64,000 nucleotides of DNA, taken from an uncultured virus (IMG/VR IMGVR_UViG_3300030329_004422) (taxonomy: Duplodnaviria > Heunggongvirae > Uroviricota > Caudoviricetes). Location of the stretch: IMG/VR virus record IMGVR_UViG_3300030329_004422, one strand, 5' to 3'. Of the stretch, positions 1-64,000 are shown piece after piece. Below the pieces are notes generated by a model. That model was given only the letters and a program-made list of their open reading frames with translations, did not search any database and was not told the DNA's origin. How positions within the stretch are numbered: position 1 is the stretch's first letter; the number at the start of each line of letters is the position of its first letter. The position numbers and the translations under genes are program-made.

Positions 1-3000
1 TTGATGTTTTATCTGATTTAAGAGTCACGATAGATCGTCAACCTCGCGCTCATGCTCGATTTATGGGAGTGAAGCCAACTTTAGACGATGCCGATGTCGA
101 TGCTCCCGTTACCGTTCGTCTTGTTTCTGAGAATGAAGATCCAGACGTCAGGCAAGCACGGCGCTTTGGTGTTCCACTTGGGTATTTTGAGTACGATCAG
201 AGAACAGGCCGTTCGATTATCAACCTGTTTAGAAATGGTGACGTAGATACCTTGTGGCACGAAAACGGTCACTTTATGGCTACGTTGATGGGCACTGAAT
301 GGTCGCAACGATTGGTTCAGTTTTTTGATCACACCACTGGCCCGAATGGTGTTCGTGTTCTTTCTGATCTTGGTCATGAACAGTTTGCAGATGCTTGGAA
401 ATACTACAGGCGAATAAAGGATGCGCCAAACGGTGTAGTCCGTCGTTTGTTCGATGAGTTGTGGATTAACCTACACAACTTTTATTCACGGATTCGTCGT
501 AAGCCTGGGTTGTTGCCGAAGGATGTTCGTAAGTATTGGGACGTAGAGTTTGGAACGCTGCCCAATGACGCTCGTCTGGCAAACGCATTGTCGGCCAAGG
601 TGCTCAGAAAACGACCCTACACGATTGTGGTTGATGGTACTACTCGGGAACTGGTTCGTAATGCCAAGCCTGCTCGTCGTTCCCGTGAGATGGTTGCAAA
701 AGAACCATCGATGAATCCAGAAGTCTTACATCAGTACTTTGGCGATAAGCTTCAGACAACCGTTGAGACATTTGCCGATCCAGCATCACCGCAACCAAAG
801 CGTATTCCTACTCGCCAATATGCAGACAAGACCGATGACGCCTTGGAGTTTGTCCGTAAAGCTGTTGCTTACATCAAAACTGAGCAGTTTCGAAAAGATA
901 TGGGAGGTGTAAAAACCACCACAATCGGAACCGGTAGATACATTGTTCCGGTCTACAGACAAAAAATCATTTTGGAAACAGTGAAGCAACGCATGATTGG
1001 TGCTGTTGGAACGCTCGTAGACAATCTTGAGAAGCGTGTCTTCCAAAGAGAGTTTAATCGAACCGCAGAGGGCTATACGGCGATTACTGATCGTCAAAGA
1101 CTGCCTGATTATGTAACCACTGACGACATTCGTGCATTTGGCGAACGGATGCGTTTGCGTCATGCTGGCCCTGATCGCTTGGTTGCGGAAAAAATACCAA
1201 CGACTGAGTTTTTTGCTTTGACTGATGATGAGCAGGCTGGTCTTCGGACGCTGATTCAAGAGATATCAAAAGAGCCTGCATCAGACATTCTACCAATCAG
1301 CTTGCTGGACCCAAGTGCGAATCTGCGTATTTTAGCGCTTGATGAGTACAACTCGATTTTGGCTATTATGGCTGACATCGAGGCGGGGCCGCTAAACCGC
1401 ATCACGCGAAACAAAACACACCCTGGTCTTCTGGCTAACTTTTCAAGTTACCTTGCAAAAAGAACAGTATCAAAGCGTCTTGCACCAAAGGTAAAACAGC
1501 TAGCAGATTGGCTCATCAAAGATAAGCCTGTAATAAATAAACAGGTTGCCAACGCTGATTTCGTTGAAATTTTTGAACAGTACTATCGACGACTTGCGAA
1601 AGCATCTGAACAAGTACTGAAAGATTTGGATAGTGCTAGGAAAGGCGACCACTTTGTTGATTTCTTCAAGAATCAGGTTCGTATGCTTACGCCTGTGGTT
1701 CCGCTTGCGTCTGTTCGAAAGCTGTATGACATTGTCGATACGATCGATGGGCTCAAGGGCCGTATGGATGATGACGCTCGCGCTGCGATGCGTAAGGCCA
1801 CCATCACAGGCAAAGACTTTCCAGAAGGGTTTGATCCAATCACTATGGAAGGTGGCGCAGTAACTCTTGATTTCATTTTTAATGCGATCAATGATATCCA
1901 AGATCTGCTGGATGGTCCGTATGGAATGACTCGTCTTGAGCGACAATCCGTAACGACGATACGATCTCTTTCTGGTGTGCAAAATTTAAGCGACAAGCAA
2001 CGCATTGTGTTAGCCGACGCAATATCTATTTTACACATTGGTTTATTAGAAAAGCAGCAATATGTAAACGACACTGGTCTGCAAGTTTTCAAGCTTGCCC
2101 TTGGGCTTGATGGTCAAATCGAAAACATTGGACTAACAAGCCGACAAATACAGGAAGCCTATAAAGCGTACTATACGGGAGATCTTCTAAAGCTATACGA
2201 AATAGGAGTACTTAAAAGACTGATTCCTATGGAAATGGATGCCGCCAAAACTCTATTTGGCAAAAATGCAACATCGCAGGACATCGACAACATTTCGCTA
2301 CTGACAAACGTTCTTGTGTACGGCAAGATGGCGGATATTCGGTACGGCTTCGCAAAAGAATTGGCTGAAGCCGGGTATGATACGAGCAGACGAAATTTGG
2401 TGCAAAAAGTAGACTTAAATGAGGCACCACGAATTGACAGATTGAAATATATCGATCGAGTCGCCTACTACATTGATGCTGAGTTGAAGTGGCAAGAAGC
2501 ACAGATTTTTTTAAAAAATGCTAACGAGTTAGAACTTTCTGCAAAACCAGGAAAAGAATTGTATGGGGTCTTAGAGGAACCTAATTCAGAGCATCCTGAC
2601 ACAAAAGTTATCAGCAACTTTGATAAAGCTGCAAAAGGTGAAGCTTCTCGAATTATTGATCAAATGGGCCTTCGTAGGCAAATGGGTGTATTTAAGCCGC
2701 TTCGATTGGGCGACGAAACCTTTTTGCTTCCAGAGGGAGCGGTTCAGGGACTACAGGAAGCGTTCAATGCTATTTATGAAAAGCCGGTATTTTTCAAGCG
2801 TAACTTTGGTAAGGGATCTGTTGAATATGTGTTGGCGGGTGATCATACTCCAGCACAAATAAAAATCTTTAGGGATGCTATAGATTTTGCCGTTCGAATG
2901 TGGGAGTTGAACCCACTGCAGCCGAGAGTTTTTTATAGTGCTTTACTTATTGGGACAGCACCTATTCCAATGTTTCCATATTTTATGGGTGTATTTTTTG

Positions 3001-4778
3001 GTACTTCAAGTCAAGTGCATGTTGGTCAAGGCGGGAGGGCTGCAATAGCAGATGGTGCTCAATTTTTACCAACCACTGCTCAAATAGCTGTATCTAAAGT
3101 TGCCGATGTGGAGGTTGATTTTATCGCTGGTGTAATGGCTCGAACGTTTGGAAATGGACACCATAAGCCAATTACAAAGCCATTGGTGTTGCCAGATGGT
3201 CGGGTATACACCGCAGATTTTGTTACAAATGGAATTGATCGATTTGGTTTGAAGCAGGCGTTTGTTGATGTCATTAAAAACAGAAACGTACATGACAAAG
3301 TTTTAGAGCAGTTTGGGCAACAAAACCCGTGGATTGGTGGCGCTACTGTTGGCGGTACGATTGGTGCTCTTTTGGGTGGTCCCGCTGGAGTGGTGGGTGG
3401 TGCTGCTACAGGAATGACGCTTGGCAAGATACTGGAGCGTGGTGGTCCGCTTTCAAAAATGCAGCGTGGTTTTGCTGAAGTTGCGACCGCCATCGATACC
3501 TACTTTAGACTCAGGGTTCTCGTAAGAGAATTGAAGGAAGGGTCTACACTCGCTGATGCTGCGGTTAGGGTTCGAGATATTGTTTTAGACTATTCGAACC
3601 TCACTGATGCTGAAAAACAATACGTCAAAACGGCGCTCGCTTTTTGGACTTACTTTAAACAGGCCGGAAAGTTGTTCTGGCAAGCAGCAATTGAAAATCC
3701 CGATCGCATTCTCACTCAGATGAAGCTTGCGCGTTCGACTCAGTTAGCGGCCACCAAAGATGAAGAAGGGAAGTTTCAAGATCCAGAATTAGTGCTTCGC
3801 CCTTATGATCACACACGAAACTTTTTACCGTTTCAACTGTATGGTCATGCTGTACGAACACCGATGACCATCGTTGGCGATATGATCGGTCTGCACGTTG
3901 ATGTTGTCAACTCGCTTGGGATCGCAGTTGGTGAGCAGGAAACAGCGGAAGCAAGGCGTCGTTTTCTTTCAAGAGCAAACCCGTTTCTTGGTGCGGCCCT
4001 GAACACGTTTACAGGCACCAATGTAGCTATCGGAATACCTCTCAGTCGTGCTACAAATCAAGTGCCATCGTTTTTGGTTCAGTTTGATTACGATATCTTT
4101 GGTGGTACTCTTGGTGATAAATTGGGTATTGAACCGATACCATATGGTGAGATTCCAAAAACATACGATCAAAAGACTGGTAGGAAGTACAACCTAAATA
4201 ACATTGAGGTTCCCGGTCGCGGTATATTCATTGCGACCAAGCCGCTGCCTGCTGAACTTCTACTCAACTTTGTTCAATATCCCTTTACTGGTCGAATGCT
4301 GGACAACATAATTGCGATTGACCGATCGAATGCGGGCCTTGTTGAGTCGATGGTGGTCGCAGCCGACATGTACTACCAAGCAGACAAAGAGCGCCCATTA
4401 TTGGCGCGTGTTCCTGGTTTGGTGGAAATGGGCCTCGTCAAAGCGAAGCGCGAAGACTTCCGAATCATCAACGGTAAGCGTGTACCGGTTGAGCGCCCTA
4501 CTGATACCGGTGACGAATCTGTGGCTCCTGGTGTCAGGGGCTTCCTTGACACGACAACAGGCAGAAGGTCTGTTCGAGAGCAGTACGACTTTGTTGGCAC
4601 AGATGGTTTGAAGTATAGACTTGGATATAGAGATTTTTATCCATTAGAGCTTGGAAAATTTCTTGGATTCTCGTATGTTCATGTTCAAGATGGCACACGA
4701 ACAGTGAATCGAAAATTAAAACAGCATGAAAAAGAACTTAAAGAAAAGACACCTGATCCATCCAGAGTAAAAGAATAA
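1..4778 (+). CDS. Large internal virion/ejection-type protein, 5'-truncated; HExxH motif near the N-terminus
   Basis: Frame is open upstream of ATG 63 to the window edge; >1570 aa; TLWHENGH motif; Gly-rich hydrophobic segment; sits upstream of tail genes. Confidence 0.6.
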   Translation, partial: DVLSDLRVTIDRQPRAHARFMGVKPTLDDADVDAPVTVRLVSENEDPDVRQARRFGVPLGYFEYDQRTGRSIINLFRNGDVDTLWHENGHFMATLMGTEWSQRLVQFFDHTTGPNGVRVLSDLGHEQFADAWKYYRRIKDAPNGVVRRLFDELWINLHNFYSRIRRKPGLLPKDVRKYWDVEFGTLPNDARLANALSAKVLRKRPYTIVVDGTTRELVRNAKPARRSREMVAKEPSMNPEVLHQYFGDKLQTTVETFADPASPQPKRIPTRQYADKTDDALEFVRKAVAYIKTEQFRKDMGGVKTTTIGTGRYIVPVYRQKIILETVKQRMIGAVGTLVDNLEKRVFQREFNRTAEGYTAITDRQRLPDYVTTDDIRAFGERMRLRHAGPDRLVAEKIPTTEFFALTDDEQAGLRTLIQEISKEPASDILPISLLDPSANLRILALDEYNSILAIMADIEAGPLNRITRNKTHPGLLANFSSYLAKRTVSKRLAPKVKQLADWLIKDKPVINKQVANADFVEIFEQYYRRLAKASEQVLKDLDSARKGDHFVDFFKNQVRMLTPVVPLASVRKLYDIVDTIDGLKGRMDDDARAAMRKATITGKDFPEGFDPITMEGGAVTLDFIFNAINDIQDLLDGPYGMTRLERQSVTTIRSLSGVQNLSDKQRIVLADAISILHIGLLEKQQYVNDTGLQVFKLALGLDGQIENIGLTSRQIQEAYKAYYTGDLLKLYEIGVLKRLIPMEMDAAKTLFGKNATSQDIDNISLLTNVLVYGKMADIRYGFAKELAEAGYDTSRRNLVQKVDLNEAPRIDRLKYIDRVAYYIDAELKWQEAQIFLKNANELELSAKPGKELYGVLEEPNSEHPDTKVISNFDKAAKGEASRIIDQMGLRRQMGVFKPLRLGDETFLLPEGAVQGLQEAFNAIYEKPVFFKRNFGKGSVEYVLAGDHTPAQIKIFRDAIDFAVRMWELNPLQPRVFYSALLIGTAPIPMFPYFMGVFFGTSSQVHVGQGGRAAIADGAQFLPTTAQIAVSKVADVEVDFIAGVMARTFGNGHHKPITKPLVLPDGRVYTADFVTNGIDRFGLKQAFVDVIKNRNVHDKVLEQFGQQNPWIGGATVGGTIGALLGGPAGVVGGAATGMTLGKILERGGPLSKMQRGFAEVATAIDTYFRLRVLVRELKEGSTLADAAVRVRDIVLDYSNLTDAEKQYVKTALAFWTYFKQAGKLFWQAAIENPDRILTQMKLARSTQLAATKDEEGKFQDPELVLRPYDHTRNFLPFQLYGHAVRTPMTIVGDMIGLHVDVVNSLGIAVGEQETAEARRRFLSRANPFLGAALNTFTGTNVAIGIPLSRATNQVPSFLVQFDYDIFGGTLGDKLGIEPIPYGEIPKTYDQKTGRKYNLNNIEVPGRGIFIATKPLPAELLLNFVQYPFTGRMLDNIIAIDRSNAGLVESMVVAADMYYQADKERPLLARVPGLVEMGLVKAKREDFRIINGKRVPVERPTDTGDESVAPGVRGFLDTTTGRRSVREQYDFVGTDGLKYRLGYRDFYPLELGKFLGFSYVHVQDGTRTVNRKLKQHEKELKEKTPDPSRVKE

Positions 4779-4862
4779 TAGTTTGTGCGTACTACTAAAA
4801 TACCTTTGTATCGTGTTATTATTTGAATCGAATCCCCTACCCCTTCCCCAATGGAGTAAATA

Positions 4863-5489
4863 ATGTCTAGAATCCCTGAACTTTCCGCAGGCCGAGCGCT
4901 TGAACACGGTATTGCAATGATGGTCGATCATGGCCGTGGCGCTGGTGCAAAAATGTATGTCGGTGGGCAAGCCAACGCGATTTCAGCGCAGGTTGCCCTT
5001 GATGGATCAACGTACACTTGCACCACTCAAACCGCAATTAGTTCTTACACGATTCCGGCCAACACACTGGTTGCAGGGTCTACCATTCGGGTTCGCGCTG
5101 TAGGTCGAGTTTCATCTGTAGACAGTACACCTTCACTTCAAGCTTTTGTAAGCTTGGGCGCAAGTACTACAAATGCAGACGCAAACAACCAGCTTTTGAC
5201 TACAAACGATGCGACTGTGGCTGCTGCTGACTTTTTTGTCATTGACGGGGCAATTCAGATCAGAACCATTGGAACAGCAGCAACTGGCTATGCAATGTGG
5301 ACGTACTCTCAACCAAGTGATCAGGCAGTAAAGTCTGCAATCGCCACAGCGTTGAATGATGGTACAGCAGCGGTTGATACAACTGCTGATCTAGTTTTGT
5401 CAATTGACGTTGAGTGGAGCGCCGATCACAACGACAATGATGTTGAGTTGGAAATGTTCATCGTAGACATCGTCAACCCATCTACTTGA
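4863..5489 (+). CDS. Putative virion structural protein
   Basis: GGAG RBS; Ala/Thr/Ser/Val-rich beta-type composition; structural gene context. Confidence 0.55.
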   Translation: MSRIPELSAGRALEHGIAMMVDHGRGAGAKMYVGGQANAISAQVALDGSTYTCTTQTAISSYTIPANTLVAGSTIRVRAVGRVSSVDSTPSLQAFVSLGASTTNADANNQLLTTNDATVAAADFFVIDGAIQIRTIGTAATGYAMWTYSQPSDQAVKSAIATALNDGTAAVDTTADLVLSIDVEWSADHNDNDVELEMFIVDIVNPST

Positions 5490-5518
5490 TCTCAAATATC
5501 TACTCGTAGGAGGCCCAC

Positions 5519-5944
5519 ATGAGAGGGTTTATCTGTAATGACAATGCTACGACCGAGATCACAACATCGTATGGCAATGGCGTTCTTCTCCATGAAGACG
5601 CCAGCGTCGATGCGCGTTCTCGGGCAATGCCTCAATCATGTTGGCTCTCCCACGTAGATATTCAACTGACTGACGCAAACAGTGCAGCAACTGTGTCTGC
5701 ATTTTTGACGTGGGACAGCGGGCGGGACCATCCGATGAGTGGAGAGGCCGCTGGCTATACGCTTCAGGCGGGGTCTACTTCAAACTTGAAGCATGTAACA
5801 ATTGCTCTCGATATGGATGCCACGGCTCCAACATCACAAACAACAGCAGGCAAGTGCTACCTTTGGGTAAAAGTCGATGACTCCACTGGGAATCCTCAAG
5901 TAGCCTCTGCTCGGCTTCACTGGGCCGATAACCGTAGTCGATAG
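5519..5944 (+). CDS. Putative virion structural protein
   Basis: AGGAGG RBS; context. Confidence 0.5.
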   Translation: MRGFICNDNATTEITTSYGNGVLLHEDASVDARSRAMPQSCWLSHVDIQLTDANSAATVSAFLTWDSGRDHPMSGEAAGYTLQAGSTSNLKHVTIALDMDATAPTSQTTAGKCYLWVKVDDSTGNPQVASARLHWADNRSR

Positions 5945-5953
5945 GAGACAGCC

Positions 5954-8857
5954 GTGGGCTTCAATAACAACTTCAATAGTATGGGTGGAGCCACGGTTCT
6001 TACCGACCTTGAGGTCGATGGGACTACGCTTGTTGTCGATGAAACCAACAACCGGGTTGGGATTGGTGATGGCGCCCCAGGGACGACCCTGCAAGTCAAG
6101 GGAACGGCCCCGTATGTAACGATTCAAAACTCAACCTCTGAGAATACTGCTGGTGGTTGCGAATCGAAACTGATCTTTGAAGATCACGGCAACAATGCTC
6201 TAGGCCAAATTGAAGTAAGTCACGTTGGATCTTCGGATGATGAAAAGGGTCAGTTGATCCTCTCAACAAATAACGATTCGGGGTTGCAGGCGGCAATTAC
6301 GATTGACGAAGCCCAAAAGGTAACGGCTGCTGGCGATGTTCAAGTTACCGGTGACATCATTCTTGACGATGGTGGATCACTCAAAGAGGCCGGTGGGACT
6401 GCCGCGATTACTTTTGATGGTTCTGGCCACGTTACAAAGATTGGTCAAGACTCTCCAGGTTCAGGTCAGTTTTTGAAATGGGATGGCTCTAAGGCTGTTT
6501 GGGACGCTGTCGCTACTGGATCAAGTGCTGCAGATGACATCAGTACAGGTGATGCCGCAGTTAATATCGCAACCACTGCGGGCAACATCACTCTTGACGC
6601 TCAAGAGAGCGATGCCAGCATTATTTTCAAAGGCACTGACGATAGTAGCGATATCACAGCCTTGACGCTTTCTATGGCTGATGCTGGGGCGGCATCATTC
6701 AATGCAGCAGTCACAGTCGGTACAGACCTTACAGTTACTGGCGGTGACATTGTTTTTGGCGCTACAAACTCGACTGTTACGGTAACTTCGACTGCTCATG
6801 ATGCGGCAGGAGCCACACTTAACATTTCGGGCGGTGCCCCAACAGCGGGCACAAGCAACAACCAGGCCGGTGGTTCAGTGACCATTTCAGGTGGCCAGGG
6901 CAAGGGTTCTGGTGCCGGTGGTGACATTGTCTTTAAGACTGCGAACGCTGGCGGCTCTGGTAGTAGCCTCAACGCACTTGCGACGGCTTTGACCATTAGT
7001 GATGACAAGTCGGCTACTTTTGAAGATAACGTTACCGTAAAAGGTGACATTATCATTGATGACGGTGGATCACTCAAAGAGGCGGGCGGAACCGCAGCAT
7101 TGACTTACAATGGGTCGGCTGAGATTACCACCTTGAAGGTCGCTGCAGATTCAGTAGCTGTAGCCAGCGACCACGTGATGTTTTTTGATGGTGGAGCAAC
7201 AGGAACACCAAAAGCCGAGTCTATTGCAGACCTTGTAACCGCGTTTGCGGGAACGGCGTCGTCTACAGGTCTTTCCGCCTCATCTGGTGTTTTAAGTGTT
7301 AGCGACTTGCACCCAGTTGGTGTCGATGGGTCAGCAAACCAGATTTTAACTGATGATGGTGATGGGACAGTTACCTCAGAGTCTAAGCTTACCTTTGACG
7401 GTACAACGCTTTTGGTTGACTCAGACGTTACGGCGACAGCGAGCCACACAACTGTTGGCGCACATATCGACTACGATGCAACAGGCATCATTGCTTCGGG
7501 TCAAACTGGTAATAATGTTGGCCTCGACTTGGACATCAACTCCAATAGCCCAACGATGGTTGGTACAGTCAACAACACTGGTTTGGACATCGATCTTACT
7601 GGTGGAACATCTGGTACTCAAACCAACATTGGTATCGATGTAAATGTAACGGGTGCCGACACCAACTATGCTGCGGTTCTAAATGGCGGGAACGTTGGTG
7701 TTGGGACGAGCACTCCTGGTAACTTGCTTCACATGGCTGGAGCAGATGCGTATCTTTTGCTCCAAAACACAACTGCCGAAAATGGTGACGGTGAGGCTGA
7801 GACTCGTATTCTTTTTGGTGATCACAGTGGTACAGCATTGGCCCAAGTTGAAGGTAGCCACAGTGGTTCATCTGATGACACCAAGGGTAAGTTTGTAGTC
7901 TCTACTCACAACGGTAGTTCACTAACAACAGCATTAAGCATCGATGATACTCAAAAAGCGGTTTTTGCTGGTGATGTCGAGTTTGGTGGAGACACGCATA
8001 CGTTCGCTTCAGCTAACTCTGAAGACCCCCTGATCATCATTAAGAACACCACGAATGATGCCAATGGATCACGTCTTCGGTTTGTAAAGGACAAGGGTGC
8101 TGCGGGTGCAGATAACGATGTAGCCGGGGCAATTGAGTTTTACGCTGACGATGACAATCAAGACAACATTCTGTTTGGTAAGATTGAGGGTATTGTTGCA
8201 GACGCTTCCAATGGTGCAGAGGGTGGTCGAGTCACAATCAGTGTTGCGTCTAACGATGGTGAGATCCAGCCTGGACTGGTGGTTGAAGACGGTAGCGGCG
8301 AAGACGAAGTAAACGTCATTATCGGTAATGTCAGCACATCAAAGACAAGCGTTTCGGGTGCTCTTGGTGTTCGAGATTCAGCACCAAAAGTTTCTTTGAA
8401 TGTTGTACATGACTACAATACAGCCACATTCGAGAACCAGTTGGCTGATGGCGAAGGTGGTGGTCGTGTTCTTCGTTACAGCCCTGGGGCCGATGACACC
8501 CTGACTGTTGGCCAGCTTTACTTCTTGCATACTGACGGGACGTGGGATCAAACAGACGCTGACGCTGTTGCTACTGGCGCTTCTCAGATGCTTGGTATTG
8601 GTCTTGGAAACGCAAGAACCGCAGGCTGCTTGATGGAGGGCTTTATTCGCATCCCATCGACCGAGATTCTAAATGTTCCCGGCTCTGGTGCTGTGGATGG
8701 TCTTCCTGTTTATGTCAGCACGACAGCCGGACACTTCGATTTTACGGCACCTTCCGGTGCGGGCGACTTTGTGCGTATTGTGGGTCACGCGATTGATGAC
8801 GACGGTGGCGATGTACTTATCTACTTCAACCCATCGAACAACTGGGTCGAATTGTAA
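5954..8857 (+). CDS. Tail fibre/spike-like protein with internal duplications
   Basis: 967 aa, G/T/S/D/A-rich; RVGIG..P and NVGVG..P fibre motifs; DGGSLKEAGGTAA occurs twice. Confidence 0.8.
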   Translation: MGFNNNFNSMGGATVLTDLEVDGTTLVVDETNNRVGIGDGAPGTTLQVKGTAPYVTIQNSTSENTAGGCESKLIFEDHGNNALGQIEVSHVGSSDDEKGQLILSTNNDSGLQAAITIDEAQKVTAAGDVQVTGDIILDDGGSLKEAGGTAAITFDGSGHVTKIGQDSPGSGQFLKWDGSKAVWDAVATGSSAADDISTGDAAVNIATTAGNITLDAQESDASIIFKGTDDSSDITALTLSMADAGAASFNAAVTVGTDLTVTGGDIVFGATNSTVTVTSTAHDAAGATLNISGGAPTAGTSNNQAGGSVTISGGQGKGSGAGGDIVFKTANAGGSGSSLNALATALTISDDKSATFEDNVTVKGDIIIDDGGSLKEAGGTAALTYNGSAEITTLKVAADSVAVASDHVMFFDGGATGTPKAESIADLVTAFAGTASSTGLSASSGVLSVSDLHPVGVDGSANQILTDDGDGTVTSESKLTFDGTTLLVDSDVTATASHTTVGAHIDYDATGIIASGQTGNNVGLDLDINSNSPTMVGTVNNTGLDIDLTGGTSGTQTNIGIDVNVTGADTNYAAVLNGGNVGVGTSTPGNLLHMAGADAYLLLQNTTAENGDGEAETRILFGDHSGTALAQVEGSHSGSSDDTKGKFVVSTHNGSSLTTALSIDDTQKAVFAGDVEFGGDTHTFASANSEDPLIIIKNTTNDANGSRLRFVKDKGAAGADNDVAGAIEFYADDDNQDNILFGKIEGIVADASNGAEGGRVTISVASNDGEIQPGLVVEDGSGEDEVNVIIGNVSTSKTSVSGALGVRDSAPKVSLNVVHDYNTATFENQLADGEGGGRVLRYSPGADDTLTVGQLYFLHTDGTWDQTDADAVATGASQMLGIGLGNARTAGCLMEGFIRIPSTEILNVPGSGAVDGLPVYVSTTAGHFDFTAPSGAGDFVRIVGHAIDDDGGDVLIYFNPSNNWVEL

Positions 8858-10011
8858 TGGCTGATTACGTCAAAGTTAGAGGTGTTGCTTCGGCAGACAT
8901 CGTTAAGATTGACGGTGTGGCAGTTGCAGATGTTGTGAAGGTTGATGCCGTAACTAAGCCTGCTTCTGGTGCATCGACTTGGGTCATAGCTGCAGCAGGC
9001 GGCCACTGTATGCACGCATCAAACTCGGATCGGACCTCTTGGACATCTTACGACAACACCGCAGCTAGCAGCACACCACAAAGATATGACTGCGGATTTG
9101 GAAAAGACAACAGCGGCAACGGCATTTACATGTTTACAAGTGCGGGCTCTGCAAGAGAGATACAAATCTCTGGAACCGATGTCACCACAGTTGCTGATTG
9201 GACCGACGTAAACCTCACCAATGACTCGCTCTGGTGCATTATGTGGGGAGCGCGATCAGATGGCACTGCAGCAGGAACCTGGATGGCTGTTGGTGAACAG
9301 GACAACGAGCAAATTTATCGAAGCACAGACGGTGGAAGCAACTGGAGCGCCATCGACCTCTCTGGCTTGAGTGGTCATGGTGGTGGTAGCAGTAACGATA
9401 TCAAAGGTATTGCGAGCGATGGTTCTGGAAATTGGATGTTTGGTCAAGGAAATCGCATCTACTACAGCACTGATGATGGCGCCTCGTTTGCTGTTTCAAC
9501 ACCCTTTTCTTCTGATGTACCAGTAACCATGCAGGGGATCACATATACAAACTCTACATGGGTAATTGCATACAGCAGAAGCAGTGCCGTCAAGTTTAGG
9601 ACTTGTGCTGCTTCAGATATCACAGATTGGAGTGGTGAATTTGATCACGGCGATATTAGTGGTGGTTCTGCAATGGCAAACCCCGGCTCACAAGAACAGC
9701 GGGTCGTTATGGCTTCAGCAAGTGGTCGCGTAGCCGCTATCTCAGAGGCTGATGATCTTGTGACATACTTTGACGTTAATGGCAAAACAATCAGCAATTC
9801 GGGGCAAGCCAGCTTATCCATGAGTGGCGATACTTGTTTTGATGTAGCTACGGATGGAAGCACCTGGCTTATGTCTTGCAAAGACGGTGATGTTTGGGAG
9901 TCTACAGACAACGCTGAAAGCTGGACAAGAATTGTGAATGGGTTCACGCAAGCAGGCGGCAGCGCGAATCACCTAAATGCAGTAACATGTGACGTAGTGC
10001 TTCCACTTTAA
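8857..10011 (+). CDS. Asp-box (BNR) beta-propeller protein, probable receptor-binding tip
   Basis: STDGGSNW, STDDGASF and STDNAESW Asp-boxes; TAATG coupling to the fibre gene. Confidence 0.7.
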   Translation: MADYVKVRGVASADIVKIDGVAVADVVKVDAVTKPASGASTWVIAAAGGHCMHASNSDRTSWTSYDNTAASSTPQRYDCGFGKDNSGNGIYMFTSAGSAREIQISGTDVTTVADWTDVNLTNDSLWCIMWGARSDGTAAGTWMAVGEQDNEQIYRSTDGGSNWSAIDLSGLSGHGGGSSNDIKGIASDGSGNWMFGQGNRIYYSTDDGASFAVSTPFSSDVPVTMQGITYTNSTWVIAYSRSSAVKFRTCAASDITDWSGEFDHGDISGGSAMANPGSQEQRVVMASASGRVAAISEADDLVTYFDVNGKTISNSGQASLSMSGDTCFDVATDGSTWLMSCKDGDVWESTDNAESWTRIVNGFTQAGGSANHLNAVTCDVVLPL

Positions 10012-10020
10012 GGAGAAATC

Positions 10021-10230
10021 ATGGAAACTTTGAAAACTAAACTCTCATCACGTAAGTTTTGGGCCGCATTTCTTGGGGCTCTGTTGCCTCCAGTTTTGGC
10101 ATTCTTGGGTGAAGACATTGCACTTGGCGAAGCGCTCAAGCTTTCCGCTGGGATCTGCGTTTCTTATATTCTCGGCCAGGGCTATGTAGACGCAGCCGAA
10201 AAGAAAGCTGTGGCTGCAACCGGCGATTGA
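10021..10230 (+). CDS. Holin-like small membrane protein
   Basis: KLSSRKFW N-terminus followed by two hydrophobic helices. Confidence 0.6.
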   Translation: METLKTKLSSRKFWAAFLGALLPPVLAFLGEDIALGEALKLSAGICVSYILGQGYVDAAEKKAVAATGD

Positions 10231-10243
10231 GATAAGCAATTAA

Positions 10244-10618
10244 ATGGCGTTAAGTAGTACCAAATTTGACCGTGCTGTATCCTACAAGGTACTGCACGAT
10301 GCAAATATGACCAATGCAGCACAGAAGAATGTCACGGACGGCCCTGGCAAGCTTCACTCTGTAAAGATTGCCAACAGCAACAATGCTGCAGTCTACGTCA
10401 AACTGTTCAATGCCTACGGTGCATCGGTAGGTAGCACTCCACCTGACTGGGTGTTTTCTTGTCCGGCCTCGGAAACGTATACTTATGAGATTCCTGGTGG
10501 CGTTTCGTATGATGCACTGACGGTCTGTGCTACTGAAAACGGAAACCCAAATGACAACACTACACCAAGCGTTTCAGTAAATGAAAAGATTGCTGTTACT
10601 ATTGTGACGAGTGTTTAA
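10244..10618 (+). CDS. Small structural beta protein (paralogue family, copy 1)
   Basis: Visible similarity to 10619, 42056 and 42440 ORFs. Confidence 0.55.
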   Translation: MALSSTKFDRAVSYKVLHDANMTNAAQKNVTDGPGKLHSVKIANSNNAAVYVKLFNAYGASVGSTPPDWVFSCPASETYTYEIPGGVSYDALTVCATENGNPNDNTTPSVSVNEKIAVTIVTSV

Positions 10619-11008
10619 ATGGCAATACAAACATCAAACCTAACTGATCTTGCAAGCAAGCTTATAGTTGATATCGATGCGGATACCTCTGAAGCTGAAA
10701 ATGTAACTGGCGCGACAACCGGAAAGGCGTACATTGTTGAAATCGACGCCACTGCAGGACTACCGACTACAGGTGAACCTGCTTGCTACGTGAAGATAGC
10801 AAACGCACAGAGCATTACCGGTGGTGGTGGTAGTTCTACTGTTCCAACAATTACGTTTTATGCGCCAATTGGTGTTGTAACTACATATGTAATAAGTAAT
10901 GGCTGGGAGTTTGATGATGGTCTTTCTTTTTGGTGTGTTACCACTGCGGCATTATCAGGTGACGACAGTCCAACCGCAGACATTAAAGTAAGTATTGTTT
11001 CTTCATAG
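10619..11008 (+). CDS. Small structural beta protein (paralogue family, copy 2)
   Basis: Same pattern (YVKI core, GWEFDDGLSFWCVTT, C-terminal strand). Confidence 0.55.
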   Translation: MAIQTSNLTDLASKLIVDIDADTSEAENVTGATTGKAYIVEIDATAGLPTTGEPACYVKIANAQSITGGGGSSTVPTITFYAPIGVVTTYVISNGWEFDDGLSFWCVTTAALSGDDSPTADIKVSIVSS

Positions 11009-11017
11009 GAGTAAAAA

Positions 11018-11251
11018 ATGACAGACGAATATATTAGCCTTGCCTTGAGATACTCAAGAACCAAAACGCCAAATTTCTCAAAAGCGGAAAAAAACTTTTT
11101 GCTTGCTATTGATGGACTCAAAGCTAAAGTTGCAGAACAAGAAGCTGAAATTGCAAGTCTCAAAAAAGCATCCAAACCCGCAGCTAAAAAAGCGCCCGCC
11201 AAAAAAGCACCCGCCAAAAAGAAAGCGACAAAAAAAGCCGCAGCTAAATAG
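11018..11251 (+). CDS. Coiled-coil protein with histone H1-like Lys/Ala/Pro tail
   Basis: KPAAKKAPAKKAPAKKKATKKAAAK; AGGAG RBS. Confidence 0.6.
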   Translation: MTDEYISLALRYSRTKTPNFSKAEKNFLLAIDGLKAKVAEQEAEIASLKKASKPAAKKAPAKKAPAKKKATKKAAAK

Positions 11252-11262
11252 TCTGGTGAAGG

Positions 11263-11658
11263 ATGACTAAAATGGAACCAATCACGCTGACTACAATTGC
11301 TGTTCTTGCATCATTGGGTGTCGGTTTTGGCGCTGGTTGGGGCCTAAAGCCAGATGCGGGCGCCAAAGCGATTGAGGCTCAAACTGAAGCCATTAAAGAA
11401 TTGAATGACGGTAATGAAGCGCTAGTTACTAAAGTGCAGGAAGTTGCGGTAGAAGATGCAAAACGTGAGTCTGCAATTGCAGATAAACTTACGGACATGC
11501 CACCCCCTTGTATCAAAGAAGTTGGGGGAGATCCTATGTCATTGCAATGTATGTGGGCTCTGTGCATTAGAACAGGTGAAACAGATAAGCAACGATGTGA
11601 GCCATCCAAGTTGACGGATAAGCTACTGGGGTCTTATAGTTGTATTGAACCGCAGTAG
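11263..11658 (+). CDS. Membrane-anchored coiled-coil Cys-containing protein (spanin-like?)
   Basis: N-terminal TM helix, coiled coil, several Cys; lysis context. Confidence 0.45.
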   Translation: MTKMEPITLTTIAVLASLGVGFGAGWGLKPDAGAKAIEAQTEAIKELNDGNEALVTKVQEVAVEDAKRESAIADKLTDMPPPCIKEVGGDPMSLQCMWALCIRTGETDKQRCEPSKLTDKLLGSYSCIEPQ

Positions 11659-11669
11659 TTGGAGTCATC

Positions 11670-11960
11670 ATGGACATCAAAGATTTGGCTCTACCTGGAC
11701 TGACTGTAGTTTTTGCTGCAGGTATTTCATTTGCTTCTCTTGAGTCTGCCGCTCAAGATGTTGAGGAAGTCGATCGACGTGTTCAAGTGCTCGAATCCAA
11801 ATCGGGCAAACAAGAGGTTGTTGATGTTAAGATTGAAGGCATTGAGCAACGTCTGGAAAAGATGGAAGACATTGTTCAAAAGATGCTGGACAACCAGCAA
11901 CAGCAAGCAATTAACATCGCCCAAATCTGCCAAGCAACCAACGCAAATTGTAAATCGTAA
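11670..11960 (+). CDS. Membrane-anchored coiled-coil protein
   Basis: N-terminal hydrophobic helix followed by heptads. Confidence 0.5.
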   Translation: MDIKDLALPGLTVVFAAGISFASLESAAQDVEEVDRRVQVLESKSGKQEVVDVKIEGIEQRLEKMEDIVQKMLDNQQQQAINIAQICQATNANCKS

Positions 11961-11961
11961 T

Positions 11962-12537
11962 ATGCGTCCGTTCCTTTTAGATTACGTCGAATCTCTCGGT
12001 CATACTGTGTTTGAGTCAGGTGAGTACAACCTGAACATCATCGGTATTCGAAGCCGTAACCACAAAGCCAATAGCTTTGATGACCGCATGTGCGTCGTGT
12101 TCCGCGATGAGCAAGGCTGGATTACACGAACATGGGAATGTACCACGGAACCTGGAAACTACTGGCTTGAGAACCCCACTCGTGTTGAAGGGACTGCTAT
12201 TCTTGTACCTGGGCAATATCGATCTGTTTGGAAGATTGACAAGCACCAGGGGAAGTATGACGCGCTCTGCCAGAGGAACGGTACGGTTAAAACTTACCGG
12301 GATAGCAATAAAGACGACATTATTGATCTTGACGTACAGTCTATTACTGAAGGCTATTATGGAATCAACATCCACAAAGCGGGCTCAGCGTCAACGCAAG
12401 TAGATAAGTGGTCTGCAGGTTGCCAGGTATTCAGTCACAGCAAGGACTTTGAAGAATTTATGTCCATCTGCTACGCGGCCAGGGATAAGTGGGGCAACTC
12501 TTTCACCTACACTCTGATTGACGAACCGGAGTTTTGA
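11962..12537 (+). CDS. Putative endolysin, YkuD/L,D-transpeptidase-like Cys peptidase
   Basis: GINIHKAG...WSAGCQ catalytic-type motif; start moved to ATG 11962, just after the upstream stop. Confidence 0.65.
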   Translation: MRPFLLDYVESLGHTVFESGEYNLNIIGIRSRNHKANSFDDRMCVVFRDEQGWITRTWECTTEPGNYWLENPTRVEGTAILVPGQYRSVWKIDKHQGKYDALCQRNGTVKTYRDSNKDDIIDLDVQSITEGYYGINIHKAGSASTQVDKWSAGCQVFSHSKDFEEFMSICYAARDKWGNSFTYTLIDEPEF

Positions 12538-12845
12538 TGGAGGCCCTGGTAGACACATTGCTATCAGGGGGTCACTTAGGCGTTTTCGCAGCGTTTCTGG
12601 TGTATCAGTTTATGGCTATGCAAAAACGTCTTGATAAGCTTGTAGAGGGCTTTCAAGAGCAGTTAGACGAGATTCGTAAAGAGTACGAAGATCGATCTGA
12701 AAAAATGCGTGAGCGTTATGATCGGGTCATCAAGGAATATAGGGACACCGCTGACAGTCAATCAAAGGACTTTTTGATTACTCGAACCAAAGTACACAAT
12801 GACATTGTGGCAAAGTTAGATCGTATTTTAGATCGAAACCAGTAA
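12534..12845 (+). CDS. Single-TM coiled-coil protein (BhlA/holin-like)
   Basis: GVFAAFLVYQF TM helix plus coiled coil; next to the lysin. Confidence 0.5.
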   Translation: MMEALVDTLLSGGHLGVFAAFLVYQFMAMQKRLDKLVEGFQEQLDEIRKEYEDRSEKMRERYDRVIKEYRDTADSQSKDFLITRTKVHNDIVAKLDRILDRNQ

Positions 12846-12858
12846 GGACAACACAACC

Positions 12859-13377
12859 ATGTCATCTACAGCAGAAACGCCAGCGCCAGCGCCAGCCCCA
12901 ACTTCAAGCCCCGAGCCCATCAAAAACGAAAAGTTTGATGTTGGCGCTGAGCCCCCACAGCTATCTGAAATGGTAGGTGTATCTCAAGACATCACAGCCG
13001 CAGCAGACGCCGCCAAGTCTTTGGGTGGTGACTACGCACCAATGGTCGCCCTCGCTCTTGCAGGTATGGCTGTAGCCGGTGGCTCGAAAGCGTGGAGTTT
13101 TTATCGTGATCGTGCAGAGCAAAAGCATGAACAGGAAATGCAGAAGCTAAAGATGGAGGCTCAGTCACAGGGTATGGAGGGACAGCAGCCCCCGCCTTGT
13201 AAGGTAGCAACCGCAAAAATGCAGGCTGAAATAGACGCACTCAAGTTGAAGATAGGATCTATCGAAAAGAAAACCTCGATGATATCTGCCGACTTTGATG
13301 GTGAAGATGTTGAGCGTCAAATCAAACGTATGAAAAAGCGTATTGACGAATTGTTTGAGATCAACGAACAAAAATAA
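12859..13377 (+). CDS. Hypothetical membrane/coiled-coil protein
   Basis: Central hydrophobic helix; C-terminal coiled coil. Confidence 0.5.
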   Translation: MSSTAETPAPAPAPTSSPEPIKNEKFDVGAEPPQLSEMVGVSQDITAAADAAKSLGGDYAPMVALALAGMAVAGGSKAWSFYRDRAEQKHEQEMQKLKMEAQSQGMEGQQPPPCKVATAKMQAEIDALKLKIGSIEKKTSMISADFDGEDVERQIKRMKKRIDELFEINEQK

Positions 13378-13507
13378 ACCCACCTGAGCCGTGACGCTCA
13401 GATGGGTTCAGCTTTAATCCACGGTTGAAATTGGACTTAGACCATCTAAGCCCAAAAGTGAACATCACCATTGAAGGTGGATTCAATAGTTGATAACTGG
13501 TAGCCTC

Positions 13508-13596
13508 GAAAAAGTAAACTGACCCCCCCACCCGGTAGGAACCGCCCATGCTCATGCCCCGAGAATGGGAATAGACGATGTGGGTGGGGGGGCCAG
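13508..13596 (-). terminator. Long-stem terminator-like structure after the DUF2589-like pair
   Basis: 13523-33 pairs perfectly with 13582-92 (11 bp, 15 bp with G-U on the minus strand), followed by TTTACTTTTT. Confidence 0.5.
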
Positions 13597-13604
13597 GGGG
13601 CCGT

Positions 13605-14210
13605 TTAGACTTTCTTCGCTGGTGCAACGCCTTGAGTTGGCGCAATTGCGTCATTCAGCATGTCCAGAACCTTCATAAGACCTTCTGGGGGCCCGTCGTC
13701 GCGCGCGACTACCTTCACGTCATACTTGGCGCTGTTGTCGCTCTTACGGCTGTTCTCGCTGTGGTTGGCCACTGAGCCGTGCACAGTCACTTCACAGCTA
13801 AACAGGCCAGCATTGTACTTGGCCTTGGCTGTAAGGTCAGCTTTGCTATCAGAGGTGGTCTTACTCGAAGTGGAAGACTTTACTTCCATTGTGAATCGTA
13901 CTTCAGCTTCTTTGACTGAAAGTGCAGGCGTGTTGATAATGGCGAGCAGTGGAACCTGAAGATCCACCTTTTCCATCGTCGTGTTTCCGGCAGCGTCTTG
14001 AACGGGCTTGTTGAAACCAAAGTCAACGGTACGAGCCGACAAGTTGCCTTTGCCATCATCGTTCAGACCCACATCTTTGATGAAGTCACTGGACGCCTTC
14101 GCGAGCAGGGTTTGTGCTGAACAAGCAGCTTTGAGTGGTCCACCAATGAGTTGATCCATTGGAAGGCCACCAAACTGTGATGACATCTGTACGAGGCCGG
14201 AATCTGCCAT
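13605..14210 (-). CDS. DUF2589-family protein
   Basis: GLPMDQLIGGPLKAA..AQ, VPLLAI..P.L, Ser/Thr-rich beta hairpin, PPEGL..VLD.L. Confidence 0.8.
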   Translation of the reverse strand: MADSGLVQMSSQFGGLPMDQLIGGPLKAACSAQTLLAKASSDFIKDVGLNDDGKGNLSARTVDFGFNKPVQDAAGNTTMEKVDLQVPLLAIINTPALSVKEAEVRFTMEVKSSTSSKTTSDSKADLTAKAKYNAGLFSCEVTVHGSVANHSENSRKSDNSAKYDVKVVARDDGPPEGLMKVLDMLNDAIAPTQGVAPAKKV

Positions 14211-14219
14211 GATGCTCTC

Positions 14220-14711
14220 CTATGGAAGCAGTTTGATTAGTTGATCGTCGATTCTTGCATAACCTTCTGGTGGCTCACTGCCTCTGAAAGTCAGCTTGAG
14301 TTTAGCAGTATTGCTCTCTTTTTTAAACCATGACGTATTCGCACATGGGCGAACCATCAGTTTGCCTTTTTGTTTGCTGCTTTCGAGTCCAGATATCTCC
14401 ACAGACATTTCAACTTCAAGCTTATCCACGCGCAGGCTCTGTCCAGTCGTGAGTGACTGTAAAGGTACAGGTACTTGTCGCTTGACGAGTTTTCCGTCTT
14501 CCCATGTTGGGATTTCCATGATGACCATACGAGGTGCATATATGTGTCTTCCGTCGTCATCTGTGACCGGATCTCCACTATCATCAACCTTTTGCTCCCA
14601 AAACTCCTGATTCATGATGGAGTCTAATTCGTGCCGCTCTGCGATATCCGTGGCGGCTATAACCGCTGACTGTATCGAATGGACAATGTCGTCTAAAGAA
14701 TGTTCAGGCAT
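14220..14711 (-). CDS. Second, divergent DUF2589-like protein
   Basis: VPLQSL...L.V..LEVEM and EPPEGYARI motifs parallel those of the neighbour. Confidence 0.7.
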   Translation of the reverse strand: MPEHSLDDIVHSIQSAVIAATDIAERHELDSIMNQEFWEQKVDDSGDPVTDDDGRHIYAPRMVIMEIPTWEDGKLVKRQVPVPLQSLTTGQSLRVDKLEVEMSVEISGLESSKQKGKLMVRPCANTSWFKKESNTAKLKLTFRGSEPPEGYARIDDQLIKLLP

Positions 14712-14772
14712 TATTTCACCCACAGATCAATCGGTTTCACCTGCTGTTCCATAGTATCTCCTGTAAAGTTGA

Positions 14773-14809
14773 GGCATCTATTCAACCACCCACATGCCTC
14801 CCTGCTGGG
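14773..14809. repeat. Dispersed 37-bp repeat, copy 1
   Basis: 33/37 identical to 23220-23256. Confidence 0.85.
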
Positions 14810-14888
14810 CCACAGAAAGCCATGACACTTCCCATCATTATGGAATTGCGTGGCAGAGACAAAAGTAAAGTGGGAAGTGAAAAAAAAA

Positions 14889-15005
14889 TTAACCAATGTC
14901 TAAGGGTTCACCTGGAGCACTACACTTGGGGCAACTGATCTCACCAAACCAAAGGTGGCCGCACTCAATACAGCATCGACGAAATAGCTTAATTACCTTT
15001 CCCAT
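14889..15005 (-). CDS. 38-aa zinc-ribbon peptide (not in ORF track)
   Basis: MGKVIKLFRRCCIECGHLWFGEISCPKCSAPGEPLDIG, with two CxxC motifs. Confidence 0.55.
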   Translation of the reverse strand: MGKVIKLFRRCCIECGHLWFGEISCPKCSAPGEPLDIG

Positions 15006-15201
15006 TTTTCAAACCGTAGTTGTCTTTTGCCCAACCATCGCCCTTCAGGCTGAAGTTGGTCGCACAGATTGTTCGCTTCATTTCAGTGGACGTGCCATGA
15101 TCTAAAGCACAAGCCCCACAATGGGGGCTTGGGTCTTTAAATGCTTGCAGGACTTCAACAGCGTTGTCGCACACCCCACAAACGAATCGATATAGCGGCA
15201 T
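14989..15201 (-). CDS. FmdB-family zinc-ribbon protein
   Basis: MPLYRFVCGVC...CGAC...FSLKGDGW pattern. Confidence 0.75.
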   Translation of the reverse strand: MPLYRFVCGVCDNAVEVLQAFKDPSPHCGACALDHGTSTEMKRTICATNFSLKGDGWAKDNYGLKNGKGN

Positions 15202-15209
15202 CGTTTGAA

Positions 15210-15869
15210 TCAGTCTTCAAATACAACTGGTGCCGGTTCTGCCGCAGGTGTGGGTGCTGCTGGTGGCGTACTTACGGTTTCCGTTTGTACTGTGTTTGAT
15301 CCCATAGCAACCACAAGCTGCTTGATAAGATCTTTCAACTCAGTGTCATCGGTTTTCTTGCTTGTAAGCGCTGAAACCAACTCATCTGGAATAGGACTTG
15401 TTTGTACGTTTACTGTGGTTGTTACGGGAACACCATTTCGATACAAAAGATCTTCCTGGTTTTCAAGATCAACAAACTTTACGATGAAAAAGACTCTTTC
15501 GATTTGTTCTGCATCAAAGTCGATTTTTACGTCGTAATCAATCACAGCCCATTCACCATTTGGTTGCGAATGCTTGATTGTTTTCAGCATACCCTTGATG
15601 CTGTTTCGAACAATATTAGCCCATCCTTCTGCTGTTACCTTGCCTTGTAGAGAATGAAGGTTCCAAGCTGAATCACCAAGACGGGTTCTAAAACCGCCAC
15701 ATGACTTGGCCTTTTTATTGGTGATTTTGTGTGACGTTGCGACTTCATTCAGAATGTTCAAGAGTGACGACGTTTGGTTAATGAATACTCGCTTTTGCCC
15801 TACAGTGTTCTCTTCTTTTTTTCCAAGAAAAGGGTTTCGGGCTTTTTCTGCTTCGTCAAAAAGACTCAT
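15210..15869 (-). CDS. Hypothetical protein
   Basis: 219-aa ORF with AGGAG RBS, within the operon. Confidence 0.6.
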   Translation of the reverse strand: MSLFDEAEKARNPFLGKKEENTVGQKRVFINQTSSLLNILNEVATSHKITNKKAKSCGGFRTRLGDSAWNLHSLQGKVTAEGWANIVRNSIKGMLKTIKHSQPNGEWAVIDYDVKIDFDAEQIERVFFIVKFVDLENQEDLLYRNGVPVTTTVNVQTSPIPDELVSALTSKKTDDTELKDLIKQLVVAMGSNTVQTETVSTPPAAPTPAAEPAPVVFED

Positions 15870-15884
15870 TATTACTCTCCTGAT

Positions 15885-16109
15885 CTACTTACGTGATCGG
15901 TTTTTTGATTTTGAAATAACTCTAAGGTTTTTCTTTCGATTGTCTGTGGGGTTGCCGTTTTTGTGATCAACGTCTTTGCCGTCACCCTTCTTGGCTCTAC
16001 CAACCATTTCCATAATACGTCGCGCTGCATTCCTCCCAGCGCGACGTTTTTTTTGTTCGGGCTTACTGTGATATTCACGGTACTCTTTTTTATAGTCTCT
16101 TTTCGCCAA
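15885..16109 (-). CDS. Small HNH endonuclease
   Basis: DVDHKNGNPTDNRKKNLRVIS..N motif. Confidence 0.75.
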   Translation of the reverse strand: MAKRDYKKEYREYHSKPEQKKRRAGRNAARRIMEMVGRAKKGDGKDVDHKNGNPTDNRKKNLRVISKSKNRSRK

Positions 16110-16126
16110 AACAACCTCTCTAATGA

Positions 16127-16969
16127 CTATTCGGCAGGTGAATCTTCACTTGAAGCAGTCACAACATCAGTCATTTTACTATCATCAACTAACATATCAA
16201 TCTGTTCTTCCAACAGGTTTAACGTACTATCTTGTTCAATCTGCTCAACCATGTCGACTACTTTTAGATCCTCTGTTGGAGCATCCTGTATGCCATCGTG
16301 CTCATAGGCGCTGTTAGTATACTCATCCATCGGCACAATTCCGCGAGCAAAAGCGTACCTAAGACCGGTCTTCAGGGCCATTTCAATCGGCCACTGGCCC
16401 CACGGTGATTGGTTCTTGTTTCGCTTATATGCATCTGAGTTTGCTCGACGCTTCTCAATGTCGGCCTTACGAATGACAACAAAATCTTTATTGCCATCTT
16501 TGTAGTGTGCAACCACATACACTGCTACAAGCGTATCCCATGATTGTTCAGCAGAAAGGTCGGGCACATGCTCAAGCTTATGCTCCGTGCCTTCAATGAC
16601 GTGAAACTCATCATCTTCGAATACAGCCTTTGTGCGGAGCCGTACTCCATTGCGTGCGGCCAGTTTTGCAAACCCTCGATGTGATACCTGCCATTGTAGG
16701 CTCTTACCTCTCGGCAAAAGGTACACGTCCGGCAGTGGACCTCCTGGCATAAGTCCGGTCATAGCAGACAGAGCAACAGCTTGAGCCACCGATGCGGGAT
16801 CACATGAATACAGGCGATCGTTTGTTTGTGCTGCTTGGCGGAACGCCAGGGCCACTTGTCCTGCTGCGTTTGCTCCCGACTCTGTGCCCATCATTGTCTG
16901 AAGAAAATCAGACGCTTTTGTCTCGACGATTGATCGAAACTGGTTGGCTGGATGAATTGCATTAGCCAT
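16127..16969 (-). CDS. recT: RecT-family single-strand annealing protein
   Basis: L.SCDP.S, YLLP, SHRG, SPW..W..EMALKT motifs; coupled to the exonuclease. Confidence 0.85.
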   Translation of the reverse strand: MANAIHPANQFRSIVETKASDFLQTMMGTESGANAAGQVALAFRQAAQTNDRLYSCDPASVAQAVALSAMTGLMPGGPLPDVYLLPRGKSLQWQVSHRGFAKLAARNGVRLRTKAVFEDDEFHVIEGTEHKLEHVPDLSAEQSWDTLVAVYVVAHYKDGNKDFVVIRKADIEKRRANSDAYKRNKNQSPWGQWPIEMALKTGLRYAFARGIVPMDEYTNSAYEHDGIQDAPTEDLKVVDMVEQIEQDSTLNLLEEQIDMLVDDSKMTDVVTASSEDSPAE

Positions 16970-17895
16970 TACTTCTCTCCTGTGTATTGGAACCTAAAGG
17001 TTCGTGTTGGTTCGCTCTCTTTTATGTATTGCTTCGCAATATCAGGGTGATCCTTCTCAAAGCTTGCTCTGTCAAACCGACTTCTTGGTTTTGACTCGGA
17101 CCATATTGCCACACCAGCGATGCCGTAGGATGTTCCGATCATTTCTTTGATCTGGTTTTCAAGGTGCTTTTTCTGCTTCTCCATTTCGGAATACTGTGAG
17201 CGAATGCTCTTTAGTTTCTCGGCCAACTCAATGTGCGTATCAAGTGGCTCAATAAACTCTTTGCTTTCCTGCCTAAACAGCTTTGCGAGAGACTTTGAGC
17301 ACGCATTGGACCCGTCTACTTCTGGCGGCTTTCCTTGCTCAATGTGCTTTGTATACCATTCGCGAGCAAACCCTAAGATTTTTTCTTCCAGTCGTGGATC
17401 TCTGTGAATCTTATATGATCGGTACTCATCCGATAGTGTTGCGAATGCTGCAAGGTCGCATCTTTCGTCGCCTGTAACGGCCATCTGCCAAATGCATTGT
17501 GCAGCGTAATACGGCGGAACGTTGCTGCTGTTTGAGTTACCCCAACGGTGATCAAACTTTCGAGTGGATTTTATCTCTAAAAGCCACGATAGGTCTTTGG
17601 AGGACTCGCTCTTACCCGAAACAAAGAAGTCTGGACGAGCGTGCATCCAAGGTTCTGGTCCGATGATTGGGTCGGCTTCGTATTCTGGACCCTTTTTGAT
17701 TGATACGTTGTTGATGTTTGCATAGTGAGCGCCGATGGCTGGCTCCAGTATGTGACCTCTTGCGGTGGCCGCTGTACTGGATGATTCAGTAAGACCGTGC
17801 ATTCGAGCCCATACGTCCCAAGGACTACTCCAAGGGGAAAGGCCAAGAATGGCGCCGATGCTGCTACTGCCTATTGTTGGAATCTGTGTTTTCAT
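16969..17895 (-). CDS. YqaJ/lambda-type exonuclease
   Basis: IGSS..ILGLSPW.SP, GH.LEP, ARPD, LEIKS, YYAAQ..WQM. Confidence 0.9.
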   Translation of the reverse strand: MKTQIPTIGSSSIGAILGLSPWSSPWDVWARMHGLTESSSTAATARGHILEPAIGAHYANINNVSIKKGPEYEADPIIGPEPWMHARPDFFVSGKSESSKDLSWLLEIKSTRKFDHRWGNSNSSNVPPYYAAQCIWQMAVTGDERCDLAAFATLSDEYRSYKIHRDPRLEEKILGFAREWYTKHIEQGKPPEVDGSNACSKSLAKLFRQESKEFIEPLDTHIELAEKLKSIRSQYSEMEKQKKHLENQIKEMIGTSYGIAGVAIWSESKPRSRFDRASFEKDHPDIAKQYIKESEPTRTFRFQYTGEK

Positions 17896-17919
17896 TGTTT
17901 TCCTGTTGTCTGCACACTG

Positions 17920-17958
17920 ATACTATTTGTGCTATTGAGTGATGTCAATAGCATCACT
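17920..17958 (-). promoter_or_regulatory. Sigma70-like promoter overlapped by palindromic operator
   Basis: TTGACA (17948-43), 17-bp spacer, TAGTAT (17925-20); IR TGCTATTGA/TCAATAGCA at 17930-53. Confidence 0.65.
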
Positions 17959-18012
17959 TAGATGTGGACACATTATGACCAAAACGGACATATTTTGACC
18001 GGAGAATATAGA

Positions 18013-18252
18013 ATGGACATTAGGACTTTTCGCGAAAGCCATCCCGAAAGAAGCACTCGATTTGCGTTTTGCCACTGGATCAATGAAAAACTTGAACCAC
18101 GGTCACTTCATATTTCGGTCTCATACCTTCGGGATCTTGAGTCCGGTCGGTCCATTCCATCACTTGCTCTTGCGATTGCCGTCGAAGATATATCGAACAA
18201 CTCGATTCGAGTACGTGACTGGCTGGGCTTAGCTAAGAGAAAAAGAAACTAA
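18013..18252 (+). CDS. Cro/XRE-like HTH regulator
   Basis: ISVSYLRDLESGRSIPSLALA HTH; GGAG RBS before ATG 18013; divergent from the exonuclease. Confidence 0.75.
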   Translation: MDIRTFRESHPERSTRFAFCHWINEKLEPRSLHISVSYLRDLESGRSIPSLALAIAVEDISNNSIRVRDWLGLAKRKRN

Positions 18253-18458
18253 GCCTCTGCTGGCTGCGTATGCTTGGTTGCATGAATCCAGGCTGCAAAT
18301 GCCTGGGCCAGTGCAAACTCAACATTTAGAACGCTGTGGAGTTGTTCTGTGTCTTGACCTGTACAGACCAAGTCTCCATCATCATCGTAAATGTTCCAGC
18401 CGTTCTTTTCTTCTACGATAGACCAGCCAACCGGTAGCTTTTCAATGATCCTCATCAT
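18249..18458 (-). CDS. Hypothetical protein
   Basis: Start moved to just after the helicase stop. Confidence 0.45.
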   Translation of the reverse strand: MMRIIEKLPVGWSIVEEKNGWNIYDDDGDLVCTGQDTEQLHSVLNVEFALAQAFAAWIHATKHTQPAEA

Positions 18459-18459
18459 A

Positions 18460-19827
18460 TCAGCTACACCCGATTCTTGAGTAGAGACGATTTCTTTTTC
18501 GAGCCAATCCGCGCATCGATCCAATATCGTCAACACAATCAATAACGATCGGATTCTTCTTGAGCGGGTGGGGTCGCATGACCCGTCCGATCCTTTGCTG
18601 TATTCTTCCAAGAGCCTTCGTCGGAGTCGTAAGAACAACGGTGTCGAGTGACGGAAGATCAAGACCTTCATCTGCAACAGTTGTCGCACATACAACTTGG
18701 ATTTCCCGTTTATCGGCACGCTCTAATACCTCCTGCCTTTGCTTTTTAGTCATCTTGCCTACTAATGGTTCTGCTTCAATATTGTGAGAACGAAGTGTTT
18801 CAGCCATCTTAATACAGTGATCTACACGATCTGAAAGAACAAGTATTTGACGACCGTCATCACACGCTTCCAAGATCCTGTTGAGAATCATTCCGTTTCT
18901 TTCGTGATCGGTAGTCATCTTGGTAATTAGCTTTGACCAATCGACTCGCTGTGATGGTCCGATCCAGTTTGTGAAAAACCATTCAATGCGTGGTGGAAGT
19001 ACGTGACCGCTTCTCGCGAGTTGCGCATTGGTGATCTCGTACACGCTTGGCCCAAAATGCCACCAAAGAATGTTGGTCAATCCGTCTGGTCTGTCGGGTG
19101 TTGCTGTGAGCCCAAGCCGGTATCGCGCTGGCATACAGAACATGACTGAGCAGAAGGTGTGTGCTGGTACGTGGTGTGCTTCATCGACGATACAGAGTCC
19201 AAACTGCTTTCCGAATGCGTATCGTTGGTTGAACGACATTCTTTCGAGTGTTTGGAAGGTTGCGACAACAATGCGTCCAGAGTCATCTTTCTTGCCTGCG
19301 CCGTACTGTGTAGCCTTTTCGTTGAGCATGGATTCAATGCGGTTCATCCACTGTACCGCAAGGTCATTTGTGTGAACCAAAACCAAAGCCTTGGTGTCAA
19401 ACTCAGTCATGGCTGCAACACCGATGGCTGTCTTACCGGCTCCGCATGGTGCAATGATTACACCATCGCCGTCATTTTTGAGCCATGAATCCAGGGCTTC
19501 CTGTTGGTAGGCCCGCAGACTAAACTCATCATTCAAGTGAATTTTGTCGGCTGCTGGCGCCGTTCTTACGTCAACAAACGCAGCTATGCCCATGCTTGTG
19601 GCTGCTTTGCGCGGAATCGCCAAGCCACCTCCCCACGGGTGTTCGTGGGGGATTCTGTGACAAGCGTTGATGTGCTGGTCGGGAAGTGCAATGTACTTTC
19701 CTTGATTTCGTAGGCCCATCGCCATTTTGTATTCTGGATTTACCAGCTTGAATTGATTCAATATGTTTACTTCGTTTTCGTGGCCGGGTGCTAAAAACAA
19801 ACCCCCGCCCAGTGCTGCCTTCGTCAT
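18460..19827 (-). CDS. SF2 DExH helicase (XPB/ResIII-like)
   Basis: LRAYQ, APCGAGKT, DEAHH, LTATP, EGLD.P, QRIGRVMR. Confidence 0.92.
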   Translation of the reverse strand: MTKAALGGGLFLAPGHENEVNILNQFKLVNPEYKMAMGLRNQGKYIALPDQHINACHRIPHEHPWGGGLAIPRKAATSMGIAAFVDVRTAPAADKIHLNDEFSLRAYQQEALDSWLKNDGDGVIIAPCGAGKTAIGVAAMTEFDTKALVLVHTNDLAVQWMNRIESMLNEKATQYGAGKKDDSGRIVVATFQTLERMSFNQRYAFGKQFGLCIVDEAHHVPAHTFCSVMFCMPARYRLGLTATPDRPDGLTNILWWHFGPSVYEITNAQLARSGHVLPPRIEWFFTNWIGPSQRVDWSKLITKMTTDHERNGMILNRILEACDDGRQILVLSDRVDHCIKMAETLRSHNIEAEPLVGKMTKKQRQEVLERADKREIQVVCATTVADEGLDLPSLDTVVLTTPTKALGRIQQRIGRVMRPHPLKKNPIVIDCVDDIGSMRGLARKRNRLYSRIGCS

Positions 19828-21155
19828 TATGCTTCCTTACTTTTTATTGTCAGTATTTCACTTTTTGCCCAGATGTACTTACGTTTTCCGCCGATCATCA
19901 TCCTCTTCTTTTCATATTGCAACTCTCTAAGTATCTCTGCGATTCGCATTTCATCGCGTCGATTCATTCTTCCACGCTCAATCTTCAAGCCTTCTTCCAT
20001 GATCAACGTCATGGTTATGTAGCCCTGCTGAAGCATTAGGTAGTTTGCAATCGGCTCCATCCACGGGTCATCTTGCCGATAGATTTTGCTGGAATCGTGT
20101 CGTGCGGTATCCATGTCTTTATCCAGATACCAAGTCTCACCATTCTTAAATGCAACGATTGCTTCCGCCCAAAGTTGATCTCGATTGTCTTTGATCCACT
20201 GAAGGTTGACCTCATTGACTTTGATGGGCCAATACCGACGAGATCCAGTCATGTCATTGATAAACTGCGATTCGTTGGTTGTACCGGCAAACACAACATG
20301 TCGTTTTACCGTAATGGCGTGACGACCGTATGCTGGCCTGTAGTTGTCTTCTTGAGCACTGAGGAATGCCTTGGTAGCGCTGTTCGCTGAACGACGAACA
20401 GAGTCCAACTCTGCAACCTCATAGATCCATGCGCGTTGAATCTGTGAATATGAGTTTGGTGAACCAATATCCAGCGGAGTATCAGCAAAGAAGTTTTCTG
20501 TAGCCAACGTTCGAAACAAGGTGCTCTTACCGGCACCCTGAGCCCCCGCCAAGATCAATACACAGTCTGCCTTACAGCCTGGACTGTAGGCCCTGGCAAT
20601 AGCTTGAATCATCCACTTCTCAGCCATCGTCTTGTTAAGGTCAGTATCCTGACAGTCGGTAGCCTCAACAATCCATGAATGAAGTCGATTGATGCCATCC
20701 CACTCTGTCGAATCAAGCCACTCAATAAGCGGGTTCCGCTTGTTTTCTTCACCGATAAGCTGAACAGTGGCGCTAATAGCCGCCTCACCAAATTCAAGAC
20801 CATACGCCCTGGAAACCCACAAGCTGATGCGAGTGTCGTCAGTATCGCGGTAGTCCCGGTCATCAATCTTCAGTGTGTTGCTAAACGCATTGAGCCAGAT
20901 CCGGCCCCGCCATCTACGGTCGCGACGAAGAATAATATACAGATTGTTTTTGTTCTTGCGATAGCGTCCGGTTGGTTGGCCTTCTCGGTCTAAGTATTGA
21001 TCCATAAACTCAGTGATTTGACCATCTGAATCATGTTCACTTAGATGTTCTTCGCTTGAGGTCGGTTCATTGACACAGTGTTCGTTTTGAGCACGATCAA
21101 GCAAGTCTGATAACTGAACCTTGTTTTTGATGATCACTTCATCTAAGTCTGCCAT
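19827..21155 (-). CDS. VapE (virulence-associated E)-family SF3-type helicase with C-terminal wHTH
   Basis: PGCKAD..LIL.GAQGAGKST, YRPAYG, FAGTTN, D.TGSRRYWP. Confidence 0.9.
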   Translation of the reverse strand: MADLDEVIIKNKVQLSDLLDRAQNEHCVNEPTSSEEHLSEHDSDGQITEFMDQYLDREGQPTGRYRKNKNNLYIILRRDRRWRGRIWLNAFSNTLKIDDRDYRDTDDTRISLWVSRAYGLEFGEAAISATVQLIGEENKRNPLIEWLDSTEWDGINRLHSWIVEATDCQDTDLNKTMAEKWMIQAIARAYSPGCKADCVLILAGAQGAGKSTLFRTLATENFFADTPLDIGSPNSYSQIQRAWIYEVAELDSVRRSANSATKAFLSAQEDNYRPAYGRHAITVKRHVVFAGTTNESQFINDMTGSRRYWPIKVNEVNLQWIKDNRDQLWAEAIVAFKNGETWYLDKDMDTARHDSSKIYRQDDPWMEPIANYLMLQQGYITMTLIMEEGLKIERGRMNRRDEMRIAEILRELQYEKKRMMIGGKRKYIWAKSEILTIKSKEA

Positions 21156-21156
21156 T

Positions 21157-22206
21157 TTAAACCTCCAGCGGCAGTCGGTACGTCATGTGCTCTGGAAGTT
21201 GATCGCAGATTAAAGCTGCGTATTCATCCCCCTGCTCGTCGGTGTCAGTGCCAATAAATATTTTAGTTTGATTAGGTATTTTGATTTTCGATATTGCCTT
21301 AAAAGAACCAGATGTTCCAGCAACGATAGCCAGTGGTATCGATTCTCTATGTGCTTGCTCACAAGCCCTCATAAAGTCAGTGATGCCCTCACAGATCAAA
21401 AACCCGTGTATGTCTGGAATCACGTTGCCTCTCATCATGTGTATGGCGTTTTCGTTTGCCATCAACAAGCCCGATGCCTCGTATCCAGAAGGCCATCTTG
21501 TCTTGGGTGACTTGTCGTTCTTGGGGGCAATGCTTCGACAGTGAATGCTTGCAAACTTGCCATCCATTTCGAACACTGGAGATACGATTCTGTACTTGGC
21601 GCCCCATTGATGCGGCCACCACTCGGGGTATCGATACTCAGTTGGATTGGGAAGCACACGAACACACTTGGTTTTGTCGAGAATAAGCGGTGAAAACCTT
21701 CTCGACACCAACCACTCATTAAGTGGTTCGCTCCATTTTGGAGCATCGTGGATGGCTTCTTCAAAGGTTTTAGTAGCTTCCCAAAGTGATTTCAATTCGT
21801 CAAATGGCGGGCGGTGTGGAGCAGTGGGTTTTGCCACGTTGAGTACCGGTCGCTTTGATGGGTCTGGTTGAATATGCGATGCAACACCTGAAGGCGTGCA
21901 GTACCCCTTTTCAGCAAACCAGTCTCGAACAACTGAGCATTCTTCTTTGGTCAACTCGCGCACTGGTCGCTGAAAAAAGTGATGAGCCATAAAGTCAACT
22001 ACATCACCCTTGGCTCCACATTGGTAGCACTGCCAACCGCTTTCATCCCTGTTGAATCCAACCGGTCCTCTGCGCCTGTCACTACGGCTTCGTTGAACAA
22101 GACCGCAGGATGGGCAAGGCCGGATAGACTGGCCGCTGAGTACTTCGTAATCGAATGATGTTGCTATTGATGTAAGGCTTGCTCTCTTTGCATATTGTAT
22201 CCACAC
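21157..22206 (-). CDS. DNA primase-like protein (Zn finger plus TOPRIM)
   Basis: CPSC...CYQCGAKGD; ICEGITD; DTDEQG. Confidence 0.8.
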   Translation of the reverse strand: MWIQYAKRASLTSIATSFDYEVLSGQSIRPCPSCGLVQRSRSDRRRGPVGFNRDESGWQCYQCGAKGDVVDFMAHHFFQRPVRELTKEECSVVRDWFAEKGYCTPSGVASHIQPDPSKRPVLNVAKPTAPHRPPFDELKSLWEATKTFEEAIHDAPKWSEPLNEWLVSRRFSPLILDKTKCVRVLPNPTEYRYPEWWPHQWGAKYRIVSPVFEMDGKFASIHCRSIAPKNDKSPKTRWPSGYEASGLLMANENAIHMMRGNVIPDIHGFLICEGITDFMRACEQAHRESIPLAIVAGTSGSFKAISKIKIPNQTKIFIGTDTDEQGDEYAALICDQLPEHMTYRLPLEV

Positions 22207-22210
22207 TGTC

Positions 22211-22279
22211 GGGCTCCTGATTGGGTAATGGCTCCCTATAAGGCCGCACCAGTTTCCTGATGCGGCCAGTCAGGAGCCC
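22211..22279 (-). promoter_or_regulatory. Structured 5' leader sequestering the primase SD
   Basis: 10-bp outer stem 22211-20/22270-79 includes AGGAG; inner 11-bp stem with GAAA loop. Confidence 0.5.
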
Positions 22280-22342
22280 ATATTGAAGGGGATCAATCCT
22301 TCAAAGGCTTTTTTATGTAGCAGGCGTATTCGGCCTGAACAA

Positions 22343-22711
22343 CTATGTTTTCGTTTTTTCGATGATGCCTTCGATTTTATTCTTCCTGGCATCGACGATC
22401 GTGTAGTAAGTTTTGAAGTCAGGGGTCAAAGTAATCACCACTCGAACACCAGTTTTGACGTAAAGGTTATTGATCCAAATACACAAGGTATCCAGGGTCG
22501 GCGGCGATACTCTTCGCTTCAATATGTCACTTAAACGGTTTCTACTGGTTCCGTATATGTTGGCTGTTCGAGAAAGGTTCCCTTTCGCCAAACCATTTAT
22601 AGAGTTTGTCATCTTGTAAATGATTTCGTAGGTGTCTACTTTCTCCCTAAACTTAAAATTACTTTTTTTTGATGACATCCGTTTTGGTTTATTCATCTTC
22701 TGGTGGAACAC
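22343..22711 (-). CDS. Putative HTH DNA-binding protein
   Basis: LSRTANIYGTSRNRLSDIL...PTLDTL. Confidence 0.5.
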   Translation of the reverse strand: MFHQKMNKPKRMSSKKSNFKFREKVDTYEIIYKMTNSINGLAKGNLSRTANIYGTSRNRLSDILKRRVSPPTLDTLCIWINNLYVKTGVRVVITLTPDFKTYYTIVDARKNKIEGIIEKTKT

Positions 22712-22958
22712 CTAACTTGAAGATAGGTATGCGTTTTTCTGGGTATCCAGCCTCAAGCATTGTTTTTTTAAACAGCGCATTTAGTTGATCCATGTACTCA
22801 TCTGTTGTTAGGTGCGTGGAATTTGCAACGAGATCATTAACCTGCCTGTTCCACTTTTCTTTTACTTTGGGCCATTCTTTTTGTCTTTCTATTTTGGTTT
22901 TAATCATTTCTGTCTCCATGTTGTTTGTAAAAGTCCCGTTGCCGCAATACTTACTCAC
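22689..22958 (-). CDS. Hypothetical protein (true start probably near 22907)
   Basis: ORF with GGAG upstream of an internal Met. Confidence 0.4.
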   Translation of the reverse strand: MSKYCGNGTFTNNMETEMIKTKIERQKEWPKVKEKWNRQVNDLVANSTHLTTDEYMDQLNALFKKTMLEAGYPEKRIPIFKLGVPPEDE

Positions 22959-23075
22959 ACGGGACAGGCGAGTGTCGAGGATGCGCCCAATTGCGCAGGA
23001 GAGTCACAGGCCGGTTAGAAGTAAACCTGTGACTGCTCTCCCGTGGTCAGTTGCGACTGCCTTTGCACGCGAGAG
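22928..23075 (-). ncRNA. Candidate small structured RNA or attenuator
   Basis: Four consecutive hairpins; the last is followed by TTTT. Confidence 0.35.
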
Positions 23076-23219
23076 TGTGTAGGGCATATTTCATCCCTTC
23101 AATTGATATACTGGCGAAGTGATTGTCTTTCCTGAAAAAGTTTTTGAAAAAAGTTGAAACTGCTTCACTATAGTTACTGGTGTAGTTGCCACCTGACGTG
23201 ACACAAAAAGTTGAAAAAA

Positions 23220-23256
23220 GGCATCTATTGGACCCCCCACATGCCTTCCTGCTGGG
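23220..23256. repeat. Dispersed 37-bp repeat, copy 2
   Basis: 33/37 identical to 14773-14809; flanked by AAAAAGTTGAAA repeats. Confidence 0.85.
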
Positions 23257-23343
23257 GTTGAAGAGCCCTAAGCTATATGGGCCGGTCTATTTACTATTAC
23301 GGCTGACAAAATTACTTTGTGACAGTGCAGTCGAAAAAAGTTG

Positions 23344-23382
23344 AAAAAGCGGGGGCCACCATCCCGCTGAAAGGTGGCCCCC
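23344..23382 (-). terminator. Intrinsic terminator
   Basis: GGGGGCCACC/GGTGGCCCCC stem followed by GCTTTTT on the minus strand. Confidence 0.75.
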
Positions 23383-23388
23383 TGGTAG

Positions 23389-23883
23389 CTACTTCGCCAC
23401 TGCTCCCACTTCCCCAATGGAATCTGTGTCATCGTCAGCCACCAAAGTGGGAACCCGTACCGGCTCGACTACTACAGCCGAGAAGGTGATGTTCCCGTTC
23501 TTTTGAATCTTCGGAAGCTTGGAAAACAACTCCCGATCAATCAGTGCAAGAGCATCTCCCACGCCTGATTCTTTCAGCAACTCGACCTTTGAGTCTTTGC
23601 CCATGTCGATTGCATCTTTGATTGCATCGGCAAGAAGCCGAGCAGTTTGTGGTCCGGTGAAACCAGACCGTTTCAAAAGCAGGGCCATCGCCACTTTCCA
23701 GGGGATTTGGCTGGTGCCTTTGCTTTCAAAGGCTTTGCCCCGCTTCAGTTTTCCAGCGACCCTGACCACAAGGTCAACGTCAACTTCTTGGCCACTCGCA
23801 AACTCTTCGCGAGCGCCATCGATTTCTTTCTTGCTGAGTGCTTTCGCAATCGCAAGTATCTCTTGATTAGTAAAGTTGCTCAT
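23389..23883 (-). CDS. Hypothetical protein
   Basis: Start at ATG 23883 with GAGAG RBS; followed by a terminator. Confidence 0.6.
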   Translation of the reverse strand: MSNFTNQEILAIAKALSKKEIDGAREEFASGQEVDVDLVVRVAGKLKRGKAFESKGTSQIPWKVAMALLLKRSGFTGPQTARLLADAIKDAIDMGKDSKVELLKESGVGDALALIDRELFSKLPKIQKNGNITFSAVVVEPVRVPTLVADDDTDSIGEVGAVAK

Positions 23884-23905
23884 ACTCTCTCTTTGTTGTT
23901 GTTGC

Positions 23906-24424
23906 TCAAACCATGTCTTTCGCTGGAAACCAGCGCATCTTTCGCTCTCCGTCGTGTGAAACTCGGGCTTTCTCAAGGCCCTGATTTCTAAGTATTCTTG
24001 CGATTTTCATTTCTGTGAGTCTTTGATTGTTTTCGAATCCAATCGGGTCCACCTCCATTGATATTGCTGTGGTTGTGATGCTGAAGTTGTTTGACGAAGG
24101 TTTATTTTTCGACAGCCAATCCTTCACCTTTTGGAGCAACTCATCTGATGAGTCGACACCAAACGCTATTGATGGTTTAATGATCTCTGAGCAGGCCAAA
24201 ATACCGGCCCGCAACTCTTCATTTGTAACAGCCACCCTCCAGTTTTTTGCAAGGTATACAGCGATCTCTGAAGAGTGGTGCTCATTCATTGGCTTACCAT
24301 TGAAGTACAGCACCCCTTTCTGGTTGTACGTGAACGCTTCCTGTAGCCTCGGGTCTCCCTTGATTGCGAGGAACACTTTGTATGCCCCACTTGCTTGATC
24401 TATTGACTTTTTTAAGTTGGACAT
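23906..24424 (-). CDS. VapE paralogue lacking the ATPase core
   Basis: N- and C-terminal halves align by eye to the flanks of 19827-21155; GGAGG RBS. Confidence 0.6.
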   Translation of the reverse strand: MSNLKKSIDQASGAYKVFLAIKGDPRLQEAFTYNQKGVLYFNGKPMNEHHSSEIAVYLAKNWRVAVTNEELRAGILACSEIIKPSIAFGVDSSDELLQKVKDWLSKNKPSSNNFSITTTAISMEVDPIGFENNQRLTEMKIARILRNQGLEKARVSHDGERKMRWFPAKDMV

Positions 24425-24824
24425 TTATTGCCTCCATGTCGGCGCTGTTCTCTGCGCAGTTACGAATATGTTGAATGAGTGTTGGTATATCAAGGGGTAT
24501 GTTCGACCATAGATTGCTTGCTGATTCGAGCCCCTCTTTGGTGTTAGCGTATGACGCGAAACCAATCTTTATGATTCTTGAATGCCTTGGCTTTTGTGAT
24601 CGCTTACTCTGCTTCACGCTAAACGATATGTGGCTCGGCACATCCAAAGACATCAGTTGCTTTATAAGTAAGTCCTTGATGTTTGCGTTAGAAAACGCAC
24701 TACTGAAAACCAACTGACCCTTATCTTCATTTATGACTTTAAACTTCATCCAAAGAACGCGCGCGTATGGACCACTTTTTCTACCAATCACCTCGTCCTT
24801 TCCGCCTAATATCTTTACTATCAT
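24294..24824 (-). CDS. Hypothetical protein
   Basis: ORF; 3' end overlaps the next gene by 131 nt. Confidence 0.4.
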   Translation of the reverse strand: MIVKILGGKDEVIGRKSGPYARVLWMKFKVINEDKGQLVFSSAFSNANIKDLLIKQLMSLDVPSHISFSVKQSKRSQKPRHSRIIKIGFASYANTKEGLESASNLWSNIPLDIPTLIQHIRNCAENSADMEAINVQLKKVNRSSKWGIQSVPRNQGRPEATGSVHVQPERGAVLQW

Positions 24825-24837
24825 TGTTCTCTTACGC

Positions 24838-25260
24838 TCATCTTCTATTGTAGTCACCGATACTTGCTGAGTCAAGGTGTGGCTGGTGTGCTTTTGTTGA
24901 AACAGCAAAGTCTGCCATTGTTTCCGCCAAGAATACTCTGTCACTATCGGTTGTGTCGCCGTTGCGGTGTCGTTGGAAAACATCTTTCCAGGCTTTGTGT
25001 CTTGGTGTTTTCGGTGTTCCACTGTTTCTGGTTGTCCACCTTAAAGCATATTCAAACCCTTCAGAGGTATTGAGGTCTACGCGAAAGTCGCTTGGCCTAC
25101 CGCCCTGAATGCCGTCCTTTGGTGTTCTAAAGTTTATGGTCAAACCACGACCCGTTTGTATAAATATGAAGGGCCCATTGCCCCAACCGCGAACGATTGG
25201 AACAATAGGAACACCTTCTTCCAGATCGATTGAAGGAATGATATTCAACCAATCTGTCAT
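24838..25260 (-). CDS. Hypothetical protein
   Basis: TAATG-coupled to the upstream gene. Confidence 0.6.
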   Translation of the reverse strand: MTDWLNIIPSIDLEEGVPIVPIVRGWGNGPFIFIQTGRGLTINFRTPKDGIQGGRPSDFRVDLNTSEGFEYALRWTTRNSGTPKTPRHKAWKDVFQRHRNGDTTDSDRVFLAETMADFAVSTKAHQPHLDSASIGDYNRR

Positions 25261-25523
25261 TATTCACCACCCTGAAAGCTGCGTGCCAAGTCAGCAAGTG
25301 CTGACCAGTCTTTTTGTGGTCGGCCAGTGCGCGGAAACATCTTCAAAGGCACTCCGTTCTTACGGAAGCGTACTGCCCTGCCTGAACATGTTGAACGACT
25401 CAATCCGGCCTGTGTCGCGACTTCTTCAACACTGGTTGATGTTTGCCAGATCTCAATAAACTTCTCGGCTGAGATACGGTCCTTCTTTGTCTTCTCTTTG
25501 TGTAGTTTGGTTACTTTACCCAT
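25260..25523 (-). CDS. Small HTH-like DNA-binding protein
   Basis: SVEEVATQAGLSRSTCSGRAVRFRKNGV; AGGAG RBS. Confidence 0.6.
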   Translation of the reverse strand: MGKVTKLHKEKTKKDRISAEKFIEIWQTSTSVEEVATQAGLSRSTCSGRAVRFRKNGVPLKMFPRTGRPQKDWSALADLARSFQGGE

Positions 25524-25548
25524 TACATTCTCCTGTTATGGTCTATCT

Positions 25549-25581
25549 ATCTTAATCAGTTTGCATAGTATGTCAAGTGTG
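25549..25581 (-). promoter_or_regulatory. Repeated phage promoter
   Basis: CACACTTGACATAC, 16-bp spacer, TAAGAT. Confidence 0.7.
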
Positions 25582-25603
25582 CTTTTAAGTCCACCTCCAT
25601 AGT

Positions 25604-26230
25604 TTACTTGTGTCCATCGGTTGTGTCTCCATCACAGTACCCGTCTTCGAGTGCTTTCCGAAGTCTAAGTATTTCCTCAATGGTTTCTTCGATCTGTCTT
25701 CTGTATTGTTGCCAACCGTACTTCTCTGCCCTGAGAATACGATGACCGCCTTTTTGATTCACAAGTTTTTGTTCGTTGTGAGTTACGACCACCACCCGAC
25801 TTTTTTTGCTGTCCCAGTCTCTGTGTTGATTTCGTATGTGAACAACACCATTTCTATAGCAATCATCAAGAAGATCGATTTTTTTGTTCACCATTTCTAA
25901 GACCCATCGAGCCATTGCAAGATGACCGTTTATGCTCATCTTGTTGTCAGTGTTGGGAGGATGAAGATCCTTTCTCGAAGCGTCGATCATGGTCAAGTAA
26001 TACCAAGAAAGAGAGTGTGTACACTCTTTTAAGCCTGTTGTACTGTTCTTGTCGCGGTGTCTGTTCTTGAGCCTTCCCCACCTCTTAGTTGTTCTGATTT
26101 TGTTGTTTGTTTCATCACATACCAACTGGATTACTGCTGGCCGCTTGAATACCGTTACGAATCGTTCATCCAGCGTAACAAACTCGGTATCACTGAATGA
26201 TCCCCTCTCGTCCCTCAATCTTTTTTCCAT
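25604..26230 (-). CDS. Hypothetical protein
   Basis: ORF with AAGGA RBS at an internal Met. Confidence 0.55.
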   Translation of the reverse strand: MEKRLRDERGSFSDTEFVTLDERFVTVFKRPAVIQLVCDETNNKIRTTKRWGRLKNRHRDKNSTTGLKECTHSLSWYYLTMIDASRKDLHPPNTDNKMSINGHLAMARWVLEMVNKKIDLLDDCYRNGVVHIRNQHRDWDSKKSRVVVVTHNEQKLVNQKGGHRILRAEKYGWQQYRRQIEETIEEILRLRKALEDGYCDGDTTDGHK

Positions 26231-26624
26231 ATCCTTCTCCGTCGTTAAAAAATATCTCAAGCGCCTGCTCAAACACGGGATCAGCTTCAGGCACGCTGGA
26301 AAATAAAGTCATGCATCGATGAAACTTCTTTGCGTCCACCTCACCAAATATTTCCACGGCTGTACGGTCCTGGTGCTGCACCACTGCTTGTGTGCATTCG
26401 ATTAGGCGTGGCCCCAATACTTCGTGTTGTAGAAAGTCACTGGCCTCGTCAAGATTGCGAAGTGCAAAGTACCTCGATGTTTCACTCTGGTTCGGAGCCC
26501 TAAGCTGTGGGAAGATAAACCAGATCCAGTGAGTGCTTTTCTTTCCTTGGTTTAACTCACCTAAAACAGTTTGAAGTAATGACTCGTCAACATTGTATTC
26601 GAACCTCGAAAAGTCAAACGCCAT
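26190..26624 (-). CDS. DUF1810-family protein
   Basis: EL..GKKSTHWIWFIFPQL...LDEA..FL.H.VLGPRL.EC...DAKKF..CMTLF. Confidence 0.85.
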   Translation of the reverse strand: MAFDFSRFEYNVDESLLQTVLGELNQGKKSTHWIWFIFPQLRAPNQSETSRYFALRNLDEASDFLQHEVLGPRLIECTQAVVQHQDRTAVEIFGEVDAKKFHRCMTLFSSVPEADPVFEQALEIFFNDGEGYGKKIEGREGIIQ

Positions 26625-26907
26625 AGCCTTCCGCCTCCGCGACAGCCGCAGCATCAAAACGCTTCAGACTGCGAATCGAAGTGTGTGGGTCATCTGTTTT
26701 AATGATCGATGGACGTTGCTGAAACTTATGATTGAATGCAATCACAAATAGTCGCGCATCAAAGTCATCTTCCAGAAACACGTCGGTGTCATCCATTCGT
26801 GACCAAGCAGACAACTCTGCTGCGATGCCCAACTCAAAGACTAACTGTAGTGGAACCTGTACCCAACCGCTCGATTCGGTACAGTGATGTGTGAATGTTG
26901 TTTCCAT
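26614..26907 (-). CDS. Hypothetical protein
   Basis: TGATG-coupled; GW..VP..L...LGI...S..S motif. Confidence 0.55.
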   Translation of the reverse strand: METTFTHHCTESSGWVQVPLQLVFELGIAAELSAWSRMDDTDVFLEDDFDARLFVIAFNHKFQQRPSIIKTDDPHTSIRSLKRFDAAAVAEAEGYGV

Positions 26908-27206
26908 CACTTACCTTCTTGGTCAGTGGCGGCTGCGTTTTCTTTCAGCCAAGCAGATATCCAAGCAGACCTGTCTTTCATCTGCTGCTTGTGAATCTCG
27001 CGAGGCTCTTGGAAGTCTCTTTTGATTACTGCAATCACATGTTCGATTGTTTGCTCGCCAATGAATGCCTTTCGCTTGTCGCAGTCGGTTGCTTCCATGC
27101 GGTCGAGTCCGTAGGCAAGAAGACGTTCAATGGCTCCAACGTCAACCAATGTTTTGATTGGGTTTGGGAAGCAGTTTGTAAGTGTGTTGAGTGTATCTGT
27201 ACTCAT
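26907..27206 (-). CDS. Hypothetical protein
   Basis: AGGAG RBS. Confidence 0.55.
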   Translation of the reverse strand: MSTDTLNTLTNCFPNPIKTLVDVGAIERLLAYGLDRMEATDCDKRKAFIGEQTIEHVIAVIKRDFQEPREIHKQQMKDRSAWISAWLKENAAATDQEGK

Positions 27207-27243
27207 TGTTTTCTCCTGTGTATGTCAAGTGTGCCGTATCGAA

Positions 27244-27543
27244 TCAAACGTCAAGGCCAGATTCTGTCCGCAGTTGCTCTCTAAAAAGGTCGAGAAGTGA
27301 ATCCACCTCGAAGTCATCAAGGTCAACCTCCTGCCTTACGTTCTTGTCTGTTCGGTGTGCAGACGTGACCTCTATATGTGGTCCAAGGCCGACCAGTGGC
27401 TCACTTGGGTGAAACCTACCGAATACCTGTATGGTGTGCTCAGCGACAACCTCGCCCGTTTCTTCGTCTTCAATCTCTCTGGTCAACTCGATTGATACAT
27501 TTTGTGAATCAAGCGGTAGTCTCACTGTTCTGAATCGTCTCAT
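27244..27543 (-). CDS. Hypothetical acidic protein
   Basis: CTGGAGG RBS before ATG 27543. Confidence 0.55.
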   Translation of the reverse strand: MRRFRTVRLPLDSQNVSIELTREIEDEETGEVVAEHTIQVFGRFHPSEPLVGLGPHIEVTSAHRTDKNVRQEVDLDDFEVDSLLDLFREQLRTESGLDV

Positions 27544-27673
27544 CTGATTGCCTCCAGGGTGTGTGGTTTGTAAGTCTGTGAGGGGGGAGTAAACCAGGCC
27601 CCTCCCCCTTACCGGCACTATGACTTAGACCATGTGGTCACCTCGCTGTGAGTGTTGTGGAGCGTCCTCGACG

Positions 27674-28231
27674 TCACTCGGTTGATTGTTGTTTAGTGTT
27701 CGTGTGTCTTGGTGGTGGCCAAGTTAGACCGTTTTGGTGTGCGTATGAACGTGCCGCACCTACGGCACCTTGCCGGTAACGATAGCCAAGTAAGGCGGCG
27801 ACAACTCGCCAGTGCGCTCCGGTCTGCCTCATGCGGTACGCACGTTGACCACCGGTTATGACTGGTATCGGCCACGTAAGGTTATGTTTCTCTGCCCACG
27901 CTTTCGCCGCTACTTGTATGCAGCCAGTAGTTTCATTTAAGTCTCGCGCAGTTTCAGATACACCCTTTCCATACTTAGCCATGTAGTTATAGTACACCTC
28001 ACCTCTAACCAAGGTACGGCTACGTTTTGTTGCGTTGTATGGCTGGTTTAGGTCGTGGTAAACGGGCCACTTTTTGCCCCACTCTTTTGCGTATCTCGCA
28101 ACCAACTTCTCTATTGAACGAACATTGCCGCCAAGTTGAGCCGTGATCTCCCGCCAGGTTAGACCCTGACAGCGTAAGGCGTATCCTTGTTTGCCGATGG
28201 TATCTTGTTTTGTTTTTGGTCTTTGTGACAT
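27674..28231 (-). CDS. Protein with three tandem HTH-like repeats
   Basis: Three units of about 45 aa, each starting G..Y and ending A..YA/WA...WP. Confidence 0.6.
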   Translation of the reverse strand: MSQRPKTKQDTIGKQGYALRCQGLTWREITAQLGGNVRSIEKLVARYAKEWGKKWPVYHDLNQPYNATKRSRTLVRGEVYYNYMAKYGKGVSETARDLNETTGCIQVAAKAWAEKHNLTWPIPVITGGQRAYRMRQTGAHWRVVAALLGYRYRQGAVGAARSYAHQNGLTWPPPRHTNTKQQSTE

Positions 28232-28284
28232 GTTACCTCCTGCTGTTTAGTACGGGCTCTGTTTGATAGGTACGACATAGAACC

Positions 28285-28647
28285 TCAATCACCTCCTACG
28301 ATGATCAGTTTGTTGTTGTCGATGCGGACCAGTCCACGGTCCAAGGCATCCTGAAGAAGAACATCGCAGCTTGTACCGTAAGGGTGCTTGCTCCAGTTGG
28401 GCATTTCTCGAATGTCAAACTCGTTGTCCTCACCCTCGGCCTCGTCGAACGTGTACCAGTAGGCCAAGGCATAGTCAGCACGATTGTCCTTGTACACATG
28501 GTATACGGGTATCTGAAGCCCACCACGATTATCGAAGTCTCGACGGTCGTTCTCTGGCGCGGCATCACAGTGTCGCTGTATTTCTTCCTCAGTACACTGA
28601 ATGCGTACCTCGAATGCTTCCTCTGGCTTTACGTATGCGAGCGGCAT
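28285..28647 (-). CDS. Small array protein
   Basis: Starts at a GGAGGTGAGTGATG junction. Confidence 0.6.
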   Translation of the reverse strand: MPLAYVKPEEAFEVRIQCTEEEIQRHCDAAPENDRRDFDNRGGLQIPVYHVYKDNRADYALAYWYTFDEAEGEDNEFDIREMPNWSKHPYGTSCDVLLQDALDRGLVRIDNNKLIIVGGD

Positions 28648-28952
28648 CACTCACCTCCCTTGGCTTTGGTGATTAGTTTGCGAGCCTGCTTCACCCACGG
28701 CCAGTCATCGCATTCTGCTGGTGTGACCCCACGAGAATCACAAGCGTGACCCACGGCGAGATCGAGTGTGGTGATCAGCGTATCCAGCAACCCAACCCGT
28801 TGGTTCAGCATGTTGGCTACGTCCATCGCATCTTCCTTGTGGTAGTAGTACCCAAGGTTCGCATCAGGGTTTTGGTTGTCGATGATGACCCACTTCCTGT
28901 CATCACACTTCAATATGATTGTGTATTGCCTTTCGTTCTCATCGTAGGTCAT
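28647..28952 (-). CDS. Small array protein
   Basis: Junction motif at both ends; ends GGE*. Confidence 0.6.
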   Translation of the reverse strand: MTYDENERQYTIILKCDDRKWVIIDNQNPDANLGYYYHKEDAMDVANMLNQRVGLLDTLITTLDLAVGHACDSRGVTPAECDDWPWVKQARKLITKAKGGE

Positions 28953-29248
28953 CACTCACCTCCCTGTGCGTATGCTTCTTCAAGCTGTTCATGGATCTCA
29001 CTTGCGATCTCACTCGCGTCCGTGTCTTGATAGATGGCGACCACGGCCCAATGCGGGTAGTGGTATGCACCGCCTGTGTAGCTGTTGTCTCCTGTCTGGA
29101 AACTCCAGTCCCTCACGCCATCCCACCCAACTGTGAGTTGGATACCCGGCTCGTCATCGTCCTCGTATGCCCGATACTCGTCGTCGATCTCGGCCTTGCA
29201 CGCCTTGATCAAGCCTTCAATGTCGCTCTTTTCGGGTAATACTCTCAT
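28952..29248 (-). CDS. Small acidic array protein
   Basis: GGAGGTG RBS; ends GGE*. Confidence 0.6.
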   Translation of the reverse strand: MRVLPEKSDIEGLIKACKAEIDDEYRAYEDDDEPGIQLTVGWDGVRDWSFQTGDNSYTGGAYHYPHWAVVAIYQDTDASEIASEIHEQLEEAYAQGGE

Positions 29249-29454
29249 TTCGCACCTCCCTTGGCTTTCGCGATTGCTTTTCGGGCATAGGCTATAAGGT
29301 CGCAGTTATTCAGGCCGTCATGGTCTGAACCCTGTGGTAGTTGTTTGCTGGCCGCATCGGTTATCGACTCAAGCGAAGCCAGCAGCATCTTGTTCTTGGC
29401 TTTTAAGGTTGAGCACTCTGCAAGCAACTCAAAGCATACAGCACGGTAGTTCAT
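29245..29454 (-). CDS. Small array protein
   Basis: Junction motif; ARKAIAKAKG tail. Confidence 0.55.
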   Translation of the reverse strand: MNYRAVCFELLAECSTLKAKNKMLLASLESITDAASKQLPQGSDHDGLNNCDLIAYARKAIAKAKGGAK

Positions 29455-29963
29455 CACTCACCTCCTTCATCGGGCATTGATTGTTCGATTAGGTCAATGC
29501 TTTCCTTCAGCCACTTCTTTGCGTTGCCCGGTTGTGTACCTTCATAGGGCTCGTCTTTCGCAGCGTTCTCCATCGTCCACAGTATGTACTTCAGGTGGCC
29601 GATGCTGATTCCAACTGGAGTGTGATGGTGGGTTTTGTCTATCGCGCACTGCTCATCACAGTCTGTACATACGTTTTCTTCCAACGTCAGTTCAGTGTTT
29701 GCCAAGTATTCATCGGAGAAAACCTCGTCGCATACTTCACAAGTGAATGCGTGCATATCGACACAATGGGCACACCAAACCTCTCCACCTATATCGGTCA
29801 TCTTGTCTACATGTTCGCGATGATTGCACGTAGAGTGTTCACTGATAGCCCTTTGGCACTCTGGATTGTTTTCCTTCCAGACTTCATGGCGATGTTCTTC
29901 AGCCTGTTCGTAAGCCCGTCGAGCCTCTGAGTATTGGTGCTCTGGTCCTTGCCATCTACTCAT
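29454..29963 (-). CDS. Cys-rich (multiple CxxC) array protein
   Basis: CAHC, CEVC, CTDC; ends GGE*. Confidence 0.6.
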   Translation of the reverse strand: MSRWQGPEHQYSEARRAYEQAEEHRHEVWKENNPECQRAISEHSTCNHREHVDKMTDIGGEVWCAHCVDMHAFTCEVCDEVFSDEYLANTELTLEENVCTDCDEQCAIDKTHHHTPVGISIGHLKYILWTMENAAKDEPYEGTQPGNAKKWLKESIDLIEQSMPDEGGE

Positions 29964-30259
29964 CACTCACCTCTCTTTGTGCAGTGTGGACACCGCCATT
30001 CTCCAGCCTTGAAGGACCACCCCTCTCGCTGCATCTCGCGAGCAACTTCCTCCACGCGCCAGTTTTGCGCGTCATCGTGGTGAGCAAGATATTCTTCTGT
30101 GCACCACGGCTCGTCATCGACGTAGTGTGTGTCGGTGTCGCGGTTGTAGGTCAACTGCTTGCCTTCTGGTAAATCACCGATTGGATCGCAATACACACTG
30201 ACTTTGATGCGACTTGAATCAAAGCGGTTTTGCAGTGCGTCATACTTATTGTTGCTCAT
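29963..30259 (-). CDS. Small array protein
   Basis: GGAGAAGAATGATG junction; C-terminal CPHC. Confidence 0.55.
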   Translation of the reverse strand: MSNNKYDALQNRFDSSRIKVSVYCDPIGDLPEGKQLTYNRDTDTHYVDDEPWCTEEYLAHHDDAQNWRVEEVAREMQREGWSFKAGEWRCPHCTKRGE

Positions 30260-30426
30260 CATTCTTCTCCTTCGTCGTTTGTGTAGCAATCGCAGCAATG
30301 GTGCCCATTGCCGTGGTCTTTGAGACAGTGGGCACAATACGGCTGCCCACCCAGGGGAGAACCAATGGCCTCATTGTATGCCGCTACTCCGTGAGACATT
30401 CCCTCCTGTCTTTCTTCTTTTTCCAT
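30259..30426 (-). CDS. 55-aa Cys-rich peptide (not in ORF track)
   Basis: MEKEERQ...YCAHC...CCDCYTNDEGEE, lying between two junctions. Confidence 0.55.
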   Translation of the reverse strand: MEKEERQEGMSHGVAAYNEAIGSPLGGQPYCAHCLKDHGNGHHCCDCYTNDEGEE

Positions 30427-30602
30427 CACTCACCTCCCTCGTCTTCAAACCAACCGTCCTTCTCACGTCGAATGTATTCCTCAATGGGCATGCAGTAGTC
30501 CGCTGCTGCACATTCGTAGCACCAGCGATCCCACATACTTGTGAACCGATGGACCTTGCCCGGTTCGTATTCAACCTCACGTTCCCAATCTGGTCCGAGC
30601 AT
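30426..30602 (-). CDS. 58-aa peptide (not in ORF track)
   Basis: MLGPDWE...CYEC...DEGGE, lying between two exact junctions. Confidence 0.6.
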   Translation of the reverse strand: MLGPDWEREVEYEPGKVHRFTSMWDRWCYECAAADYCMPIEEYIRREKDGWFEDEGGE

Positions 30603-31060
30603 CACTCACCTCCCTTGACCAATGCGTGCTGACTCCAGAATGTCGCAGCCTCGATGGCCTCTTGTGGCTTCATGCCGGAGTCCCACCACTCGCGCGGTGA
30701 TGGAGTCGTCGCCTGCGTACCATACGCCGTGAACAGCATCAGGGTTCCATCCTCTACGCGCATACCGCATACAACCATGTTGCGTGCTGGTCGTGATGGC
30801 GCGTCAATCAAGCGCGATGGTCCTGGTCGATTGTTACGCTTCTCATACGTTACTTGGTCCTCGGTTACCGGCTCGTCACCTACGGATGGTCCGTATAGTG
30901 AACACAGAAGGTTCGGACAATGCACCGGTAACTCCAGCACCCTCAACAGAAACGAGCCATCCCAGTCTGCCAATGCATCATCAATAAAGATTAGATGTGC
31001 TGGCTGTAAGTCGTGGTCATCGTGCGCGAGTACGATTCCGTTTGGTGTAATAGTAGGCAT
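30602..31060 (-). CDS. Small array protein
   Basis: Exact junctions at both ends. Confidence 0.65.
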   Translation of the reverse strand: MPTITPNGIVLAHDDHDLQPAHLIFIDDALADWDGSFLLRVLELPVHCPNLLCSLYGPSVGDEPVTEDQVTYEKRNNRPGPSRLIDAPSRPARNMVVCGMRVEDGTLMLFTAYGTQATTPSPREWWDSGMKPQEAIEAATFWSQHALVKGGE

Positions 31061-31395
31061 CACTCACCTCCTTTCATTCTTTTCAGTTTCATTTGGTACT
31101 CATCCCAAAACGGAGAGCCGTATCGGGGGTAAGGGTGAACGCTGACATCGTGGTCGAAGTGCCTGTCAGGATCAGTCTTGGAGAAGCACCAACGTTCCGT
31201 TGCAATCTGCCTAAGCTGATGCCCGGTAAGGTCAGGGAACATAGACGCAAGAGCGAAAAGTCTTGCCGCGACTTTCCATGTAAAGTCATTAAACTTTTCA
31301 CCTTCGTTTGCCATGCACCGCTGCATGTCCGCGAAGCAGTCTCGGTAATCCTCATCAACCGACACGCTGCCTTTGATTACAAATGTCTTATCCAT
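31060..31395 (-). CDS. Small array protein
   Basis: Junctions at both ends. Confidence 0.6.
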   Translation of the reverse strand: MDKTFVIKGSVSVDEDYRDCFADMQRCMANEGEKFNDFTWKVAARLFALASMFPDLTGHQLRQIATERWCFSKTDPDRHFDHDVSVHPYPRYGSPFWDEYQMKLKRMKGGE

Positions 31396-31655
31396 CATTC
31401 TTCTCCCTGGTTCTGAGCATCCACGATGCTCTTTGTGTAGTCCCGCTTCATTTCTTTCAGTGCTTCTGCGGCAGCGATGCCAGCCTGAATGAAGAAGTCT
31501 TCGGCATCGTCACTCTGCTGCTCATCCCAATCGGGCACCACATGGTAAAACTTTTCACCGCCTTCGATGCGCGTCAGTTGCTCATCCGTGATTGCCACAG
31601 CCGTGGGCTCACTAAGGGTCCAGGTTTCCCCGTCGTCCAGTACATAGATAATCAT
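31395..31655 (-). CDS. Small acidic array protein
   Basis: ATGA overlap; ends GEE*. Confidence 0.55.
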   Translation of the reverse strand: MIIYVLDDGETWTLSEPTAVAITDEQLTRIEGGEKFYHVVPDWDEQQSDDAEDFFIQAGIAAAEALKEMKRDYTKSIVDAQNQGEE

Positions 31656-31942
31656 GATTCATTCCTCCCGTACCAAGCCTTAGACCTCTCGGGGTCCATG
31701 ACCTGTGTGTATGTGCCAGGGCGAATCCGTGGCTTGGTTGTGCAGATGCGGACGTTCTTCTGGTCACTGCGACCGCGAGCGTAGTCCGCCACCCTGTTCG
31801 CTTCCCGCTGGCTCTCACAAGGTAGAACCAGGCGGTTGGTAAGGCCCCTCGATTCTCCCCATCCCGACATGAATCTGTCGGTTGTAGTGACATAGAAAGG
31901 CGCGTCAGGGATTTCACTTTGTTGGGTTACGTGTTGAGACAT
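31652..31942 (-). CDS. Small array protein
   Basis: AGGAGG RBS just downstream of a promoter; YVT.TD.FMSGWG motif. Confidence 0.6.
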   Translation of the reverse strand: MSQHVTQQSEIPDAPFYVTTTDRFMSGWGESRGLTNRLVLPCESQREANRVADYARGRSDQKNVRICTTKPRIRPGTYTQVMDPERSKAWYGRNES

Positions 31943-31961
31943 TCTTTCCTCCTGTTTATCT

Positions 31962-31994
31962 ATTTTATACACGTGACATGGTATGTCAAGTGTG
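31962..31994 (-). promoter_or_regulatory. Repeated phage promoter with CACGTG in the spacer
   Basis: CACACTTGACATACCATGTCACGTGTATAAAAT. Confidence 0.75.
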
Positions 31995-32226
31995 TTTGTT
32001 GATTGTTGGTAAAGCTACCCATCGGTAAGCTGAAGCAGATGAGCCACTCCAAGCAAGGCCGCAGCAATCCACAATGACACCCACGGCGACTCTGTGAACA
32101 TGGTTTGAATCTCAAACATCATCACTGGCTCTCTTTAGTTGTGTAGGGTTTGTCGGGTGTGCTATCGAATGCCGATGGCTTTGTGTCGACGGAATTTGCC
32201 GTGTATCTCTACGGTTTCGATCGTCA

Positions 32227-32397
32227 TTACTTACCTCCTTGGGCTTCACTGTGGCAGTACACACAGATGAAGTATTGGTATGGAATCTTGCGGATTGGCT
32301 CGGCAACCTCATACTCATCACCTACTGTGACGTTGACGGTAAACATAGAAGCTTCACCTTTGTGGGTCTCGCACTCGGGATTGCTACACTTGAGCAT
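32227..32397 (-). CDS. 56-aa Zn-ribbon-like peptide (not in ORF track)
   Basis: MLKCSNPEC...ICVYCHSEAQGGK, between junctions. Confidence 0.55.
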   Translation of the reverse strand: MLKCSNPECETHKGEASMFTVNVTVGDEYEVAEPIRKIPYQYFICVYCHSEAQGGK

Positions 32398-32597
32398 CAC
32401 TCACCTCCTTCGTCTTGTGAGAGTTTGTCAAGGATGCTTTTCCTCACTTGGATTTTGACTTGATATGCTTGGTCAACGGCTTCAGTCTTGTGGAGCCCCA
32501 TGTCTTCAAAGGCTTGGACAACACTTAGAAAAACTTGAGTAGTTGCGTCATTAGTTTTATCTTCCAGTGCGTTAAGTGACTCTTTTGGTATTGGCAT
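32397..32597 (-). CDS. Small array protein
   Basis: Junctions at both ends. Confidence 0.55.
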   Translation of the reverse strand: MPIPKESLNALEDKTNDATTQVFLSVVQAFEDMGLHKTEAVDQAYQVKIQVRKSILDKLSQDEGGE

Positions 32598-32959
32598 CAC
32601 AAACCTCCTTGCATAATCCAAGTGTATAGACAGCCATTTGATCGGTAGACATCGTTACGCCACTTGGTCGCATACTCAGTCGTCGGCGGGTCGGCTTGCT
32701 GAATGAGCGACACGGGACAATCCCAGTAGCAGGGCCCCATCGACTCATCGATAGTTTTGTATCCCCAGTTGCCTTGGTATGACGACAACTTGAATAGGCA
32801 GACAAAAGATGGACCTTGTTTCGGCTTGATTAGCATCCATAGATGGCGTCCAAAGTTTGTGGCTTTGCGGTCGATGATGCTGAATCGCTCGCCGCTGTAT
32901 TGATCAACAAGATCGTTCACTACGTCTTGTCGGCTCCAGTATCCTGATATGGTTCCCAT
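32597..32959 (-). CDS. DUF6927-like protein
   Basis: WGYKTIDESMGPCYWDCP...A..WR motif. Confidence 0.55.
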   Translation of the reverse strand: MGTISGYWSRQDVVNDLVDQYSGERFSIIDRKATNFGRHLWMLIKPKQGPSFVCLFKLSSYQGNWGYKTIDESMGPCYWDCPVSLIQQADPPTTEYATKWRNDVYRSNGCLYTWIMQGGL

Positions 32960-33031
32960 GTTTGCTCCAGTTGTTTGTTGAAAGTTGTGCGGTTTTGATA
33001 AGCAGACCGCAAACTGCTTCCCTCTCCCGTA

Positions 33032-34024
33032 TTACTTGGCAGCTTGTTGCTTCTCGATACCAGGGTGCTCAGCCGTGGTAAGGACAAGCTTCGCCGCCTT
33101 CTCTGCCTTGGATGCCGCCGACACGATGGCCTTCGGGTCATCCTTCAGCACCTCAAGCCAGTGGTTCAGGTACTGCGCGTGGTCTTCGCGTGGTTCTTCT
33201 GGCTGGTTGATACCAGCATCGGCACACAAGAACGCTGCGCCCAACTCAGCCACCAACTCTTCAAAAGCATAGGCTTGCTTGTAGCTGCCCTTTCGTTCCT
33301 TCTTGAAGCGGTTCAGACGTGTGCTGTGACCCGTGCTGTGAATCACCTCATGAAAAGCAGTCGAGAAGTATTCAGCCTCTCCATGAAACTGCTCAAAGTG
33401 TGGCAGTTGAATGAAGTCATTGGATGGCCTGTAGAATGCCGAGTCGCCGCCGTGGGTGATAGTGACTTGCTCAGACCATGCTTCCAGAATCACCTTTGCA
33501 TCTTCGTACTCGTCGCCCGCCTCGGAACGCTTACCGCCGTCAATGAGAACCGTGTCCTCTTGAAGCGTTGGACGTGGTCCGGGGTCATGCTTGCTGCCTT
33601 CTTCCCACTCAATCTGGCAAGCGTTGAAGACTGTGTACAGCCTCATCTTTGCAAAGGTCACGGGCTCACCGCTGGCGTCAAGCTTGACCTTTCCATTCTC
33701 TTTGAATGGCAGGAACAACCACTTGACGATGCGCGTACCCTTCTCACCCTTGCGGACCTGACCGCTCTTGCCTTGGGCACCCTTGTACGTGTGCCACGTA
33801 TCAGAGTGGTAGCCACGCTCAGACTGTGCCGCCCACAGCAGAAGGACATTGACTCCGCTGTATGGCTTGCCAGTACCTCCACTGACTGGACGGCTCAAGG
33901 CGCCACCCAATGCGGTCCAGCCTTTGCGCCAGGGTTGCACACCCTTCTCAAGCGAGGCCAGGATGGTATCGGTGATGACCTGATAGGGGTTAAACTTGGT
34001 CTTGGTTTTTGGCTTGCGTGCCAT
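33032..34024 (-). CDS. ardC: ArdC-family anti-restriction ssDNA-binding/zincin protein
   Basis: ITD.I...LE.GV.PW, YSGVN..LL, VRKGEKG, VFN..Q, HEVIHSTGH..RL.R, YAFEELVAELGA. Confidence 0.92.
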   Translation of the reverse strand: MARKPKTKTKFNPYQVITDTILASLEKGVQPWRKGWTALGGALSRPVSGGTGKPYSGVNVLLLWAAQSERGYHSDTWHTYKGAQGKSGQVRKGEKGTRIVKWLFLPFKENGKVKLDASGEPVTFAKMRLYTVFNACQIEWEEGSKHDPGPRPTLQEDTVLIDGGKRSEAGDEYEDAKVILEAWSEQVTITHGGDSAFYRPSNDFIQLPHFEQFHGEAEYFSTAFHEVIHSTGHSTRLNRFKKERKGSYKQAYAFEELVAELGAAFLCADAGINQPEEPREDHAQYLNHWLEVLKDDPKAIVSAASKAEKAAKLVLTTAEHPGIEKQQAAK

Positions 34025-34056
34025 ATTGAATCTCCGGTTTTGTGTTGCTCATACAG

Positions 34057-34089
34057 TATTTAATCACGTGACATAGAATGTCAAGTATG
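34057..34089 (-). promoter_or_regulatory. Repeated phage promoter with CACGTG
   Basis: TTGACATTCTATGTCACGTGATTAAATA upstream of ardC. Confidence 0.75.
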
Positions 34090-34105
34090 TCAGTGCGGAT
34101 AAAGC

Positions 34106-34528
34106 TTAGTAGCCCATCGCCCTGGCGTTCTGGTCGTAGTATTCATGGCCGACCTCTCTCCAGTCAGGCCAGCCTGTCTGTTCTTCCCAGGTAGTCACCC
34201 ACTCATGAGCAGTGGTGCCGTCATAGTCAGTGAATGGCTCCCACCGTCCACCAGTGCAGTGCTTCACTGTCTTCGCTTGCAGCATGTCAAGCGGGCATTG
34301 TCGCTCGTAGTGGGTTGACATGTACCCATCACAGTCGCGTCCCTCATTGAAGTAGTTGACTGTGATGACCTTGCTATCGGCATCGTAATACCACGTGCGT
34401 ACAGTGCGGTCCCATCCCTCATCGGTAGGCTCATACTTGACATGGGTCAAGGTCTGTCCAGGCCGTAGGTCGATGACTACATCGCTTCCGTTAATGGACT
34501 CTTTGAATCGTGCGGTAGGTTTTGGCAT
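34106..34528 (-). CDS. Small array protein
   Basis: Starts at junction 34526. Confidence 0.6.
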   Translation of the reverse strand: MPKPTARFKESINGSDVVIDLRPGQTLTHVKYEPTDEGWDRTVRTWYYDADSKVITVNYFNEGRDCDGYMSTHYERQCPLDMLQAKTVKHCTGGRWEPFTDYDGTTAHEWVTTWEEQTGWPDWREVGHEYYDQNARAMGY

Positions 34529-34692
34529 CACTCGCCTCCTTCGGGAGAACAAAGTTGGTTTAAAATGTCAGCACATTCGTCGATGACGTTCTCGATTGTT
34601 TCTTGGTCTTCGTCGTCAAAGTTTTGCTTTGCTACACTTAGCCAGTGCATCATGTCTTGAAACTTTAACCATTGTTCGTCGCTAAGTGGCAT
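34528..34692 (-). CDS. 54-aa peptide (not in ORF track)
   Basis: MPLSDEQW...SPEGGE, between junctions. Confidence 0.55.
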   Translation of the reverse strand: MPLSDEQWLKFQDMMHWLSVAKQNFDDEDQETIENVIDECADILNQLCSPEGGE

Positions 34693-35021
34693 CACTCACC
34701 TCCTTCGTTGCGATTAAAAAGTTTGAATGGCCCACACTCACCTCTGGCAAATGCTGCCAACTCATTGCGCCAAACACGCATGGCTACGTCGACCTCGCGT
34801 GGTGTCATGTTAGGAAACCTGCATTTACCTTTGAGGTATGCCTGGTCCAAGACTTCGGTTTGATATCGACGGCGCTCTACCAATCGAATGACCTTGCTAA
34901 GGTTTTCATCGCTTAGTTTTCTGGAACCATCAATCCATCCCTCCAGTAAACCAAGTGCTGCATTGTCTACCTCGAAGGGTACGGGCCTCGCGCAGCCGTC
35001 ACACTTTCCACACTTTCTCAT
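34692..35021 (-). CDS. Small array protein with N-terminal Cys cluster
   Basis: CGKCDGC; ends GGE*. Confidence 0.55.
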   Translation of the reverse strand: MRKCGKCDGCARPVPFEVDNAALGLLEGWIDGSRKLSDENLSKVIRLVERRRYQTEVLDQAYLKGKCRFPNMTPREVDVAMRVWRNELAAFARGECGPFKLFNRNEGGE

Positions 35022-35031
35022 TACTCGCCTC

Positions 35032-35214
35032 CTATGTGTAGCTGTAGACTCTCTTGATTAGCTTTCTCTTTCCGTTCACGACGCGCCATACGCTGCCGCT
35101 GAACAGGTTGATACCGTCCGCATAGCGTATGTTAGGCGTTACAATCTTGAAGCGCCGACCGTTACGGTCAACGCCTGTTACGTGGTACTCGACCTCAGAC
35201 CATTGTTCCATCAT
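35032..35214 (-). CDS. Small array protein
   Basis: Junction variant at the start. Confidence 0.55.
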   Translation of the reverse strand: MMEQWSEVEYHVTGVDRNGRRFKIVTPNIRYADGINLFSGSVWRVVNGKRKLIKRVYSYT

Positions 35215-35442
35215 TCACCTCCCCACCGGGTAGCCGGTGCCGTTCATTATGCTGACACGTTCAGGGTTCAGCGCATGTTTCATAATCCCCACATGCCCAC
35301 GGTCTTCGTCGCTGCCGCCGTGCCTTTCTGCTTCGTCCGCAGCATCTTCGGCATCGCCAATGGTGCTGTATGTTCCAAGCACATTGTACTGTGTGCCATT
35401 GTCTTGTGACCATTCTCGAACCACTTGGTAGATGTATGTCAT
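35215..35442 (-). CDS. Small array protein
   Basis: CTGGAGCAAACATG start. Confidence 0.55.
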   Translation of the reverse strand: MTYIYQVVREWSQDNGTQYNVLGTYSTIGDAEDAADEAERHGGSDEDRGHVGIMKHALNPERVSIMNGTGYPVGR

Positions 35443-35478
35443 GTTTGCTCCAGTGGGGCCGAAGCCCCGGTTGATTAG

Positions 35479-35700
35479 TTAGCCTTCACACTCTACGATT
35501 AGGTCCAGGTCCCAAAGCACTTCATCGCTACCAGGCTGAAGCTCAGGCCGATGCTCACACCCAATGGCGTGAGGGTCTGGATAGCAAAGCAACCACTCGC
35601 CGTGCCAGGTTTGATAGAACGCCTCCAGTGTGAGGCTGTTTGAACGGAAGAACGTCCGCGCGTCGTTTTGGGTATCGAAGAATCTATAAGACAGTCTCAT
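35479..35700 (-). CDS. Small array protein
   Basis: CTGGAGCAAACATG start at 35700. Confidence 0.55.
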   Translation of the reverse strand: MRLSYRFFDTQNDARTFFRSNSLTLEAFYQTWHGEWLLCYPDPHAIGCEHRPELQPGSDEVLWDLDLIVECEG

Positions 35701-35713
35701 GTTTGCTCCAGGG

Positions 35714-36010
35714 CTATCGGTTGAAGGTGTGACCGGTCGGTGTGACCGTGTCATCGAATCGGGTCCACGTCACGCCATCGTTGAGCGTGTCGATGAATGT
35801 CTCAGCAATCACGCGGACTGGCTTTGCGTGCTCCGTTAAGCCTCTACGGACGGCGGTGTACGCTGCCTTCAGTGCAGCATCGGCGGCGCTGACACCGCTG
35901 ATGACTTCAGCATGTACGACACCCTCGCCGCCTTCAGGAACGACATAGGTATAGAACAAGAACGGGTTGCGGGTTGCGGGGGTAGGAATACGTTTAGCGA
36001 TTGCGGCCAT
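35714..36010 (-). CDS. Small array protein
   Basis: CTGGAG RBS downstream of a promoter. Confidence 0.55.
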   Translation of the reverse strand: MAAIAKRIPTPATRNPFLFYTYVVPEGGEGVVHAEVISGVSAADAALKAAYTAVRRGLTEHAKPVRVIAETFIDTLNDGVTWTRFDDTVTPTGHTFNR

Positions 36011-36033
36011 GATAATCTCCAGGTTGAAAAGTA

Positions 36034-36066
36034 TATTTAATCACGTGTCAGGGTATGTCAAGTGTG
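36034..36066 (-). promoter_or_regulatory. Repeated phage promoter with CACGTG
   Basis: CACACTTGACATACCCTGACACGTGATTAAATA. Confidence 0.75.
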
Positions 36067-36076
36067 GGGTTAGGGA

Positions 36077-36475
36077 TTATCCCCAGGAAGGCCACACTTC
36101 ACTGTCATCCGGTATCTCAAGATGCTTTGCGTACATGTAGGCTGCGCGTGCCTCGCAAACTTTATGATACGCGGGCACATACCCGTCATTGTCTTTGCAC
36201 CAAACGTCAAGGCCACTAAAAGTTTCAGGGTTGGATTCATCGACTGCGTTCACCTTCTCTTTTAGCTGCCTGAATGCCTCAATGAATGCGTTGCGAAGTG
36301 GGTCCACTCGTCGGCAGTCGTCGCAGATATGCTGGCCGTCGTACCGGCTCACAGCATTGAACGCTATGGGCTCAAGCAACGGCTCGTCACAGTCTGGACG
36401 TGGGCAAGGGTTGTCATAGTTTACAGTGATGATGCCAGCTTCGATAGCTTCGGCCAGTGCTTTTGGGTTTCTCAT
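36077..36475 (-). CDS. Small Zn-finger-like array protein
   Basis: CPRPDC...NAVSR.D...ICDDC; CTGGAGCAAACATG start. Confidence 0.6.
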   Translation of the reverse strand: MRNPKALAEAIEAGIITVNYDNPCPRPDCDEPLLEPIAFNAVSRYDGQHICDDCRRVDPLRNAFIEAFRQLKEKVNAVDESNPETFSGLDVWCKDNDGYVPAYHKVCEARAAYMYAKHLEIPDDSEVWPSWG

Positions 36476-36490
36476 GTTTGCTCCAGGGGT

Positions 36491-36631
36491 TTAGCGGTTC
36501 CAGTAGATTGAAAGGCGGTGCCCGAAAATGTGAATACTCACGTACCCGGTTTCTTCTTCCGGACAGTCGAGGTTGTGGAATACACCGAAAGGGGTACGAC
36601 CGGGGGTGGGGTGACTGTGTTGCAGGGTCAT
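36491..36631 (-). CDS. 46-aa peptide
   Basis: ATGA overlap with the upstream gene. Confidence 0.4.
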   Translation of the reverse strand: MTLQHSHPTPGRTPFGVFHNLDCPEEETGYVSIHIFGHRLSIYWNR

Positions 36632-36780
36632 GATTGCCGCCACGGATTGTAAGGCATTCCATCGGCGAGCCATTCAGCGGCACTTAAAATGACAAACTCA
36701 TCGAGGCCCCGAAGAAGGCGGCGTTCATTGATATCCTTACAGGTACTTACATATCGGTTGTACAGTTTTGTGAAGTCCAT
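36628..36780 (-). CDS. 50-aa peptide (not in ORF track)
   Basis: CTGGAGCAAAAATG start; MDFTKLYNRY... Confidence 0.5.
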   Translation of the reverse strand: MDFTKLYNRYVSTCKDINERRLLRGLDEFVILSAAEWLADGMPYNPWRQS

Positions 36781-37031
36781 TTTTGCTCCAGGGCTCGTTT
36801 GAGTGATTGATTGAGGCGCTCTGCATTTATCTTCATGGCTTGTTTCTTGGCGCTTGCTTGGGTCTTGAACGGTCCAAACTCCACGGTTCGGCCATCCTCA
36901 TCCAGCCAGAACCCTGGCCGCTTGGCATTCATGTATAGGGAAAACTGACGTGGGCCGGTGTGCTCGATGGCGAAGGTAGCTGTCAAACACTCGAAACGGA
37001 TGAAAGGTTTTCTGCGAAAGTTTAGGCTCAT
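36747..37031 (-). CDS. Small array protein
   Basis: GGAGGT RBS; ATGA overlap. Confidence 0.5.
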   Translation of the reverse strand: MSLNFRRKPFIRFECLTATFAIEHTGPRQFSLYMNAKRPGFWLDEDGRTVEFGPFKTQASAKKQAMKINAERLNQSLKRALEQKWTSQNCTTDM

Positions 37032-37318
37032 GATTGACCTCCACATGGGCTCATGTACAATCCGTCAAGAAAGGCGTGCATCCGGTAGTAGGTTTCACGC
37101 TTGGTTCCGAGCCCGGTTATGTCGCGCTCGGCTCCGCCCTCGTTGGTCAGTTGGCTCAGACGAACCCCACCATAGGCCCAGTCAAGCACATAGGTGCCCA
37201 CGTTGGCGCGATAGCGCCCGGTCTCGTCTTGGGTCCACGGTTCTACCTTTTGACCTGCGGCTAAGTTTATGGCGTCAAGTACGTTTTGGAGTTTTTGCTT
37301 TGTGATACGTGATGACAT
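37028..37318 (-). CDS. Small array protein
   Basis: GGAGG RBS; Y.LD.AYGG..L...GTKRE motif. Confidence 0.6.
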   Translation of the reverse strand: MSSRITKQKLQNVLDAINLAAGQKVEPWTQDETGRYRANVGTYVLDWAYGGVRLSQLTNEGGAERDITGLGTKRETYYRMHAFLDGLYMSPCGGQS

Positions 37319-37320
37319 GA

Positions 37321-37563
37321 CTATGCCTCCGGATAGTGGATGTTGCTGCTGGCAAGGTACAGGGGCTCGCCACCGGGCAAAATGTAAAGGGTGCCTGAGT
37401 TACTCCAGCACACACAGTAAACGCGGTACAGTCGTCCGTTGTGCTCGACCTTGTAAGGCGTGGTCAGCTTGCGACCGTAGCCGCTGGCGGTCTGTGATAA
37501 CCCGCGTTCGTGCCACCATAGCGGCGAGTAGATTAGCTGACTGTCTGTTTCTTTGTAGTTCAT
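37321..37563 (-). CDS. Small array protein (first gene of the array)
   Basis: CTGGAGCAATCATG start; TASGYG.KL.T.Y.V...GR..RVY...WSNSG. Confidence 0.6.
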   Translation of the reverse strand: MNYKETDSQLIYSPLWWHERGLSQTASGYGRKLTTPYKVEHNGRLYRVYCVCWSNSGTLYILPGGEPLYLASSNIHYPEA

Positions 37564-37660
37564 GATTGCTCCAGGGTTGTGCCCTATCCGTCAGGGCAGT
37601 GTTTACCTCCCCGTTGGGGTAGGTCGAAAGTATCGGTTGTACCTATGGTATGGGCTATTG

Positions 37661-37860
37661 CCTAACCTACCCTATCCTAAAAAGGAGAAACATAGATAAG
37701 GGAAGGGTAGACAGTAATAGGCATATAGAGGGTTTTGTATGTTTGAAAAGGTGGGGGAAAGAAGGGGGGCAGGTTAGGCAGGCGGGTGATTGTACAGGTT
37801 GAACCTGCTCTAATCGCTGCCCTAACCTCCAAAAAGAAGGGGGGCAGGAAGGGGGGCAGG
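37661..37860. repeat. G-rich direct and inverted repeats, origin-like
   Basis: GAAGGGGGGCAGG x3; CCTAACCT x3; palindrome CAGGTTGAACCTG. Confidence 0.7.
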
Positions 37861-38149
37861 GTACGGGTAACCGCCATGATAGTGACAAAAAATGTCCGGT
37901 TTCGCTTAAAAATACCAACAAGGCAGGCGTTTTCCGGAAGTTAGGTGCGTGTCGCACCCTTCTCGACGCCGTATCAAAAAGGATACACACCGCCCGATAT
38001 CCAAGGTTCAACGCCAGGAATCGGCGGGTGGTATTGACGTGTCATTCGCACCAGAACCGGTGCAGGCGTATAGGTTTTGATACGCTGTTTTGGCAGGCGT
38101 TAGCGTGCAATCAGGGGGTATCAAGGGTTCAACCAGGGCCTTGCATATG

Positions 38150-39185
38150 TGTGTGTAGCTGCGTACCTTCGGGGGTATTCGCAGGTATGGCACCACGGCG
38201 CGGGCCGGTCTTCAGGGGTCCGCTGCCCGCCAAGGCTCAACCCCTCCCTCAATCATAGGGGGAGCCTCGGCGGCAGCTATGTAATGAGCACCGCTATGCC
38301 TTCCGGCTTCCCCCTGATATGCGCGGTGCAAGGTCACAGGGGTTAGCGGCTGATAACGGGGCCGCGACCGTTGGCGGATTCGGTGAACATGCACCGGCAC
38401 CGGACAAAATGGATTGAATGCACGACGTTCCTCACGGGGCCGCATTGCTTCGCCGTCGGTGGTGGTTCCTCGCCGCATTGGGGCGCTGTCATACCTTCGG
38501 CACTTTCACGATGCGGCGGCGTGCCGTCGTGCATTCAAAAGGGGCGGTGATTTTCGCGCTCACCGGGGCGCTATTCCGTCGGCCACGGCCTGACGGCTCC
38601 CCCGTGTTGGGTGGGGGTGTCCCTGCTATGGTCTTCGGGGTTACTACTCCCACGGCCTCGCCATTGCTCGCCGCATCGGACGCCCACTCTATTTGTGGAC
38701 TCACTCACCCGGCACGCCTTGCGGCTGCTCCGATTCTCCAGGTGCATACAATAGACGGGGCCGTGATGTTGCTCAAAGCCTTAGTGGTGCTCGCCCGCAG
38801 GTTTTGGGGTCTTGGCACTCCCCCGCCGTCCTTGAAACGTGCCGGGAGGTAACTTACACGGGGTCCAATCGGTTGGCCTGTCCTGCTCGCCTCACCCTTC
38901 CCGCCGTGGCGGATTCCATAGGGCTCGGTTGCTTTTCGGATGACGTATCCCCTAAAGGTTACGCCTCTCTTACTCTGTCTTGCTGCATTCCAGCGGTGGC
39001 CGATTGCGCGGTGTTCGTCTTTGCCGCGCCGTGTACCAGGGTCAATCTGTTTCCAGGTTGCCCGTCTATTCCTATTCGCGATGTCAAAGAGTCGATTATT
39101 CGGGTGACCGCTTTAGTTATTGGGCGCTGGCAGTGTTCGCCCCGGTCGGTAGTTATTTTTTTGCGGGGTGTTTCCCCCGCCACAC
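38150..39185 (-). ncRNA. Candidate giant structured RNA of about 1 kb
   Basis: Many nested stems, long-range 10- and 14-bp pairings, GNRA loops on the minus strand, no credible ORF, upstream promoter-like motif. Confidence 0.6.
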
Positions 39186-39189
39186 AAAC

Positions 39190-39222
39190 AAGGGAATCAC
39201 CGTTCCAAGTATGACAAGTGTG
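39190..39222 (-). promoter_or_regulatory. Variant of the repeated phage promoter, upstream of the candidate RNA
   Basis: CACACTTGTCATAC...GGTGATT with the same spacing; weak -10. Confidence 0.45.
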
Positions 39223-39456
39223 GCACCCTAAGAAAACTTGAATATTCTTTTGATGAATCTCGAATAATCAAGGTTGAACCTGGAATATCGAAGACCAAAA
39301 AAAAATAAAAATAAACCAAAGAAAAATGATTGACCCCCCCTAAACGCTGCCGTTGCGCGCGCGGGCTTCCTTATATAGCCCCCCCTTTTTTGTTCTTTCT
39401 GGGTTTTCTTCTGCTTCAGGGGTTGTCATGGTGTGTCAGGTGTGTACATTCAATGC

Positions 39457-39852
39457 ATGACCTTTGCTCTCGCCTTTTCCAACCTCGAAGCAGACGCCCC
39501 CCGTCAACGGGCTCGGTGTGCTGCTACAGGTCGGTTCGTGGCATGGTCGAAGGTCCCACAGCTTCGGGTCCCTGGGGCCCCTCGGGTTGTCGTCATCCCC
39601 TCCCCATTGGTGGAGGTTGACGTGGTCGAGGTTCCTGAGCCCGTCGCTGTTCCCGTGGTTCCCACCTTGGTTGCTCGGGTTGCTGCTGCTGTCATCGATG
39701 GTGCCTCCAGTCTTGCTGGTCGTGTCATCGATGGTGCCGCTGCTATCCCCCCCAAAGTAGTGAAGGGACTACGCTCCATCGGTGGCCTTGCTGGTCGCCT
39801 TGCTGGTCGATTCACTATCACTGGACGTGGCCGGAAGGAGGCCGCCATGTGA
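39457..39852 (+). CDS. Hypothetical Val/Ala/Pro-rich protein
   Basis: ORF with VIDGA x2, LAGR x3 and an RC..TGRFV motif; GC-rich. Confidence 0.35.
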   Translation: MTFALAFSNLEADAPRQRARCAATGRFVAWSKVPQLRVPGAPRVVVIPSPLVEVDVVEVPEPVAVPVVPTLVARVAAAVIDGASSLAGRVIDGAAAIPPKVVKGLRSIGGLAGRLAGRFTITGRGRKEAAM

Positions 39853-39952
39853 CGCACCCTGCCATATCCCGCCTTGAACCTTGGTTTTCGCGGGGATTGG
39901 AGGCCCTCACGTCGATTCGGGAGGTGCTGCGCAGGGGTCCGTCTCGGAGCAG

Positions 39953-40024
39953 CCCCCCCTAAAGGGGGGAGCGGCACGCCGCCGCTGCGCGGCGGCTTGG
40001 GGGGCGGCGAAGCCCCCCCCTAAA
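39953..40024. repeat. Cluster of three GC-rich hairpins
   Basis: 39954-69, 39978-96 and 39999-40018; CCCCCCCTAAA also at 39334. Confidence 0.7.
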
Positions 40025-40047
40025 ATGATATCGACGATATCCGGCTA

Positions 40048-40076
40048 TTGACGCACAATCCGTACAAGTATAGACT
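40048..40076 (+). promoter_or_regulatory. Sigma70-like promoter
   Basis: TTGACG, 17-bp spacer, TAGACT, then GAGGT RBS. Confidence 0.7.
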
Positions 40077-40093
40077 CGATCTCCGAGGTAAAT

Positions 40094-41062
40094 ATGGTTC
40101 GATTTGTGTGTTTGGCTAAGCTGTTTCCATCTGCAGGAATAGCTGGCGTATTGGGCGTTTCAGTAGAAGATCCGGGTGAAATCGAGGATTATCGTGAGGC
40201 ATTGGGCATCAATCCGAGCCAGGTTGTCCGGTTTGTTCGTTTGACCGCTATACCGGATCACGCTCAGCCTCATCTAAAGGCTGGTGACGTTGTCTGTAAG
40301 TTTGATGGCTTATCGGAACGCTTCCTTGATGTTCTTCGTCCAGTAGAGACAACCTACTTACAGAGCCGGTATCAAGCAGGCGAAATCGACTGGGACTTGG
40401 CCGAAGATGTTCGTAGCCTTGCGGTTGAGAAAAGCTGCTGGGAGATCGGTACAGATAACTACCAGGTGGCGATATCAGATCCATCAGGACGCTTAGCAGT
40501 CTTGAGAATGAAGGCAGGCTCACCACGTAAGCTGTTTCGCACAGCATATGCTGCATTGAAGCAGACCAAGCGTGACCGTGATCGTTTAGAGCACAAACCA
40601 GAGGTAGGCTACCTGATTGACCCTTATTGGAAGGAAAAGTGCTCATGGGCAACATTCAAGTTTCTACACAAGTGGCTTTTTGATAATGGCCCTGTAGTTG
40701 ACCCAAAAAAGTTTTACTGGTTCAGCAAGAAGCTAAAGCGCCACAATGAAATCATGCGTGGATTGCCATTGTCTCGATTAGACGACCATCAGATCCGTAT
40801 GCATACGAGGCGCAGGAGCAAACATGCATCAGACTTCTGGAGCCGTGTTCGCAGGGAATACTTACTTGATAAAGACTCGTTGCCACGACCTCTTGCGTTT
40901 GTGGGCTCTAAGAAAGAGATTCGTTGGGTACGGATTACATTAGAAGAGGCAGAGCAGGTATTGGAGTACATTCTGTGGCCTGAGTGGCCTGAACACAAAG
41001 ATCCCATACACTTCTCTGCTATGAATCACAGATCCGTAAACGGGTCACGGGCATGGAATTAG
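40094..41062 (+). CDS. Hypothetical protein
   Basis: 322-aa ORF with promoter and RBS. Confidence 0.65.
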   Translation: MVRFVCLAKLFPSAGIAGVLGVSVEDPGEIEDYREALGINPSQVVRFVRLTAIPDHAQPHLKAGDVVCKFDGLSERFLDVLRPVETTYLQSRYQAGEIDWDLAEDVRSLAVEKSCWEIGTDNYQVAISDPSGRLAVLRMKAGSPRKLFRTAYAALKQTKRDRDRLEHKPEVGYLIDPYWKEKCSWATFKFLHKWLFDNGPVVDPKKFYWFSKKLKRHNEIMRGLPLSRLDDHQIRMHTRRRSKHASDFWSRVRREYLLDKDSLPRPLAFVGSKKEIRWVRITLEEAEQVLEYILWPEWPEHKDPIHFSAMNHRSVNGSRAWN

Positions 41063-41063
41063 A

Positions 41064-41378
41064 ATGTTTAATGTAGCGTTTACTCAGCGTAAGATGCGCC
41101 AAGCGTTGTCTGATTGGTACGGATTCTTGGCTACAGAGTCTCGAAATGCGGAGGATTGGCTTTCACTACCTCATTGGGTGAAGCAAGTACCAAGCAGGCT
41201 TGATATTCCGTGGGCGTTAAAGGATCTCCAATCAATGGCAGGCAATAAGTCTATGATGCGTGCATTGTATATTGTAGTTGACGAAATCTACCTTGCATCT
41301 GAAAACGTCGAAGGTCTTCCTGATATTAGCTTGCTTAGAAATGAACTCTTGAAATGGTATGCAGAACATGTCGAATGA
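41064..41378 (+). CDS. Hypothetical protein
   Basis: Operonic ORF. Confidence 0.55.
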   Translation: MFNVAFTQRKMRQALSDWYGFLATESRNAEDWLSLPHWVKQVPSRLDIPWALKDLQSMAGNKSMMRALYIVVDEIYLASENVEGLPDISLLRNELLKWYAEHVE

Positions 41379-41895
41379 ATGGTTATTTAGTTACGAGATT
41401 CCTGGTGCTCCGATAGGCAAAGGCAGACCGAGAGGTACGTCTGCTGGTGGCCATATACGCCTATACACGCCAAAGAAGACTGCAGATTGGGAGCGTTCGT
41501 CAGCGGGAATGATGTCACAGGCATGGAGGCGAGAGCCATTGGATGAGCCTGTTGAGGTAGAGGTTGCTGCGTTTGCTCATCGTCCAAAGCGCTTGATGCG
41601 CAAAAAAGATCCTGATGGCGTGATCTGGAAGACATCAAAGCCAGATGCGGACAATATATGTAAGTGTGTGTTGGATTCTCTGGTTATGGCAGGCATTCTG
41701 CGCGATGACTCATGTGTGGTGTCGATACGCATACTGGATTTCTATGCAGAGAAGGATCGTGGTCCGAGAGTTTGCATACGGCTTCGTTCAGCGGGCGTTG
41801 AACCTGTCGAAGGTTGGTGGGAGCGTAAGGGTAAAACGTTGGTTGAGGTATTTGATGAGAATGAGCACAAGTTTGTTGATGATTTGCCTTGGTGA
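41359..41895 (+). CDS. rusA: RusA-family Holliday junction resolvase
   Basis: PIGKGRPR, YTPKKT, KPDADNICK.VLD, DDSCVV. Confidence 0.9.
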   Translation: MQNMSNEWLFSYEIPGAPIGKGRPRGTSAGGHIRLYTPKKTADWERSSAGMMSQAWRREPLDEPVEVEVAAFAHRPKRLMRKKDPDGVIWKTSKPDADNICKCVLDSLVMAGILRDDSCVVSIRILDFYAEKDRGPRVCIRLRSAGVEPVEGWWERKGKTLVEVFDENEHKFVDDLPW

Positions 41896-41924
41896 TTGAC
41901 ATGGCATTTCTCTACTGTTACCTT
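41896..41924 (+). promoter_or_regulatory. Sigma70-like promoter
   Basis: TTGACA, 17-bp spacer, TACCTT. Confidence 0.5.
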
Positions 41925-41966
41925 TTTTGGTAGAGATAGCCTCTCTGTGTAAAGTTGTTTGCTCTT

Positions 41967-41998
41967 GGCCTCACCTTCTCGGGTGGGGCCTTTTTCTT
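41967..41998 (+). terminator. Intrinsic terminator
   Basis: GGCCTCACC/GGTGGGGCC stem followed by TTTTTCTT. Confidence 0.75.
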
Positions 41999-42055
41999 GT
42001 TTGCTTTTAATCGCATATGCGGTAATGTTGACAAGAACATTTTGTTGGAGAGGGC

Positions 42056-42430
42056 ATGGCAACAACAACGCTCGATAATAGTTATGTTACCTACAAGGTA
42101 GTTGTTGAAGATGACTTAGGCAGTGCAGCGCTTCAAAACATTACGAACGGTGCTGCAAAAGTCTATTCTATTTTTGTAGACAACACTGCGAATGGCAGTG
42201 ATGTGTCAGTATTGAAGCTGTACGACGATCTTGTTGATGGTGGCATTGACGTTGACGCAACAGAGGTTGATTACCAATTCATCGTTGCTGGTGGTGTGCG
42301 TCGTTTGTTTTCCTTTCCAACGGGTCTAACGATTGCGAATGGCCTGTCTTTGCGGTGCGTGACGGGTGCTGCGAAGACAAATGTATCCGATCCATCGAAC
42401 AGCGTTATTGTTACCGTAGTTTACGCTTGA
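42056..42430 (+). CDS. Small structural beta protein (paralogue family, copy 3)
   Basis: Similar to the 10244 ORF (V.YKV..D....AA.+N+T.G..K..S). Confidence 0.55.
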   Translation: MATTTLDNSYVTYKVVVEDDLGSAALQNITNGAAKVYSIFVDNTANGSDVSVLKLYDDLVDGGIDVDATEVDYQFIVAGGVRRLFSFPTGLTIANGLSLRCVTGAAKTNVSDPSNSVIVTVVYA

Positions 42431-42439
42431 GGTTTTAAC

Positions 42440-42832
42440 ATGGCAGATATTTTAAAGACCGTAACTAATCCGCTTGGAACCTTGATTTTCAAGGAGACTG
42501 CAGCAAACGCGACTCTGATTGCGAACGTATTTGCGAAGGTGGCTGCGAATTTGATTTCAGTCAAGTTGGATAACAGTGCAAATTCGAGCGAAGCGGTGTA
42601 CTTGAAGTTGTACGAGAATACGAATTCAGATGGTCAATCGATTACAGTTGGCACGACTGCTCCGTTCTTTATTATGAAGGCTCCAGCATCATCGAGTGTG
42701 GAAATGTATATTCCGCAGGGTATGGCGTTTTCGTCGGGTAACTATACTCATTTGGCAGTGACGACGGAGAAAGGTATTGCTGGTACGACGGCACCAACTG
42801 GAACGGTTCAAGTAACTTTAATCGGGTCTTAG
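42440..42832 (+). CDS. Small structural beta protein (paralogue family, copy 4)
   Basis: AVYLKLY...VGTTAP....APASS....IPQG parallels the 10244 and 10619 ORFs. Confidence 0.55.
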   Translation: MADILKTVTNPLGTLIFKETAANATLIANVFAKVAANLISVKLDNSANSSEAVYLKLYENTNSDGQSITVGTTAPFFIMKAPASSSVEMYIPQGMAFSSGNYTHLAVTTEKGIAGTTAPTGTVQVTLIGS

Positions 42833-42836
42833 TACT

Positions 42837-45800
42837 ATGGCGTCCGAAGATGCCATCTTGATGGGCAGCTTTCGTGATCCGAATGCACGTTCGGTGGAGC
42901 CTGCTACATTCGATTCTTCGATTGACGAGGTTCAAGCTGAAGAATCGCTTGATGACCTTCGGAGTCGGTATGACGAGTTGTTGGAGTCATCGCCTGCTGT
43001 AGAGGCTGAGCCGGAAGAAAGTGAGTCTGGTTTTACGAATCAGCTTCTTGGTTCATTGGAGCGGACGCTTGTTGCAGACAATCCGAGATTGAGTGGTCGT
43101 GCGATTGAGGGCTTGGGCCGCGTGACGGGCATCGAGTCGATGCAGGAGTTTGGCGAGAAGATCGTTCGTGAGTTTGATCAATCGGACAATCCTGATGAGT
43201 TTGTGCCGACTGTATCTACCTACAAAGACGTAGACGGTCTTCAGTCATTTTTGGACTATGCGGGTTCGACACTTGGGCAGGGTCTTGGTTCATTGGGTGT
43301 AGTGGTTGGTGGTGGTGCTGCGGGTGCTGCTGCTGGATCGGTGATTCCTGTTGTTGGAACAGCGGCGGGTGCTGTAGTTGGTGCAACGGGCAGTGGTTTT
43401 CTTTTAAACTACGGCGACACGTATGAGTATTTGGTTGAGCAAGAGGGCATGGACCCGAATGACGCGGCGCCGTATGCTCTGATTCCGGCAGCGGGCATGG
43501 CTGTACTTGATACGGCCGGTGTTGGCCTTGTATTGAAGCCAGCCAAAGACGCGTTGAAAAAGAATCTGGTGAAGCGAACGGCTCAGTTGGCGCTTCGCGG
43601 TGCGGGTTCAGAGAGTCTTACGGAGACTGCTCAGCAAGTGATTCAAGAGTCTGCGGGTGAAATGGCAGAGGCTTTGGGTCTTGCAAAGAACGATATTGTC
43701 GCTTCTCAGCGTTTTGAGAATACTGCAAACGCATTTCTAGGTTCGTTGCTTCCTGGCGCCGTGTTTGGTGCTGCCAGTGCACCGTTGCAGCGTCCTGTGG
43801 ATAAACCAGACGATACTCCACCTTCGAAGCCAGATGAGTTTGGTATACCTCCGTTTTCTCCCAACGAAGAATTTTTGACTGACGAAAATATAGATCAAAT
43901 TAAAAAGATTGTTCGTCCAGGGTATGCGTATTTCACAAATTCAGTCGGTTCACTAAATCAGGCTACACGCGCTGAAAAACTTGGTGGCGTGAACGTTATT
44001 GGTCAAGGGATTGCCGAGTCTGGTCTGCTTTTCAATGAACGCAATAAAGGTTTGCGTATACGGCCATTCATGCATCCTCTTGGCGCAATGGAAGATGCAG
44101 ATGGAACGTCAGTCGCTGAACAACTAAAAAAAGCGGTGGAGCGCGGCAACTATCTTCGAAATGCTCCGTTGACTTTTGTTTATGAGTTGCCGATCGGTGA
44201 CGTACCTTTTCAAAGTAAAGTTATTGATGGCACAACAATTTACGATGGACGGGACGACGTAATTTTGAATGCTGCGAAGGCTCTTGGTCTTCCTGGCACT
44301 GAGTTGGCTACTGCTGCTGCTGATTCTATTAAAGAAAAAAAGGGTGTAAGCAGGGGCCGTGATCTAAATCGGGTCATGCCGCCAGAGTTTATCAAGGGTG
44401 TTTTCGTAAATGGCCAATTGATGACCCTTGATGACTACAAGGCATCTTTGGGTTTGGACGTTGACAAGGGTTCTGCGGTTGAAGTTTCTGCTGCTGTTGC
44501 TCAATCGGAAGAAAACGCTCCCGAGGCGGCACCTTTGCCGGTGGTTGAATCTGAGCCTGTACGTGTCACGGCTGCGTTGACTGGTGTTCAGGACGCTCGC
44601 GATGACATGAAGAAGCTGAAGAATCAGTTTTTAGAAGAGAGTAGGGCAATTGTTGAGGCCGAGAAGCGCGGAGATAACGTTGAGCCGCTTCGAAAGGCCG
44701 TCAAAACCATAGAAAACAAGATTTTTGCTGATTTTGAGGCTGGATTGCGTTCATTATTAGAGCGTGACGGCGATATTGAGATCGTTTCTTTTGAGCGTGG
44801 GCTTGGTGGTTGGGCCGGTCAAAAGTTGGAACCGAATCTTAGAATCGAGGTTTCTGGCGATAAAGACACTGTTTTGAGTCGAATTACGGAGTTTAATCAG
44901 ACATCTGGCATGTCTGGACCGGATGCGGTGCCCCAGGGTGGCGCATTGAACCGCATTTTGGTTGAAACGATTCAAGATAAGCCAGATGTTATCGATTTGT
45001 ACGACGCTGCGAATATAGAAGAAAACAAAAAGCTTGTTTGGGATGACAACGGTGCGGAGCGTTTGGCGACCCTTCAGATCGATTTGCCTGCTGAAATGCT
45101 TACGCCTGAGTCTCTTGCATCGTTGGGAGACATTTTTGCTGAAGATCAACTTGGTTTTACGGTTGACCGCAAGAACAACAGAATTGAATTGATTCATACT
45201 CCTGAGTGGAGTCGTTCCAACGCGCAAGATACGCTTACCGCATTTGTTGACGCCGCGCGTCACCTGAGAGGAATTGCGAACCAAAACTACGGTTCTGAAG
45301 TTTCATTTCGATGGATCAAAGAGGAAATTCAGATCAGCGCACCGGAAAGTGATGTTATTAACATCAAAAATTCCTTTTCAGATGGCGACTCTGCGTATAG
45401 AGTAGTTGGGTACACGGAGTTACGAAAAAATGTCCAAGATGACTATAGGGGAGAAGATAGCGGCACTGTACGGGATCGATCCGATTCCGAAGGACAAGAG
45501 GCTGGGCCCGACGCCGGAGATTCAGGACGACCTGACGCCGGGGAGAGTGGTGTCAATGTTGAGGCCCTCGACGATGCTACCCGAGGTGCCGCCGCAGCAA
45601 ACCGATCCTTATCAAAACTTTCAACATATGGGAAGTTCGTACTTAGAGGGATTGGACGAGAAGAGTCTATCGGACTTGATCGACTCCATGCAGGAGCAGA
45701 ACAAAAAGGATTGAAGGTAGACGCTGATGCGTCTCGCGCCTTGATGGCTCGCATGGGTCTTGAGTTTAGTGACTCGGATACATCTGCAGGTCTGAAGATC

Positions 45801-48800
45801 TACCCCCTTCAAGACAAGTTTGGTACGACCCTTGAAGAAGTGATTGATCGTCTGAACAAATGGACGAAGTCGAAGGGCACGGTTGCCGAGGGCTGGACGT
45901 TCTCGGTGTTTGGTCCGAAGCGAAACGAAGACGGCACCCTGGGTGACTTTGTTCCGCCTGATTTTAAGAACAACAGCTATGACCAGAAGAACGCTTACAT
46001 TTACCAGCCTTATGATCCGAATGGTTCGTTCGATGATGTAGCGTACACGTATGCGTGGCGAGCAACTCACGAGATTGCACACGGCATTGTAAATGACAAG
46101 CTGACCGAGCAATATGGCGGACAGGGTCGCAGGGCCGGTGGTCTTGGCATTCTTTCCCGTGACGACAGTGGCAAGAACATTGTTGATCCGTTGTCTTTGG
46201 CACATGCTCTACGTGCTTTGGATTGGGAGCACGAAACCTTCGTGAAGCAACGGGAGATTCTGGAGCAAGACTTCGGCATCACGATTACCGATGAGCAGTT
46301 TAACCAAGAGTACATGCTGAACATGTCTGATGCTGTTCATCGCGTGCTGACGGGTCGTTTCAGCAACCCTGGTAAGTTGGGCGCCGTTCCTGTTTCAACG
46401 GACCCTGCAGTGGTTCTAGAGCGTGCAAAACAGACTGTGCGTGATGCTGCTGAGGCAATGGGCCTGGATATGGCCGAGAGTCTTGGTGATGCTGCCACAG
46501 TCCCATCAAAGGGTGTAACGGTTTATCATGGATCTGCTGCTGAAGACATTACGGCTTTTGATGTAAGTCGTGCAGGCGAGAAAGAGGGTGGTTTGTTGCC
46601 TGGGATTAGTTTTTCTAAAAATCCATCAACAGCGGAGTATTATCGCCCGAAAGACCCGGTATTGAAGCCTGAGTATCGCGAAGAATATGAGGGGCTCTTG
46701 CGTGACGAGAAGCGTTTAAAAGAACAGCTTTTAGCCAAAATCAATGCTGATCATGGGACGAGCCACACAGAGTATGTTGGTTTTTTAGAGGATGCTGAAG
46801 GCAACTACATAGACACTCGTAAATACCCAGAAGAACAAGAACTTGATCGAGTTACTAAAACGATTCTTCAGGTTCTGGATGACGCGGACAGCGAGTTTCC
46901 GAAGTTTCATACGCTTGTTCCATCAGGCAAGCTGTACGAGGTCAAGGTTGACCTTCAAGAGCCGTTCGTTTTTGATGCCAAGGGTGCTGCCTGGTCGCTC
47001 GATATGGACAAAAAAATACTCGCACAGATGCGCGAGGTTGGAGGTATGGATCAGTTTGATGGCGTAATCATCAAGGATGTCTATGACGGTAAGGCGGGTG
47101 ACATTGATGATATTTATGTTGTTTTTGACACTGACAGAATAGACCTACCCAAGCCCCCCGCCGACGCATTTACCCCCACATTAACAAGTAGTGGACAGAA
47201 TTTGGTTGTTTTTCATGCAACCCGAAAAGAATTCGATATTTCTGATTTCAAGCCATCCAAACGAGGTCGAATTGGTTCAGGAATTTATCTTACTACTGAA
47301 AAGAAAATACTAGATAAGCATTCAAAAGGTACTGGTGGTAATGTTATTCCATTGAATGTTGAAATGAAATCACCATTGTATCTCAGTGACAAGCTGACTC
47401 CAGAGGTTGAGTCTGTTTGGTCTTCTGCGATTGATGATGCGGGCGCTAGTGGTTCTGATTTTTTTAACAACCTGCGCAAAAAATATCCTTCTCGCGAATT
47501 GAAGCTTAAAGATGTCTACGAATCTTCTGGTGCTCGCGGAAAAAAACGAAGCTTAATACCGAAAGCAGATGAAAACTTTGCCCAGAGTCTTGCTCAATCT
47601 ATTGGTCACGACAGTGTTGTTTTGCACAAAGATCCATTTTTGGACGGTCGCGTTACGGAGGCTGTTGTATTTGACTCAAGACAATTAAGGTCTTCTCTTG
47701 AGTCCTCTGCCGACGCAGCCACCCCCGTCGCTGATCCCGATCCATTTCTTGAGAATCGTATTGAAGAGGCCGCTGAAGCCGGATCTAAAACCAAAAAAGA
47801 AGCCCGTGAGGCAGCGAGGCTCTGGAAAGAAAAAGGCACCGAGTCGAAGTATTTCAAACGGTGGTTTGGTAAGTCATTCTTGGTAGACTCGAAAGGTAAG
47901 CCTGTTCGTCTTTTTCATGGCACAGATAATGTATTCGACGTTTTTGCGGAGCCCGAGGGTCCAGGTTTGTTTGGTCAGGGCATCTACGCTACTTTTTTGC
48001 CTTATGTAGCAGACGAATACACTTCTCAATTGAGTAAGCTAGACAAAGATCCTTCGCTTCAGCCAAATATCATTCCAGGGTATGTATCGATTCAAAACCC
48101 GATATTTATCAAAGAGCCTGCTGATCCTGCATTGATTGAAGAGGCCAAGAAGGTAGCTGATTCTTTCTCTCGAAAGCTTTACCTTCCAAAAGGTGATCTC
48201 ACTACATTTGATGATTTGCTTTTGGCTCTTGATGATGTGACGCCAGATCGTAGAAGATATGTGGCTGCCCAAAGAAAGCTTCGATTGAAAATGGTAAAGC
48301 TTGGTTATGATGGAATGATCAATGCATCGAAAGCATCTTTTGAAAAAGCACAACAAATCGATTTTAAGAACACTACTATTTTCGATGACATTCCAAGGGA
48401 TATGCACATCATCCTAATGGACTCCAGTCAGTTTAAGTCTGATATCGGAAACTTAGGTACGTTTGATCCACTTGATCCAAGAATTCAGTATGGTTTGACA
48501 GGTGCAGCCATTCCAGCGGCAGCAGCATTGCAGCAATCAGACGAGGATGAGGGTGAGGGCAATCCTGTTGCTGAAGACTTTGAGGGTCCATTTATCTACA
48601 ACGAAACCCGTGATTATTCTGGCGTATCCGAAATGGTAAACACCATGCGTGACGCTCAGGCTAGATATGAAGACCTTTTATCGGAAATCAACATCATCGA
48701 AGCTGAATATTCGAGCCTTACTCAAGAAGATCGTGATGGTGATCGTGGCCGTCTTTTAAGCGAATGGCACGATAAAACCCTTGATGAATACTCCAGCGTG

Positions 48801-49232
48801 GGTGATTTCATTGATGAGAGCGCGTATACCCGCTTTTTGATGGGTTCAGATGTGTATTTTGATACTCAACCCACCGATATTCGTGGTTTTGATGAGCGTA
48901 GGGGCTTCCGTCAGGTTGGTTTGACCGATGAACCAATGACAATGGACATATCTACTCGTCGAAAACAAGAAAATGAGCAACGGTTTAAGCTGCAAAAGAC
49001 AATGGAAAATGGAGGCCCATACGTCGATTTCTTTGGCAAATTGGGCGATCTGAACAAATATCTGTACAAAAAGGCGTCTTTTTTTGGAGAACCAGTGCAA
49101 ACTGTGCAGTTAAATGGTCATGAAAAGAGAATGTTGTACTCTGATGAGGTAAACTTGAAACGACTGTACGATTCAGGTTTGGTATCTTATCTGTTATATA
49201 GAGAGTTGGTTGGCGACGTAGAGTTGCTGTAG
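42837..49232 (+). CDS. Polyvalent protein: Gly-rich membrane segment, HExxH zincin-like motif and three ART-PolyVal-like domains
   Basis: HEIAH at 46068; three units of (Y/F)H(G/A)(S/T)...GI(S/Y)...(Q/S/N)P...DG/DS...VFD..Q. Confidence 0.75.
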   Translation: MASEDAILMGSFRDPNARSVEPATFDSSIDEVQAEESLDDLRSRYDELLESSPAVEAEPEESESGFTNQLLGSLERTLVADNPRLSGRAIEGLGRVTGIESMQEFGEKIVREFDQSDNPDEFVPTVSTYKDVDGLQSFLDYAGSTLGQGLGSLGVVVGGGAAGAAAGSVIPVVGTAAGAVVGATGSGFLLNYGDTYEYLVEQEGMDPNDAAPYALIPAAGMAVLDTAGVGLVLKPAKDALKKNLVKRTAQLALRGAGSESLTETAQQVIQESAGEMAEALGLAKNDIVASQRFENTANAFLGSLLPGAVFGAASAPLQRPVDKPDDTPPSKPDEFGIPPFSPNEEFLTDENIDQIKKIVRPGYAYFTNSVGSLNQATRAEKLGGVNVIGQGIAESGLLFNERNKGLRIRPFMHPLGAMEDADGTSVAEQLKKAVERGNYLRNAPLTFVYELPIGDVPFQSKVIDGTTIYDGRDDVILNAAKALGLPGTELATAAADSIKEKKGVSRGRDLNRVMPPEFIKGVFVNGQLMTLDDYKASLGLDVDKGSAVEVSAAVAQSEENAPEAAPLPVVESEPVRVTAALTGVQDARDDMKKLKNQFLEESRAIVEAEKRGDNVEPLRKAVKTIENKIFADFEAGLRSLLERDGDIEIVSFERGLGGWAGQKLEPNLRIEVSGDKDTVLSRITEFNQTSGMSGPDAVPQGGALNRILVETIQDKPDVIDLYDAANIEENKKLVWDDNGAERLATLQIDLPAEMLTPESLASLGDIFAEDQLGFTVDRKNNRIELIHTPEWSRSNAQDTLTAFVDAARHLRGIANQNYGSEVSFRWIKEEIQISAPESDVINIKNSFSDGDSAYRVVGYTELRKNVQDDYRGEDSGTVRDRSDSEGQEAGPDAGDSGRPDAGESGVNVEALDDATRGAAAANRSLSKLSTYGKFVLRGIGREESIGLDRLHAGAEQKGLKVDADASRALMARMGLEFSDSDTSAGLKIYPLQDKFGTTLEEVIDRLNKWTKSKGTVAEGWTFSVFGPKRNEDGTLGDFVPPDFKNNSYDQKNAYIYQPYDPNGSFDDVAYTYAWRATHEIAHGIVNDKLTEQYGGQGRRAGGLGILSRDDSGKNIVDPLSLAHALRALDWEHETFVKQREILEQDFGITITDEQFNQEYMLNMSDAVHRVLTGRFSNPGKLGAVPVSTDPAVVLERAKQTVRDAAEAMGLDMAESLGDAATVPSKGVTVYHGSAAEDITAFDVSRAGEKEGGLLPGISFSKNPSTAEYYRPKDPVLKPEYREEYEGLLRDEKRLKEQLLAKINADHGTSHTEYVGFLEDAEGNYIDTRKYPEEQELDRVTKTILQVLDDADSEFPKFHTLVPSGKLYEVKVDLQEPFVFDAKGAAWSLDMDKKILAQMREVGGMDQFDGVIIKDVYDGKAGDIDDIYVVFDTDRIDLPKPPADAFTPTLTSSGQNLVVFHATRKEFDISDFKPSKRGRIGSGIYLTTEKKILDKHSKGTGGNVIPLNVEMKSPLYLSDKLTPEVESVWSSAIDDAGASGSDFFNNLRKKYPSRELKLKDVYESSGARGKKRSLIPKADENFAQSLAQSIGHDSVVLHKDPFLDGRVTEAVVFDSRQLRSSLESSADAATPVADPDPFLENRIEEAAEAGSKTKKEAREAARLWKEKGTESKYFKRWFGKSFLVDSKGKPVRLFHGTDNVFDVFAEPEGPGLFGQGIYATFLPYVADEYTSQLSKLDKDPSLQPNIIPGYVSIQNPIFIKEPADPALIEEAKKVADSFSRKLYLPKGDLTTFDDLLLALDDVTPDRRRYVAAQRKLRLKMVKLGYDGMINASKASFEKAQQIDFKNTTIFDDIPRDMHIILMDSSQFKSDIGNLGTFDPLDPRIQYGLTGAAIPAAAALQQSDEDEGEGNPVAEDFEGPFIYNETRDYSGVSEMVNTMRDAQARYEDLLSEINIIEAEYSSLTQEDRDGDRGRLLSEWHDKTLDEYSSVGDFIDESAYTRFLMGSDVYFDTQPTDIRGFDERRGFRQVGLTDEPMTMDISTRRKQENEQRFKLQKTMENGGPYVDFFGKLGDLNKYLYKKASFFGEPVQTVQLNGHEKRMLYSDEVNLKRLYDSGLVSYLLYRELVGDVELL

Positions 49233-49234
49233 GA

Positions 49235-50653
49235 GTGGATATGTCTAGAAACAGAATCACATCTGAAGATGCTTTGTTGATCAATCAGATCGCAACCGGC
49301 ATTAAAAATGGCGACGACGTTAGAGACATGCTTTCTCAAATCACCGACATGACTAAATCAAAAAGAGATCGTGTTTTGAAATCTCTAGGTGATGAGTTGA
49401 ATAGGCTTGATGTAACACAAAGACGCTTGAAGCTTGAAAGCAAAACTCCTGGCGAAAAGTTTTTCGTAGATATGCCAACCAAGGGTCCAATGCGTGAGTT
49501 GCAAGCATTGAAGCGTACTTCTGCTGTGCAGTTGAGAAAAGATCCCGAATCAGGGAAAATCAGAATGGTTCCTGCTGGAACATTGATGGTTGAGCCTGAA
49601 GGCAAAATTGGCATGTACATCCCAGGCATTCAGCCGGGTACTGAAATGTCTGAGGTTGAGGGTGCGATTGCTGAGTTGAAGGCACGTGGAGAATACAAGC
49701 CTATTTATGACACAGAGCCAATGCTCTTGGCTGCCGCGATTAATGATATGTATGAAGGGCCTGACCTGCCGTATAAGCAACAGGTTTCCCAGGCTGTTCG
49801 ATCCGCTGGTTTGCCACGGGCCACGATGCCTGGAATGCGCCCAGTGTCTTTGATGGAGCGTAATCTTGAATTGGAGCGTATGGAGCGTAATTCCGATTTC
49901 TACAGGAAAGAAAACCCTATGATGGGTCCGCCTGATCCTACACCCATGCAGATGCGTAAAATGGCAGAACCTGTGGATTCGAGCCCCCCGGCTAGCAAAG
50001 ACATGGGATTCATGGATCGGACGCAAGCCAGAATGGATTCGATACAAGACGGCTTCCAAGTGGGCTACGAACCGGTTGCCAAAGACATGGGCTACCAACC
50101 GACTCAAAAAACTTCCGAGTCGGGCACACCTCTTTATGAAAGGTCTAAATTGGCCGATATTCTCAACTTTGCGTCGGTTCCTACCACGGCGTTGGCAGAA
50201 TCAGACATCGGGTTCGACACCCCTATAGGTCCAGCGGGCACACCTGAGTACATGAGGCGTGAATTAAACCTACCCAAAACGCCTTCCGAGTCGGGTCCAC
50301 AGTCTGCCACTCTTGCGGAGTTGCGGAGCCAAAAGGCGTATGATCGTGGGTTCCGTAGGTTCTTGCAAGACCGTGAGCAATACCAGTCATCGCAACGACC
50401 ATCGATTGCTGAAGAAGAAGAGTTTTTCAAAGGTGGTTCGATGCTTGCAGAGTCTGCGCGTCAGCGTGCGATTAAAGACCGTGACACGGCCTCTATCGAG
50501 GCTTTGGGCTTTGCAGAGGGTCAAGAGTTTGCGGAGCGTGAAACGCAGAGCACAGTTGACAGAGCCCTTCGTGGTGGGTTGAGGATGGAGCCCACCCGTG
50601 AAGACATTGCTTTTATGGAATCTGTCGAAGAAACTCCACCGGAAATGCTGTAG
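49235..50653 (+). CDS. Hypothetical low-complexity protein, possibly internal virion
   Basis: 472-aa ORF with AGGAG RBS; Met/Pro/Glu-rich. Confidence 0.55.
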   Translation: MDMSRNRITSEDALLINQIATGIKNGDDVRDMLSQITDMTKSKRDRVLKSLGDELNRLDVTQRRLKLESKTPGEKFFVDMPTKGPMRELQALKRTSAVQLRKDPESGKIRMVPAGTLMVEPEGKIGMYIPGIQPGTEMSEVEGAIAELKARGEYKPIYDTEPMLLAAAINDMYEGPDLPYKQQVSQAVRSAGLPRATMPGMRPVSLMERNLELERMERNSDFYRKENPMMGPPDPTPMQMRKMAEPVDSSPPASKDMGFMDRTQARMDSIQDGFQVGYEPVAKDMGYQPTQKTSESGTPLYERSKLADILNFASVPTTALAESDIGFDTPIGPAGTPEYMRRELNLPKTPSESGPQSATLAELRSQKAYDRGFRRFLQDREQYQSSQRPSIAEEEEFFKGGSMLAESARQRAIKDRDTASIEALGFAEGQEFAERETQSTVDRALRGGLRMEPTREDIAFMESVEETPPEML

Positions 50654-50662
50654 GACATATCA

Positions 50663-50959
50663 ATGAAACCGATGAATAGTGACGATCAGAAACGAAGAAT
50701 GGCTGCACTGGCAGAGGGTAAACGCATTGTTACCAAGCGTTACCGCAACCCTGTCTATGGTAGCCGTTCTTTGAGCCAAAACGTTGAAGAAGAAATGGGC
50801 AACCCAGCGCCTGCGCGAGTCGATAAAAAAGAAGCAGCTAAAAAGGCTATGGACAAGTTTTTCAATAGAGGCCCTGGTGTTGACGTAAGCAAGCTGCCCC
50901 GCGCAAGTGGTGTTGGTAATCCTCACATGAAGAAGTCTAAGTCTAAGTACGGAATATAG
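50663..50959 (+). CDS. Hypothetical basic protein
   Basis: Operonic ORF. Confidence 0.5.
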   Translation: MKPMNSDDQKRRMAALAEGKRIVTKRYRNPVYGSRSLSQNVEEEMGNPAPARVDKKEAAKKAMDKFFNRGPGVDVSKLPRASGVGNPHMKKSKSKYGI

Positions 50960-50983
50960 AATGGCACAGAAGGTGAAGGGCTA

Positions 50984-51394
50984 ATGTTTGATCAAATGTT
51001 TATCAGAAAGATGGGCGGCATTGGTCAGCCAAGTGCATGTCCTGAAGCCACCCAGAATCTTGACCTGAATCTGGAAAACAGGCAGAAAGCAATCGATACA
51101 AAGATGTATGGCCCCGCCAATCCACAGTTAGATATGCAGGGTGACAACGATCGCTTCTGGCAGCAATACGCACAGAAGTTTAATGATTCTGTGGAAAACG
51201 TAATGCAGATGCGTTGCGGGAATTGTTCTTTCTTCGATCGATCTCCAGACATTTTAGACTGTATTGAAAAGGGTATTGGTGATCAGGCAGATCCCGAAAT
51301 GGCGGTTGAGGCCGGTGAGTTGGGATATTGTCAGGCGCTTGATTTTAAATGTGCGTCCATGCGCGTGTGCGTTGTTTGGGCGGGGAGAGTTTGA
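50984..51394 (+). CDS. Cys-rich protein with a HiPIP-like motif
   Basis: CGNCSFF...GYC..L.F.C....C..W. Confidence 0.5.
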   Translation: MFDQMFIRKMGGIGQPSACPEATQNLDLNLENRQKAIDTKMYGPANPQLDMQGDNDRFWQQYAQKFNDSVENVMQMRCGNCSFFDRSPDILDCIEKGIGDQADPEMAVEAGELGYCQALDFKCASMRVCVVWAGRV

Positions 51395-51879
51395 TGTTTT
51401 ATTATGACCACGCAATGAGTCGGGACGATGTTTATGATCAACCAAAACCTGCTCCAGAAAAGTTGGATTTGGTTGGTGGTCTTCGTGCTATGTCAATGTT
51501 CAAGCGTGAACCCGGCCCACTGAGCCCGACAGATATCAGCCAAGAAGTGAAACACGCGCTTGCTTCTCATCCAGGCTGCGTGATTGAGTTGTCTGATGGT
51601 GGCTTTCTTTCTGATTCATTGATTCGTGAATTGGAACAAATGATGAAAGATGAAAGCGAAACCCAAAGCGCTGACATGTCTAATGTTCTGCCGTCTGGAT
51701 TTGTGGTTATGGTTGGTGGAACGTCTATCGATGACGGTGCTGGCAATCCGGGTGACGAAAACAAAAGAATAGCAAAACACATGCGTATGGAATACGGTAA
51801 GAAACCAAACATGAGCCCAAGCGAGAGAAAGCAGGCGCTTGCGATTGGTTACAGTAAATCAAAAAGAAGGAAAAGGTAA
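51394..51879 (+). CDS. Hypothetical protein with C-terminal KQALAIGYSK motif (DUF6496-like)
   Basis: TGATG overlap; motif. Confidence 0.45.
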   Translation: MFYYDHAMSRDDVYDQPKPAPEKLDLVGGLRAMSMFKREPGPLSPTDISQEVKHALASHPGCVIELSDGGFLSDSLIRELEQMMKDESETQSADMSNVLPSGFVVMVGGTSIDDGAGNPGDENKRIAKHMRMEYGKKPNMSPSERKQALAIGYSKSKRRKR

Positions 51880-52289
51880 TGAGTGTAAATAAAGCGATTT
51901 TGGTAGGCCGTCTTGGCGCAGACCCTGAACTTCGTACTACGGCTGGTGGAACATCGGTTGTGAATATTCGATTGGCAACAAGTGATCGCCGCAAAGAAGG
52001 TGACCAATGGGTCGATCATACAGAGTGGCACAACGTCACGGTATGGGGCCGCTCTGCAGACAACGTAGCCAAGTACTGCACTAAGGGTAAAGAGTTGTTC
52101 GTAGAGGGCAGAATCCAAACACGTAAGTACCAGGACAAGAGTGGTGCTGATCGGTACGCGACTGAGATCGTTGCTGACAATATCCGTTTCTTGGGATCTA
52201 AATCAGACTCAGACAACGGCTTTCAGAGATCTCGTCCTGCTCAACAGTTGAACGGATCTTCGCCATCAGATGAAGAAATACCATTCTAA
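51879..52289 (+). CDS. ssb: Single-stranded DNA-binding protein
   Basis: VNKAILVGRLGADPELR, TEWH, VEGRIQTR, acidic DEEIPF tail. Confidence 0.95.
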   Translation: MSVNKAILVGRLGADPELRTTAGGTSVVNIRLATSDRRKEGDQWVDHTEWHNVTVWGRSADNVAKYCTKGKELFVEGRIQTRKYQDKSGADRYATEIVADNIRFLGSKSDSDNGFQRSRPAQQLNGSSPSDEEIPF

Positions 52290-52456
52290 TTTTTGTTGTG
52301 TATTTCTTTTTTGAAAAGTGTTGTTAATCGTTCGATGTACGACCTTTTCTTTTCTGGTTCTTCAGGTGGTTTTTCGTCGCTGATTTTCCCGTCTTTCTTG
52401 AGTTTGTCGAGTACTTTTTCAAACTCAACAAAATGAGGATTTTCTGTCTTCGCCAT
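52286..52456 (-). CDS. 56-aa charged peptide (not in ORF track)
   Basis: MAKTENPHFVEFEKVLDKLKK...; fills the gap and is divergent from the terminase genes. Confidence 0.4.
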   Translation of the reverse strand: MAKTENPHFVEFEKVLDKLKKDGKISDEKPPEEPEKKRSYIERLTTLFKKEIHNKN

Positions 52457-52502
52457 AGTGCTCTCTTTTTTGTGTATGATATTTACACTGTAGGAGTTTA
52501 AG

Positions 52503-53066
52503 ATGTCTGATGAAAAAGACGATAGTGATATTGTATTCTTTTCGCATCGAGTTGGTGGAAAGGACGTAGAACATAACCATCATTTGGAGCATCCAGAAGT
52601 GCAAAAATGGCTTGATCCGGGTGACATTGGTTTTAAGCCGACCAAGCAACAAGAAATGTTTCGCGATTTAGCGTACAAGATGGCTCGTCGCGGAAAGTTT
52701 TTTCGTGGTGAATGGTTCCAAGCAACGGCTCAAAAGGGCTACAAGGGTGTCCGCATCAATGAGCGTGTATGGTTGCGATGGTGTGGCGAGAGTGACCAAT
52801 TCAAGATGTGGTTCTACGAAGACTTTCCTGAAACAAAGGAAATGAGTGAAGAAGAATTCGCAATGATGGACTCTCAATACTGGACGGGTGTTCGTGATGC
52901 GATGACGGAAGGCGAAGAATGGGCCTTTCGTCAGTACTCTAAGACCCGATTTGATTCTGCTGCAGCCAAGAAAGATCAGGCCGAAAGTGAGTCTTTGACT
53001 GAATTGCGTTCGTATTTTGATACCGGTAGTGGTGATGCGTGGTCAGTTAAGCCGGGTGAGGCATAG
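52503..53066 (+). CDS. Putative terminase small subunit
   Basis: Immediately upstream of and coupled to TerL; position only. Confidence 0.45.
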   Translation: MSDEKDDSDIVFFSHRVGGKDVEHNHHLEHPEVQKWLDPGDIGFKPTKQQEMFRDLAYKMARRGKFFRGEWFQATAQKGYKGVRINERVWLRWCGESDQFKMWFYEDFPETKEMSEEEFAMMDSQYWTGVRDAMTEGEEWAFRQYSKTRFDSAAAKKDQAESESLTELRSYFDTGSGDAWSVKPGEA

Positions 53067-54634
53067 TGGATGCACGGGACAAAAAGCGACTTGCTCAACT
53101 TGCCCAAAAACCGGGCGAGTTTATCAGCAGGTTAAAAATCGTAGATGAGAAGGGTCAGGAACGGGCGTTTTGTACACCATTCGCTGAACAGGTACTGGCC
53201 CTTGACGATTTTTGTTCCGATGCAGAAACGGTCATTCACTACAAACCACGGCAGATTGGTGACACGACCGTAGCCACCGCATACAATTTTAACTACCTGT
53301 ATTGGGTTCAAGATCCTGCACGATGTCTTGTTGTTGCTGACTCTTACGATTCGACAGATGCAATCTTTGGGCGTGTGCGTCACTACTATCGATCACTGCC
53401 TTCTATGCTGAAGAAGCCGATTGAGCGTTCGAACAAGCGTGAGTTGATATTCAAAGACAGTATGGCCGGTTTCCGGTGCATGACTGCGGGCGGTAAGAGT
53501 GACGCGCGTGGTTGGACGTATCAGCGTCTACATGCCGATGAGTTGGCGTTCTGGCCCAATGCCGAGGATGTATGGGCATCTGTTACCTCAACGCTCCACG
53601 AAGGCCCACACAAGAAGATTATCATTATCTCTACTGCTGACGGCCCTGGTAATCTATTCCATTCGAAGGTCTTGAGTGCGATTGAGGCTCAACGAATGGG
53701 CGACCCGTCTGTTCGTTTCCGGTTCTTCAAATGGTCCGATCACTTGGCATACCAGGCAGAGGTGCCAGATGGTTGGGAGCCTGATCAGGAAGAGTATTTG
53801 TTGGCTCAGCAGCATGGCCTTTCGATGGAGCAACTGTACTGGAGACACGACAGAATACATGGCGTGAATGGTATTGGTCTGCGTCGGTTCAGGCGAGAGT
53901 ACCCCCTTACTATTGAGGACGGCTTTGCCATACATGACGGTAGTTGGTTTGATACTGATTACCTTAACAATGTGCTTTCTTCTCTGAAGCCTGTAGAAGG
54001 TGAGTTGAGGATCTATGAAAGGCCGTACCCTGGTTTAAACTATGCAGTCGGCGTGGACCCATCTTGGTGTAACGGTGGGGATTACGCAGTTGCACAAGTC
54101 TTGAGTGCAGACGGTCGTCAAGTGGCTACACTTTCTATGAATCAAGGCGGTGAGATTCTTTTTGCTCAGAAAGCTGCTGAATTGGCCCTTCATTACAACA
54201 AGGCCCGTACACTGATTGAGGCAAATACCGGTGGTGCTGGGCCTGTGGTTATTCGTGAGTTTCAGAAATTGGGCTTACCTTTATGGCACAAGCCGCCACA
54301 GCCAGGACAGGCTGCGAGTAAAACACCGAAGTTTTGGCAAACAACACGCGGAAGTAAAGAGCATGGTTATGCACACTTGCGTCAAATTGTTAATAGTGAT
54401 GCACTAACTTTAAACGACTTATCTACCGTACAAGAACTAATGCATGTCAGGGAACAAAATGGGCGAATAGAAGGCCAGGATGGATATCATGACGATCATG
54501 CCGATGCTTTGATGCTTGCTGAGTGGAATCGTCGTAAGATGCCACAAGCAAAAGATATTCCCAAACGTGGCGTGAGAAGATACCATTCTCGCAAAAATCC
54601 ATTTAATTCTTTGAGTAGAGTGAAGGTATCATGA
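53066..54634 (+). CDS. terL: Terminase large subunit
   Basis: KPRQIGDTT Walker A variant, LHADE Walker B, ISTA.G, FRREYP, VGVDPS, IEAN, HDD..DA. Confidence 0.92.
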   Translation: MDARDKKRLAQLAQKPGEFISRLKIVDEKGQERAFCTPFAEQVLALDDFCSDAETVIHYKPRQIGDTTVATAYNFNYLYWVQDPARCLVVADSYDSTDAIFGRVRHYYRSLPSMLKKPIERSNKRELIFKDSMAGFRCMTAGGKSDARGWTYQRLHADELAFWPNAEDVWASVTSTLHEGPHKKIIIISTADGPGNLFHSKVLSAIEAQRMGDPSVRFRFFKWSDHLAYQAEVPDGWEPDQEEYLLAQQHGLSMEQLYWRHDRIHGVNGIGLRRFRREYPLTIEDGFAIHDGSWFDTDYLNNVLSSLKPVEGELRIYERPYPGLNYAVGVDPSWCNGGDYAVAQVLSADGRQVATLSMNQGGEILFAQKAAELALHYNKARTLIEANTGGAGPVVIREFQKLGLPLWHKPPQPGQAASKTPKFWQTTRGSKEHGYAHLRQIVNSDALTLNDLSTVQELMHVREQNGRIEGQDGYHDDHADALMLAEWNRRKMPQAKDIPKRGVRRYHSRKNPFNSLSRVKVS

Positions 54635-57048
54635 GAGAAAACGATCAAATCCCATCTTCGCTGGTACAGCAGTTTGTGAAATCCCATGATCGGTATGCTC
54701 GCCATCACCGTAAGGATTGGTCGCTGTATAAAGACACGTACATGACGAAGTATTGGGAGAACATGTCCGGTGAGGACACCCTGAAGCGTAATCGTCGTTT
54801 GCGTGAAGTTGAAGTTGAGGTCAACCGACTTTGGGGTGTGATTACATCCTATCTTTCTGCCCTGTATCCTCGCGCAAGCCGTGTTGTTCTTGGTCCCGAT
54901 CCATCCGGTAGTGGAGATCCAAACAAGGCCGAGTTGACCGTCAATCGTATCTTTTCAAGTCGTAAGATTCATGAGCGCGTGATGTCTGCTTTGCGGCAGT
55001 CTCTTTTGTATCCAGGCGCCGGAATCAAGGTTGGTTACCGTCATGGTCGCGGTAGCCCAATGGATCGGGTCTGGATGCGAGTCATACCTATTTGGGAAAT
55101 GTTGCTCGATACAGAGGTTTCCGATGCTGACGATGAGCGTTTTCGTGGTCACTTATACTACCGACCGAAGCGCGAAGTAGAGCAGGAGTACGGACTTGAA
55201 AAGCTTGCTGGAGTGCCACGGGTTGACTTTCTTTCGACGCAAGACTCAGCAACAGAACGAAAGCACGACAAGAATCGGAAAGACAAGAACGAACAAGACA
55301 ACAACTTTGTTCGTGTTTTGGAGTTTTGCAATCTTGTGGATCACTATGTTGATCCCAAAAATCCAGATATTAAGTACGAAGGTCGTCTTGAAATCTATGT
55401 ACTAGGCCAAGGCGCTATCTCTAAAGACCCTGTGTATGTTGGTCCACTTCCATTTGTTCGTCATGGCGGCGATCCAATGGCTCATATTGTTCCACTTATT
55501 TTCAACTATGAGCCTGAGTTTCCGTTGCGTGGTATTGCCCACGTTCGTCGTTTAATGCCTCAGTTTAAAGAATTGAATGCATATCGATCGTACATGGCGA
55601 TGGCGACACGTAAAGATACGCGCCAATACATTACTCGTAAGGGAACGTTTAATGCTGAAGAAATGACTCTATTAACCGAGGGTCATGATGGATTGATTCT
55701 TGAGGTTGATTCTGGTTACGAGCGACCGCTAAATGATGCGATTATTCCCATTCAAAATGCTGCAATATCGTCGAATATTCAAAACTATATGCAGAGTGTA
55801 GAATTGGACATTGAGCGTGTTGTTGGTACAAGTCCAGCGTCCAGGGGCATTGTTACCAAGGCTACTGCTTTTGAAGTAGAGACTGTTCAGCAATACACTG
55901 AATCTGAGTTTGGTCTTCATGCCACCATCAAAGATCAGTGGTTAGCTAATCTTACTGAGTTGGTTTTGCGTACATTGATTGCTTGTATGCAAGATGATGG
56001 TGGTAGTTCAGGAGAGTTTGAGGCCCAAGAGGTCGAGGTGGCAGAAGTAGAAGCGACTTCTGAGGGCGCTGAGAAGAAAGAGCCTGATGGTGAGCAGCCA
56101 CAAGAAAGCTTCACGATAGAACGAATCAAGTCTTTGGCAGAGGCCGCTGGTGTTGATGTAGATTCTGATGAGTTTAAAGATCTTGCGTCACAGATCACAG
56201 ACATTCGTGAATTGGACGACATGAATCCAGAGCAACTCAACCTGTTGGGTCAAACTCTAAGTGGTCGCGCTCTCGACGAACAAAAGGCAACGGAAGAAAA
56301 GGAGCAAGAGCAGGTCGATATGGCTCTTGTGCGTGGAACATCTTCTATGCAAGAGCCGTTTGTGGATGAGGATGTTGTTCCTGATCTTGGTGTTGTTGAG
56401 ACGGACGGCGGCTATGAAGTACACCAAGAAACATTGATTCTTAGGGAACGAAATGAGCAACTCGTTGTTTCGGTCGAAGATCTTGATGCCGATTTCGAGA
56501 TTACTTTTGTCGAAGGCGGTCGTACACCTCTCTCTGATGCTGCCATGCAGCAAAACCTTGTCGCTTTGTTGCAACCTTACGGTGCGCTTTGGGAAACGGC
56601 GTCAAAGGGTGGACCAAGCGGTGTGTTCGCGAAAAACTACATGAAGGTTCTTGCTGAGCGCTTTGATCTTCCGAAAGACCTTCACCCAGAAGAATTGGAT
56701 GCAGAGTTGCAGCGAGAAGAAGAGGAAAAACCTAAGAAATCTAAAAAAGCTAAAGAATCTAAAGAGGCTCCTCCGGGTGAACCGGAACAAGCTGAAGCGC
56801 CTATTCCCGAAGAAGCGCCACCTGCTCCTGAAGAAGAACCACCGCCCGATGATCAGGCTCAAGACCCCAAAGAGATATTGGCTCAAATTGCTGAAATGCC
56901 ACCGGCTGAAGCCATTGAAGCATTGAGGACCGTCTTTGCTGATGCTCCAGAAATCATTCAAGTGCTTGATCAGATTGCAGCGCTTCCAGAACAAGAGCAG
57001 GCGGCTGCAATAGAAGAATTGTTAGGAGCAGCAAGTGCCGGTTTATAG
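54631..57048 (+). CDS. Portal protein with acidic insertion and tail
   Basis: Follows TerL; helical; P22-like TAFEV segment. Confidence 0.75.
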   Translation: MRENDQIPSSLVQQFVKSHDRYARHHRKDWSLYKDTYMTKYWENMSGEDTLKRNRRLREVEVEVNRLWGVITSYLSALYPRASRVVLGPDPSGSGDPNKAELTVNRIFSSRKIHERVMSALRQSLLYPGAGIKVGYRHGRGSPMDRVWMRVIPIWEMLLDTEVSDADDERFRGHLYYRPKREVEQEYGLEKLAGVPRVDFLSTQDSATERKHDKNRKDKNEQDNNFVRVLEFCNLVDHYVDPKNPDIKYEGRLEIYVLGQGAISKDPVYVGPLPFVRHGGDPMAHIVPLIFNYEPEFPLRGIAHVRRLMPQFKELNAYRSYMAMATRKDTRQYITRKGTFNAEEMTLLTEGHDGLILEVDSGYERPLNDAIIPIQNAAISSNIQNYMQSVELDIERVVGTSPASRGIVTKATAFEVETVQQYTESEFGLHATIKDQWLANLTELVLRTLIACMQDDGGSSGEFEAQEVEVAEVEATSEGAEKKEPDGEQPQESFTIERIKSLAEAAGVDVDSDEFKDLASQITDIRELDDMNPEQLNLLGQTLSGRALDEQKATEEKEQEQVDMALVRGTSSMQEPFVDEDVVPDLGVVETDGGYEVHQETLILRERNEQLVVSVEDLDADFEITFVEGGRTPLSDAAMQQNLVALLQPYGALWETASKGGPSGVFAKNYMKVLAERFDLPKDLHPEELDAELQREEEEKPKKSKKAKESKEAPPGEPEQAEAPIPEEAPPAPEEEPPPDDQAQDPKEILAQIAEMPPAEAIEALRTVFADAPEIIQVLDQIAALPEQEQAAAIEELLGAASAGL

Positions 57049-57631
57049 TTTTAGATGTACGTCGTGTAATGTAGACAAGGACATGCTTTTCTCTATGAGT
57101 AAGCGCCCCAAGTCGATTGATTGCGATTCGTGTGGTGGCAAAGCAAAGCGAGTGTTTAAGGTAGACAAGGCCCAGTCAAATGATCCGTGGAGAGAGAAAA
57201 CCTACAAGACATCGCGTACTCGCGGCTTGGTGATGCACATGTATAAGTGCAATGACTGCGAGAAATCTTTTGATGAGTTGATTGATTTCAGTAAAGGGCA
57301 GCATTGGGAAGACAAACAAACATGCCCTTCATGCAGTAGTACAAATAGTTCTTGGATACCAACTGCAAAAATAGATAGATTTAGTGAACAATTTCCTTAT
57401 TTTGATCGCGGTCTTGGTGTAATGTTGAAAAACAAACAGCACCGATTAGATATTTGTAAAGCGAGAGGGTTGACACCGGTTGATGGAGACTGGGATGTTG
57501 ATAAGGAATTTAGTAAAATGGATTCACGTCTTGAGCGTGAAGAAAAAGAATATGCCGATTATTGTGATCGGTTAGATAATCATCCAGCATTTAGGCAGTA
57601 TCGAGAGGCACAGGATAAGGGCCTTCAATAA
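57035..57631 (+). CDS. Double FmdB-like zinc-ribbon protein
   Basis: PVYSFRCTSC..CDSCG and YKCNDC..CPSC. Confidence 0.65.
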   Translation: MPVYSFRCTSCNVDKDMLFSMSKRPKSIDCDSCGGKAKRVFKVDKAQSNDPWREKTYKTSRTRGLVMHMYKCNDCEKSFDELIDFSKGQHWEDKQTCPSCSSTNSSWIPTAKIDRFSEQFPYFDRGLGVMLKNKQHRLDICKARGLTPVDGDWDVDKEFSKMDSRLEREEKEYADYCDRLDNHPAFRQYREAQDKGLQ

Positions 57632-57641
57632 GGAGTATCAA

Positions 57642-58226
57642 ATGTACGAATATGGAACAGGACAACCAGAGACAGATCCTGCCGCACCTATGGCACCGCC
57701 TGCTGATGCGCCCCCACCAGCACCTCCAGAAGGCGCTGAACCTGATGTTGATGCAGATATGATGCAACTTGCGCAATCTGCTCCTGCGCCAACAAAGCCG
57801 TTTAGCGTGAAGGCTCTTGAAGGTCTTTTGAAGCAATTCAATGCGACTCTTGCAAAGATTTCTGTGGTGGAAATGCCACCAATCGAAATCGACTTTTCTG
57901 GTGCTGAAAAGAACAAGTATGACCAGCCTCTTCCACCCGATCTATTCCTACCTTTGTTGGCTGTTTCAGAACTAGTCAAAATGGTCGGCGGTGGAGAGTT
58001 TGAATCTAAGTATTCTTTCGATGTATTCCAGGTTTTGACCGATACTGATATTCGTAAAGTCACGGCTATTTTGAAGATGATGGCGAAAGACAAAAAGTTT
58101 ATTGAGGGTGTAAAGCAACTTCAGGAACAACCTGAAATGCCTGGGGATGAAGGGCCGGAAGATATGGCTCCACCTCCCGATGATATGGGTGAAGATGATG
58201 AGGTTCTCGCAGCCAACATGGAATAA
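57642..58226 (+). CDS. Hypothetical acidic head-module protein
   Basis: AGGAG RBS; Pro/Asp/Glu-rich termini. Confidence 0.55.
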   Translation: MYEYGTGQPETDPAAPMAPPADAPPPAPPEGAEPDVDADMMQLAQSAPAPTKPFSVKALEGLLKQFNATLAKISVVEMPPIEIDFSGAEKNKYDQPLPPDLFLPLLAVSELVKMVGGGEFESKYSFDVFQVLTDTDIRKVTAILKMMAKDKKFIEGVKQLQEQPEMPGDEGPEDMAPPPDDMGEDDEVLAANME

Positions 58227-58291
58227 TGCTCCTTGTTTATTTGCAGAATCATTTTAAACAGTGGTAAATTGCCAAGTGTTAGGAGATATAA

Positions 58292-59269
58292 GTGCAAGAC
58301 GAAATTAATAGTGATGTAGAAGTTGGCGCAGACAGCGAAGCTGTTGTTGCTGATGTAAGTGATGGTTCAACTGGGCTTTTGGACGATGGTGGTATCGATC
58401 AGGAGCCTGTGGAAGCGGCACCAGAACCAGAGGCCGACTTTTCTAGTGCAGATGAGCAAGTTGAAAAAGAACCTGCAGTTGAAGCAAAAAGTTTCGATCC
58501 AATGTTTTCAGACATTGATGATCAAGAATTAAACGTAGATGATTTTTACAAGGGCATTACTGAGCAAGACATTAAAGAGTTGCCAACAGTCGCGCGACGT
58601 ATGCTCCACAACTTTCGAGTTGCATACAAGAATGAAAGCAAGCGACTAAACGATGCACACGAAAGCCGCGTTTCTCAGTACAAGAAGCGTGAACAGCAGA
58701 TTGAAAGCCTTGAGCGCGACTTTGCTCGTCGTCAAGCTGAGTTTGCTTCGATCATCGAAGATCCACGGATCAAAGAAGCATTGAAGCAAGATGAGTCCGA
58801 AATGCCGGATATCATGTCTGAGGAAGGAATTCAGGCACGAATCAACCGTGGTGTGGCTGAAGCTGTATCAAGTGTTTTTGAGCCAATGCAGGAAATCTCA
58901 TCGAAGCGCCGTCAAGAGAGCGCTTATTTTGATTTCCTCGAAGCTAACCCTGAAATGAAGAAACCAGACTTTCGTAAGGAAGTTGCTCAGTTGGTAACGA
59001 ACAGAGAAAAGCAAGGGAACCCACTCTCTACGCAAGATGCGTATGAGATCGTGAAGGCCCGTAAGCTTGTTGCTGAAGACAGAAGCCGCAAAGAAACTCG
59101 CCGTAAGGCTCGCGCTGATGCTGCTCGACGTGTTCAGCGTAATTCTGTCAGCGGTTCGCCGTCTACATTTGAAATTCCCCCTGATGTCAAGAAGCAAGGT
59201 GCAGCTTCGATTGCTGCTTGGCTCCAGTCAAACCCCGAAGCTGCAAAAGCCTATTCTAACAACCGCTAA
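58292..59269 (+). CDS. Capsid scaffolding protein
   Basis: Acidic N-terminus, coiled coil, directly upstream of the MCP. Confidence 0.7.
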   Translation: MQDEINSDVEVGADSEAVVADVSDGSTGLLDDGGIDQEPVEAAPEPEADFSSADEQVEKEPAVEAKSFDPMFSDIDDQELNVDDFYKGITEQDIKELPTVARRMLHNFRVAYKNESKRLNDAHESRVSQYKKREQQIESLERDFARRQAEFASIIEDPRIKEALKQDESEMPDIMSEEGIQARINRGVAEAVSSVFEPMQEISSKRRQESAYFDFLEANPEMKKPDFRKEVAQLVTNREKQGNPLSTQDAYEIVKARKLVAEDRSRKETRRKARADAARRVQRNSVSGSPSTFEIPPDVKKQGAASIAAWLQSNPEAAKAYSNNR

Positions 59270-59282
59270 TTAGGAGCCGAAA

Positions 59283-60338
59283 ATGGCAACTACTTCTCTT
59301 TCTATTGGAAACGAATTGCTTTCCACTACCATGCACATCCTGATGAAGGATTTTCGTGACAACGTTCACGAATCAGTCGCTTTCCTTGATGCTCAAGAGC
59401 GTGTCCACGGTGCTGGCAAGCCAGTCCAATCCGGTGGTTCGCGTATTGTTGTGCCTCTCGGCTTTGGTGAGCATTCTTCAACCACTCGTATGCAGACTGG
59501 TTTCGAGCGTATTGACCTTAGTGTCGAAGACGTGTTCAAGCCTGCTCAGTACGATTGGGGTCACGTTGTACGTCCCGTCGCTATTTCTTCTGAAGAAGAA
59601 ATGGTCAACCAAGGCGATGCTGCTGTTCTTTCTATTCTTGAAAGCCGCGTAACCATGACCGCTAACGCTCTGAAGCGTGAGTACGTCAAGCAAATCGTCA
59701 ACGGTGAGCAAGCCGGTTGGGAAGACTGGAACACCCTGAACGGTCTTGATGTTACTGGTGGCAGCAACGAAGGTTTCCTTGAAACTCTCGCGGTTGGATC
59801 TCAGGTCAACTCTGTTGGTAGTGTTGATAAGGGCGACTACCAAGACAAGACTGGTTGGCAAAACCAGATCTTCGACGGTGCAGGTTCTTTCAACGCTAAC
59901 GGCCTTGCTGGTCTGTACGATCTGTTGGTTGAAATCAACTCTGTTTCTCCATCTGGAGCACCAAACGTGATTCTTGCTTCCCGCGCTGGGTTCAAGAACC
60001 TCAAGCGTGCCCTTCAGGCTCATGAGCGCTATGTCGATCAAGCCCAAATCGATGGCGGAAAGATGGTTGAAATGTTCCAAGGCATTCCAATCAACGTTGA
60101 GTACAACATGCCCAACGACAAGGCCACGAAGTCTGCGGTTGATCCAATCAGCTTCTACTTCTTGAACATGAACGACATCTATACCCTGTGGGACCCACAA
60201 GGTTACTTCGACCTCTCGGACTTCGAGACTGTGTCGGGTGAGTACGATGTTCGTGCTGCTAAGCTTCGGTGCCGTGGTCAGTTGATCGCTAAGCACCTTG
60301 GTTCAAGCGGTGTAGCATTCGACTTGGATACCTTCTAA
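59283..60338 (+). CDS. Major capsid protein (HK97 fold, podovirus-type)
   Basis: LSTT...DN, GG..I..PL, A.YDW......IS..E...N.G; strong codon bias; followed by a terminator. Confidence 0.85.
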   Translation: MATTSLSIGNELLSTTMHILMKDFRDNVHESVAFLDAQERVHGAGKPVQSGGSRIVVPLGFGEHSSTTRMQTGFERIDLSVEDVFKPAQYDWGHVVRPVAISSEEEMVNQGDAAVLSILESRVTMTANALKREYVKQIVNGEQAGWEDWNTLNGLDVTGGSNEGFLETLAVGSQVNSVGSVDKGDYQDKTGWQNQIFDGAGSFNANGLAGLYDLLVEINSVSPSGAPNVILASRAGFKNLKRALQAHERYVDQAQIDGGKMVEMFQGIPINVEYNMPNDKATKSAVDPISFYFLNMNDIYTLWDPQGYFDLSDFETVSGEYDVRAAKLRCRGQLIAKHLGSSGVAFDLDTF

Positions 60339-60350
60339 GTCATACTGATT

Positions 60351-60383
60351 GGGTGGGGTTCATGTCGAGCCCCACCCTATTTC
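60351..60383 (+). terminator. Terminator-like hairpin after the MCP
   Basis: GGGTGGGGTTC/GAGCCCCACCC followed by TATTT. Confidence 0.65.
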
Positions 60384-60414
60384 ATAGCCATATAGTCAAA
60401 AGAGGGAGGACAAC

Positions 60415-60903
60415 ATGGCAATTTATAAAGTAGACGGCGTCGATGGCGTCAATCATTTTCCTAAGAAGTTTGTGCGACTTCACTGCACCACTGCTACAAT
60501 CGCAAAGGGTGATTGGGTCATGATTGATGTTGCTGATACCACTAATGGTAGGGGTAACTCTTGTAAGCAGACTACCAGTAATGTTGCTGGTGCCGAGCCT
60601 GCTTTTGGTATTGCAACTGAAACGCTAACCGCAGCAGGTATTCTCAAGGTTCAAACTGCTGGCCTCTATGGTGACGGTACAACTGGCGGTGGTGCTGCAA
60701 CTGGCGGAAGTGTTACTGCTGGATCAGTCCTTGCTGCTGGAAACACTGTAGGAGCGGGTGGCGCTGCCGGTCAAGTAATGAACTACGCGGGTGCAACTCA
60801 CGTATCGGCTCCGCCCTGTGGTCTTGCTTTGGTAGCAGATGACGACGGTGACTACGGTGCCAACGAGACTACTGTTCTGATTTATGATCAGGGTCTTTTC
60901 TAG
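60415..60903 (+). CDS. Capsid decoration/cement-like protein
   Basis: Follows the MCP; IAKGDWV..., FGIA..., G/A/T-rich. Confidence 0.6.
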   Translation: MAIYKVDGVDGVNHFPKKFVRLHCTTATIAKGDWVMIDVADTTNGRGNSCKQTTSNVAGAEPAFGIATETLTAAGILKVQTAGLYGDGTTGGGAATGGSVTAGSVLAAGNTVGAGGAAGQVMNYAGATHVSAPPCGLALVADDDGDYGANETTVLIYDQGLF

Positions 60904-60934
60904 ACCATAATCGCTACCGGACCTCGGTCCATTC

Positions 60935-60972
60935 ACGGCTGCTGGGGTATACTATCTCAGCAGCCGTTTTTA
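60935..60972 (+). terminator. Intrinsic terminator
   Basis: ACGGCTGCTG/CAGCAGCCGT followed by TTTT. Confidence 0.75.
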
Positions 60973-60989
60973 TTTACGGGGATGAAGAA

Positions 60990-62483
60990 ATGAACGTCAA
61001 AGACATGGTTCAAGAAATCAACGCAGCACTTGATTACAACCCCGATTTGAAGCAGTACACGGACTCGATTGTACGCACGATAAACCGTCACTACCTGCAG
61101 GTATCAAGCCAGTACCAGTGGCTGTTCATGCAAGCCCGTACCAGGATTCAACTCAGAGCAGATATCACTGGAGACAGCACAAGCACATTGACTGGTTATG
61201 GTAGTCATTATGTTAATTTGCCAGATACTGAGGGTGTTGGAATCATAAATCTACCACCCGATATTGTCGGCAAAACACTCGTAAATAACGTTGATGGCGC
61301 CGAGTATAAAATAACGGCTTACATCAGCCCAAGAAGATTTGTTGTAGACGAGATATTTCCGGCTGAAACAACTACCAACTGGACAATCAAGTTTATTCAA
61401 TACCCGATGCCACGTGACTGCATTGAGGTGTTGGGAATCATGGATCGTGGAATTACCAATACTGAAACAATAACCAAAAGTAATTCAGATAAAACCACAA
61501 AAACTATGACTGCACCAAATCGCGGTCGAATGATGTTCTTGGATGCTCGGAAAGAAGAAAACCTGTATTTAGATCGATCGGATACTGGCGATCCGTTTGT
61601 CAGTGTAGAAGAAATGCACGAAAACGTTCAGGCGCCTGATCTTCCTCCGGAATTGTTGCGCATTGAAAAAGATGTCGCTACTTCGTCGATGCCAAGCGAT
61701 CGTGAAAAATATATAATTGAATACTGCTATACTTTCACATATGCAGGAATGGAAAGCCCACCATCTGAAGTATTGAGTGTGACTGTTCCAAAGGCTGAAT
61801 CGGAAGCACGTAATCCGCAGATATATTTGCGTCGTTTTCAGCAAACCCACGATAATAGAATTTACGACAGTACGGTAGACACAACCGGATATACAGGTCG
61901 GCTTAAAAAGATATACCGTAGGTTTGTTTTCGACACCGATAAACCAAGACCTAATAGTAGCTTACACGGTGGTGGTCAATGGAGACACATCGGTACAATC
62001 AGCGAAGAAACCACTACTTACGTTGATAAAGGTCAGGAGTTGACCACAGACACTGTTGGTGAAACAGGCGGTTCAAGCGGTTCATATGTATCCAATGTCG
62101 ATCCAAGCGGTGAAGTTTTCCGTGTTGACCGGTTGAATGAATCAGGGCCTCGCCAATACCTACGTTTTTGGTACACACCGAAAGGCGACTACATGGTTGA
62201 GGCTCGATACCACAAGCGCCCATACAGGCTTGTTAAAGACTCAGACTCCCCCGAGTGGCCTCCGCAGTATCACCATTATCTTGTGTATGCGGCTCTTAGA
62301 GACATTTGTATGCAGCACAGTATGCTCAACCATAGCCAGATGTACGAAAGGCGAGCATCGGAGATTCTAGAGCGTATGAAGAACAAGTACCTCACTCGAA
62401 CGGATAGAATTTACGTCCGTAGAGGATTTGATCGCGCTATGGCAGACACAGAGCGTTTTGGTATTCCAAGCAAAGCCGAGTAA
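60990..62483 (+). CDS. Head-tail adaptor/tail tubular A-like protein with insertions
   Basis: N-terminal helices and C-terminal P..P.QYH.YLVYAA adaptor motif. Confidence 0.6.
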   Translation: MNVKDMVQEINAALDYNPDLKQYTDSIVRTINRHYLQVSSQYQWLFMQARTRIQLRADITGDSTSTLTGYGSHYVNLPDTEGVGIINLPPDIVGKTLVNNVDGAEYKITAYISPRRFVVDEIFPAETTTNWTIKFIQYPMPRDCIEVLGIMDRGITNTETITKSNSDKTTKTMTAPNRGRMMFLDARKEENLYLDRSDTGDPFVSVEEMHENVQAPDLPPELLRIEKDVATSSMPSDREKYIIEYCYTFTYAGMESPPSEVLSVTVPKAESEARNPQIYLRRFQQTHDNRIYDSTVDTTGYTGRLKKIYRRFVFDTDKPRPNSSLHGGGQWRHIGTISEETTTYVDKGQELTTDTVGETGGSSGSYVSNVDPSGEVFRVDRLNESGPRQYLRFWYTPKGDYMVEARYHKRPYRLVKDSDSPEWPPQYHHYLVYAALRDICMQHSMLNHSQMYERRASEILERMKNKYLTRTDRIYVRRGFDRAMADTERFGIPSKAE

Positions 62484-62486
62484 AGC

Positions 62487-64000
62487 ATGAAGACACAGAC
62501 GTTTGAAATCGCTCGATTGAGAGGCATGGATAACCGCTGGAGGGTTTCTGCTGACTCTGCGGCTGTCATCAAAGAAATGTCGTGGGATACCTATGATGGG
62601 TGGAAGACTGCTGGCGCTTACGATTGCATTACTGGTAATGCCTACAACTGGAAGGTTCACGGCACAATCCATTCTATTCATTTTTTTAGTCGCCACAACG
62701 GCAGCAATCGGGACGTTATTTTCGAAACCTCGAATGGAATGCTTGCTCGTTTGAATCCAAGCCATTTCAATAGGGATTCAGGCTCAGACCCTTTTACTCC
62801 CTTGAAAGACCAGAGCGGCACTAAGATAATGGCTGGTGGAAGACCAAGGCACACTCCAGAAACATCAGAGGTAAGCAGTCAAAGCATAACTTTTGGTGGT
62901 CGATTATATTTGGTAAATGGGTTTGATGAGCCTACAGTCTATGATGGAAGAATTGTCACAAGGGCGGGTTTTTTTAACACGCCTGCAAAACCAGATGCAA
63001 GCGTTGTATATAGGGCGTACCACAATCAATATATAGACGAGGGTGGCGATGACGGGAGTGACACAGATTACTTTTTAGGGACAAGAGTTAAAGGCCAGGG
63101 TCTTGGGAGCCTCCGTCCTACCGGAAAAAAGGTAAGAAAAAAAGCATATAAAGCAAGCGGCGGGATTGGAGATTTTAAAACCAACCCTGGTACAAAGTAT
63201 GTTGATGGAAAACTTTGTGGGTATCAATACCGAGTAACGTTTGTGAATCGTCGCGGGCAAGAAAGTCCGATGTCTGATCCAAGTGATATTTGTAGCTTTG
63301 AGTGTGCAGACGGAAAGCGTAGATTCACCCAAGTTATGATTCCTGTTGGTAATGACGATGTTGTTGCTCGCAGACTGTATCGAACGAGAGATATTTTTGA
63401 TGACAACGGAAACCCAATTGCTCCAGAATCCGGACGAAACTTTTATTTTTTAAAAGAAGTCCAAGACAACGAATCAAACGCCATTGAGGATGGAATCAGT
63501 GATTCTAATCTTGGCGTTTTGACTAGCCCTGAAGACTTTGGAATATATCCTGCACAGGCTAAATTTATAACTTCTTTTAAAAACACGGTTTTTGTTGCAG
63601 GTATGCCAAACAACCTCGTTCAATTTAGTGCCGAGGGGATGCCTGAAATTTTTCCAAGGGACAATGTGTTTGACCTTGGCGATGCTGATTCTGGCGCAAT
63701 CACCGGAATGTACGCAACGACCAACGCCCTGGTTGTCTTTAAAACTCGTGGCGTATACTTGATTAAGGGAAACCCCCGTAACGGTTTTTATGCTCAAACA
63801 TTAAATCGTGACATTGGGTGTGTAGCACCGAGGTCTATCCAAAGTGTTCCGGGCACCGGCCTTGTGTTTCTTTCAAATGACGGTGTTTTTGTTTTAAACG
63901 GAGCACTAGAAAACACAGGAAGCCCAACTTCTATCGCTGAGTTGAGCACGCCTATTAAAAATTTAATAGGTCGAATCGACACCAGTGGCGCAAGGTCCGC
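62487..64000 (+). CDS. Tail nozzle/tubular B-like beta-propeller protein, 3'-truncated (not in ORF track)
   Basis: ATG 62487 (MKTQTFEIARLRGMDN...); F.GRLY.VNG and IGCVAP.S motifs; follows the adaptor. Confidence 0.6.
   Translation, partial: MKTQTFEIARLRGMDNRWRVSADSAAVIKEMSWDTYDGWKTAGAYDCITGNAYNWKVHGTIHSIHFFSRHNGSNRDVIFETSNGMLARLNPSHFNRDSGSDPFTPLKDQSGTKIMAGGRPRHTPETSEVSSQSITFGGRLYLVNGFDEPTVYDGRIVTRAGFFNTPAKPDASVVYRAYHNQYIDEGGDDGSDTDYFLGTRVKGQGLGSLRPTGKKVRKKAYKASGGIGDFKTNPGTKYVDGKLCGYQYRVTFVNRRGQESPMSDPSDICSFECADGKRRFTQVMIPVGNDDVVARRLYRTRDIFDDNGNPIAPESGRNFYFLKEVQDNESNAIEDGISDSNLGVLTSPEDFGIYPAQAKFITSFKNTVFVAGMPNNLVQFSAEGMPEIFPRDNVFDLGDADSGAITGMYATTNALVVFKTRGVYLIKGNPRNGFYAQTLNRDIGCVAPRSIQSVPGTGLVFLSNDGVFVLNGALENTGSPTSIAELSTPIKNLIGRIDTSGARS

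Follow-up and report, generated by a model that had tools for sequence, protein, structure and literature searches.

The window analyzed here is a DNA stretch of 64,000 nucleotides from an uncultured tailed virus (Caudoviricetes; IMG/VR record IMGVR_UViG_3300030329_004422). It carries genes for terminase, portal, major head protein, primase, helicases and RecE/RecT, and the large terminase is of the T4 type with at most 27% identity to cultured phages. The GC content was found to be 0.612 at positions 38001-39000, whereas most of the window has values of 0.41-0.56. From 38215 to 39185, the sequence is GC-rich (61%) and non-coding. Sequence comparison supports its assignment as the putative gene of a non-coding RNA of approximately 970 nt on the minus strand (38215..39185), the ends of which were placed by conservation. 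The element lies at the head of a minus-strand gene block of ~24 kb.

Always adjoining the RNA promoter, a divergent small gene of 131 aa (39457..39852, plus strand, ATG at 39457) shows strong third-position periodicity. Of 15 loci searched, 13 share the N-terminal 36-49 residues of its product (MTFALAFSNLxADAPRQRARC...; 47 residues at most loci) with 71-91% identity, and no Pfam family was matched by the protein. Any link to the RNA would be by position only. A gene of 322 aa (40094..41062, plus strand) is syntenic with the RNA in 12 of 15 loci; in the other three the flanks are too short. The 322-aa protein is 46-65% identical among loci (46-54% over the whole protein) and gave no PHROG, Pfam family or Atlas match. 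Its AlphaFold model was of low confidence (pLDDT 60.6), and Foldseek found no match in the PDB at E ≤ 0.001. With the single 322-aa sequence as query no related locus was detected, whereas the alignment as query succeeded.

Homologues of the RNA were collected using nhmmer, as the initial annotation had suggested, as well as blastn and covariance-model searches. Besides the window, 17 contigs from marine viruses or metagenomes were found to contain one, and nine of the homologue contigs belong to the viral contigs of IMG/VR. The homologue set comprises 14 distinct sequences in four subtypes (types A to D) with sizes of 0.79-1.0 kb; seven measured sequences had lengths of 792-996 nt and the others of ~0.8-0.9 kb. 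In blastn, L003 was 79.7% identical over 688 nt and L007 81.5% over 574 nt. The nucleotide identity of the RNA was 79-85% between the window and L003 or L010 and 70-85% within type A, which is higher than that of the neighboring 322-aa protein in the same comparison (47% aa). Eight of nine metagenome loci retrieved with a 19-mer were full homologues by nhmmer, and L015 was dropped as a chance match after nhmmer. None of three 19-mer loci in genome contigs (L017-L019) was homologous by nhmmer, so that no bacterial or prophage copy was detected at that stringency. A pattern search for hairpin Z (see below) resulted in six true loci out of eight, three new and divergent. Four loci (G001, L025, L026, L027) were found via the neighboring protein and then confirmed; L032 and L037 were rejected as coding GC-rich DNA.

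In the related 12-kb loci L001 and L002, which share a 96-aa gene, no RNA could be identified by nhmmer or by covariance model R1 (see below), and BLAST did not detect it in the whole L001 contig either. The region 37600-40100 had no blastn match in 50,697 GenBank phage records. The phage sequence was found in sequencing runs of up to 12 studies (20 runs, of DNA or unrecorded kind). In contigs of four runs (three studies), the window variant co-occurs with an L010-like variant in which the insert described below is replaced.

The only long ORFs at the locus, 38418-38852 (144 aa) and 38693-39214 (173 aa), are both on the plus strand and unconserved; in the homologues they are fragmented and the frames differ. 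The variable columns of the RNA gene were distributed over the codon phases as 81/71/71 (p = 0.64), indicating no periodicity, and the gap runs of the RNA alignment (1, 2, 8, 13, 14, 16, 18 and 19 nt) are not multiples of three. In contrast, the adjacent real gene showed phases from 25/8/4 to 28/6/6 and 28/7/6. Across the homologues, neither a conserved frame, nor third-position periodicity, nor a 3n pattern of indels was found. A conserved protein-coding signature, named by the initial annotation as evidence against an RNA, was hence not detected. Its description of the region as GC-rich, without credible ORF and densely complementary held, and all eleven listed pairings are complementary.

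A sigma-70-like promoter was predicted at 39189..39220 on the minus strand, with the −35 hexamer TTGTCA at 39212-39217 and the −10-like hexamer TCCCTT at 39190-39195. The predicted transcription start is located at ~39182-39185, and sequence conservation starts immediately past the promoter. In the seven aligned type A sequences, a −35 hexamer TTG(T/C)CA is followed after 16-17 nt by a hexamer ending in ATT at the same place. The hexamer TCCCTT of the window, which matches the consensus in 2 of 6 positions, is the weak exception among these seven. The site in G001, L030 and L035 consists of TTGCCA or TTGCAC with TAAGCT, CAATCT or TATAAA. The promoter-like repeat of the window (39195-39223) is a member of family D2 with four copies and is oriented into the RNA gene, consistent with the repeated-promoter variant recognized initially.

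The predicted transcript begins with a 5′-terminal hairpin (GCGGGG-GAAACA-CCCCGC; 39163..39180, minus strand), followed by an A-rich single strand (39152-39162). In 12 of 13 variants, all but L035, a 5′ hairpin carries a loop of GAAACA or GAACA and is followed by an A/C-rich tract. Its stem is altered among the variants (GUCGGC../..GCCGGC, GACGGG/CCCGUC). An optional second hairpin (ACCGACCGGGGCG...CGCCC...GCGGUC; 39106..39150, minus strand) was found in type A except L007, is partial in L035 and is missing from types B and D. The conserved linker CUCUUUGACAUCGCGAAUAGG (39071..39091, minus strand) contains the core UCUUUNANAUC in all 13 variants of the four subtypes. RNAalifold predicted a long-range pairing of UCUUUG in this linker with CGAAGA ~500 nt downstream.

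The multi-stem Domain I (38750..39070, minus strand) is closed by the helix 39062-39070/38750-38758 (AAUAGACGG/CCGUCUAUU). This helix has 8-9 bp in all seven type A and C variants and shows two compensatory positions (AAUAGACAG/CUGUCUAUU and AAUGGACAG/CUGUCCAUU). The 10-bp complementarity 38750-59/39061-70 reported before is therefore conserved with compensatory changes, but instead of forming a pseudoknot it closes a multi-stem domain of 320 nt. Compensatory pairs were also found in inner helices of Domain I (RNAalifold helices 10, 11, 17, 18, 20 and 21). For types B and D, the alignment of the 5′ domains is unreliable and a simple search for the closing helix was ambiguous. Within Domain I, the GAAA-tetraloop hairpin CAACCUG-GAAA-CAGAUUG (39043..39060, minus strand) has a U-A pair changed to C-G and a C·A mismatch changed to C-G in L007 and L008. 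The CACG-loop hairpin UCCGC-CACG-GCGGG (38900..38913, minus strand) has an invariant loop. The 27-nt block AGGCGAGCAGGACAGGCCAACCGAUUG (38866..38892, minus strand), from which the 19-20-mers for the retrieval of homologues were derived, is invariant in all seven aligned type A sequences and consists mostly of junction residues. The proposed pairing 38600-07/38856-63 is complementary, but the rival pairing 38855-61/39029-35 is better supported (2 vs. 1 compensatory pairs).

The 3′ core (38537..38744, minus strand) comprises the hairpins X (38599-38617), Y (38576-38596, loop CGUG) and Z (38545-38565), all on the same strand, and CCCCUUUU (38537-38544) directly after Z. In alignment A6 (10 sequences of types A, B and C), its 24 pairs were 97.1% paired. 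Double-sided changes were counted in 18 cells, compared to 6.4 ± 1.7 in shuffled (0 of 500 as high) and 0-4 in slid controls. In hairpin Z, U-A alternates with C-G both inside subtype A and inside subtype B; the listed stem 38545-50/38560-65 is thus conserved with compensatory changes. A further listed pairing, 38708-16/38838-46, is complementary, but its 38708-16 side is deleted in L003.

An insert hairpin (38414..38538, minus strand) is specific to the lineage of the window, being shared only by the identical copies L011 and L016. At this site, L007 and L008 carry an unrelated insert and the remaining variants none. Contigs from three runs skip 38373-38624 and contain 121 other letters instead. 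The stem 38414-27/38525-38 is a perfect 14-bp helix and the inner stem 38471-78/38511-18 is complementary, but both were rejected as family features, since they belong to the insert of the window's lineage.

The variable 3′ module (38288..38397, minus strand) includes the helix 38288-94/38323-29 and a hairpin with a GGAA/GAGA tetraloop; RNAalifold helices 35, 36 and 38 fall in this module. It is common to the window, L008, L010/13, L012, L030 and L036, missing in L003, L007 and L035, and replaced in G001. The helix 38288-94/38323-29 is complementary and conserved with compensatory changes, in agreement with the initial list. The pairing 38212-18/38311-17, listed as crossing the other stems, is complementary but not kept in other variants and was rejected as a family feature.

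The 3′-terminal long hairpin (38224-38275 within 38215..38284, minus strand) is flanked by UUACAUAGC (38276-38284) and GCGGACC (38215-38223). In alignment A7 (11 sequences, four subtypes), its 21 pairs were 92.1% paired. Ten of the 21 were changed on both sides, compared to 4.4 ± 1.5 in shuffled (0 of 500 as high) and 2-6 in slid controls, so that the long hairpin recognized at 38222-77 is both complementary and conserved with compensatory changes. The covariance model R1 of this hairpin found 14 places at E ≤ 4e-19 and none in unrelated loci.

For the whole RNA, alignment A4 contains 235 predicted pairs in 40 helices, of which 95.6% were paired. Changes on both sides were found in 26 pairs, compared to 14.3 ± 2.5 in shuffled (0 of 500 as high) and 2-6 in slid controls. 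The covariation among homologues, which the initial annotation had proposed as a test, thus exceeds both controls, on the basis of 14 sequences in four clades. A naive all-against-all column covariation was abandoned as a test, since its 1636 "pairs" were mostly due to shared ancestry.

The strand had initially been left mixed. In the covariation-supported helices read as the minus strand, 39 G·U and 9 A·C cells were counted, and this excess of G·U points to the minus strand. GNRA loops occur on the minus strand only, namely GAAA (39043-60), GCAA (38716-25) and GGAA (GAGA in relatives), and those recognized before are real. The G·U/A·C asymmetry, the GNRA loops and the promoter conserved in all variants show that the strand of the putative RNA is minus. 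Folding energy was compared with dinucleotide shuffles, as the initial annotation had proposed. For the whole element, the MFE gave a z-score of −2.71 on the minus strand, an energy reached by 0 of 40 shuffles, and of −1.26 on the plus strand, reached by 4 of 40. The minus strand therefore folds better than its shuffles and better in this respect than the plus strand, but the effect is moderate, and windows of 300 nt are locally unremarkable (z-scores from +0.95 to −2.9). RNAalifold energies of −509.7 and −519.7 did not separate the strands, and in absolute folding energy the plus strand is even the lower of the two.

In Rfam 15 (4227 models), no match at the gathering score was found in the whole window. 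For 37500-39700, four chance-level matches were obtained at E ≤ 10 (13.7-19.6 bits, E of 0.69-7), and for nine homologue loci (40,496 bases) none at E ≤ 0.1. The unmatched models include GOLLD, ROOL, OLE, HEARO, raiA, group I/II introns, RNase P, tmRNA, 6S and IMES. A resemblance of one stretch to a phage ribosome-binding motif was unconserved in the relatives, and a likeness to RNase P or group II domain 5 noted by eye had no model support. No description of such an RNA was found in the literature searched.

With more than 500 nt, 40 helices, compensatory changes and a non-coding sequence, the element falls into the descriptive class of large ornate non-coding RNAs. The ~1-kb ornate RNA proposed initially, possibly of a new class, is hence backed by homologues with compensatory pairs and by the missing coding signature, and its novelty stands after the comparison with Rfam. 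It is very probably a genuine conserved structured RNA, and the RNA family is probably so far undescribed. On balance, the data favor an RNA family that has not been catalogued before, with members of 0.8-1.0 kb carried by a group of marine tailed phages that are uncultured. Among large functional RNAs, the element is a good candidate for a class of its own.

A hairpin with the loop CACG was found in the 5′ half of all 13 variants on seven different stems, including CCCCC/GGGGG, CCGGC/GCCGG, CCAGC/GCUGG and CUGC/GCAG. A CGUG hairpin with at least 3 stem pairs is present in 10 of 13 variants, and in type B this loop sits on a 2-bp tip. The two loops are mutually complementary, and both together occurred in 3 of 300 shuffles of the window RNA. 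Since the loops never vary, their pairing has no covariation support. They may kiss, either within one molecule or between molecules.

In the mechanism proposed here, host RNA polymerase would initiate at the sigma-70-like promoter, which lies back-to-back with the promoter of the small conserved gene and heads the minus-strand block with the small (early) genes and the replication genes. The RNA would accordingly be among the early products of infection. The 5′ part of the transcript would form the stable hairpin and the A-rich tract, followed by the large domain with its 9-bp long-range closing helix, the second core of three conserved hairpins and a 21-26-bp hairpin at the transcript end. 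Around the conserved core, lineages differ by gain, loss or exchange of peripheral hairpins. As product, a scaffold of RNA and protein or an assembly of RNA alone, comparable to GOLLD and ROOL, would act early in trans on any target it may have, and not as a message or simple leader.

Alternatively, the folded RNA could be a cis-acting 5′ leader that stays on the early message and controls it. It lies on the strand of the ~24-kb block and is the first element past the promoter at its head. With a partner protein, the leader could render the polymerase termination-resistant in the style of HK022 put or lambda nut; or it could act as an attenuator, with hairpin Z and its U run as the regulated terminator. 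No terminator-like site was found in 37000-40500, including the part after the 3′ hairpin, and in L035 a ribosome-binding site and an ATG follow ~45 nt past the 3′ hairpin, so that read-through into the early genes is quite possible. As a speculation, the conserved arginine-bearing N-terminus encoded by the divergent small gene could provide an N-like partner. Hairpin Z with CCCCUUUU(UU) is kept in all 10 aligned variants and has a terminator-like score in L030. In the window, however, no such score was obtained by the scan, and the U run begins 4 nt past the stem with only 4 U. Past Z, 320 nt of conserved RNA and, in some phages, a further promoter precede the next gene. The marine RNA is 10-15 times larger and far more elaborate than known antitermination or attenuation RNAs. 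Further along, the gene array has stronger copies of the phage promoter of its own (36039-67 and 34062-90). Stable conserved hairpins cap both ends of the RNA, a near-consensus promoter (10 of 12 consensus positions) separates the RNA from the downstream genes in the L003 group, and the first downstream genes differ between RNA-carrying phages; these three observations argue for a discrete RNA. A leader, the main rival explanation, is regarded as rather unlikely, and a discrete trans-acting RNA is given an even chance.

Two further explanations were considered. A transcript that opens or primes a replication origin, with a structure selected for hybrid formation or processing, has precedents in ColE1 RNA II and the T4 R-loop origins. 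The element sits at the switch of gene orientation, where the cumulative GC skew is lowest (~35-37 kb), and adjoins an A+T-rich tract (39230-39330). It also lies between two sites of the 10-11-nt palindrome AGGTTGAACC(T) (4 matches at the 2 sites vs. 0.24 expected), and replication genes follow downstream on the same strand. Yet GC skew in phages mostly tracks transcription, the A+T-rich tract is located upstream of the RNA promoter and thus outside the transcribed part, and no iterons were found in the element. Multi-way junctions, invariant single strands, GNRA loops and modular hairpins exceed the needs of a primer, and an origin transcript is improbable. That the element acts as DNA (packaging or recombination site, hairpins of single-stranded DNA) or is a fast-decaying gene remnant is very improbable. 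GC-rich sequence forms many stems by chance, and the even lower folding energy of the plus strand would fit such an element, but pairing is kept by compensatory changes in many helices, for which a site in duplex DNA has no need. Neither the strand-specific tolerance of G·U (39 vs. 9) nor the conserved promoter directly upstream in all subtypes would be expected. A decaying remnant is ruled out by the nucleotide conservation above that of the flanking proteins, and coding periodicity is lacking.

Less probably, the RNA could represent a new giant-RNA class, the molecules of which join "hand in hand" via the invariant loops CACG and CGUG. They would build a ring or cage made of RNA alone, or the RNA core of some phage machine, as the very first product of the infection. 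Such an RNA would be the marine equivalent of GOLLD, ROOL or pRNA, with a fold related to none of them. The conserved core with its invariant junction residues could instead be a new ribozyme.

To our knowledge, very few bacterial or phage RNA classes larger than 500 nt are known. OLE, GOLLD, ROOL, HEARO and raiA each opened new biology or RNA architecture, and GOLLD and ROOL are RNA-only nanocages of obscure purpose. Large ornate phage RNAs are thus a broad category with precedent; new are the family, the fold and the genomic setting. This setting is fixed and interpretable, as the RNA is presumably the first product of the early region and lies beside two conserved genes. The four divergent subtypes already yield covariation, and the loop-loop contact and the internal terminator-like hairpin supply testable hypotheses. 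Abundant marine phages give ~1.3% of their genome to this structured RNA. Were the RNA to act on the host as infection begins, it would represent a novel type of agent for take-over or counter-defence, and in the case of self-assembly a natural RNA nanostructure not seen before.

The phi29 pRNA is a phage non-coding RNA of ~174 nt at the start of an early transcription unit, in which two complementary 4-nt loops pair between molecules to form a ring. The marine RNA also has two complementary 4-nt loops across its subtypes, and only this feature is similar. With 800-1000 nt it is 5-8 times larger, has no Rfam match and does not belong to the phi29-type pRNAs of ~120-174 nt. Furthermore, pRNA binds a phi29-like portal, whereas the marine phage has a T4-type large terminase, and we know of no T4-type terminase motor that uses RNA. 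A packaging role, drawn from this analogy, would be pure speculation. HK022 put and lambda nut are stem-loops of ~15-70 nt and the first elements past an early promoter. The marine RNA shares this position and the strand of a long gene block, but has 800-1000 nt, two domains and capped ends.

ROOL (rumen-originating, ornate, large; ~580 nt) is likewise phage- or prophage-borne and ornate, with multi-stem junctions and no known protein partner. The marine RNA differs from it in its larger size, in the absence of an Rfam match and in not being located beside tRNAs. According to PMC12286853, conserved loop-loop contacts build the ROOL assembly. The pseudoknots of ROOL are supported by covariation, in contrast to the invariant loop pair of the marine RNA. 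OLE is also a large ornate bacterial RNA conserved with compensatory changes, and its dimer is described to form via a palindromic kissing loop (PMC12286853). According to PMC3413148, OLE is chromosomal, found in extremophilic Firmicutes and provided with a dedicated membrane protein partner; the marine RNA is phage-encoded and has no Rfam match.

Candidate structured RNAs from IMG/VR intergenic regions, i.e. the same source, were obtained by covariation-type evidence as used here (Fremin, Bhatt and Kyrpides 2023). They have lengths of 29-151 nt with a mean of 67 (PMC10690425), and its readable supplements gave no match to two contig numbers. A fragment of the marine RNA could be among these candidates; going by the listed sizes, the whole ~0.9-kb RNA is not.

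GOLLD and the marine RNA are both large, highly structured, encoded by phages or prophages and of obscure function. In PMC12286853, many GOLLD members are described as longer than 800 nt with one conserved and one variable part, and as assembling via kissing loops and A-minor contacts. The marine RNA does not match the Rfam model of GOLLD in sequence or structure. GOLLD is often located near tRNA islands (PMC12286853), whereas the 64-kb window and 13 homologue loci are free of tRNA genes according to ARAGORN, so that this trait of GOLLD and ROOL is not shared. GOLLD occurs in Lactobacillales, mycobacteria and lake samples and the RNA described here in uncultured marine phages, and unlike GOLLD it has a fixed position at the head of the early genes. 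Most likely, the marine RNA forms a discrete and stable molecule of several domains that resembles GOLLD and ROOL in kind, yet is unrelated to both.

The element at positions 38215-39185 (minus strand) of the window belongs to a new family of structured RNAs of approximately 0.8-1.0 kb in uncultured marine phages. The initial annotation had proposed a structured phage RNA of about 1 kb, possibly of a new class, which was found to be essentially right.

The window is a fragment of a tailed-phage genome, in which PHROG profiles identified helicases, a primase, RecE/RecT, an anti-restriction protein, the large terminase, the portal and the major head protein; ArdC-like and RusA domains were added by Pfam. 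Since the terminase has at most 27% identity to any GenBank phage and the DNA around the element had no match among GenBank phages, there is no close cultured relative. The element occupies a 1.9-kb gap separating the minus-strand genes (37563 down to 13605) from the plus-strand genes (from 39457 onward), and the GC content of this gap reaches 0.61 compared to approximately 0.47 nearby. No tRNA genes were found in the window or in 13 homologue loci. Among the early genes, 33032-34024 (minus) encodes the ArdC-like anti-restriction protein, which carries a zincin peptidase domain, and the RusA resolvase gene (41359-41895, plus) stands at the start of the plus-strand block. Five early genes (minus strand, 35442-37578) start with a near-identical translation-initiation region, CCCTGGAGCAA(N)CATG, representing the repeat families D1, D3 and D4.

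For the identification of homologues, the neighboring 96-aa protein led to three IMG/VR loci. Among these, L003 carries the element with 79.7% identity over 688 nt, whereas the protein leading to it is only 51% identical. Exact 19-20-mers of the best conserved block identified a second viral contig (L007) and nine metagenome loci, eight of which contained full-length homologues by nhmmer. In 185,579 prokaryote genomes the same 19-mer matched three places, none of them homologous. Four further viral contigs were found via the alignment of the syntenic 322-aa protein and three via a degenerate pattern of a conserved hairpin, for which six of eight matched loci were true; L032 and L037 were chance matches lying in coding DNA. 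G001, L025, L026 and L027 hold divergent copies, as confirmed by searching with motifs and with a covariance model built on the 3′ hairpin, and by BLAST of the whole contig G001. The element is thus carried by the window, nine IMG/VR contigs and eight metagenome contigs, giving 14 distinct sequences (13 when L010 and L013, which are 99% alike, are counted once). No copy was found in L001 and L002, two relatives sharing only the 96-aa gene. As far as the run records tell, all carriers originate from marine or seawater metagenomes.

The sequences fall into the subtypes A (window, L003, L007, L008, L010/13 and L012; mutually 70-91% identical), B (G001, L030 and L036), C (L035) and D (L025, L026 and L027). 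Counted from the 5′ hairpin through the 3′ hairpin, the length ranges between 792 and 996 nt in seven measured sequences and is about 0.8-0.9 kb in the remaining variants. The window variant and an L010-like variant, in which 38373-38624 is replaced by 121 other letters (runs X2, X3 and X5), were found as contigs in the same runs (four runs, three studies); therefore, two RNA variants co-exist in the same samples.

A coding function of the element was not indicated. In line with the initial annotation, which saw no credible ORF, the two long plus-strand ORFs crossing the region are not genes, and in the homologues the ORFs break up into fragments in different frames. The variable alignment columns are distributed 81/71/71 over the three phases (p=0.64), with gap runs of 1, 2, 8, 13, 14, 16 and 19 nt, whereas the adjoining small plus-strand gene has phase counts of 25/8/4 to 28/6/6.

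The anatomy of the RNA is given in window coordinates on the minus strand. The hairpin at its 5′ end (39163-80) has the loop GAAACA and a stem varying among the subtypes; the tract behind it is rich in A or in A and C. Next come a second, optional hairpin (39106-50) and a linker whose core, UCUUUNANAUC, is shared by all 13 variants, and then Domain I (38750-39070). This domain is closed by a 9-bp helix, which is AAUAGACGG/CCGUCUAUU in the window, AAUAGACAG/CUGUCUAUU in L007/8 and AAUGGACAG/CUGUCCAUU in L035. A 10-bp pair had been described as crossing other stems in a pseudoknot-like manner; it is in fact this closing helix, with 9 bp and compensatory variants in L007/8 and L035. Inside Domain I, a GAAA-tetraloop hairpin has a change from U-A to C-G, additional helices covary, and a 27-nt block, mostly junction, is invariant in type A. 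The 3′ core (38537-38744), conserved in types A, B and C, comprises the hairpins X (38599-38617), Y (38576-38596, loop CGUG) and Z (38545-38565), the last directly followed by CCCCUUUU. In the variable region, entire hairpin modules are present, absent or replaced among the variants. The terminal hairpin of 21-26 bp (38224-75) is flanked by the conserved UUACAUAGC and GCGGACC.

All complementary segments listed in the initial annotation are present in the sequence. The 14-bp stem 38414-27/38525-38 is perfect, but belongs to an insert unique to the lineage of the window. The proposed stem 38600-07/38856-63 is likewise complementary (ACACGGGG with CCCCGUGU, 8 bp, one compensatory pair), but competes with a 7-bp pairing of CCCCGUGU (38856-63) and ACACGG at 39029-35, which shows two compensatory pairs plus a single change of A-U to G-U. 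The two pairings might be alternative states. In the G001 variant, the variable 3′ module includes a hairpin resembling a tRNA T-arm (GGGG stem, UUCGAAU loop, CCCC stem) on the RNA strand of locus L031 at contig positions ~60,460-60,500, where no tRNA was called by ARAGORN.

The RNAalifold consensus of seven type-A sequences comprises 235 pairs (95.6% paired). Both-side changes were found in 26 pairs; column shuffles gave 14.3±2.5, with none of 500 reaching 26, and sliding the partners by 1-3 columns gave 2-6 pairs. In the 3′ core, 97.1% of the cells of a 10-sequence alignment are paired and 18 cells changed on both sides (6.4±1.7 shuffled, 0 of 500; 0-4 slid), whereas the count by pairs is less striking (6 vs. 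4.1±0.9, reached by 19 of 500 shuffles). For the terminal hairpin (11 sequences), 10 of 21 pairs changed on both sides (4.4±1.5 shuffled, 0 of 500; 2-6 slid). For all three alignments the controls leave shared ancestry in, and the structure was derived from the same sequences. The 5′ domains of types B and D were too diverged to be aligned reliably. Hairpin Z has a U-A/C-G alternative within subtype A and within subtype B, so this change arose more than once. When column pairs were screened crudely for covariation, the outcome was dominated by phylogenetic signal. As anticipated, homologues exist, and their compensatory pair changes exceed the shuffled and slid controls.

The RNAalifold energies of the two strands (-509.7 vs. 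-519.7 kcal/mol) were not decisive. In helices with Watson-Crick covariation the ratio of G·U to A·C cells was 39 to 9, and pairs that switch between Watson-Crick and G·U are more numerous than those switching to A·C (20 vs. 7); some bias in these counts arises because the fold was built on the minus strand. The terminal hairpin contains pairs of the kind GU:5 GC:4 AU:2. The previously noticed GNRA loops (GAAA, GCAA and GGAA, the latter changing to GAGA) are readable as such only on the minus strand. On the minus strand the whole element folds somewhat better than shuffled sequences (z=-2.71, 0 of 40 shuffles as low; plus strand -1.26, 4 of 40), but 300-nt windows gave only +0.95 to -2.9, and folding energy by itself is weak evidence. 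The minus strand is established as the RNA strand by the G·U/A·C counts, the terminal-hairpin pairs, the GNRA loops and the conserved promoter together with the whole-element z.

A CACG-loop hairpin was found in the 5′ half of 13 of 13 variants on varying stems (UCCGC/GCGGG, CCCCC/GGGGG, CCGGC/GCCGG, CCAGC/GCUGG, CUGC/GCAG and others). Its exact complement, a CGUG-loop hairpin, is located 300-400 nt further on in 10 of 13 variants, and type B has the same GC-CGUG-GC tip on a 2-bp stem. When the window RNA was shuffled 300 times, 3 of the shuffled sequences contained both hairpins. Since the loops are invariant, covariation offers no proof of their pairing; judged by complementarity, a tertiary or quaternary contact within or between molecules is possible.

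The RNA is preceded by a predicted sigma-70-like promoter on the minus strand with a −35 region TTGTCA (39212-17) and a poor −10 region TCCCTT (39190-95). As initially noted, it is a variant of a promoter repeated in the phage and points into the element; the family has four copies. In the other variants an equivalent −35 region and a hexamer ending in ATT (or similar) were found at the same place, and sequence conservation begins directly past the promoter. The copies at 34062-34090 and 36039-36067 (minus; TTGACA, 16 nt, TAAATA) look stronger than the RNA's own promoter. A further copy (39417-39445, plus; TTGTCA, 16 nt, TACATT) lies ahead of the small gene. The palindrome AGGTTGAACC(T) brackets the RNA unit at 39271-39281 (~55 nt upstream of the −35 region) and 37796-37806 (~410 nt beyond the 3′ end), with 4 strand-matches vs. 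0.24 expected (0 of 100 shuffles as many). Similar GGTTCAACC motifs precede the promoter in G001 and L025, and those in L003 lie downstream. The palindrome may be an operator at which a dimeric regulator controls the divergent promoters. Between these promoters, where the gene orientation switches, the tract 39230-39360 is rich in A+T and has long runs of both bases. It may serve as a UP element or be origin-like, and is followed by a G+C-rich hairpin with a T run (39330-39400).

In every locus with enough flank, the element is back-to-back with the small gene, followed by the 322-aa gene. The small gene was found in 13 of 15 loci (N-terminal 36-49 residues 71-91% identical) and the 322-aa gene in 12 of 15 (46-65% identical), several loci being from the same contig. 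Neither product matched a Pfam or PHROG family. Structure prediction of the 322-aa protein had low confidence (pLDDT 60.6), the model matched no fold, and a search of the Atlas was also negative. The small gene (39457-39852, plus), divergent from the RNA promoter, encodes a highly conserved N-terminus of ~47 residues (MTFALAFSNLxADAPRQRARC..GRFVAW..) and a fast-diverging Ala/Val/Pro-rich remainder; by its position, the product is a candidate RNA partner. An overlapping 157-aa antisense ORF (39504-39977) is probably spurious.

The minus-strand stretch 37600-37900 lies between the RNA and the first early gene. At 37753-76 and 37840-63 it holds C-rich direct repeats (GGGGGNAGGAAGGGGGGCAGG when read on plus), and it also has inverted motifs of the TTAGGG type, GGTTAGGGCA/CCTAACC. 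Among the local folding z-scores of the region, the strongest (-4.98, minus) belongs to 37601-37900, and related CCCTAACC/GGTTAGGGCA motifs lie downstream of the RNA in L003, L010 and L012. This stretch may be a second structured element or a set of protein-binding repeats.

Covariation of the secondary structure, the strand, the predicted promoter and the synteny are established. Being conserved, non-coding, strand-specific, highly base-paired and equipped with its own conserved predicted promoter, the element is very probably an RNA gene. The host polymerase would make a discrete, stable RNA at the very start of infection, and this RNA would act in trans as a protein scaffold or an RNA-only assembly. 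Capped ends, a core with invariant junction residues, variable hairpins at fixed sites and invariant complementary loops are typical of RNAs that function by folding in three dimensions (RNase P, self-splicing introns, GOLLD and ROOL, for example) rather than of leaders. A discrete RNA acting in trans is thus the favored reading, to which we give about an even chance.

The main rival, rather unlikely, is an early leader acting in cis, which would work as an antitermination element of giant size or as an attenuator through hairpin Z. Two observations fit it: the RNA 3′ end lacks a terminator, no terminator-like sites having been found in 37000-40500, and in L035 a ribosome-binding site and ATG follow within ~45 nt of the RNA. 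In the window, the first downstream gene (ATG at 37563) is 650 nt away from the RNA and the intervening sequence is poorly conserved; in the L003 group a promoter matching 10 of 12 consensus positions and terminator-like hairpins follow the RNA. Hairpin Z with its U run scored as terminator-like in L030. An origin or primer transcript and an element acting at the DNA level both appear improbable.

Neither the window nor nine homologue loci matched any family of Rfam 15; the element is therefore not GOLLD, ROOL, OLE, HEARO, raiA, an intron, RNase P, tmRNA or another curated family. A full-text literature search found no description of this RNA. A complementary loop pair is a feature of the phi29 pRNA, which resembles the element in this respect and differs in size, phage type and model. 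A large screen for structured RNAs in IMG/VR gives motifs of only 29-151 nt, among which a fragment of the element might be present (PMC10690425). According to another study, GOLLD and ROOL are likewise large, ornate and phage-borne, with loop-loop contacts (here putative) and no known function, whereas the element does not have their association with tRNA genes (PMC12286853). Unlike GOLLD and ROOL, it is fixed at the head of the early genes.
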